Position numbers and translations under genes: made by a program. A DNA stretch of 64,000 bases, from the NCBI RefSeq assembly GCF_025526975.1, contig NW_026515672.1, forward strand, positions 806,001-870,000, read 5' to 3'. The notes below the pieces were generated by a model. That model was not told the DNA's origin. It saw only the letters and a list, made by a program, of their open reading frames with translations, and did not search any database. How positions within the stretch are numbered: position 1 is the stretch's first letter; every line of letters begins with the position of its first letter. Below, one piece after another: positions 1 through 64,000 of this stretch. Source of the DNA: Fimicolochytrium jonesii (taxonomy: Eukaryota).

Positions 1-12338: not shown

Positions 12339-13651
12339 ATGTCCGACAAGCACGAAAGCGACTCCGGGGAAGAGGACCTCCCTCAAACCGGTGCGAACAG
12401 GGTACCCAATCTCGGGAATGACCCCGTCAACACCTCTGACCACGGGGATGAGGGCGACTTTGTCCGTGCCACGTTCACACCCTCCGCCGCTGCCGCTCTT
12501 GACGAGAAACAATCCCGACTCCAGTGCCGGATGTACGAACAGCGATTCCCGGAGGTAGATCAACTGGTTATGGCGAACGTGCGTCAAATCGCCGATATGG
12601 GGGCCTACGTCCAGCTACTCGAGTACAACAATATCGAGGGAATGATCTTGCTGAGTGAACTGTCAAGGAGACGTATCCGATCCATCCAGAAGCTGATTCG
12701 GGTGGGAAGGAACGAGGTTGTGGTCGTGCTGAGGGTGGACAAGGAGAAGGGGTACATCGACTTGTCAAAGCGTCGTGTGAGCGCAGAGGATGTGGCAAAA
12801 TGTGAGGAAAAGTTCAACAAGTCCAAGGCTGTAAGTAATTCTCATCCGTTTGCTCATGGCGCTATGAGCTCCTTCCTAAACGTCGGGATGCCAAACAGGT
12901 GCATAGCATCATGCGTCATGTCGCAGAAAGACTGAACGCCAACCTCGAGGATCTCCTGGAAAAGTACTGCTGGCCATTGTACCGCGAGTACGGACACGCA
13001 TACGACGCTTTCAAGATCGCCATCAAGTATGTTATCACCGCACAAATGTTGATCCACGGGCTTGCTTCCTCATCGAATCTCGATTCTTTAATCATTTAGC
13101 GATTTTGACAAGGTTTTCGGAACTGTCGAGATGTCGGACGATGTGAGGAAGGAACTCCACAGCAACATTCGCCGGCGTTTGACACCCCAGCCTGTGAAGA
13201 TCCGTGCCGGTTAGTTGGAGTTCTGGGACATTTGCGGGCTGGAGAGCATACTGGATACGAACGCTGATACTTTCACTCTACAGACGTTGAAGTCACATGC
13301 TTCGGCTACGAAGGTATCAACGCGATAAAACGTGCTCTGGCGGCCGGTGAAGAGCTCTCCACAGAAGAGGCTCCCATCAAGGTCAAGTTGGTCGCGCCAC
13401 CCATGTACGTCGTGCAATCGAACACACTCGAAAAGCAGGCCGGTATCGACACCATGGAGAAGGCGATCGCTGTCATTGAGGAGTCCATCAAGAAGCAAGG
13501 TGGCAGTCTGTCCATCAAAATGAAGCCTAAGGTCGTCAGCGCCACCGATGATTTGGAGTTGGCGCAATTGATGGCCCAGGTCGAGCGGGAGAACGCTGAA
13601 GTGTCGGGTGATGATGATGCGTCCGGTGGCGAGGAAGGCGATGACGAATAG
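12339..13651 (+). CDS. SUI2: Translation initiation factor eIF2 alpha subunit; 4 exons
   Basis: [12 protein letters not shown]...[65 protein letters not shown]; then [33 protein letters not shown] and an acidic C-tail. Confidence 0.97.
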
Positions 13652-13855
13652 GCGTCATGCAAACGATTGGCGTTTCTTTGGAGTCCATTCACACCCGCAC
13701 GCGATAGATCATAGCTAATGTATCCTTTGCTACATGTGCCTCTGTTTTTTATTTTGTATATCGCCGCTCTGTAGCGTTTAGCAATTTCTGCATTAGCATT
13801 TACACTAGATATCGAGATATATTGAAAGTGATATCCTCGGAAATATTGATTTCAT

Positions 13856-15321
13856 TCATATTTCCACTAACTCATTGATAACCATGTACCTCGAGAAGAG
13901 GAGGTACAAATATCTGAACCAAACCAGTTGTGACTTATGACAGGTCATCGCATTGCACCCTTGGATAGCCTGCAGCGGTCCACCGACGAACACAGCCTCC
14001 GTAGGGGCAGATGGCCCGCGAGACGTTTTCGGTTTCCTGGTGCGCAACCCTGCCTTCGCCGCCTTTTCCTTGATTGCGTCCACAGTCGAAGCCCTCAACG
14101 TCGTCCTAGAAGACGAGGCCCGTAGACGTCGGTGAGGCAAGATGTGCTTGCGGACCAAAAAGTTCAGGACGGTGTACGGTAGGTCCAACACGCCGCTGTA
14201 TTTCCGCAAGATGGAGATGGATTTGAGAGCGTAGCATACTGGGGCTCCGCGAGATGAAAGCCGCCTTGACTGGCGTCCGGCGGAGGAATACGGTTGGTTC
14301 GCGTCCTCATTATTTGCTACGAAAGCTCTGCCCGGAACCATTGGCAGGCTTTGAAAATATCTGGAGGGGACGTCAGCAAGCCAGAAGGTTTGAAGATGGA
14401 AGTGCCTGGGTTGATCGGGCGAGGAAATCCGCAAAGTAACACGCCGTTCAGCATACCTAAGACCATCAAATAGAGCCCGGTGATTTGCATGTCCTGAGAT
14501 CCCATACTGATCGAAGGTGATGATCTGAGCGAGCAACGTCTGATTGAGCAGCATGTCCTCGACAATCAGAATCCACTCCATGTCAGATCCCTACCGCTTC
14601 AATTGCCCGGTCTCCTATGTGGGCGGACAGTACATCGGCTATGACAGATGCTTTCCACCATGCGTTGGGGTCATCCTGCAGCTCGCTAGCCGTCGACAAA
14701 CGCGAGAACGCATTTGATCCGGGAAGGGATGGTAATGAGGGGCAGTTCGATTGGGAGGGTTCAATCGTGAACATGTGCTTCTAGACTGGAAGCTCACTCA
14801 CGCGTGATCTAGGCATGAGACTTTACTGGAATCGAGGATGCCGAGGGCTTTGCAGCTTTTGACGAGCTCAGTAGGCCGCACATCACCTAGTCCATCCGCG
14901 TTCCCTGATCCAAGAACATACTGGTCAACTCGGCTTCCATCGATCAATTGGCACCAAAAAAATGGAGTCGACGGTGGTGAAAGGGCTCTTTTCTGGACTT
15001 GTACGATCCGGTTCCCTTCTCACCTTGCGATAGACAAAGCACTTCGACGTCAGCGCCGGACTTCACCAGTTCGATGACCGTTGGCGCGAAGAACATGCAC
15101 TCATCGTCCGGGTGCGCAATCAGCAGAAGTGCCGTCTTCCCCACCGAACTTCCTCCCTTTCCACTCGAATGTTTTCTCCTCTTTCGGTCGGACCCAAACA
15201 GTGTTCGCTTCGTCTCCGCTGTCAGAAGAAGGCCAGAACGACTTTCTACAAACAAGGTAAGAAAAGACAGCGGGATGAAGACTAAGAGCAAGGGCAGAAA
15301 CAGCCCGATCAGCGGAAGCAT
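13856..15321 (-). CDS. GPI12: N-acetylglucosaminyl-phosphatidylinositol de-N-acetylase (PIG-L family); multi-exon
   Basis: N-terminal TM segment, then LLIAHPDDECMFFAPT, LQDDPNAWW, ITFDQYGISGHANH and AMTCHKSQLVWFRYLYLLFSRYMVINEL. Confidence 0.93.
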
Positions 15322-15828
15322 GGCGGACTCCCTCTGCGATACGTTAGTCGTTGGTGGGACGTTCCGGTCGCTGTATGTGTATTAGTATCCCAGCTGTCGG
15401 TCCAAGTGCAACTCCAATTCACTCCCAAGATCGTTATAGGAGAAGTTAGAGAGAGTTAGAGAGACTCGGGGAAGGAGATGTCCCCACGCGTTTGAACCAC
15501 TTTCCATTTGAACTGCAGCGCCATTTGAACATGCAGCGTCTTTCTTGATGCGCGTGTGGCCAATAGGAACAAGTCAGTGTGCGGGACCCGACAGAATCCT
15601 CCCGAGATGTTTCTTACCTGCTGCGAATGTGCTATTCTTAGACCCTCGTTGTTAAAGACACGGTGCGATAAATGTCGATAACAATCAGAGGATAAACAAC
15701 AATCGATCAACCAATCTTGAGTCTCAGGCGCTTTCGCATTTCTACGCTCGGCCTCCCTGCTCATCATCGCCTTCTTCGCCCAAACCCCCCCATCCCTCCC
15801 CTCCATACCACCCACACGCTCCTCCAAG

Positions 15829-17156
15829 ATGTTGATGCGAGCAGTGCAACGGCCAGCGAGCCTCAGCCTCCGAGCCACCATCCCCCGCCAAACTGCCTTT
15901 TCCACAACTGCTTTCGCACGGGCATCCGATGCCAAGCAGCACACTTTCAGCTTCCCCGAATCCAACTTTGCGTTCCACAACTGCGGTCCCATTCCGCTCG
16001 AGGCCACCGCTGGAAAGGAGGAGCTGCTCGACATGTACAGGAACATGTTGCTGATTCGTCGTCTGGAACACGCTTCTGACAATGTACGTGACTGTGGTAG
16101 ACGAACGAGCGAGATCTCGGGCAGCCGATAAATAGGGGTTGGAGACGAGTCGTTTGTGAGGCCGAAAAAGCACCGGTGCTGACTGCTCTTTGTTTCTACT
16201 TCCCCCTCACTCCGAAAACATAGCTCTACAAAGGAAAGATGATTCGTGGATTCTGTCACTTGTCAACCGGTCAGGAAGCTGTCGCCACCGGTATGCACGC
16301 TGCCATCGCAAAAGACGACGCTATCATCACAGCCTACCGTTGCCACGGTTTCACTCTCCTCCGCGGCGCCTCGGCAATGTCCATCATCGCCGAGCTTATG
16401 GGTCGTGAAGCCGGTTGCTCCAAAGGAAAGGGAGGTTCCATGCACATGTTCGCGCACGAATTCTACGGTGGAAACGGTATCGTCGGTGCGCAAGTCCCCA
16501 TCGGTGCGGGTATTGCTCTGGCGCAGAAGTACCTGCAGAAGGGGACAATGACGTTCGCGATGTACGGAGACGGTGCCGCGAACCAAGGACAGGTGTTCGA
16601 GGCATACAACATGGCCAAGCTCTGGAACCTGCCCGTCGTATTCGTCTGCGAAAACAACATGTACGGAATGGGTACGTCTGCCCACCGTGCTGCCGCTTCC
16701 ACAAAGTACTACACCCGCGGTGACTACATCCCCGGTGTGCGCGTCAACGGAATGGACGTCCTGGCTGTCCGCGAAGCCTCAAAGTACGCTCGGGAGTGGA
16801 CGCTCTCTGGGAAGGGACCTATGGTCATGGAGATGGTGACTTACCGTTACGGTGGTCACTCCATGTCCGACCCCGGAACCACGTACCGTACCCGTGAGGA
16901 GATTCAGAACATGAGGTCAACCAACGACCCCATCACCGGTTTGAAGGACCGCATTTTGGGCAGCAACATTGCAGCGGAGGACGAGTTGAAGAAGATCGAG
17001 AAGGATGCACGTGTCGAGATTGACCAGGCCGTCGTAGAAGCCAAGGAGAGCCCAGAGCCCAACGTCTCGCAGCTCTACACGGACATCTACACCGTCGGCA
17101 ATGAGCCTCCGTTCCTTCGTGGATGCTCGCCTCAGGAGATCCACCGTTTCGCGTAG
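15829..17156 (+). CDS. PDA1: Pyruvate dehydrogenase E1 alpha subunit, mitochondrial; 2 exons
   Basis: Arg/Ser/Ala-rich presequence; [27 protein letters not shown], ThDP motif [10 protein letters not shown]...ENN and [13 protein letters not shown]. Confidence 0.97.
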
Positions 17157-17798
17157 ATTAGGTTTCCCCTCCACGATATCCCCCCACGTCACGCATGTTC
17201 TGACCCGTGTATCCTTTTGCATGAGAAAACCTTGAGGGTTTCCCAATTTCTGTGTGTATCAATAGACAGAGTTCGCTAGCGTTTTCAAATCTTTCATTGA
17301 GGATGGAGTCGTTCCTTCTTTGTTGGGTAGACGGACGCAATCGCTGCGATTTCCCCACTTCCCTCATACGCAGTAGTGTCGAGCGTTGAAGCTCACCCGA
17401 CATTGGCGCATGCTCCTCTTGTGTATCACACATTGGCTTATCTTTCCGCAAATCAATATCATCCGCTGCTGTTCATCGCCTTTGTGCTTGTCTCGATCAG
17501 ATCGATGTGGGCAGATGTGGGCCTGAGTGGAGGCCAACAAAACCAAGCAGAGAGTCAAATGAACAAGTAAATCGACAAAGACATCTGCACATTTCCACTG
17601 TTCCTTGCGAACAAATCAAAGAAGAAACTACAACAAAATAAAGAAAAGGGGCGAAGCACGGAAGGAAAAGAAAGAAATCGGCAGGATATAAAAGTGACAG
17701 GGCACACCACGACAGAAGAAGAATGGGCCTATTCAACAGAGGATTGGGAAAGAGATCTGAACCCAACACGCGCGAGGGTAATGTGAGGTATATATGTA

Positions 17799-20700
17799 TC
17801 AACGGCGGGGCGGGCGCGGTGGCAGCTCAATCTCTTCGACGTCCTCAGGGTTGGAATCGGTCGACAGCGTTCCGAAGCTGTTGTCGTCCCCATCCCTACT
17901 TCCATTATCTCCCATCTCTGCATAGTCTTCATCCTCCACATCATCATCATCGTCGTCGCCATCGTCGTCTTCATCGGACCCACCGGCGCAGCTGCCATCG
18001 TTGCTGTCCTCTTGGTCGCCAAGCCCTTCCAATTTCACGCCGGCTTCGATCCCTTCGGTAAAATCTAGCACCTCGAACCAGGTTGGGCCGCCGTCGCGTT
18101 GCACAGCGCATACAAGTCGTTGTTCGTCCATGCGCACTCGCCAGACGCCTTGTACATTGCCGACGAGGTCGCGAATGAAGCGGCCGTGGACGGGTTGCGG
18201 ACCGTTAGGGCCTTGCGTGAACGCCAGCGCGGGAACGAAAGGCGCGCCTGCTGGTGGTTGGCCTGATCCGTACCCTGTCGAGTTGAGCTCCCAAACCTTG
18301 ACGCCGCCGTCTGAACCAGAGACTATGCGGTTCAAGCGTGGCTCGTGGTGGAAGCAGGTGATTGCCGCCGAATGTCCCGTTAGATTAGCCAAGCATTGTC
18401 CTGTTGTCGGTGACCAGATACGGAGCGTCGCGTCCGCTGCCGCAGAGACCAGGTACTGCGGTGATAGTTCCAAGAGACCCACCAACGATGTATGACCTGA
18501 GTGAAGTGAGGCTGATAAGCAAACTGAAGGAGTAAACGAGCATTGAAATATCCACAACCGACGCACCTTCTAAATTGAACAGCTGCGCTCCAGTTCGCGT
18601 GCACCATATCCTCACCGTAGCATCCATACTGCCACTGACGGCCCGCCGCAACTCATGGCTATATCCCACACTGTACACCTTCTGCCGATGGCCACGGCAA
18701 ATGAACGACACGGCTCCAGTCCCGAGATCCCAAACACGGACCGTACAATCGTAGCTCCCACTCACGAGCGTATTGCCGTAACCAGCAATCGCGCGCACCG
18801 AGTCCGAGTGTCCGCACAGCACATACTTGAAGAAGGGATTCGATGCTCGCGTGCTCCCAGTGCTCGGTGACGAAGCCCCGCAGCCAGGCAGCCATGGAAT
18901 ATCCCGCTTTGGATGCGGTAGCTTCCACACCCGTAACGTGGCATCACGAGATCCCGTCACAATCAGTGGCACCTCAGGCTCCATCTTCCCTGTGGCTGGG
19001 TTCTTATGCGGAATGATGATGATCAGGCACCGTACGGTTGATGTGTGGCCTTCGAAAAGGTGGGTGCACGCGCCTTCTTCCATATCCCAGACGCGAACGC
19101 TTCGATCGGTTGAGCCAGATACAAGGACCTCGTTCCAGTACTGCAGGGCCCAAACTCCGCCTTCATGTCCTTCGAGTCGCTTCTTCAGTCCGCCTGTTCG
19201 CGTATCGTAGATGTGGATTGTCTGGTCATCAGAACCTGAGACAATCTTGTCTGCGTCAAACTGCAAGCACGTCACAACGTTGAACGCATGGCCGGGGAAG
19301 GAAATGTGCTTGTAGCGACCATGGAACCAGTTTTGCCTTATAACGTGATGCCTTCGGTACAGGTTCTTGAAAAGATTTGGTGGTGTTTGAACCCCCTCGG
19401 CAAAGGACTCGGTAGGACGCTTGTTCTCGCGTAAGTGGGCCCCGTAAATTTCCCAATCAACCGGCCAATCGTTTCGTCCTTGCTTTCCGTTGATGGGTAT
19501 AGGGTCTGCATCTTCAGCGTCATCATCGCATTCATCCATCGCATCATGTGGGCGGAACTTCGACCGGTCCCGACGTTGAGGGCCAATCTCCTCCCTGACC
19601 TCCATATCATCATACCAGCCCTCGCACTGCAAGCGCTTCTTCCAAACAGCCAGCTCAGCACCCTCGCCATCGACAACCCGTTTCCACGCTCTGCTGACTG
19701 CAGCGCAGCGTCCGAGAGACCGTAAATCGAGATATTGCAGAATATGATATGCGAGTTCCACTGGCAACAATGCCACATAGTCCCGTTTGAGACTAGGTAA
19801 GATCAGAGAAGATACGAATTGCAATGTCGGGAACTGGCAGCGTCGTAACAGTTGAAGAAGCAGGTAAGACTTTAGCTGCGGTGGGAGGGTGTCGAAAGTC
19901 GAGATAATATACGGGATGTCTCCAAGAGCTGCGACACCGGAGAATTCGGGTGGGATTTCCATGCTGGCTGGCCAGCTATATTGAGGCGCGTGCAAGTCGG
20001 GCACGTGGCTCGGTTGCGCCACTCCAACGGATCGCACCAGAGAAGGTCCCGTTTCAAAAGTATCGTTCAGGTATCCTGCGTGATTTGTAGGAGATGCCGT
20101 CGGACTTGGTAAATTGACATTTGAAACATCCGCACTCCCAGAATCTGTCAAAGGAGCGCCGCCCAGAATGTCAATTGGATTTGACTCTGGGAATGGCGTC
20201 AAAGGAATAGGTATTGGCCCCGCACCCATATGGGCTTTGATAGCCGCCCCAGATGTGATTTGCTGAAGCTCACTCTGACCAGCGGAGTTCAGCTGAAACG
20301 TCGACGATCCTCCAATAGAGCCTCTTCGTTTCGGAGCCCGAGAGTTTGGGTGTGACCGCGAGGATGATGCATTGACGTTTTGCATGGAGTTAGTGATCAT
20401 ATCAGAATTGGTCTCGGGGGAAATGGGCCGCTTCCGGGGAACGTAAGCGAAGGAACCACTCGCGGTTGTTGTGCGTGTGACTTCTCCTTTTTGATGCGTA
20501 GGAGATGAGACTGTTGTGCGTATGGACCGTGCCTCCCGGGAAGCTGATAGTCTGTTTCGGAAAGTGCCCGACTACGAGAAATCAAGTTAGCAAATACTCA
20601 GTCCACCTGGAAACCCTCTGTGTACGAATAGTACCTGGATGCCCGAAACCTGGTCTTGGTCGACTCGGAGCTCGGAAACAGAGGTCGGAAGTCCGTCCAA

Positions 20701-21165
20701 ATCGAACGAGAAGCTTCTCAAAAACGGAGGTGTTGGAGCTTTCGCCAACGGGTATGATTCCAGATCCAATGGGTGCTTCCTCGGTGGTGCCGGGATGATC
20801 AAGGGAGGGTATTCGACAGTGCGAGTGGTGGTAGTCGTAACAACTGTTGTCACCTGCTGCGGCGCGAGAGCGTACCGTGCCCTATCGTCTGGGAGGTCCC
20901 GCCCCCGATGAGAGTCTGAGAAATAGTCTGTAGCGGGACGACCTAATCAATTGGCGTTATGAAAGCCTCTAAAGTCTGAAGTTGCTCCCCTACCTTCGTG
21001 TGCAACGGAACGAGGAACGGCGAACGGGGTTTCGAAGGAGGACGTCAACGGAGCTGACGAGCTGGCCGCGGCAGGGTAAGAATCCAAGGCAGGCTGCGGC
21101 GGCGCGAAACTGGGAGACAATGGGGCAGATCCTCGATTCCGGTCTGAAGGTGGGAATGGTAGCAT
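17799..21165 (-). CDS. CDC4: F-box/WD40 SCF substrate receptor, Cdc4/Fbw7-like; multi-exon; start approximate
   Basis: F-box DYVALLPVELAYHILQYLD and WD40 repeats (VVTCLQFDADKIVSGSDD, GHEGGVWALQY, GHTSTVRCL, GHSDSVRAI, GHTSLVGLL). Also a fungal Cdc4-type TTTTTRTVEYPPL segment and an acidic C-tail. Confidence 0.92.
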
Positions 21166-22361
21166 TCCGTGCTGGACCAGAAAAAGGGCCGAGTCCAATC
21201 GACGCCACGCCGTTCTGCTCTTCTGAACCACCAACTGGCAACTGACACCGCGCGGCAGCAAGTCGAATCGGTTGTCAGTTCGTGTGGAGAGCAACAGCCT
21301 GCCAACAATGGTAGGAAACAGTCAGATTGGATTGCCAACGACTCTAGTCAGTTCGTAGGTGATGCTGATTGACACTTACTTTGCCTGGCGTTTGACAATA
21401 CCAACGATAACTTCCGAAGGCTCCGCTTTGAATTGATAACGACGAATCCGAAAGCGGAGGTCACGTATGGAACACCGCCGAGTCGAATCAGACTCCGCTA
21501 CCAATTTCTTTGTGACCCGAGGCGACAGTGATTTCTGATCTTCGCTCTATCAACAATTTGCGGTAGGTAGGGACGCACGAGTGAGTTGAATCGACTTTTG
21601 ATGCTTGCGACGCGAAGAACGTCACGAATGCAGCTGCTGTGCAATTCTGCAATTCGAGTTTGGAGCGCAGAATTCGGCTCGCACCCAGCTTGAGCCCCGC
21701 AGACGCCTTCAGCACTGCCGTATGCCGCTCGTTTCTGGAGCCTATTTTATTCGAACTAATGCTTCTCGGATAGTCCTACGGCTCCAATCCTGCGCGGATT
21801 CTGTGGGGAGCAGCGAGGGGACGGACGCGCTCTGAACGCTCCGGACGAACGTGCGGAGCGGTGGAAGGGTTTGTCAACTTACCACTGTGCGAATCGGCCA
21901 ATGAGAACAGGAGCAGGAGGGGGCAGGCCCTTGTGGTTGGGTGGTGGGTTAACGTGAGGGACTGGGAGCACAGCTGGGGAGTTGGCGGAGGGCGTGGGAA
22001 AGCCGGTTTCTGCCTGTCTGTCTGGGGCGCCGGGACGCAATACCGTTTGATCCTCTGCCAATTGAGGAGTCCCAGGAGTCCCTTGGTCTCAATACAAATG
22101 ATGAGAGGACAAAGGCCGCGCGTTACTAATCATGACAAGCGGCCGTTATCAACCCGTTGGAACACGGCTTTCTCCCTGTGACATAACAGCTGCCGTCCGT
22201 CGTTTTTTATTTTTGAATTGGTTCGACCTCGATGTGACTTCTTTCTCGCTCTTCGTGTTATCTTATATGCGCAAGGTTACGGTCATCACGCCGGCAATAT
22301 CAGGCCGTGCAAACGGTAATAGAGATCTCATTGACAGCCAAGAATAGAAGCGCACGTCTAT

Positions 22362-24080
22362 CTACTCTGCATACACTTTTGTTTTCTGTGGCTGGGAACG
22401 GCCTTTCTGGAACACTATCGCCCTTGCCAGCGAAAGCACGAACCTAATCTCCTCGCCCCACACCCACTGCTTTATGGTTCGAAGCACATTAAGCACAGAT
22501 GTGGGGTTCGTAAGATTCTTGGTTCCCCAGTGCGTTTTCCCCGAGTGTTTCTCGGGCCCAAATAAAATATCAGCCAGCTGTCTTGGCCACATCCGTTCAC
22601 TCAATGTGCTCGCAGCGCGCCATTTCTGGTGCCGGAACTCAGGATTCTCGATGTACGCGTTGGTGAACCAGTCGTTTAACGTAGGTAAACTAGGAGCGAC
22701 GCCGGAGATTTTTGGGATCAGCAGTTGCAATGGCGAATCTAGCAACCCTCGTTCCGTACGGAGAGCCTTCAAATTGAGTCGCTTCAGCTCAATCATTTCG
22801 CTGACAAACGATGGTTGGAGATGTACCACGGAGCAGTTGTCGAGGTGGTGTTCAGGGCCAGGCCGCCACCGCGTCAGAGCATCAATGGCCGCTGGGTAAA
22901 TGGTTTTGTGGGATTTGTCGGATACGAATAGTCCCGGGGCAGTGTCATCTGCCAAAGTGGTGTTGAGCATGAAGTCCGTCACCCCTCCGTCCATGTAGAG
23001 ACCGCAGCCGACACCGTGGATATACTCGCATCGTTCCTGTCAATGAGAAAGTAGTGAGCTTCGAAGTCCGCATGGGTAAGAGGTCCGGCGACATGCAATC
23101 TCTCACCTGAACAAATGGAACGGAGCTTGTAGCGTGCAGGACCTCATATATGTTTTGCCGTGTGAGTTTCACAAAGCGAGTATTCTCTTTCCCTCCAACG
23201 CCGTCGGCCAAGAACCGCGGCGCTTCGTCTCCCGTATAGAAGATCAGCCGTTGACAGATATATCTCATGACAACGTCGTGCGATGGTCGCTTGCGCTCCA
23301 CCTTTCTGCCCAGCGCTCCATTGACCGCCGTCCAAGCAACATTCCAAACTGCTTGAAGTATCGGATAGATGATTTCGATCAAAGCGACGATGGCGAAAAC
23401 GATTGGTAGCAACCACGCTGGAAACTTTTGAAACGGCGGCCGAACCGCACTTACAATCACGGCCGCATGGTATTGCGGGTGTGAGAGGATTTCGTCTACC
23501 ATACTCTCTGGCGCTACCAAGCGATACATGTGCGCCATCATCGGAGCAAGCGTAGCGGGCGTGTCTCCGTGAACATAGTGCATGTAGCATAGTTGAGCGA
23601 GCAGGTCATTGGTGACATTCTTGCCGGAGATGAAGCTGCTTATGAGCGCTAAATTGCGGATGGCGCCCATGGAGGCACCCACTAGCCACTTTTTGCCGTG
23701 CAGTTTGTTCTCGTTGTGGAGCTCGCGCATACGGGACTCGAACCCCAAAGTGGTGACGCCTGCTGGTCCTGATGCCGGCAGAAGAAAAGTCCTGCAGAAG
23801 TGAGCCCGGTCAGTTTCCTCAAAGTAGGAGAACTATCACAGTGACCAAACACAAACTTGAAATAGTCGAGATCCATTGTTTTCAACTTGTCAATCTCGCT
23901 CGCAGAAGTCCTCAACGCTCTTGATGGCCATAGGCCGAACACGTCTTTATTCCGAGAACTCAAGTCAATGCCGGAATCCAGAGATTTGCTGACATCTTCA
24001 GTGAATCCCGCTGTTCGACGGACTTGCGGACGATAGTTCTCTCGTGGAGGAGTTGGGTAGGTGCTCTCGAGTACTGGCAT
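22362..24080 (-). CDS. Patatin-like phospholipase; 3 exons
   Basis: Spliced product has Gly-loop-like PASGPAG, nucleophile elbow LVGASMGA, ATSSVPF and the catalytic-Asp motif YMDGG. An alternative ATG lies at 24173. Confidence 0.8.
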
Positions 24081-24587
24081 TTTATCTATACGTGGTATTA
24101 GGAGTAATGGGAATATCAGGGCTGGAGCTGACTCTCCCTCCATCTTATATACGGTGTGAGCATCGCTATACAATATTTCTCCACTTGGCGGATTTCCTGT
24201 ATAAAGTAAGTCGCTCGGAGCTCCACATGCGGAGGATGCATCTCCATCTAGCCGATGTTCTCTTTCCCTTTTTCGCCACGGAGGGCATTTTCCCTGGGCT
24301 TAATCGAGTTCAGGTCCCGTCATATGGAATCATCTGGCGGGGTACCGGCGGGAATGCTTGTTTGCGGCTTCATCGCCGATTCAAATCGGGTGAACTGAGG
24401 CGTAAAGATCGAATAACAACAATGAGGGTTGGTGCCCTTCCCCGTCCCAGGGATGTGGCCAAAAACTCAATAATGAATCAAAACGCCCTGTCGATTTGTT
24501 ACGTAGGTAAGCAATCACGCTCCAAGGCGGTTTGCTGAATTGTTGAAAATGGACTGCGAGGTTGTCACTTGACAAACGGCAGCAGCT

Positions 24588-26079
24588 ATGTGTGAACAGC
24601 TGTCGTCTTCTGCAATAGAGACATTCCGAGAATCTGCGGCCTCGATACTCAAGAATGAGAATACATTGGATCGATTGGGGGAATTGGCAACCGTGCTGCG
24701 AGAGATCCGAGCTAAAAGGATTGAAATGGAGAACTTGAAGTATGTGATCGAGATCGGTTCATCTTCATTTCTTTGAAAGGAAAGCTGAATAGTGATTCGT
24801 TTTTTCTTAGGCCAAATTCGGATGTCAAATGGCGTGGGGTGTCTTCCTGGCGCTCATTAGTGAGCCGCACGCCGTCGCCCAGCTCAAGCAGGCATGGCTC
24901 CAGATCTGCTTCGCCCGGCCCAAAGAGCAGCGGCGGTTATGCGGAAAAAGACGCGCTGCAAAGTGACATACATCGATTGAAGGAAGATGCTCGTCTCCGA
25001 ATAAGAGGTTTGCCGGAAGACTTGAGGCACTCGATTGTCATGGCGGAATACGAGAACGTGGACGAGGCGGATCCTGGACAATGTGCGGGTATCGACGCAA
25101 TCTGTTCTGATCTGCGGGATTCCATCAACCAAGCCTACTTCAACGTTTGTACCACCAGCTCACTTACCTGTCTGCTATTGCGCTCAATCGGTTTACAAAA
25201 TCTATCCTGCATTCCAGGCGTTCGATCCACTCCCGTTCGGTTTGTTCTCGGAAGAAGATGAGCTAAGAATGAGGTGGCAGGATTCTACAGCAGCCCTTCT
25301 GAAGGTGTGCTGCCCTCCCGAAACGAGTCCCGCTGTGGTATTCTGCCGATGTTAGGTTAATTTATTCTCAGCTACCAGTGCAAACAAACGATACGACAGG
25401 TACATGAAGCAGGCCCAATGCTGCAGCAAGCGACCACGGCGTTGGAATGCATCATGTCTAGTGCACATGATGGGCAGAACTCAAAAATGGCGGGACAGGG
25501 TCAGTACTAATGTCTATGCCCAAAGGCAGGACCTTCTGCTGATGATCAAGGATTCATGGCCTCCATATAGAAGCATTTTCGTCGCTGATCCTGGCCGACA
25601 CGGCACTTCATACGGCATGGAATAATCTCAGCGAGGCCGATTTTGGTTTGGGCAGTCTTCCAAACCTCAGCGCTATTCCCGACACTTCGGCCTCATCTAT
25701 GCCGTTTGCTCAAGTACGCAGGATTGCGCAACATTTACAACCGGCCGTGGCTGCCCTGGTCGATGCAACAAGAGATTACAAAAGGGCGTCCAAGCAGGAA
25801 GTGGCCCGCTTGCAAGCAATCGATGATGAGATAGCCGCAAGACTCACAAGGGCGCGGAGGCGGATTCTCATGCGTTGTTGTAGTGATGTGGAAGGGTTGG
25901 CACCTGGAGCTGCCACAAATGGACGAAGCTTTGATGATCTTCCGCCGCAGTACGAGGCGGTCCCGGCCTATGAAACTCAAGCAGAACGAGATACCACCGT
26001 GACTCCGACAGATGCACCTCCATCCTATACGCTCGCACTACAAGCCTTGCAGCACTGTTACGAGGGTCGAAGCATATAA
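24588..26079 (+). CDS. Hypothetical helical/coiled-coil protein with C-terminal PPxY motifs; multi-exon
   Basis: A series of ORF segments joined by GT-AG introns (e.g. GTATGT at about 24740 to TAG at about 24810). The last exon contains LPPQYE and APPSYT. Confidence 0.55.
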
Positions 26080-26140
26080 CAAGCAACTGAAGTCTATAGG
26101 AATGAGAGCATCGCCCTAGATAAATGTATATAAAGAACCT

Positions 26141-28247
26141 TCAAAAATCTTTGAACAAGTCTGGTGAAAAAACAGTAGAGGGTGGGCGGGCAGTCACAGA
26201 GGAACTCTTCCAAGCGCTGATCTCAAATTGCGTCGATGCAGTCATATCTGCGTCAGTCTCGAACGTTCCGCCAACCGTAGCTGATCGTTGATGAGGGGGG
26301 TTTTGTGAACTTGCATGTCTCACGGCCGGTTGCTTTCGTGTTTTCACTTTCTGCCATGAGATCGTCGAGAAGAATCTGTGGTCGCGAATCTCGGCTTCAT
26401 CCTCGCATCCGAGCCGCTGTTGCGGGCTGAACACCAGTAGCGAAACTATCAACGACTCCGCTGCGGGAGAGAAGTACTTTGATCTATCCCTGGGCCACCG
26501 GATCACGCCTTGAAGGATACGCTCGTACGTTCGTGCTGCGGTTTCTTCTTGAAATGGTGAGCACCCCGAAAGCATCTCGAAGAGCAGCACACCAAAAGAC
26601 CACCAGTCTACAGCACCGGTATACTCCCGATTGAGCAAGATCTCCGGTGGGATGTAGGATGGAGTCCCGCAGAATGTTCGAGTAGTCCCGTCTATAACTT
26701 TCGCAAACCCGAAATCCCCGAGCTTGACATGCCCATCGCCATCGATGAGCACGTTCTCCGGCTTCAGGTCCCGGTATACTATGTTTTCGCTGTGAAGATA
26801 CGATAGCGCCATGGCGACTTCGGCACCATAGAACTTGGCGAGTGGCTCATCGAAGTTGCCATATTTTTGGATCTGGTTGAACAGATCTCCCCCGGGCATG
26901 TACTCTATAATCATGTAGATGTGTTTGGAGTCCTGGAATGTGGCCTCCAGCGCCACCAGGAATGGATTTCGTATGCTCTCCATCAAGCTTCTCTCGTTTT
27001 GCACTGAAAATCACATAGATATCCGCATTAGCGAAAGCTCTTCAGCGAAACACAAAAGTGGAGAACGTGGTACACGTACCATGTTGCACTTGCTGCATTT
27101 TTATGACGTTGTCCTTGCGCATAGACTTCAATGCAAAGCGCCTCCCATCCTGATTACGCTGAACTAGATACACTTTTGCAAATGCTCCTTGACCCAACGC
27201 CTTTTGCAACGCGAAATCTCGGAGTTCGTACTTGAAGGGTCCTCGCTGATGCGTCGAGATCGCGCGCTCTATACGACGCCCTGCGGGACGCGGATCCACT
27301 CCGCCCATCTGCAACCGGGTCACTTCATCCAGGGACAGATCACCCTCGGTTTCTCCATCCACCGAGCCACGGCCAACTCCATCGCCTTTGTGCCTTCTAT
27401 CCGATGATGATTTCGCCGACTGCTTTTCAGCATCAGTTCGTTTAGAAGAGGGATCTTTTCCGGCTGCTCTCTTAGAAGGGGTGTCCGACTGCTGCCGGCG
27501 GGTGGTAGGATTTGGGCGCGAAGAATGAAGTCGGTCCTCGTGATGAGCCGTATTGCGCATAGGGAGCTCCGATTCCGAGCCAAAGTCTGACTCTCCATCA
27601 TCAGATGCAGAGCCGGGCTCGATCACTTTCGGAATCTGCAACGGCCGCCCTTGAGCCCGTTTTTTGGCAGACACTGACGAACTGCCGGAAACCGACCGGG
27701 GGCTTGGGGGGCCGTCATGTCCATCTCGGCTCTCCCGACTCTGCCCATCAGCAGGCGACGGCGGGGTACGATCCGCGTCGGAAACGGTTATAACAGGACT
27801 AGACGGGTCGTCGGGGGTAGAATGACCCGAACTAGCATGACTTTTCGTTACGATAAGGGTAGGTTTGAGGATCTGCTTGGCGGTTTTCAACAGCTGCGCG
27901 GCACTCGGAGCCCGTGGCTTTGCCGGGTTCCCGAACACATCCATCTTGAGCTGCGACGAAGTGCCGACTGGAGACTTGTTTTGAGTACTTCCGAGACGCA
28001 CATAGTCATCCGCCACGCTGCTAAGAAAGGAGTCGTCCGAGCTTTGGCGAGGCCGGTTCAGAATTGTCGACCCTCTCGCTCCTTGCGACCCTCCATTCCC
28101 CAAAACCTGTGCTTTCAGGCTGGATACCTGACCCGGAAGTCGCGGCAAACTGTTGCTGTCTCCTGGCAAGGGACTGTGGGATCGTGGAAGTCGCGGCAAA
28201 CTATGGCCATCACCTGGCGGTGGATTATGAGCTCGTGATGTTGCCAT
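26141..28247 (-). CDS. AGC Ser/Thr kinase, PKA catalytic-subunit-like, with a long disordered N-terminus; 2 exons
   Basis: LGQGAFAKV, FALKSM, QVQH|VQNER, YRDLKPEN, DFGFAK, TFCGTPSY, DWWSFGVL and a PKA-type terminal FxxF motif (FKDF*). Confidence 0.92.
28135..28202. repeat. 17-bp direct repeat with 51-bp period in the kinase N-terminus
   Basis: GGAAGTCGCGGCAAACT at 28135-28151 and 28186-28202; encodes SLPRLP twice. Confidence 0.8.
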
Positions 28248-28894
28248 AGTTGAATGAAAAAGTGAGGCAATGCCTCGTAAAAAATGGCCACCAACGGCCG
28301 TGCACGGGTGATAAAGGGATTAAAGTAGTTCGAAGATGCCCAATGGCGCTGAAAGAAAATATAGAGCGCATACCAATACATCTGAACCGTTGCATAGCAA
28401 GGCATTTGTGACGTAGGATTTGTGAGCACCTCGCCTCCTTTAGAAATTTATTTTTCAACAATCTCCTATTATTATAAGATTTCCTTTAATAACTGTAAGA
28501 TCTCTTTTATAGTTTCTCCACCGATTACCTGTCAGGTCGCGCTGTCGATTTTATTACGTAGCAGCCCGTCCGCTCGGTTTAAATTATCATTACCGGTACC
28601 TTAACAACACAAAAATAGCGACAGGCTTGACGCGGATGGCTCAGACGTTCAAGCACAGCACATGTAGGTGGGGCTGGATCTGGGGCCGGCTGCTCCGGTG
28701 CCCCAAAACGACTACCTTGTGTCCCATTCTTTTCCGATGAAGGACAGCATACGTGCTGCTGGTTTACGACCCCTGGCGCAGCGACAGCGTCATACACTAC
28801 ATAAGGCCCGCAAGATCGTCCAGCTCCCTTGCACCCAATATCTACCAACCCGCTCCAACGGCAAACCGAATAAGAACATCCAGTGATTCGAAAA

Positions 28895-29674
28895 ATGTAC
28901 AGCACGTACTCAAGTCCGTACTCCTCGCTCGGGCGCAGCGATGTGTCGAGCCCATCGCAGAGACGGCGATCGTCGCCTAGATTCGACCGGCCTCTTTCAC
29001 TATTCACGCCTTCTAGCGGCTCGCCCGCTCCCTCAAGGCGCAGGTCTGTCGTGAAGCTCTGCTTAGAGAGCAACGAAACCCATCATTATACAGACGACGA
29101 AGTGATTCAAAAAATGGTCATCAAGGACCTGCCATGCGGGGCAGAAACCGCACCTGACGTCCAGAAATACTTCGTGCTGTCCTTCGGGAGCTTCCCAGAG
29201 GTTGGAGATCTGCGAGTTATTGGCGACGATCTGGTGGGATGCTTCCATATCGACGCCTTCAACATCTGTACGCCTTCGAAACTACGAATAAGCGTCTCGA
29301 TAAATGGCTGGAGGACGCAGCATGTTTTCATCGCGACAAGGAACGACATAGCCAAGACTTCGTACGAATTTCGGATACCGTGCGGGCACGACAGTGCCTT
29401 CCCGGCGGAAGTGCGAGACGCTTGGTCCGCACAAACCAGCAGTCCAGAGGGCGCAGATCCCATCAAAGATTTTATCATGGATTTTCAATCGGAACATGAT
29501 GGCGAGAAAGTAAAATGGGCCATCGTTATGAGCGTTGCAAAAATTAATGCTACAAGCGGAGCATCCGAGCGCGAGCTCTTGACGCTGTCCGAAAATGCCC
29601 GCCGTAGTAGCTACACTGGATGTTCCTCTCCGGCTAGGCGCGGCTCACCCTCCATCGGCATTCGGAGCCAGTAA
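28895..29674 (+). CDS. Hypothetical protein (about 259 aa), apparently intronless
   Basis: Long ORF with a Ser/Arg-rich N-terminus and a beta-rich-looking core, divergent from the kinase across an AT-rich spacer. No family recognised. Confidence 0.55.
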   Translation: MYSTYSSPYSSLGRSDVSSPSQRRRSSPRFDRPLSLFTPSSGSPAPSRRRSVVKLCLESNETHHYTDDEVIQKMVIKDLPCGAETAPDVQKYFVLSFGSFPEVGDLRVIGDDLVGCFHIDAFNICTPSKLRISVSINGWRTQHVFIATRNDIAKTSYEFRIPCGHDSAFPAEVRDAWSAQTSSPEGADPIKDFIMDFQSEHDGEKVKWAIVMSVAKINATSGASERELLTLSENARRSSYTGCSSPARRGSPSIGIRSQ

Positions 29675-30043
29675 CCCATAGGCTGGTTGGGAGTCACTTC
29701 GCCATCGCATGTAGGCAGTAGAGTTAGCCCTAGTTTAGGATCATTATAATCTACGAATATAAACATCCCTGTCGAATGGGCGAAGTCTGTACAGTTGTTG
29801 CTCACCGGTTCGTGTCACCGCCGTCAGAAACGCCCTCGCGCGATTTGATGAGGCTGCAGGTGCATGTCCAATGTGCATGCAATACCGTCCAAATATCCGC
29901 TCATGCCAAGTGACCCATCTGGCCATCACACAGCGCTTGCGTCCAGACGTTTTTATATAAGGTGCATAGCAGCGACAGAGATCCTCCCAGTACAGCTCAC
30001 ACTTCATTCTCAAGCGGCCTGCTGAGGGCTTCATACCGCCCTA

Positions 30044-33000
30044 ATGCAAGAGGTCACCATAAGACAAAGAAGTGCTTTCAAGCACTTTGTCAGCGTTGAC
30101 AGTCCTGGAAAAGAACTGTGCTGGAACTTCTTCACAAGCAAGAAGAATGTTTCCTTCGGTCTTTTCAAAAAAGTTAGCCCGTCGTCGACCGAAACAGGAA
30201 CATACGTGTTGCAAAGTGGAGCTCGTGGGGACGTTGGAAAAAGCATCACGGTTCTTGGCGGTGACAACGAGAGGACGTCAACGCCAGCGTCGCCGAAACC
30301 AACTCGAGCCCGCGGGCTGAGCAATGCGATTCCGCCTTCGTCGTCTCCAGCTGGCGAAACTCCGGACACCACCCTGCTTTCTCCAACCTCATTCAAGGAC
30401 GTATTCCAAGGCAAGTCCTTGGCGGATTTCAACGATCTTGCTGGCACGGTCCGACGTCGAAGAAAGGAAAGTGTCATCGAAGGGGACCTGGTCGAATTAG
30501 TTCCTGTCACACACTACGAATCATCTAAGTTCACCGTCAAAGGAAGCTATTATGTTGAGGAACCGGGCACATAGTAGGTTTCTTTTCTGTGACGACATCT
30601 ACCCTCCGAAGCGCTAGCTGATGTCTTTCTCACCTACAGTGTTCTTCTGTGGGACAATAGTTTCTCTGTGTAAGCACGGAGGAGGAGATTCTGTTGGCAC
30701 CTGGAGCTTCAACCGGCTGACCGTGACCAACATATGCAGAAACACGTCAAAGAAGCTCTTCTTCTTTGTTGCTTTGAAAAATGTAGAGCCGTCTCAGGCG
30801 CCAGTGAAGAAGGAGATAGAGAACTGGCTGCTCAAGAAAGGGAACAAGAAAATGCAAGGATACCAGAGGCGCTGGGCAACTATCGATTCCAGTGGTGTTC
30901 TCTCGTACTTCAAGCATGCCGGAAGGTGTGTTCGTCAAGGGCAGGCATGCTTGTTCATCATTTAGCATGGACATCATCGCTAAATAATATGGGCCTGTTA
31001 GTTTTTGTCGTGGTTCAATCGATCTTGCGAAAGCTCGTGTACACCTTGACGAGGGTATGTTGCGCGGATGACCAGAAGGTTGACGGGCGGTATCGTTAAC
31101 ACTTTCCTGTTTCCAGAACGCGCTCTCATCGATATAGGTTCGTGACATGGTTTTGTATCGACGGGCGCCCGGCACTTGGTTGAAACTTTCCCAATTAGAT
31201 TCAGGAGATGGCTTCTACAATTTCAAAGCACCGTCACCCGGAGAGTATCAGGCTTGGGTGGCGGTCATTGCGCGTTTTACATCGGCGGATGCTTTGGGAA
31301 GTCGCGTATCCCGAGGATCGCGTCAGTTGATTCCCGAGGCGGACACAAGTTTCGGGTCTGTTCGCGGACCCACGGATCCGGATTTGGCAGAAGTTCAAAA
31401 GCAAGCGGAGAGCATGTCTATATCTTTGACGAATGAACTAGGCCGTCTCAAGGACGTCATTGAGACTTCAAGGAGCCGAGTAGACCAAAAACATCAAGCC
31501 AGAGGTAGATCTCTCGCATGCTCTCTCCCTTCATGGATTTCAAAGACCTGAACACCGCATCTCGTTTTGACAGATATGAACTTGATTCTCAATTCCATAA
31601 CGGACGTCATTGCCAATGCGCTCTCACATGCGAATGGAATGCAGCGCCAACTTGCGGCCTATGGGGAGACTGTGCGAGCCCAACGCGAAGTCGCTCACGA
31701 TTCGAGCCAGTTGACGGATGCAGCTCTCCACGCCTGTTTGGCCGACAATAATCGTGTTCGCCGCCGTTTTGGTCTCGAGCCGGTAACGCTCGCATCCTTC
31801 TTGTCGCACGCTCACACCGGGTCGGTCAGCCGATTGAACATCAACAAAGCCGCGTCCATGTCATCATCGATGCGTGAGGACGAATTCTTCGATGCCGAGG
31901 AAGGGGAAAATGAAAACGAATCGGATGACGACGATAGCGATACTGATTCCATGCACGAAGCAGAAGCTACCATGACCAGCGACGAGGAGGATATTGAAGA
32001 GGAAAGCACTTCGCGGAAAGCATCCTCCGCCTTCGGAGCGGACACTAACTCGATCGCTCAGTCCACGAAATCTGCAACTATCCCCGCAGTGAGCGCGCAA
32101 AATGGCAGCAAACCCGTTTCAGCGAAACCGATTGTCCGCCGAACAAGACTTCGCGCTCCGACGGTATCGATGCAGAATATCAGCATCATGTCCCTCATCA
32201 GAAACAACGTGAGTGAGGGTTTCTACTTACCGTTCCCAACAAGCCCCTAATCTTATAATACCGCACGGATCACAGGCCGGAAAGGATTTGTCCACCGTCG
32301 CCATGCCGATCGCATTGAATGAACCGATCAACCTTCTGCAAAAGCTCTGCGAAGAGCTTGAGTATTCTGAGCTCCTGGAACAAGCCGCCGCAACTTTAGA
32401 TCCTGTGATTAGGCTGTCCATCATGGCTGGTAAGTTGTAGGACGACAATCATCTCCCTATGCGGCTCTGATATTGACGCTTCCTTAGCCTTTGCTGTCTC
32501 AGGTGCGGTTGGGACATCGGTCTATGCACCTTTGGCGACTTATAACACCTTTGTTCTTAGCATATGCATCGACTGTCCATCGCGCGGGCAGAAAACCGGT
32601 GAGTACTCGTCACCACTAGTGGCTTGACAAAAAGGCTCGGACTCATCGCGTTTTAGTTCAACCCCTTACTCGGAGAAACGTATGAATGTCTCAGAGATGA
32701 CAGAGGTATGGACAGATGGCCCGAAACTCATCGTCTGTATGCCCGTCACTAATGTTGCAAACAGGTTTCAAGTTTGTCTCCGAAAAAGTAATACCAATGT
32801 CGCTGAGTTCGTGACCCCTCTTTGGCCGCAAGAAGTCTCACACAGTTCCTTGCACATAGGTCAGTCACCACCCGCCAATAATGGCATGTCACGCGGAGTC
32901 GCCAAATTACCAGTTCTTCCAAGATAGTCAGGTGAAGAGCAAGTTCTGGGGGTATGTGCATATCATAGACTCGCTTCGAATACCGCTTATACTCACCTTC

Positions 33001-34175
33001 ACGCAAATCTTCTTCTAGTAAGTCAATGGAACTGATACCTCTCGGCACAGGTATGTTGAGATTTGAAAACAGGTATGTTTTCCCGATGCGGATCTAATCT
33101 CGCGTTTGTTATCAAACAGTGCATGTCGCCTTCCCTGCTCTGAACGAGCACTATACGTGGAACAAGGGTGAGGCTGCCTGTTTCCACGAACCAGGGCGCG
33201 TTGCATGTTGATAAAATGAGATCCAGTGACAACGTGCATGCGGAACATATTCTCGGCGAATCGATACTTGGAACATTACGGAACATTGAAAATCACCTCC
33301 CAGTCTACCGGTACGAGACGCTTTGGCATCGCAGGAACCTTCTAGCTTTCACTGCTAACGCGATTTTATCCCGAAGGGCACTATTGTGAGCTGACTTTCA
33401 AGGAGTCGGGATACTTCTCATCAACCAAGAATGAAATCACTGGAGGCATCTTCTCATCGAATGGACAGAAAGCCATGTCACTGAGGTTCGTTCTGTTAGT
33501 CTGTTTCAATGATCGACACCGTTACGTATAACCGGTCGGATGCTTTGCAGCGGAAATTGGGATAAATCGCTCCAGCGATTCCAGGACTCTTCGCCGAACG
33601 CTTTGGAAGTGATATGGCGGGCGAAGCCGAATCCTCCACACCACGCAGAAATCTATGGATTCACCCAGTTTGCCGTCGAGCTGAATGGTATACCGCTCAG
33701 ACCTGCGTGGATCCGTACTGTGTGGAATACTCAATCGGTTGCTTTCACTATGCAGAATTGACACCTGATCTCGATGGATGTTTGCCGAACACGGACACCA
33801 GATTTCGCCCGGATCAGAGGTGAGGATTGGAGATTGATCTTCGATGTTTGACGGCCTGTGTTACTGACGGCGAAGCGTTGTCTCTGGCTCCATCAGGATG
33901 TACGAGGAGGTTAGTGGATCGTTTTGAAGCGGGTAATTAATCTGGATCATTGTTGACGCTTTTGACAGGGTCGGGCGGATGAAGCTGAAGCCGAAAAGCA
34001 GCGGCTCGAGCAGAAGCAGCGCGATTACCGCAAAACACTGGAGACCCGGGGCGAAAGCTGGAGTCCCCGGTGGTTCCGTCCCGATACGACCGCTGGCCCA
34101 GACGCATGGGCTTACAAAGGCGGTTACTGGGAGCAACGAGGAAACTTTGAAAATACTATTGATCTCTTTTCCTAA
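30044..34175 (+). CDS. OSH3: Oxysterol-binding protein, Osh3-type (GOLD-like + PH + FFAT + ORD); highly intron-rich
   Basis: GOLD-like [19 protein letters not shown] domain [17 protein letters not shown] and FFAT motif EDEFFDAEE. The ORD shows [55 protein letters not shown] and [13 protein letters not shown]. Stop TAA at 34173-34175. Confidence 0.92.
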
Positions 34176-34674
34176 CATACAAGGTCGACTGCACGTCGGA
34201 AACTTCGGCTCGGAAACCGTCGGTTCTGAGCCGGTGTCCTATACGCTCAATACGAGTGTTCAAGGGACTCGCGCCCCACTCATTCGACAAATCGTCCGGT
34301 CACTTCCTGATAATAGTGCAAGCTGCTTCCTACCGAAATTTAGCGTAGTTTGGGCAGCATCCTACATCTCGCACGCTTCATAGACATCATGTACAGTAAT
34401 TAGCGCTGATGCTTTAAGTGATCATTCGTTACACGTTATAAAAGTTTGCCGGAAATGCATTGGGAACCAATCGTAATCAGGCAGCTAAATTTCATGCTTT
34501 GGGTCTACTACGGAAGCTCCAGCATGAAAGCATGCTATGCTACTATCAACTACGTGTAATGCAAGGCCATTGGTGAAAAGCCCAAATTCCTCGAACCTTT
34601 GCGCATCTTCTCTATCTGACTATGGGAAGGGATGAAGTCGAACGCGCCACAAACTCAAACGGCTTGTCAAATCC

Positions 34675-37187
34675 TCAACTCTGTGCAGTATCCGTGAAAT
34701 CGACTTCGTAGATGGGATTCTCCGTCATAGGCGCCGGGCTGATATAGAGGGGATTCTCTTGTGCCATTCGGAGTTCAGTGGCAGAGGCCTGAAGGTTCTG
34801 CACATCTTTCTTGCCCTTTCCGTATCGTGCAACCGCGAAGATTCCGGCGGAAACGACGACGGTGGTAAACGCTCCGACCGTTCCTCCGATGACTGCAGAG
34901 GTCGGGACACCACCGCCGCCACCGGTGTTGTCGGTGGTCGCGGTGCCGCCAGACGTTCCAGGGTCAGGAACGATCGCAGTCTGGCCGTTGCATAGGTCGC
35001 CGATCAACCAATCGACCACACCGCCGATAGTCACACCGTCCAGAACGTACAAAGATCCGACTTCAGTGGTGTTGCGCAAGCAAGCGATCGGTCCGCAAGG
35101 CGCTCGGTTCAATTCTAAAATTGATTGGTCCAGAGCGAAGGAATCGGTGGCAGTGGCCAAACCACCTCCGCAGATCCCTGCCGAGTTGTTTCGCAAGACC
35201 GATTGGTCATGCAGGTAAACGTGAGACCATGCACCGTCCGTGGTGATGGCGCCTCCAAACGTTGCAGCGCTGGAAAGATGTATGACGGCTTGGTTTCGTA
35301 AGGTTGTGTTGCCGGATTCGAAGTTATAAACACCACCACCACCTTGCCCGGCAACACAATTGGTTAGAGTGCAGCTGTCGGAAAGTAGGACGGATGATCC
35401 GGACTAGTCGGGTGGGCCAGACTATTAGTAAGCTCCGGGAGAAAGTTGCCAAATTGATATTGTCCTCACATTGACGATGCATCCACCATTGGCGGTAGCG
35501 GTTCCAGACAGCGTCGAACTCCCATAACATCCAAGAGTTGACTTTTCAGCAATGTACGCCACGCCACCTTTTGGTGCGCTAGCAAGGGTCACGGTCGTAT
35601 CCACCAGGTTGATCGTTGCACCAGTAGCCATAACAGCACCCCCGGCGACCGCCGAAGATGCACCGTTAATGGAGGAGCTCGTGATGTTGACGACAGCGCC
35701 AAGAGAGGCGGTGACGGCACCGGCCCCGGCCGTACCCGTGACGTTGGTAATTCGGCTGTTGCTGATGACAGTGGAGCCCGTTTGCACCTATTCGAAGAGA
35801 ACCTGGCCGTCAGGTCCTTTGCCGAATGCAACTTATTTTCGACAAATTGCCGAACCCTACCGATGCGATGCCACCGCTGACTGCCGTAAGCCCGCTGAAC
35901 GTGCATCCGTCCAGAACATGAACGCCCTCGCCATACTGGCGTGAGAGGATAGCAAAATGAGCGACATCTTCAGAGATCGCGCGAAACACACTCACACCAC
36001 TTGCCAAGACTGCACCAGTTCCAAGGGTATTGATATTGCGTACTGTAAGGTTTGTCGCACTGATCCGACTGACCGCATTTGAAGTTTCTAGCAACGAACT
36101 GGAGATGCTCGAGTCCCGGAACACAACTGACAACAAATGAACAGGCGTTAAACCAGGTTCTCCGTAGCCCGTTTTCACGGCGTTTTTCGTACCATTTTTG
36201 ATGGTCGCCGTGCTAGCTGCTGTGTTCTCGGAAGTAACATACACGCAAGCCCCGTGGGTTGCATCGACTCCCGCGCATGATCCTCCAGTCCATGTGAGTG
36301 CCGATTTCGCAGCCTGGTGATAAAGAAGAAGACGACATCAGACAATATCCACCATTACAAGCAGAATCGCCACTTCCAAATCATACAATTTGTAAGGCTC
36401 CACCATTAGTGGCAAGCGAGCTGCCACTGCCGTAGAAGTTGCAGTCCGTTGCGGTGAAGACTGAATTCGAATCTAACAGCACAGCTCCACCATCTAGAGC
36501 AACATTTGACGTAAATGTTGTTCCAGTTGCGCTTGCTGTGGAAACACCGCTGCCACCCAAGTACACAGCGCCTCCTCCTCCAGACGTTGCCCTGTTATTT
36601 GTGAAGGTTGTCGTGCTCAGAGTAAGGGAAGAGGACTTTATGACCGCGAGGGCTCCACCATATGTAGTACTGCCACTATCCGGGACCACGACGTTGTTCT
36701 TGAAGGTGCATCCCGAACACGAAAATGACGCCCCATTGATCAAGTAGGCAGCACCCCCGCTAGATGCCGTGTTGCTGTCAAAGATGACATTGATGCCGTT
36801 GAAAGTTGAACCCTTCACGTACAAAGCCCCTCCGAGAGAAGCGGGAGTTCCCGTGATATTCTTGAAGGTTGTTCTTGTCGCAACCAAGTAGGAGCCCGAC
36901 AGAATGCGCAACAGACCTTCATCGTCTGCGTCTGTAGACGCGATTCCGGTTCCGTCAATGGTCACATCCGTAAGCGTCAGCGTTGTCCCCGACGTTTTCA
37001 GACGAAGAGGGCCGCAGTTCTTGAAATTGCAGTTGGAATACGTGACACTTGACGAGAGAGTGACTTGACTGGTGTCGGTGCAGGTGTAGACCTGTCCCGT
37101 AGTGCAGGAATAGCTCGCTGTCGGCCATTTCAACGCCTGCACACCAAGGGTATATGATAAAACGCTGAGGAGGACTGCCGTACGCAT
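34675..37187 (-). CDS. Type I membrane protein: signal peptide, Pmp-like (FxxN..GGA) beta-helix repeats, one TM helix, tail with two NPxY motifs; multi-exon
   Basis: Signal peptide MRTAVLLSVLSYTLGVQA; repeats FDSNTASSGGAAY, FKNN..YGGALAV, FTNNRATSGGGGAVY and FTSNVALDGGAVL; TM AVIGGTVGAFTTVVVSAGIFAVA; tail QENPLYISPAPMTENPIYE. Confidence 0.8.
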
Positions 37188-37980
37188 TGTCCCAACTTGT
37201 TCGTGGGTATTCTGATCTACGAAAATTGGCAAGCTTTGTCGCTTGGGGTATATGCCCGTAGGGCCTCTGCAAATTGGCCGTGATCACAGAATGGTTTGAA
37301 GTGCTCAATCCCAAGAAACTCCTGTCCTCAGCAGCAGATATAATATGGACCAAACGCTGATCTGCAGTCGCCAACAGGAGGCGAAGATAATCATGTTGTA
37401 CCTAATTTAGTGTGTTTTATGTTGCCCATCTATCTACAGGTTCTTAGCCCTTTTCTTTCTACCTTTCAGGGCGGGTTGCCAAATCCAGCCTGTCGACATG
37501 GTTTGGGTGTTGATTCCATTTATAAATACGTACCGTGAACCCATTACTCTTCACAACGCCGCTGGGATTGACAGAAAATCGACAGCGCGAAAGTCGATCG
37601 CCTGGAGTTCACTGCGGGCTGTGCTCTCAGTAAGAGAGACGGCATGGGGCTTTGTGGTTGATAAATATACTGATTCGAAGTCCACATATGACTTCTGAGA
37701 CAGCTTGCGGTCTGAGCTATTGATTGATGTGCCGGGTCTGATCCACAAATTCAAGGAAAGAGCGGATACATTTCCATCGCAACAACGTGGACTTTCACCA
37801 CCGAGGAGCACCCCATCGAAGGGAATTCATTTTAACTCAACCCATTCAGGGCATTGGAACTGATTGTGCCTTGCATTCAGGTAAAAGGAAAGGAGTTTTC
37901 CAGCGACAGATAAACGATTCAAAGTCTACCCGGACCAGATATTGTATTATCAATTTTTACGTCATGTGATTTCCGCCCGA

Positions 37981-40900
37981 TCATTCTTCCCGTACAGCGA
38001 CGTTGGTAGGGTCATCCATTATCCCAGGACCCGCATTTCCATCAATAGGAACCTTGTCAACGCCTTCCCCTCGGTGTGTCTCTATGTGACCAGGAAGCTC
38101 AAGGGCTGCTGGAGGTGAATCTTTTTCGCCTCCGGGAGTGTTGAGCCCCAAATTGCTCTTTTTCAATGCCGCGCTGCTCTTGGTTCTGGCGTTGCTTAGA
38201 TTCTGCGTAGAAGACACGCGCGACGCGGGCTTGGTTGCCAGACGGTCAGAGGATGCCGTTGCTTTCGTTCCAGCTTTGTTGAGGCCGCTATTGCTGGACG
38301 TGCGGCTAGGGCTTCGGGACTTTGAGGCGAGTACGCTTTGGGATCCCATATTTTTCCCGTTTGCAAGATTGTTGGTGCTCCGCTTTGTGCTGGCTGCAGC
38401 TACACGGGCTGGGGCAGCAGCAGGTTTTGCTGCTGATGGGGGATGTGGTGCCACATCACCATGTGCAAAAACGATATCTATTTCCCGTGCAGCTGATGCG
38501 GGAGAATCGGATCCATGTACGGCATTCTTTTGACCGTCAGTGCCAAATCGGCCTCGAATACTGGTCGGTGCTGTCTCCTTCGCCTTAGTGGAATCGGTTG
38601 GGCCAGCCAGCTCTCTCCATCGCTTGATTGCGTTCTCACCCTCCAGGATGAGCGCGTATATCGGGGCACTACAGAGGCGGGTTGGCATGCGAGCTAGATT
38701 TTCGACGGAAGACGAATAACCTGTAGTTTACCTTGTCATCCACTGAACCAGGCCATCGAAGAATGGTTTCCCTTCATGCTCTCGGTAAAACTCTTTCGCT
38801 TTGTCGGCGGTGAATGTCAACACTTTCTCGTCAGCAATCTTCAATCCGCTCTGGTTGATTAGCTGGATAATCTCGTCTTTGTGTGCACTCCGGGAAACGT
38901 CTGGCTTCAGCAGGGCCAAGGTTTTCTCGGAGTATGCTGGTCCTGCCTTCACGGAATCACCAAAAACGATTCCAATCTCGCGAATTGCCGATGCCGCAGA
39001 GTCCGACCCATGTACGGCATTCTGGGATCCATCTGTCCCGTACAATGCTCGAATGCTGAAGGTGACGAAATCATCAGAAGACCAGCGCTTTGGAACTCAA
39101 GCAACGACGCCTCGGCGGCCATACCTGTTTGGTGCCGTATTCCGTGCTGTCTCAGCATTGGTAGGTCCTGCAAGCTCTCTCCATGCTTTGATGGCGCCCT
39201 CCTTCTCCAGTACTAGAGCGTAAATGGGGGCACTGGACATCCACTCTACGAGGCGATCGTAAAAAGGTTTTCCGAGATGCTCCTTATAGAACTCCGCCGC
39301 CTTTTCTCTCGTGAATGTGACCTCTTCCTGTTTGATGATAACGAATCCATCATCTTGTACCCGGCTGAGAATAGCATCTCTATGTAGGCCGTAGGCGTCA
39401 GGCTTGATCAAGGCTAACGTTCTTTCTAAATGTCTCTCATCTTGTCCCAGCTGTCCAGATGGGAAGGGCACAGAGCTTTCCACACTCGCGAGTGCACCCT
39501 GAGATTTCGTTTTGGGAATTGCGGCCTTGACACCCTTTGCGGTTGCGAATGGTGACACGGTCTCTCCAAAAACAATCTGAATTTCGCGCTTTGCTGATTC
39601 TTCTGAATCACTTCCATGCACAGCATTGGAAGATCCATTCTTCCCATAAAGCGCCCGGATGCTGTTCGGCGCATTTTCGCGAGCTGTTGCGGAGTTGGTT
39701 GGTCCAGCCAACTCCCTCCACCCAGAAATCGCGCCTTCCTTTTCCAATACAAGCGCGTATATTGGAGCACTAGACATCCACTTCACGAGATCAGCGTAGA
39801 AGGTTTTGCCCACATGTTCTGCGTAGAACGACTCAGCAATCTCCTTGCTGAACTGCACGTCCTTCTCTCCCACTATCGTGAACCCAGCATCCCGTATGCG
39901 TGTGAGAATGTCGTTCTTGCGAGCGGGATAGGCGTCCGGCTTGATCAAAGCTAAGGTTCGCTGGAACGGCTGCCCAGATAATGTCGCCGATGGATGTTGT
40001 GCGGCCGAGCTTTTGCCAGCTTCATGTGGGAAGATAAGCTGGATTTCGCGCTCAGCGGATGCGGGAGAGTCACTGCCATGAACTGCGTTGTGGCTTCCGT
40101 CGGTTCCATACAAGGCCCGAATGCTGTTCCAAAGTTTTCCGTCAGCAAATCATTAGCGAGGGAGCCATACTGCCATGGGAGTCGGCAAGGCGCTACCCAG
40201 CACTAACCTGTGCGGCGCATTTGCTCGTGCCTTAACAGAATCTGTGGGACCAGCTAACTCTCGCCACTCCGTGATGGCATCTTCCTTTTCCAGAACGAGT
40301 GCATATATGGCTGTACTACATATATAGATAAGCCAATCGGGCAAAATGGTGAGTTAACGCCTCGGTGTGTCTGCCATCATTCACGAATCGGGGCGTACCT
40401 GCTCATCCAAGCCACCAGGTCGCTGTAGAACGGTCTCGAGGCATGCTCGCGGTAAAACTCCCCAGCTTTCTCCTCCGTAAGTTTGATTTCCTTCTGTTGT
40501 ACAATACGGAATCCAGCTTTTTGAATGCGCGCAACAATGTCGTCTCTGTGGCCAGCTGCATATGCATCCGGCTTGATCAAGGCTAACGTGCGCTGCCGTA
40601 GTATTCCACTTGGTGGCGCTCCAATGACTCTGTTGGTCGCAAAGTTTTGATGCTCTTCCGTGAACGGACTGACGTCGTTTCCAAACACGATGTTGATTTC
40701 GCGGACAGCTGATGCTGCCGAATCACTCCCATGCACTGCGTTTTGACTGCCATCGGTCCCGTATAGAGCTCGAATACTGGGAGCAATTCAAGCTCAGTGT
40801 AGGGGAAAAATAACTATACACAGCTCACCCATACCTTTGAGGGGCGGACTCCCGGGCTGTGTTGGAATTCGTGGGACCAGCTAGATCTCTCCACCCCTTG

Positions 40901-43900
40901 ATCCCATCAGATTTCTCAAGAACCAGAGCATAAATCGGAGCACTAAACCGGAGCATAAATCAGATGGGATGAAATCTTCTTCGAAATCCGATCCTGAAAC
41001 ATACCTGCTCATCCACGCTACCAAGTGATCATAGAAGCTCTTCCCCTCATGCTCCCTATAAAATTCTTTGGCCTTTTCCTCAGACCACTTGACTTCACTC
41101 TCCTTGACGATTCTGAAACCATCTTCTTTGATCCGTTTCACAATGTCATCCTTCTTCCCAGCCCCATAGGCATCTGGCTTGATCAGCGCGAGAGTGCGCT
41201 GTAAAAGAGGACCGGACGGGTCTAGGAGCTCCGTAGTGCTACGCGCCGCAGCGACTCTCTGATGCGGTCGTGCACCTTCGGCGCGAGCGCTGACGGTGTC
41301 CCCGAAAATGATCTTGATTTCTCGTTCGGCGGATTGAGGCGAGTCAGAACCATGGACAGCATTTTTGCTTCCGTCCTTACCGTATATGGCACGGATGCTA
41401 AGTAACTTATCGCGGTTAGTCCGCCATGGTGCATAAGTTGAATCAACGCACTTCCAACGCACCTATTGGGAGCAACTTCCCGAGCTTTGTTCGAATTCGT
41501 AGGTCCAGCTAACTCACGCCAGGCTGTGATGGCGGCATCTTTCTCGAGCACCATCGCGTAGATGGGCAAATCCGGCCTGACAGACGACTATTAGAATGTT
41601 GCCAACTCTGGTCGCATCTGTCACAGAACTTACGTGCTCATCCACCTGACAAGATCCTCGTAGAAGCCCTGCCCTAGATGCTCCTTATAGAACTCCTCGG
41701 CCTGCGCTCGAGTGAGCTCGACCTCCTTCTCGGCAACAATCTTGAACCCAGCATCACGTATTCTTTGCACAATCTCATCCCTCTTGCCCGACGCAAAGGC
41801 GTCCGGTTTGATTAACGCGCAGGTTCGTTCTGTCAAGACATTGTCTTCTGCGGCATGTTTTGCGGCTCGGACAGCGTTTTCACTTAGTGCGGCGCCCGCA
41901 GTTGTGCTCGTTCGTGCATTATAGATGCCGGATTCCGACCGCATGAGCAGGCTAGGGAACAAAGCTTCCACCTCGCGCGTTGCATTTTCGGCTCCGTCGC
42001 TTCCGTGGACGGCGTTGCGGACAGTGTCCGTCCCAAAGATGGCGCGAATACTGAAAAGGGATCGTTCCGTCTTTCTCGAATACGGCGTAAAATTGGGCGG
42101 CTGGTTTCTTACCTCATAGGGACAGTATTTCTTGCTACCTCTGGATCGGTAGGACCAATCATCTCCCTCCATCCGCTTACGACGCCGTATCCTTTCAGAA
42201 CTAACGCAACGACTGGCCCACTGGAAGCGCATCCGACATGTTCGTCTCAGTCTTCACTTAATCAGAGGTAGTCATCGTCATCAACGAAACATACCTTGAC
42301 ATAAACGCTACAGTATCCGCAAAGTAGGGCGTTTCTTTCTGATGAGAGTACAAATCGGCAGCTTGATCCGCCGACAGATTGATCGTCTCCCTTTTGATGA
42401 CCTGGTATCCCCTGCAAATAATTCGTTCGATGATCGCATCCAGTTTGCTCGTGTCTACAATATCGGGCTTGATGATTGCAAGTGTTTTCTCCGCATGTGC
42501 TCCCGCTGGAGGCGGTGTATCTTTGATTTCAAGCATCGGTAGCTCTAGAACGGACGTGTTGGGTCCAAAAATGAGATCGATCTCGTGGCCAGCAGCTTCC
42601 AGAGACTCCGAGCCAAAAACGGCGTTCAAGCGGTTGTCTGTCCCAAGTGACGCCCGAATGCTGTAGACAATGTGAGGGAGCAGTTTTTGAAGCTTTCACT
42701 GTGTGAACTAGCTGTCCGTACCTCGATGGAGCTTGATCGCGGGCAGTGGCAGGATTTGCTGGACCCATCAGTTTCCGCCAGTCCTGCACGGCGTTATCCT
42801 TCGAAAGAACCAAAGCAAGGATTGGGGCCCTGAATTGTGAATGCGGTCAGCATCTCAACATGGCTCCTCAACAGTCCACGTTGCTCGCCGCATGATGTTG
42901 ATGGAAACATACGTAGACATGTGCGTGAGCACCCCTTGGAAGTAGTTGGCCTTCTCATGTTCCCGATACAGCTGCTCCACCTGTTCCGGGGAAAGCCACA
43001 CTTTCTTTTTCTGAACCACCTCAAACCGATGCAATCGGATCTGGTTCATGATTTGATTGATCAGCTCAGGACCCATCGCATCTGGCTTGATGATCGCCAA
43101 AGTGCTTTCGGCTGTAGCCGACATTGGAGTGTAAGGGGTGGTGGCTGACAAATTGTCCGATACACCGCCGGCAAGGTCGGCTTTAGAGCCTCCAGTGCGA
43201 GTCACTGGTGCGCCATTCGTGTGTGCAGAGACGCGGAGGTCTCCATGGCGATACTGTTGAGAAAAAATCAGCGGATACCATCAAAGTCGAAACCCACTCT
43301 GGACACTCATGATCTCACCGGAGGATGAGCTTGGCCTTTCGCTGCGAGATCCAGTTGATCTTTGATGGTGGACTCGATCAGAGGCGAGTTTGCACCTTTT
43401 ATGAGATTGACCAGTACGCCGTTCTACGGAGGTTCATTTAGCTCAATGAACCGCATGCACTTGAGAATCATTTCCGTCTTACGAAGAAGAAAAGAAATGT
43501 TGGGCATGACTTGTTTCGATATGACTCCAACGCTTCGATGCCATCAGTAAGCGCCTAGAAATCAACGTCAACAAGATTGTCATGTGCTATCGACAGCGAA
43601 GCACGGAGTCTCACAGTGGCAAAGGTCACTTGTTCTCCATAATCCAGCTTCAATCGCTTGAAAATGTTTTGCATCGGCTCGCATGGTCCAGCCCACTTCG
43701 CTTCAGAAAGCAAGTCGCTCGTCATGTTCAACACGCTGCATGCATAGACCATCAAATGGACATTTACCATAAACATCGACGACTGTGAATCATCCGATAT
43801 TTACAATAAATGTAAACGTGGATCAGAGATGCGATTGTAACTTCCGACGACCAAATCCCGCTCTTGTCTCTTTTCACGCACCAGTAAGCCCTGGTTTTTC

Positions 43901-43978
43901 CGTAAGGGTGTTCCAATCTTCGTCTGTCGTGACTGCCACTGCTCCCGCCAACTCGATCTTCCTCGCGTGAGCACTCAT
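37981..43978 (-). CDS. Thioredoxin domain + 8 tandem nucleoside-diphosphate-kinase domains (NME8/NME9, dynein IC1-like), probably axonemal; many exons
   Basis: N-terminal exons read MSAHARKIEL...TDEDWNTLTEKPGLT|VVDVY|AKWAGPCEPMQNIFKRLK...SCPTFLFF|NGVLVNLIKGANSP, an NME8-type thioredoxin. Eight T(L/C)A(L/I)(I/L)KPD...NAV(H/F)GS units and a low-complexity tail follow. Confidence 0.9.
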
Positions 43979-44757
43979 TTTGAGCTGCTTCAACCTTTAA
44001 CAAATAAAGAGATCCGGCCACGGAATGCTACGAAAGCGAAAAAAAAAAGGCACTTATGTCCCTTCTCAACGAATTTTTGGTGACAACGGATTTGTACGTT
44101 TCGGTGGGATCAGGATTTCGAAAGTGACGGCCGAGAAGCGCGGTTTTATCCATCGCGCTTTTGGTAAGCACGCGTCGACATGGCTTCGGAGTCTGGCTTC
44201 GGAGTCCCATACTTCTGCAGATCCAGCTGCATCATGCAGATTCATGCTCCCGCGAGGACGGGGTCTGCGTACGTCCGGCGATGTTTAGTATATCTAAAAG
44301 AAAAGAATCTGCAATTTGTTCACAACGGCATTTCGGCTTCAGATATCGCCCGCTTATGGATTTTGGAGATGCGGTACCCAGTTTGATGCGAAAAGGCGCA
44401 CCCGTATCATCATTTTTGGCAGCCAAATCCTGCGCAAAATCGTATGGCATGTCAACACTTGCTGGATCGTTTCACTTATTCCTGACTCGGACGCCCTGGC
44501 GTTGTGAGGATCCGTGTGCATACCATTTGACAGTACCGCCAAGCCGAACCCATGGGACGGCGATCGACCGCAAATTCACATGCATCCCATTTTACGCCCA
44601 AGTAACTCTACAATACGCCCATGTAATTTGCGCCCAAGTTCCAAATGAAGTTGTGCAAATGAAGACAGACTAGCAGGCCTATCGGCATTGATATATAAAA
44701 GGCCGCGCGCCAGCGGGGCCTCCCTCCTACCTGTAGATACTTGCCGCCATCCTCGCG

Positions 44758-46764
44758 ATGACTCTCTCGACACCGGTCTGCGTTGGCTTGGCCATCCCCG
44801 TGCTAACTGCCGTTGCCTTTGGCTTGCGGCAGGCTTACCTGCGGTTTGTGGCCAAGACCACGGTGTTCATTGACGAGCATTATGTAGCAGAGCAAGGCCC
44901 ACGACGTGGCAAGTCGGCGGTGGTATGCGGTGGTAGTTTCGCTGGAATGGCGGCGGCCCGGGTGTTGCTGAACCACTTTGACCACGTCACTGTTTTGGAG
45001 AGTGAGGCCTTGGACGTTGGGAACACGGACTGGAAAAGTCCGAGGAAGAACATCGTTCAAGCCAGTGCCCTCCACATATTGCAGCCAGCAGGGTTCCGGA
45101 TGCTGGAGCGCCTGTTTCCGGGCATCCGTCAACGTATGTCACACCCCGGAGCAACTCGAATTCCTGGAGCTAAAGATGTTCTAACCTGATGTCCACGCAG
45201 GGTATCTTGAACTTGGCGTCGCGCCATTTAATGTCGTTGATGGCGTTTTCTCAGTCTGGGGCGGCGTGGTCATGCGGCCCAAAGCTAAAGACGTGGACTC
45301 AGTCCTAGCCAGTCGAACGGCGTACGAGGCAATCGTGCGCGCAAAGCTTTTGGAATGCGATCCAAAACGCTTGAACTTCAAAACAGCCGTAACTGTTCAA
45401 AATCTCGTCATTGAGAATGGAAGGGTGCAAGGAGTGACATGCTACAGCAAAGATGATCAAGGAACCTTTACGTTGAACGCTGATCTCGTTGTAGATGCGA
45501 CCGGCAGAAGTTCCAAGGGTGGGTCTATTCTGCTGTGCATTCTACTCCTCCTTCGTAGCATCATTTGACTGACCGGGGTTTTGGATCATGCAGGTCGAAG
45601 ATGGTTGAAGGATGCTGGCTACCCGGAAATTCCTGAGGAATCCTATGATCCCCATATTCAGTACGTAAACGCGATCTACGAGATGGCTGGTCCCCTTCCA
45701 CCATTCGTAGCGACTATGCCACGCCCTGGTACCCAAGATCGCGATGCAATCTTCATGACAAAGATGGAAAACAATCTGTGTTATGTGGCGACACAGAAAG
45801 TCGCTGACACTACCTCTGAGGGTCCAAAAACGGACGAAGAGGTTGACGCCATCTTCGAGAGAGTTCATGACTTATGGCCTTTCTGGAAGGACTTGCGAAA
45901 GAATATTGGCCGTCGTGTTTCCGATTTAAAAAAAGTCAGAGTTTCTCCGAGGTGAGCTGCAGGGCTTTACCCGTTGTAAGTTGAACTTCAACTTCAACTT
46001 CAACTTCAACTTCAACTCCTTTCCTAGCCGCTTCGTTCGCTACGATTTGATCCGGAATTGTGTCGGATTTGTTGTTGTCGGTGATGCTTTCTGCAGGTAC
46101 GTCGGAAGGACACAGTATGTGGAGTTCACTTTCGACGCTTGTCTCACATTGACCTCTTCGTGAAATTTATAGCTTCAATCCCATCTACGGACAGGGAATG
46201 GTGAGTGTCCCACGTTCACTATGTCACGATCCCCGGACCTCGCTAATTACTTTCGTCCTCGATGCTGTAGACGACAGCAGCAATGGCGGCGGTCACTCTC
46301 TCGGGTGTTCTTCGGAGCAACACTCCTGACGCCGACATCCCTACCGCATTCCACAGCCTTCTCCAACATCGTCTCCACAACATCTGGTTGACGAACCAAG
46401 TTTCCGACCTCGCGTACGACAATATCGTTCCCTGTGTCGGGAAATCCCGCACCGATTCCGACATCAAGTTTATGTCAAGCTTCAGCGCCGGGCTGTTCAA
46501 GGCCGCGCATATCGACGTGCATGCGGCAGCTGTTCTCTGTAGGTCTACCAGCTTGGTCGCTTGGCCCCATGAGGTAAGCCGTAAATGTTGCCAAATCTGC
46601 CCTTGTAGCGAGACCTGAAGACTGATGCGTATTCAGACTCTGCACCCTCAAGTTCTCTGGGCCTTCTTCAAAGCGCTTGTTCTCGGTGAAAAGTCTTCTC
46701 AGAATTGGGAATTCAGAGATGGGCAATTGGTCCAGGCCCCCAGCGCGTGAGTATGACCTTCTGA
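44758..46764 (+). CDS. FAD-dependent oxidoreductase/monooxygenase with an N-terminal membrane anchor; multi-exon; 3' end approximate
   Basis: Rossmann motif AVVCGGSFAGMAAARVL..VTVLE, ADLVVDATGRSS, and GD motif VVGDAFC|SFNPIYGQGM|TTAA. Confidence 0.85.
45984..46018 (+). repeat. Intronic hexanucleotide microsatellite (AACTTC)5+
   Basis: Five AACTTC units plus AACTC, directly upstream of the splice acceptor at about 46027. Confidence 0.9.
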
Positions 46765-47291
46765 ACATTCGTACATAGCCGGACTATGCTAGCGTATGTT
46801 GCGTGGACCGTATTTTGCTGTGTGCACATTGTAATCCCATTATGCCGCTCCCATATTTCATTCAATAGAACGTACTGTACTGTATGCATTCCTTTGTGCA
46901 GCGAGGCAGGCATAGGAGGACAGATAGGAGGCATAAGAAGTTATGATAAGAGGCGTCCCAGCAACTACGACAACTTCGTAGGCCAATTTGCTAGCAGCTA
47001 GGTTATCGAAAGTATAGGGAAACCTTTCAACATACGCATCAACAGAACATCTCAGCAACTCTGCATACATACACCGAAAGCCTCTCGGGCAGTGAACTCG
47101 ACACAACTGGAGACCTTGTCGACGCGTCCAACGAGGAAATCCTGCGGATAGGAAGAGAACGTTCAGCATTCCGTGCAGATTTGAGACAGCTCCAACGCTT
47201 CGCTTCCTCGTCAACGGAGGACGGTGCTTTGCCGGTCCAGATTATTGATAGTGCATAGGGAGGATACAAAGCGGAATAGCGCAATAACGCG

Positions 47292-48082
47292 ATGATGGCC
47301 GAACGGCAAGGTGCGGAGGACGCGGCCGCGTACAGCATACGACCGAACTTCAAGCAAAAGTAGGTCAGCGATCGCATGATAGGAGGGCCGCTGAGAGAGA
47401 GGGCGCCATGTGATTGACGAATCTCGCGGGAAACCTCAACTAGATTCCGGCCAGCAGTCGTGAACAAGATAATACACCAGGTGCTGGTTGACCGGCTGAC
47501 TGGGGCGCAGTACTCGGCGGAAACCTGTGCGCAGTGGACGAAAGAGATAGCGGATGATGTCAAGAACCGGCTGAAAGGTGAGATCACAGCGTTCCGTTTT
47601 ACGCAGAGGGATGGCTACCAATGTTGCATCCGCGCTTGGAAGATGTCTCACTTATCAGAATTCATCTGCATCTGCGGTAGAGCTGGATTATCCAAGATAT
47701 AAGTATGTGGTGAACGTCATGATTGGGGAGATGCGAGGAGAGGGGATAAGGTATGCTTGCGTCGCGATTGCATGTACGCACGTACTTGATTTCCCACATC
47801 TCTGGCTTGGCGTATAGAATGGGATGTCGGTGCTTTTGGGATGCGGATACGGATAACGTCGCGGAAGACACTTTCATCAACGTTAGTATTGGCGAGATCG
47901 CAACTCGGAGCAAATCCGCTTGTGCACCTCAGCTGAACACATTTCTCCGCCTCCTTTCCTGCAGGATTCATTATTCTGCGTGGTAGCTGGTAGGGATATG
48001 CGTTATCTGTCGAACTCCGTACCCGAAACGATTCTGATGATCTGTTGCCTCCTCGGTAGCATTCGGTGTGTATTTTTACTAG
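47292..48082 (+). CDS. TCTEX1D2: Tctex-1 family dynein light chain, TCTEX1D2/Tctex2b-like; 6 exons
   Basis: YSIRPNFKQK|FRPAVVNKII...WTKEIADDVKNRLK|ELDYPRYKYVVNVMIGEMRGEGIR|MGCRCFWDADTDNVAEDTFIN|DSLFCVVA|AFGVYFY*. Confidence 0.88.
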
Positions 48083-48708
48083 AGTCCACATTCAGTAGTC
48101 GTGTGCTGGGAAACCGTCGGCTTGCGGAAGGCGATATTGTAAATGTAATCGAAACGCGCAGACTGTTGGGGGAAAGACCAGGGTGCGAGACAAAACGAAG
48201 GACCAAAGTCTGGCGCGCAATAAAAAAGGTTACGGGACGAGATGCTTCCGACCGTCCAAAATGGCGATTTGCCACACATTCATTCACCGCCTACGATATG
48301 TACAAGGAAGAACGTAGCTTCTAGCCCCAATTTACTACAGTGTGCCGCCGTCACTTTCTTCCGCAGTCGCAAACACCTGCACCGAAGTGGTCCTACCCTC
48401 CGCAAGTATACGAACGCTAGGAGAGGATAAATATATACAGCAAACGCATGAAATGAGGGCAATGCGAAACAGTGGGGGGCAGGATTCGGGTAGGTGACGA
48501 TGTAGGTTGGCGCGAGGAGTCGAGGAGTCGTGAGGCCTCCAAGGCAAACCAGTAAGATACACGATAGGAGAGACGCGCATAATTCTAAAATGGACCAAAA
48601 TGGTGGTTTTGTGGAAGAGAGTGTGTCGAGGAGTTATGTGTCACAGTCCGCAGTATTCGCCGTGCAAAGTCCCACGAAGAGCGTAGCAGGTTGTTCCGAT
48701 TGGCGATT

Positions 48709-51700
48709 TTACTGCATCTCGGGATCGGCATCGCGACTGCGACTGGACTTTGTCTTGCGCGCATAATTATGACGTTTGCAGTAGCCCTTCACGTACTCCG
48801 AGATACCCGCCTTCGTCTTCTCAGAGAGGGTGTCGCGCGCCGAATGGCCGTGCTTTATCTCCTTCTCAACCAGCGCTCGAGTAATCTGTGCACGAGTAGG
48901 TAAGATGTGAGTATATTCGGGTCATGCTGGAATCCATTCTCAGGGAGTAAGAACCGTACCTGCTTCGCTCGCTCTTTGAAGATCTCTGGTGGAAGGTCAT
49001 GGCTTGAGAGTACTTTGACGACGTAAGCAGTAACCTGAGGGAAGACGAATGTGAGCGAAAAGCCTGACCAGGTCGATCAGCAGGCGAGGCTCTTTCCCAC
49101 GTACCGCTTGTTTTCTTTTCTTCGGGTAATCGGTCGATGAAGAGAAGGAGCTCCCGCCGGCCCCATGCTTGAGTTGCTCTACAAGCACACTCTGGGGCGG
49201 ACTATGCGAATGCGCACTGTCTGTAGGTTGTGATGGCGACGCTGGTATCCCGTTGTGCAATTCTTCAATCGGAATCGCTTGGGCCGTCGGAAATTCCCAC
49301 TGCGTCTTATTGTTGATATCGTAGTAGTAAATAACGCCCTCAGGGGTGATGGTGCTGCTCCACCCCGCCGGCAGTGGCGGCGCACTGTCGGGATCAAAGG
49401 AGGGTGGAGGTGGTGGTCGTCGATCATCACGGTCGCGGTCACGTTCCCGTTCCCGGTACCGGTCCCTGTCCCGATCGCGGTCGCGTGGGTCTTCGTTCCG
49501 GTATGCTTCCCTGGACGGTGCATATGAATGGTAGCTATCCGACTCGGATCTTGACGGTCTGTAGGATGTTTCGTTGCTGTGGTACGAGTAATCGCGGGAG
49601 TGCTCCACTCGATGAATCTCGGGTCGGTGGGGCTCGGGGTATCTGCGATATTCGTCAATCTGGGCGCTGGATGAGGACCAGCTTCCGCTTCGCTCGGGAT
49701 AAACACCATGCCTTGGCGGCCCAATGCTCTCGCGGCCTGGTAATGATGAGTAAGAGGGCTGTGACCGATAGTCATGCCTGCGTATGGAGTCTTCCAACTG
49801 TGTCCGATTTGGCTCTTCCTGTTTGATGACTGGTTCGTCCTTTCTGTATCTTTTCGATGGAGGTGAGCCCGGTGGCCTTCGCGCGTCATGCTCATCGTAG
49901 GAACGTTTGGGTATGCTGTTGGTGGCATCCGGTATTGCAATACTGTCCTTCGGAACTTCCGTGTTTCCAGTGGCCTAATGGATGGCGGAGAGGCAGGTTT
50001 TAGTTTTACGCTTACTCTATGCGCGAATTCACGTCGCCATACCTGCAATGGCACGGCTCGCTTCGGGATCTTATAGGCTTTCTCCAAGGTGGACCACTTC
50101 TCCAGCAGCTGCATTCGCAGAAAAACGGGTGTGAGGAGGATTTGGCGTGATCTTTCGTGCTTAACATAAAGTTACCTCTTTCGCTGCAGTTGATATGTCT
50201 ACGTTCGGCAACGCAGCGGTTTTTACAATGCACGCTTCCAGCTTCTCGTTCCTCGTAGCAACAGGAAGCGCTCGCAAGATTCTCAAAACCTAAAGTTCCA
50301 CACATCAGTAACATGAGCACAGACGACACAAAGCGATTCCTGGGCCTTCCATACCTGGATGGGGATCTCCTCCGATTGCCCAATGTAACTGTCTAGGCAC
50401 CACTTGAGTACCGTGAGCCCTCGGATCCATATGAAGCGCCTTTGAAAGTTGGCATCGAGGCTCTGCGAAGTTTCCCAATTAGCCGTCCGATGCTCTTCAA
50501 GCTTCCAGACCCATTCTTCCTCACCTCCACAGCATCCAGAAATCCGATAAGTCGGTTTCTGTTACTGACGTTCCGCACAAGGGCGCGCATTAACACCTTG
50601 AGATCATCCATGGTATGCACTCTAACGGACGCCTGGACCGTGGTTGAAGTCAGATCCCGTACGTTGCTCTAATCGTGCGGACAGATTCCAAATGCTTACC
50701 GCTCTCGCATCAAGATCGCCCTCATAGTCCGAATCATCTCCTCCCTTCTTGGGACGACGATTTGCCTTCGCTGTCTCAATAGTGTCGTCTTCAAGATCTC
50801 CGCCCTCATCTGCGTGCCACGTAACCGTCAGAAACCGTGCCTCCAGCCGCACTACGACCATTTGCGCCTTACCAGCAATCTGCCCTATCGCCAGCTCATC
50901 AGCTTGCTTTCCTCCGATAAAGCCAGAGCAATTCGATGATCCGCAGTAGCAGGATTGCGCTTTCGCTCTACACGGATTCAAGTCAGTTTCCACCGACATC
51001 AAAAAACCTCCTCAGATCGAAGCCTACCCGTATCTCTTGAACTTGTAATCGAACGTGAATTCCTCTCCAACCGCAATGTCCTTTAACGTAAACATCCCGA
51101 TCCGCCAGCGCTCCCCAACAATCCATTTATGCAACGCGCAGTTTGGATCGCAGCTGTGATTCATGAACCGAGACACGTTGCCCTTTCGACCTGCGTCTAT
51201 GAACTGCACGTAGGAGTTACATCCACCAATCAGTATCGGATGGTAAAATGCCACATGTCTATGTCCCCCTCGTACCTCGTTCGCCTTCAAGCTCATGAAA
51301 TAGAAATGCTTCACTCCCTCCTTATCGTACTCCTGCGTTCGCTTCTTGAACATCGTCGATGTAATGACTTCGCCACAGTACTCGATCACAAAGGAACCCC
51401 TATGAACAACCGTCGGTACCACATGTCAGAGGGTCATCCCCCCATGTGAATTCGCAAACGTTCTCTGGCAACTTACGCCCGTATGGGTGCAGTGGCGCGA
51501 AGTCCAAATCCCTTCTTGGCCGTCTCGAAGATTTCCATAGGGGCATACTGACGCTTCTGAAACCTACACAGCACAATTTCGGCATCAGTTTCCGCTATTC
51601 TTACAGAATCGCACAGTTTCGACATCCAGGCTAAGCGGCTCACTTTTGGTTCTGACAGTACTGCCCGGCCGGACAAGAATCGGCGACACACTCTATGTAT

Positions 51701-52418
51701 AGCTCGCGATTTATGCAATTTGCGTCATATCCGCATGCTTGATGTTGCATATCTTGGCCTATTCCGGGGCAGAAACCCCATTCAGCATTCCAACGTAATC
51801 TCCGTACTCCTTGCAGTCGACGCTCTGCCAACCTGGTTCGTAGGTACAGTCGCAAACCATGTATTCCTCAGTCGGCGTCCTCCCATTCGCTCCACCCTTA
51901 TATTCATTCTCCACGATATGCGTATACACCTCCATAACCCGGTCGTAGATGTCCGGACTGCAAAATATCTGCCTGTCATTGGCCGACACGGACCCTCGCT
52001 TCGATTTCGGTGGCCTTGGCGGCGGTGGGGAAGTGTCGGAGGTGGAGGGCCCGCCGTCGACATGGGTCCCATTCGTTCGTGGAAATGCAACGTTTTTCGA
52101 TAGGCTGTCCGTCACGGCCACCCGATGTATACCCTCGTCGCCTTCCCAAGCTCCTAACCCGTTGCTGAACCTATCTGAGTCGATCATAGCTTCGGTAGCG
52201 GATCCGCAGTTTCGCACAGCTCCCCGGTCGCCCCCTCTGTCGAATTCCAATTCCGCTGCGCACGTTCTTGGCTGAGACAAAACTCCACCCATGCACCGCT
52301 GTCCAAAGTCCTCTCTTCCGCTTGAACTGGTCCTTCTCGGGCCGACGGCGTATGTATCTGCTTGGTGAAGGGGTCTTCCTGTCTGTCGGCTTTGCTCTTG
52401 AGGGGACCCCACATTCAC
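48709..52418 (-). CDS. SET2: Histone H3K36 methyltransferase Set2 (AWS-SET-postSET, WW, SRI-like); start not resolved
   Basis: [49 protein letters not shown] and post[17 protein letters not shown]. The WW domain reads [18 protein letters not shown]...TQWEFP, and a basic helical C-terminal domain ends at TAA 48711-48709. Confidence 0.92.
49420..49490 (-). repeat. Arg-Asp/Glu dipeptide low-complexity tract in Set2
   Basis: [23 protein letters not shown]. Confidence 0.7.
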
Positions 52419-52781
52419 AAGGGGTGCTTCCTGGGCCTATACCCAAGCCCGCACCCTTGTGGCAGCTCACGTGACAGAGCTATTTAAATTGGCATTTTCC
52501 AGATGTTCCCCGCTTCTCGAGTTTCCCACTCCGCTGCTCGACTTCTCCCATTTCCCAAGGCTCAAGGCAAAGTGCGGCCAGCATTCCGACCCATGTATTC
52601 AAACAGTATTGAATACAGCACACTAATCCGAAAGCTTCTATCAAAATCGCCTATACTAAGAACAATTACGCCGTAACCATTAGGGAAAACAAACCGAGGT
52701 GACAAGAGGGGATGGAGGGACAGAGGTGCATTAAGTATCGACCTACGATAGTTATCCAGCATTCCCTTAGCATGCGCAGAA

Positions 52782-54050
52782 TCAATGTCGCGCATTCAAT
52801 ACGGGGTGCTTATTCTTGTGAACCCACGGTATCCCAGACGGCGGTGGAGTGGGAAACTGGCGATAGATGACGCAGAGCTCGCAGAAAAGTCCAAAGATGA
52901 GCGTGCACAGGCCAGTGGCTATCATCGCCACTCTGCCCTGAGTCGACGTCAGCAACTGCGAGAGGCCGTCAGCGATCTGATCCCCAGACTGGCTTACGGG
53001 GTGCTTCAGTGCCTTGAATTCGAGAATGCCGACGAAGACAAATATTCCCGCTCGTCCCAAGTATCCGATGTGCCCAAGGGTGAGCAACATCCATCGCTCC
53101 CACTTCTGATTGGCCCGGCGCCAGTTAATCTCAGAATGCCATCTCTTTGTCAAGGCATTCTGCAGTTGGGTGAGGCACGCGATGAGGAACGCGACGCCCA
53201 TGAGCACGAGCATCGTGCGGCCGAGGATCGTTTCACGCCAGCAGTTCGGGTAGCAGCTTGGGGGTTTGTTTTTGTAGTTGTTGAGCAGCATAATGACGAT
53301 GTAATACGAGTATGCGATGTACACTCCTCCGCTTACGGCTGGCGAAAGTCGGAAGCGGAAGAAGTTGCCCAAGTTTGACAGCTTTGCCTATAAATGGTAG
53401 TTGATGCGATGAGGCATAGGCATTCATGGAATGCGATAAAGAACCCAACGACTGCTTACATCTCGGCCTTGATACGTGAGGCATTCCCAAAATCTCCATA
53501 TAGAATAGCACCACAGAGCTATTAGCAGCAGAACGCAGTTAGAGACTCTCTTCGAGTGTGTGAGCTGTGAGTAGCGACAAGATTCTCACCGATCAATAAA
53601 ACAAAGAGTGCTCCGGAGCCAGACTTGACGTCTCCTATCATAACAAAAGCGCCCTGTTGCGGAATCGTTCGAGGTCAGAACAAGGTTCTTGAAACAGCTG
53701 GGCAGTGAGGCAGACCGAGGTTAACCGTTACAGACCTTGGGACTCTCTTCATACTCCTTATCGTCCAACTTTGCCCCGCTGGCAACCGTCATTCCTCCTA
53801 CGAGACCGTATATGACGCCCTTCGCTCCAAAGCCAATGCGCCCTACTATCCGCTGCAATGTTGCCCACCAAGGGGACGCCGAGTCTGGGTGCTGCATGGA
53901 GTAGTACCATGCTCTGAACCCGCGCTCCACCTTGTCGCGGTATTCGTGAGCGTGGGCGGCTATATCCCCTGAGGCGCTGTGGTGAATTGCCGTGGGCAGG
54001 ACGCTGTGGTCCGCGCTCTTCTCTGCTTGTTTTGTGAAGGGATTCCTCAT
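52782..54050 (-). CDS. DUF1206-like multi-pass membrane protein; multi-exon
   Basis: Repeated units GRIGFGAKGVIYGLVG and GHIGYLGRAGIFVFVG, an intervening GR-led TM helix (LGRTMLVLMGVAF) and a terminal GLSQL...GRVAMIATGL..FGLF. Confidence 0.7.
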
Positions 54051-55276
54051 GGCGGCTGCTGTCGGCTCGTCGGGCGAGGAGTGAGCGCTGAGGGAGATAA
54101 CTTGGTGCGAGAGAGGATGCGTCGGCACTGACTCGGCAGTTTTGTTGTCTTCCTACAGTCGGGCCTTCTGGGTCGGTGTCGTTTGTTGAACGTTGTTTCA
54201 ATTGAGGGGGTCAAAGCCTCTCTTGCCCACGAAGCTTCGAGCGAGTTCAAGCCTCGGAAGGCTGAATTTGAAGGATTTTGGCGAGACGGGAGATCGACGT
54301 CACCCTTGTGCGCCCTCAACTTCTCTACGAATCTACGATCTATGCCGATCCTCCGCCAGCGACATGGTACTGTACTTATATCATATCTACAGCTCCCTGC
54401 TCAACTTGGAATACAAGGCCCAAGCTGAGACCCAGCTGAAAGGATGTGCAACGGAGATCAGAGACCAGGCTCAAAGAAGCCGTTCGGACCCTTCGGTTGC
54501 ATTTGCTCACCAGATTTCGCACGATGGCAGTAAGTCCTCGAATCTTTGGAGCTCAAGGCGAAGATCCCAAAAGCTGTCAGATGATGAAGCTGCTACTCAA
54601 TGAAGGGCAGGGCGGGCGTCGGCATCTTGTGTACGTACAACAACAATAGATGGATCATGATGTCCCTCTCCTCACAATTCAGCCGTGATTCTGGAGAACC
54701 ACTCTTCTCTGAGGCAGCCTCAGGCAGCAGCCTCAATTTCAAAAGCTCAGACTGTCGGAGCATCTTCATTCGGAAGCGATGATGGCCTCCGATGCGCTGG
54801 CTATTCTTTCACACTCAATCTGACCACTGGCACTGCCGCCTCGCTCCAAAACAGCAGCATTGCTATTCACCGCCCGATACCCAGATGAGCTGCCTTGCCG
54901 TGAGGCTACGTGAGCGGGCACTCTGCGCTCTGAGGGTGTGTGTGACCAGCCCGTCGGGAAGCGGGCGCCTCTCGGAGCTCATCAGTGACCGACTCGGCGG
55001 TCTCACTGTCTCAGATGCGGTGTGGCCCTTTTTGCGGCGTGTTTCATCTTTTCGCGGTTGTGGCCCAACCCATTATGCTCCCTTCCGACCTTCGTCACTT
55101 GGATATCCATTTACGTACGTATAGACGGTGGACGGGAGCTGAAGCAGTCTATATCATTGTAAAGCTGGCCACCTTGTCGAGCAGCAGGGCGTATACCTTG
55201 AATATACGCACATTGGGCTCCATTTTCGAGACTCGCTGACCAGTCCCAACGCCGTTCACAAGACAAACCAGCAACA

Positions 55277-58200
55277 ATGTCTGACGATTCATCAGCTACT
55301 GACCTCGTTGGCCTGTTTTCGGCCACAGGGATCCAGCTGGCTGTGTCGGCAGGTCTTATGGTCGGGTTCTCTATCCTACGGCCGAAAAACCGGGTCGTGT
55401 ACGAACCTCGAACGAAATTCGCGCCCGAACCGAAACGACCCCAGGCGTTGGATTGGCGTCCAACGGCTTGGGTGAAGCCAGTGCTATTCTCTAAGGATAA
55501 CGACCTAATACCGAAAGTTGGCTTGGTAGGTGAAAGAGCTGGCTCGTCTTAACGGTGCCCGGGGGTGGACTCTTTACTTACCTTACCTGCTGATACTCTA
55601 TCAGGACGCCGTTATCTTCCTGCGGTTCATATGGCTTTCGGCCTTCCTGTTCCTGGTGCTCACTTGTGTCGCGATACCACTCTGCATATTTCACTATTTC
55701 ATGGGGAAGTCCCAATTCGACGAGCCGCGAGATCCTGGAGCTTTCCCTAACCCGGCTCTGGAATCCCTGTCAATGTCGGCACTGAAAAAGAAACCTCACT
55801 TTTTGTGGGTGCATGTTTTCTTACTATACGTGTTCAGCATCTCCGCATACTACTTCCTGTGGAAATTCTGGAAGGAGTGGATTGCCTACCGCCGAGACTA
55901 CTTCGCTGCAAAGGACACACGGGAAGCGCTGCATCAGCGCACTCTGCTGATCACGAACCTGTCCAGCGGAATGCAGTCACCGAAAACATTGACCGGCTTC
56001 CTCAAAACATTGAGGCTACGAGCGGCGCCACAGCAGGTGATCATTGGTCGGGAGGTGGGGAAATTGCCGTCGAACTTCAAAAAGCACAAGCGAGAAACGG
56101 CAGTCTTGGAGGGAGCTCTATGTGAATGTACATACCTCTGCCATCCCTTTGTAGAACAATGTCTTGCTGTTCCCTGACATGCATAACTATCCAGATCTCA
56201 AAAACCCTTACCAGCCAAAGTCGCGGCGGCCAACCCACAACATCAACAAGAAGATAAAGTGTTGTGGCGGAGAACAAGTCGATACGATCGAATACTGTGG
56301 AAAGCGTCTCCATGAATTGGAAGAAGAGATATACGCGGTTAGGGCCAAAAGCGAAGAATCGCTGAAAACCAGCTCGTACGGATTCGCGTCATTCGAGTCA
56401 ATGACCGAAGCTCATAGAGCGGCCAAAGATCTATCGGGGCCAGGTGCCATCACTCTCCGCTCTAACATGTTGAATCCGCCTGCTGTAAAGCAATGTCCCG
56501 ATCCCGGCGACATTATTTGGGCCAGTTTGGAGCTCTCGCCCGCAGTCAGGCGATCGCGTTTCTGGACTTCTTTCCTCCTGGTGACGGGACTGACGATCTC
56601 GTGGTTCTTCATCAGCAGTTTCGTCTCCGGAATGACGAACTTGAAAATTATTCGGAACTACGTGCCGAAATTGGAGGCATACATCTCCGCCCGACGGGAC
56701 TTGACGATTTTCCTGCAGTCGTTTTTCGCGCCCGTCCTCTTTTACTTCCTCAACACGCTTCCGCCTACGATATTTGGGTATCTGGCCAAGTTGAAAGGTG
56801 TCGTGTCCAAAACTGGGGTGGAGAAGAACATCATGACTAGGCAGTTTGCTTTCTTGGGATACCAGTACATCGTGAGTGTCGTATTTGTAGAGGACTACTC
56901 CGCAAAGGACACCTAAGCTTATATCATTTCCCCACTTCTAGGTCATTATTGTTGGGTCATTCTTCATTTCAATCATGGGAGAGTACTTCCGGAATGACGA
57001 CACAACACTGCAGCAGTTCTCCAAAAGGCTTCTAAACGCTCTGAGTACTGCTTTCATGAAGGTGTGTAAAGCTTGAACGCGACATATTGTGGGCCTCTCG
57101 TCGGCATACAAACTCACCGTCATTTTCCCCAGCAATCATCATTCTTCACGACTGTCATCGCCACTGGTTTCACCTCCTCCTCCATCGAGCTTGTCCAGGG
57201 CATTCCTCTTGTGGTGGGCTACATCAAGCGCCACTTCCTCGCCAACACCCCTCGCAAAGAATTCGAGTACAGCCAGCCCCTTCACATGCCTTGGGGAGCC
57301 GTCTACGCCGACCTGCTCACGACATTCGTCATTGCGATGGCGTACGCCCTCGCCACCCCACTCATCCTCCCCTTCGCAGCCTTCTCGTTCCTTGTCAACT
57401 ACATGGTCTACAAGTACCAGTTGCTCTACGTCTACGAGACGAGCAGCGAGACCGGAGGCTCTTGGTGGCCAAAGTTGTTTACAATCCTGTGTATCTGCAT
57501 CGCCGTCTTCCAGTTTATGACTCTGGGCGCTATCCTGGTGGTCACCAGCGCCACGTCGGGTTCCATGGCGAAACACCAGGCGATCGTTATTGGAGTTATT
57601 CTTTGTTTCACGGCGGTCTACTGGTGGTACTGCTCGAGGTACATTGCGCCAAAGGGACAGTTCGCCACGGATTTGATCACGGATGTGGACGAGAAGAACA
57701 ATAATGCGGATCGCGCTCTGGAAGAGGACCATTCTGCGAGCAGCGAGCGTTTGGAAGACGAGCTGTACAATCCTGCCCTTGTCAAACCTTTGTGCAAAGT
57801 GTGGGTATGGAAAGATGCACGCGAAGTCGTGCCCAAGTACTACACACCACTGTACCACGACCTGGACGACTACATCTCCAAATGCACCCCGCCCAAACAA
57901 CCTAGCATGTTCGACATGAGCGCGTACGGCGAGCAAGAACTGGCATCTTCAAAGCAACACCACCACCCACAACGCGACGACAGCCACGCCGCCGTCCGTC
58001 GTAAAAGCACGACCAAGCGAAACGCACAGCGGGTGTTGTCTCACTTGCGGCGAAAACCCATCATCACCGCAGGTGAGGCGCCACCGGAATTGGAAGAGCT
58101 GGCGGAGGACGCAGGCGCCGAGCTGCCGTACATCGCTGTTGATGAGGATGGAAATATGGACGAGCATGGATTGCGTGGGCGCTCGGATTTGGAGTCGCAT

Positions 58201-58776
58201 TGGTTGCGCGGTGACGATCCGCACGGATATCAACCGCAGTCGCCGGCCTCGGTGGATGGGGATGGGGATTTGTCCTCTGGGTTGGGTAACCACCCATCGC
58301 CATCCCGCGGGTTGCAGCAGCAGCAGCAGTCGTACGCTCCTACCATGCAACCCGGCAGATCATACAATCAGTACGCGCGAAGCCAGACGGCGCCCAACAT
58401 CGCTGGCCCCACTGCACCTTCGCCATTGCTCGCACGGCAATGGTCGGATTCGAACATTGCCCACAACATGCACGCGGGCGAGTCGGTCGAGTTGAACGTT
58501 TTACCATCAGCAAACCCCGGACCTCCGCCGCGAAGGATGCCTCAACAACATCAGCTGTACAGCCAACAACATCAACAATATCCACCACAGCCACCATTTC
58601 GTCAACACCCACAACATCCGCATCCCCAGCAGCGAGGGTACGCACCGCAGCCACAGTCGCGGCACGGTGTAATCTCTGCCGCATCGTCTTCGTCGACGCT
58701 GGGCGGTGATGATGGACAGTTTATAGATCCGAGGACGTATCGGTCGACGGAGAATCTGAGGAGGGATAGGCAGTGA
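55277..58776 (+). CDS. CSC1/OSCA/TMEM63 (Rsn1-like) mechano/osmo-gated cation channel; multi-exon
   Basis: FSILRPKNRVVYEPR, GL|DAVIFLRF, RTLLITNL, VDTIEY, SYGFASF, CPDPGDIIWASL and PLILPF...YKYQLLYVYETSSETGGSWWP, followed by a Gln/Pro-rich tail. Confidence 0.93.
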
Positions 58777-59353
58777 GGACTTTAGACAAAAAGACTTGGC
58801 GCACGTACGATACTGGACTGTCCATGTTCATCTCAAGATGTATGCGTGTCTATGTAGTTTAGATGTTTCTGGTTCCGTTTTTGGACTCGGCGTAGGATTC
58901 TTGTCTTGGACAAATTGTATTCATATAATGTATAATCGACCTCACGGTTACCTCACTTCTCTTGTGTTTTGTGAGCTATATGATCCGTATACAGACTGCA
59001 AACCGCCCGACAAGCGAAGGAAGCTTGTGCGCTGAGGAAAGACGATTGGGTCACCACTAGATATAGACCTCCAAACTTGAAGTTGGTCCATCTTCTTACG
59101 CTCGCCCCTGGGAATGTGTGGTTTCATCCAAATGAAATCTTTCTGACCGACACATCTATCTCTCACTCTTTTCTGGTTAGCTACCATACAGACTGCTACA
59201 AATTGACCAACGTGCAGGGGAGAACATGTGGGATTTTGTATAGTTACCAACATACGGGAGTACAATATTTCGGCAGGTTCAAACACCTATCTACAGAGCA
59301 GCCTTTTTTCACGGGATTGGATGTCTAGATTATTGCGCAAGTCAAATCTACAT

Positions 59354-61584
59354 CTAGAGTTTTGCTCCAGACAGCTGAGCGACTTTTATGCTTTGGCGAA
59401 TTCCAAGGTCGATCATAATCTCCTCACTTCCGCCCGGAATCGCATACGCTGAGGAAAACAATTGGGGTCAACACCAGTTGTTGCGAAGGTTAACGCGTCC
59501 AGATACAGCCAATGCAGCCTCACCTCTGACTTCACGGTACAGTCGCTCGACCTTCTCACCCTGGCCGCCGCGGGAGTACGACAAACCACCAAAGATCTGA
59601 GCGGCTTCACGGGCGCAGAACTCCATTGTCTGGGTGGACTGTACTTTCAGCAACGCAATGGGTCCGCCAAGCTTTAGCATTTGGAGGTCATGTGGCATCG
59701 TGACGGTTTGGTATATGAGTGACTCCATCCAAGCGTGGGTTGCCTCGACCATTCGAACCCTTTGTAATAAGAGCGGGAGGTCAGTTTCTCATTGGCTGGA
59801 TGAAACTTCTTGTTCCCCGCGGAATGAAGGAATCATGAGCTTACATGTGTCCAAGCTTGTTCCGAATCACTGGGTGGTCGATGAGCTTCTTGCCAAATGT
59901 ACGTCGCTTGTGACTGGTGAAAAGTGAGGTCCGCGAGTATTCTCTTCTACTAGATGGACTACTACCACTATTGAGCCGGAAAACTTACGCGTATTTCATG
60001 CACTCTTCGACGCATACACGGGCGAAACGAGTTGCCTGGATACAGATTCCCATGCGCTCGTGGTTAAAGTTGAACATGATGCACTGGAAGCAAGAAAGCC
60101 AAATCAGAACATTATCTTCGTACAATCCTGCTTGGCAGTGAAAGGTCCTAGCTTACCTTGAAACCCTTGTTCTCCTTGCCAATCAAGTTCTCGACAGGGA
60201 CCTTGACATCCTCGAAGGTGATGTACGACGTTCCAGACGCCCACACACCCATGCACTGCATCTGCCTGGTGGTAACGCCGGGCATGTCACGCTCAACGAG
60301 AAGGAGCGAGACTCCATTCATGCCCTCACCGCCGGTACGACTGATATCGGAGTTAGTGCCAATATATGGTTACTTCGCGACCCATCGAACACTCACCAAG
60401 CAACGGTGAAGTAGTCCGCGAAGGTGCCGTTTGTGATCCACTTCTTCTCACCGTTCAACTGAAAGAGGCGCGACCGGGTCAACCGACTGTCCACAACGAC
60501 ATCCATCATATAACATGCACTTACAATGTAGTGCTTTCCGTCAGCAGTCTTCTTCGCGGTGCACGTCAGGTTGGCAACGTCGGAACCTGCAGCCGGCTCG
60601 GTGATAGCCAAGCAGATGTTTTTGCGGCCAGCCAGGCAATCGGGGACAACCTTGTTCTTGAGGTAATCCGAACCGAAGTGCACAACAGGAGGCAATCCAA
60701 TGCCAAGCCCACCGATCAGTCCCCAGAGGACACCACCAGACCCACAGCGGGAAAGCTCATCGCAGATGATGAATTCGTGGAAAGAGTCGAATTCTATGGT
60801 GCAAGAGTTGTGCATTAGTGAGGAGACAACCACAGTCTCCGTTATGTATGACGAGCAGCCTCCTACTCACCTTCGGGCTTCACGTCGCCAATGGGTCCTC
60901 GCTCCGCGTACTTTGTGGGCCAAGGAGAACCGGCAATTCCTTGCAAAATACCCGCCTTCGCTGCTTTGATGAAGAGCTCTTTGGGAATGCGTTTCGCCTC
61001 ATCCCATTCGTGGCAGAAAGGCATGATCTCCTTCTCAACGAACTGTCTCATTGCCGCCCGTACTCTCCTGTGACTCTCGTTGTAGTACGGGGATCCCCAG
61101 TCCTGGAGGAACAACTTCTTGAGGACATGGCGTGGCATAACAGCTCAGGCTGAAGGCCACGACACCCACCTGGTACCAGCTGGGGTCACCGAATGGCACG
61201 CCCTCGCCGAACGCATCACCCTCTTCCAAGCCTTCCAAAGGCTCCTCCGCAGCAGGAGCGTCGCTCGACGGAGCCGACAAGCCGTCTCCAACGTCGCCGA
61301 TATAGAGCTTTGGGCCATACTTGTCCATAATAGCCTTGTTGTGAAACTGGTCAAACTGCTTCGAGGCGTCCTTTCCTGCGACCTTCAGAATGATTTTCTT
61401 CCCTCCGGGGTGATCGGATAGGAAGTTGGTGACATCGTAGACTTTGCCGTGAACGATGATCTAAGCAATTACACGTGAGTCAAGAAAAGTCCGCCAAACT
61501 GCTGGGCTGGCTTTTCTGGGAACATACCCAGATGTCCTTCTCGGACGTGTGGGTTGCGACTTGCTCTGTGGTATAGGATGGCAT
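59354..61584 (-). CDS. Cytochrome b5-fused acyl-CoA dehydrogenase, peroxisomal (PTS1); multi-exon
   Basis: b5 domain [24 protein letters not shown] motifs [31 protein letters not shown] and QIFGGLSY; C-terminus [17 protein letters not shown]...GAKL*. Confidence 0.93.
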
Positions 61585-62165
61585 AGCGAGGACTGAGTTT
61601 GTTCTTGTATGGCTTATACTAGCTGTACTTTAAGCGGAGGGAATGGCGGTGGGAAAAAGGAGTCCTTATATTAGGGCGGATACTGAATACCGAACCCTGG
61701 ATAGTACTGAGCTTTGTGGGGCGCCGCCTGCTGCTGTGCTCATCAGCGTTAGCGTTGAGGATCGCGCGTGGGAACAACCTTGCGCGTGACGCTCTTTGCA
61801 CATGAAAGTAGGCGCACAGCGAGGACTCACAGTTCAGACCCCTCACGTGGGCAAATTATACTTGCTATTCCCCTCCTTGTGGCACTGACCGCAAGATATC
61901 AACTCCGACGGTACTGCTCCCGTCGTCTCATTATGGGCCGTACTATCATCACTCTGGATTTTGCGCATGCGTCTCAGAGCTGCGTATTTCACCATTTGGA
62001 GGCCCATGACATCTTATGCTACTTGTGAAGTGTGTTGAAGAACAGCGAGTGATGTGTTTCATTCTGACCATCGTCCTTTATTTGCCTGTGCTTCTACATA
62101 CACTCTACGAGAGGACTCTACATCTACAGCATACAGGTGGAGCGTACAGCCAATCCCAACACCAT

Positions 62166-63479
62166 TCAGGCCGCCGCGGAACCAAACACCTCCGAATGAA
62201 TCCGCTCAGGATGCACTCCAATCTCTTCCAACGCCTTCCTCTGCGCATTCATGAACGGTACAGGCCCGCAGAGATAATAGTCCGCATCCGGCAACACCAC
62301 CTTCTCACTGATCCTCCTCACATCAATCCTACCCACAGTATCATAATCCACACCCTGCACGTCATCTCTGCCGACTTCCTCGTAATATACAATCTTACTA
62401 ACTTGGGGATTCTCCGAGACGACTCTGTTCAAATGATCCTTCATGGCGTGGACATGGCGATTCCGCACCGCATGCACAAACACTACAGGCCGCTCTTTGC
62501 CGTTCGCCACAACTGTGTGTAGCATCGACATCATCGGCGTGAGTCCCACGCCGCCGCTCATAAGCACGACGGGTGTCTTCGCGTTTACATCGAGTGTGAA
62601 ATCGCCGTAGGGCATGCTGACGTCCACTTCCGCGTTCTCGGGGAGGTGTTCGTGTAATACGTTGGATATCTTGCCAGCGGGTCTGGTGTCGGTGGCGAAT
62701 TCGCGTTTGACCGAGATGCGGAAATGTTCCCCGTGCGGCGTATCGGAGAGACTGTACTGGCGAGGCTGGTAGACCCCAAGCTCAGGCACAAAGCACCGCA
62801 CACTGATGTACTGTCCCGGAGCAAAAGTCGGCAGCAGGCCCTTATCAGCCGGCGCGAGATGAAACGAGACAATCTCATCGCTTTCTAGAACTTTCCGCTT
62901 CACCACGAACTTCCGCCACCCGTTCCATCTGCCCGGCATCTCCGCAGCCTTTTTGTACAGATCCCCTTCGAACGTGATGAAAATCCCGGCAAGCTGCTCA
63001 TACGCCGCCCGCCACGCCTCCATTACATCCTCCGTCACCGCGTCCCCCAACACCTCCTTAATTGAAACTAACAGCTCCTCCCCAACAACCGCATACTGCT
63101 CCGGCCGCACGCCCAGACTCGCATGCTTGTTCCCGATCCGCGACACCGCGGCGCTCAACGCCCCCAGGTTGTCGATATGCGACGCGTAGGCCCATACGGC
63201 ATGCGCGAGCGCCGCGGGCTGTGCGCCGGTCGCTTGGTGGGCGGAGTTGAAAATATTTTTGAGCGAGGGGTGGTTTTTGAGGAGGCGCTTGTAGAAATGC
63301 GTGGTGATGGCAACTCCGTGCTTGGCCAGGACGGGGGCGGTGGACTTTACGATGGCGGTTTGGGCGGGGGTGAGGGCGTGTGGGAGGGCGGTGGCGTGGA
63401 ATTGTAGCGTGCGAAGAGCGTTGGATGGTGCTCTGGCTTTGAGACGGAGGCAAGAGAGGTGGAGGTTGCGTGCAAACAT
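62166..63479 (-). CDS. Flavohemoglobin (nitric oxide dioxygenase) with a predicted mitochondrial presequence; intronless
   Basis: Globin domain (ITTHFY, IFNSAHQATGAQ, IGNKHASLGV, QYAVVGE), FAD-binding PGQYIS/RQYSLS, NAD-binding SGGVGLTPM, YLCGPVPFM and SEVFG, preceded by a leader of about 35 aa that is Arg/Leu/Ser-rich and free of acidic residues. Confidence 0.96.
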   Translation of the reverse strand: MFARNLHLSCLRLKARAPSNALRTLQFHATALPHALTPAQTAIVKSTAPVLAKHGVAITTHFYKRLLKNHPSLKNIFNSAHQATGAQPAALAHAVWAYASHIDNLGALSAAVSRIGNKHASLGVRPEQYAVVGEELLVSIKEVLGDAVTEDVMEAWRAAYEQLAGIFITFEGDLYKKAAEMPGRWNGWRKFVVKRKVLESDEIVSFHLAPADKGLLPTFAPGQYISVRCFVPELGVYQPRQYSLSDTPHGEHFRISVKREFATDTRPAGKISNVLHEHLPENAEVDVSMPYGDFTLDVNAKTPVVLMSGGVGLTPMMSMLHTVVANGKERPVVFVHAVRNRHVHAMKDHLNRVVSENPQVSKIVYYEEVGRDDVQGVDYDTVGRIDVRRISEKVVLPDADYYLCGPVPFMNAQRKALEEIGVHPERIHSEVFGSAAA

Positions 63480-64000
63480 GGTAAGCGGCGGCGCTCAAGG
63501 AAAAACGACGAGGGATGCTTGCTATAGGATACTCCTAATGAATATCAATAGATGACACAGACCGTGCATGCATATGCAATCAATAAGCTGGTTTGCCTGA
63601 ACCCCGAAGCGGCAACGCAGACCCTTTTATAAGCGGCGTCCCTTGTGGCGGTCATGTCGGACGTTTGTTGAGGTGGCAACGGAGGCTCTTCGGAACTTCG
63701 GAAAAGGAGGCGTCGGTTGGGCGCTTTTTCACATATGCAAAAAAAGACCCCATCAACAAGTTTATGCCAACTTTTCCAAAAGCGGAAATTTCAGACGCCA
63801 AGAGCTGTCCGTCCTCCACACGCAGAAGGAAAGGATATGAGCTGGAAATAAGAAGCAAAAACGGGAATGTATGTCTAGTTGTATGAAAAAAAATGTCCAG
63901 CATAAATGTCAGGCTAAGGGAAAAAACGCGTCGAGTTGACGCATTGGGGTGCGGCAGTTTCCGCGCATAGGAGTGTTCGAGAAACGGCTGTACGTCCAGG

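Follow-up and report, generated by a model that had tools for sequence, protein, structure and literature searches.

Conserved twin NPxY motifs in the tail of a predicted beta-helix surface protein of the chytrid Fimicolochytrium jonesii, a candidate talin-docking receptor

The gene and the layout of its product

The window, the whole 64,000-nucleotide stretch of DNA analysed here, comes from Fimicolochytrium jonesii, a chytrid of the Spizellomycetales and so a zoosporic fungus, as the sequence-only reading had supposed. Its minus strand carries the gene EV422DRAFT_521870 (34675..37187), the last exon of which is 100% identical to the 744-residue protein of that name. Six exons (37187-36387, 36313-36193, 36126-35996, 35935-35861, 35787-35470 and 35403-34675) make up an uninterrupted frame of 724 residues, closed by a stop codon at 34677-34675; the five introns between them are all of the GT-AG type and 60-73 nt long. 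The sole difference from the NCBI model of 744 residues (P0001) is that the latter keeps the third intron (35995-35936, 60 nt, in frame and stop-free) as coding sequence. Splicing of this intron is more likely than its retention, because the 20 extra residues are absent from all five homologues that include the ectodomain, and the corresponding stretch models poorly, with pLDDT < 50 at residues 352-372; some transcripts may nonetheless keep it as an isoform. The sixth exon encodes the transmembrane helix and tail together with the last 169 residues of the ectodomain, about 130 of which belong to the beta-helix; the tail is therefore not part of a separate gene, and its proposed attachment to the ectodomain is borne out. 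The joining of the upstream exons is suggested by colinearity with the homologue P0002 (query residues 9-675) and by the NCBI model. An artefact of reading frame was ruled out, both motifs falling in the annotated frame.

All features of the gene product are encoded on the minus strand. A putative signal peptide of about 18 residues (37134..37187), recognised from hydropathy (11-residue mean 1.98) and position only, is matched by similar N-termini in P0002, P0003 and P0006. It precedes the ectodomain (35005..37133), for which a right-handed parallel beta-helix carrying PMP-type repeats is predicted, and a short Gly/Thr-rich linker (34897..35004) of about 35 residues with pLDDT < 50. There follows what is predicted to be the only transmembrane helix (34828..34896), which contains a GxxxG motif; its hydrophobic segment, which includes GGTVG, reaches a modest peak 19-residue Kyte-Doolittle mean of 1.83. 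The predicted cytoplasmic tail (34678..34827) begins with the basic stop-transfer sequence RYGKGKK and is 50 residues long, close to the 49 or so estimated earlier from the letters alone, when the helix and the stop-transfer sequence were also recognised. Within it, a membrane-proximal NPLY (34744..34755) lies 26 residues from the C-terminus and a membrane-distal NPIY (34708..34719) lies 14 residues from it; the positions first given for these motifs, and the 8-residue spacer between them, were exact.

Across the six frames of the window, two NPx[YF] motifs separated by 4-14 residues occur in this tail only, while single motifs number 14. Using generous residue frequencies, the rough chance per 50-residue tail is 2.4e-6 for a spacer of 8 residues and 2.7e-5 if any spacer from 4 to 14 is allowed. 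Because the pattern was picked after it had been seen, conservation provides the more stringent test. At the nucleotide level, the two five-codon motif units (34758-34744 and 34722-34708, minus strand) are identical at 13 of 15 bases and stand 36 bases apart, and may represent an old internal duplication.

No adhesome genes were found near EV422DRAFT_521870 in a Pfam scan of 99 of the 169 window frames longer than 110 aa, and of four others. The gene upstream of it (43280-37981, minus strand) encodes eight tandem nucleoside diphosphate kinase domains, with eight start and eight active-site motifs; in the first domain the catalytic His is replaced by Phe, and the tail is rich in Ser and Lys. 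This is possibly a flagellar nucleoside diphosphate kinase. Elsewhere on the minus strand, a 442-codon frame at 62169-63494 combines globin and FAD/NAD-binding domains in the manner of a flavohaemoglobin, and a match to DUF1206, a family mainly of bacteria, lies at 52785-53387.

Conservation and distribution of the motif pair

A homologue search over 1.84 billion representatives identified six records, five closely related in the ectodomain and the sixth a fragment of the tail; they belong to Powellomyces hirtus (two), Thoreauomyces humboldtii (two), Gaertneriomyces sp. and Geranomyces variabilis. The sequence runs through to the C-terminus in three of the six (one each from Powellomyces, Gaertneriomyces and Thoreauomyces), and in all three the motif pair is present with its 8-residue spacer, as had been anticipated of orthologues. 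The others (P0003, P0005 and P0006) stop before the helix and tail and look truncated, one of them being labelled partial. The Gaertneriomyces model, P0004, starts with a fragment resembling a retroelement reverse transcriptase (residues 1-70; PF07727, a weak match), which is probably a wrong fusion preceding the true signal peptide.

When the four tails are aligned, 13 of 54 columns are invariant, 12 of them inside the motif core. Identity to the window protein over the core is 16/22 in Powellomyces, 15/22 in Gaertneriomyces and 21/22 in the Thoreauomyces fragment, compared with 254/597 and 180/580 over the ectodomains of the first two. In the same order of genera, the tail before the core is identical at 6/17, 2/18 and 9/19 positions, and the tail after it at 1/9, 1/9 and 2/9. 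Expressed as ranges, identity is 68-95% in the core, 31-43% in the ectodomain and 11-47% in other parts of the tail. Among all 22-residue windows of the three full-length proteins, the core has the most invariant positions (12), the ectodomain having a mean of 4.4 and a maximum of 10. The proximal NPLY is followed by an invariant Ser-Pro at Tyr+2/+3, and the distal motif, conserved as well as the proximal one, takes the form NP[IV]Y with an invariant Met-x-Glu just ahead; two glycines four apart in the transmembrane helix are likewise invariant in all four sequences. As judged from these alignments, conservation across four genera shows purifying selection on the motif pair.

The receptor family was found in five genera only, all of them in the Spizellomycetales, and therefore cannot be a general chytrid receptor; Spizellomyces itself did not appear among the close matches. 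Among the best 150 ectodomain relatives, the twin motif is present in four; one other, from the 42 whose C-terminal part includes a hydrophobic segment, has a lone NPLF. A beta-helix protein of 2346 aa with several hydrophobic segments, P0086, has one NPLF near its C-terminus. A search of the Atlas with the helix and tail retrieved only unrelated small membrane proteins (best 0.86). The suggestion that varied ectodomains might share this tail was not upheld, in that a weak search of 2549 candidates with the tail profile found just the three full-length orthologues already known.

Likeness to integrin tails and to protist and bacterial adhesins

The tail of integrin beta-1D was the best match when a profile of the four tails was compared with the PDB (3g9w_C), at a non-significant E of 0.63, and the single tail sequence found no integrin there at E up to 10. 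The best Pfam match was to Integrin_b_cyt (PF08725; E 0.026 and 0.019 in two libraries), spanning model positions 27-44 of 44 and scoring 14.7 bits, below the cut-off of 23.4. These profile matches are weak, and appear to agree in register only. In chain C of 3g9w, two NPxY motifs likewise stand 8 residues apart, with Gln-Glu before the first and Ser-Pro after it; the position of beta-1D P786 is Pro in 4/4 chytrid tails, and that of Q778 is Gln in 3/4. These two residues are described as distinguishing the tighter-binding beta-1D from beta-1A (PMC10293852).

Every database match to integrin tails being statistically weak, the resemblance might be coincidental and the motif pair simply an old 12-residue internal duplication that has no specific partner. 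The near-identity of the two five-codon units is in keeping with such an origin, but the core is far better kept than its flanks or the ectodomain in four genera, and we regard this account as highly improbable.

Several integrin features are missing from the F. jonesii protein. At Tyr-8 of the proximal motif, where integrins have Trp (Trp775 in beta-1D), all four tails have Arg, followed directly by a hydrophobic residue; the integrin Trp is described as packing on talin R358, and the W739A substitution as weakening the binding of beta-3 to talin (PMC4003243). The membrane-proximal HDR[RK]E helix has no match in the tail, and the sequence-only reading had rightly cautioned on this point and on the Trp. 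There is no vWA/betaI head with a MIDAS, the predicted model showing beta-strands throughout the ectodomain and no vWA domain being matched in Pfam; one DxSxS-like string in the ectodomain is located within the beta-helix. Nor did Pfam match a PSI domain or a Cys-rich EGF stalk, the stalk instead being Gly/Thr- or Ser/Thr-rich. Membership of the integrin beta family was rejected on the missing head and helix, the Arg for Trp and the PF08725 score.

The ectodomain contains ten GG[AG][ILVM] and four FxxN motifs, 18 Cys and seven N-glycosylation sequons. Its first exon matches PF02415 (Chlam_PMP) with 42 bits, above the cut-off of 20.6, and the whole 744-aa protein matches no family at E 0.001. 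AlphaFold2, run with seven sequences, gave a model with pLDDT 75.5 and pTM 0.74, in which an all-beta solenoid extends over approximately residues 26-630, no helix occurs ahead of residue 632 and pLDDT is mostly > 70 in the ectodomain. With this model, Foldseek returned a single match at E < 0.001, a PL6 lyase. Re-alignment of 460 chains placed Vag8 first (Z 34.7, rmsd 3.4, 393 aligned) and also pertactin (Z 29.3) ahead of epimerases, tailspikes and polysaccharide lyases (Z 22-28), and the nearest Atlas models are adhesin-like proteins with PMP repeats (TM 0.67-0.71). The beta-helix ectodomain first suggested by the letters is thus supported by the predicted model and its fold matches. The autotransporter passengers Vag8 and pertactin, the Chlamydia PMP-repeat proteins (PF02415) and the adhesin-like proteins of methanogens likewise form right-handed beta-helices with GGA(I/L/V) and FxxN repeats, whereas the F. 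jonesii protein appears to be held in the membrane by a single alpha-helix that leads into a cytoplasmic tail, rather than by a beta-barrel; its ectodomain is 7-15% identical to solved beta-helix structures.

As predicted here, the beta-helix fold by itself does not tell adhesin from enzyme. The protein could be a surface sensor of the wall or rhizoid stage, or a tethered glycan-acting protein, which serves in the walled thallus with no part in zoospore traction and whose tail recruits a signalling partner. The matches to lyases, epimerases and tailspikes would suit this role, as would the far longer Ser/Thr-rich stalks that take the place of the linker in Powellomyces and Gaertneriomyces, those of Powellomyces, at several hundred residues, being long enough to span a wall. 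However, the F. jonesii linker has just 35 or so residues, the top fold matches are non-enzymatic passengers and the nearest Atlas models adhesin-like, and the integrin-like register of the tail would be left unexplained; a role of this kind is unlikely.

A parallel in overall design is provided by SibA-E of Dictyostelium, which are likewise non-integrin, single-pass proteins with a glycine-rich or GxxxG helix and two NPxY motifs in the tail, in a host that has talin and no integrin. The binding of SibA to talin is reported to run through the proximal NPxY (PMC9197732), and SibA to transmit force (PMC12686525). In contrast to the beta-helix head of the F. jonesii protein, the extracellular part of Sib consists of a vWA domain and other repeats, and talin binding has been demonstrated for Sib while the chytrid protein is a candidate only. 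Membership of the Sib family, described by Kang et al. as seen in dictyostelids only, was rejected: the GxxxG helix and twin NPxY are present and the extracellular vWA domain is missing. The mannose-binding protein of Acanthamoeba and the Entamoeba lectin are further protist surface adhesins with integrin-like tails and talin as proposed partner (PMC12686525). These differ in having lectin heads and amoebozoan hosts, and their talin binding is also a proposal.

The talin of F. jonesii and the proposed coupling

Chytrids are described as having talin without integrin, no receptor being named in the passages concerned (PMC5042518, bioRxiv 2020.06.12.142943), and PMC5042518 asks whether an unidentified receptor replaces integrin in early-diverging fungi, which retain further adhesion scaffolds besides talin. 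A literature search, with most subscription papers outside its reach, found no fungal NPxY receptor, and found nothing on a short talin motif. One of several talin frames from metagenome contigs was used as a search query, and the best 120 of 1178 matches were examined. Among them are talins from a wide range of zoosporic fungi, across many chytrid orders, and a full-length talin of F. jonesii itself, EV422DRAFT_576151 (P0269; 2571 aa), such that the species does have the talin on which the proposal depends. Pfam assigns to it F0, FERM, IRS-type PTB, rod and I/LWEQ domains, and in a comparison with the PDB it matches talin-1 over 3-2516. Talins of the other three genera with tails were not seen among the best 120 of 1178 matches.

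The NPxY pocket of talin is described as comprising L353, K357, R358, I396, I399 and L400 (PMC4003243). At these positions the F. jonesii talin has L, R, R, I, I and I, a conserved pocket; it is kept in nearly all talins among the best 120 of 1178 matches, and its presence therefore says nothing specific about the F. jonesii tail. More unusual are Asp at position 325 (own residue 315) and Arg for Gln381 (own residue 371), the latter at a position that we take to be involved in binding the integrin helix. Among 114 in-register talins (the best 120 of 1178 matches, six dropped), Asp325 and a basic residue (Arg/Lys) at 381 each occur twice, in F. jonesii and Phlyctochytrium arcticum, and the amoebozoan talins have Pro (13) or Met (7) at 325. 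The P. arcticum talin is the closest to that of F. jonesii in the alignment of the best 120 of 1178 matches (64%); NCBI taxonomy places this species in the Chytridiales, and it has presumably since been moved to the Spizellomycetales. Talin 325 is reported to bind the membrane-proximal helix of integrin and to be required for activation, not recruitment (PMC2720171). Asp325 fits a tether that works free of activation, though with two sequences only it does not establish co-evolution with the tail. Co-folding without alignments, of residues 296-400 of P0269 (talin F3) and residues 695-744 of P0001 (the tail), gave 0.12, 0.32 and 0.31, a median of 0.31 against a mark of 0.34, and 0.00 in three controls; we weigh this result neither for nor against docking.

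We favour, with a probability of about 0.55, the reading that the F. jonesii protein is a talin-docking adhesion receptor working like SibA. The beta-helix head, going by its fold only, would recognise some glycan or protein of the substrate; the proximal NPLY, on the precedent of integrin and SibA, would dock in talin F3; and talin would hold actin by its I/LWEQ end, an arrangement like that of SibA and TalA in Dictyostelium. Surface and actin would in this way be linked without integrin, and the receptor may serve in zoospore attachment or crawling. Working as a monomer, such a receptor would not require the activation step of integrins, in keeping with its lack of a membrane-proximal helix and with the Asp found where talin would otherwise have the activating Leu325. 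Against talin docking stand the Arg at Tyr-8 in 4/4 tails, and the presence of talin in many chytrid orders (best 120 of 1178 matches) as opposed to a receptor in five Spizellomycetales genera. Against a use in adhesion, transcripts of the Orpinomyces scaffold are reported to be highest in germinating spores, and the authors preferred non-adhesion roles (PMC5042518).

The absent Trp would also suit a reading in which the motif pair is a signal for trafficking or transport. A different FERM/PTB-like protein, such as myosin 22 of the MyTH4-FERM type or an adaptor for sorting, would then recognise it and move, internalise or recycle the surface protein, with talin a bystander. Some chytrids are described as having a MyTH4-FERM myosin, with Myo22 in Spizellomyces punctatus, of the same order (bioRxiv 2020.06.12.142943), and the FERM domain of myosin-X as binding integrin tails (PMC10198623). 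The distal motif must have a partner other than kindlin in any case, a point that it shares with the integrins of pre-metazoan lineages; kindlin had been named earlier as a partner of the second motif, a claim that does not hold for a fungus if, as stated in PMC4325847, kindlin is not found outside animals. The F. jonesii tail fits poorly with the better-known sorting signals. These have the consensus [FY]xNPx[YF] of the LDL-receptor type, or a bulky hydrophobic residue at Tyr+3. At Asn-2, where the LDL-receptor type is aromatic, the chytrid tails have Gln/Thr in the first motif and Thr/Ile/Lys in the second, and the residue at Tyr+3 is not a bulky hydrophobic one in either motif; nor would a sorting signal obviously need a fixed 8-residue spacer or a beta-1D-like Ser-Pro. 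The Pmp-type surface proteins of Trichomonas reportedly have NPxY-like tail signals tied to endocytosis, for which a literature search found no paper. A trafficking role seems possible but doubtful, and it and talin docking are not mutually exclusive.

An evolutionary extension of the talin-docking reading, which we offer tentatively and hold to be doubtful, is that chytrids retained the talin-docking tail of lost integrins as a portable module on unrelated heads, here a beta-helix of bacterial-adhesin type, with talin in this lineage reduced to a pure tether by Asp for Leu325 and Arg for Gln381. Were this true, such proteins would provide the first membrane anchors of talin in fungi.

The twin-NPxY tail is real and conserved, and it makes the F. 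jonesii protein a concrete receptor candidate, with its function inferred. One species now supplies a named candidate receptor and a named talin, with predictions at the level of residues for which a peptide and one domain suffice as a test. If the talin-docking reading is true, integrin-free talin coupling extends from amoebae to fungi, and it would be the tail, not the head, that is the conserved part.
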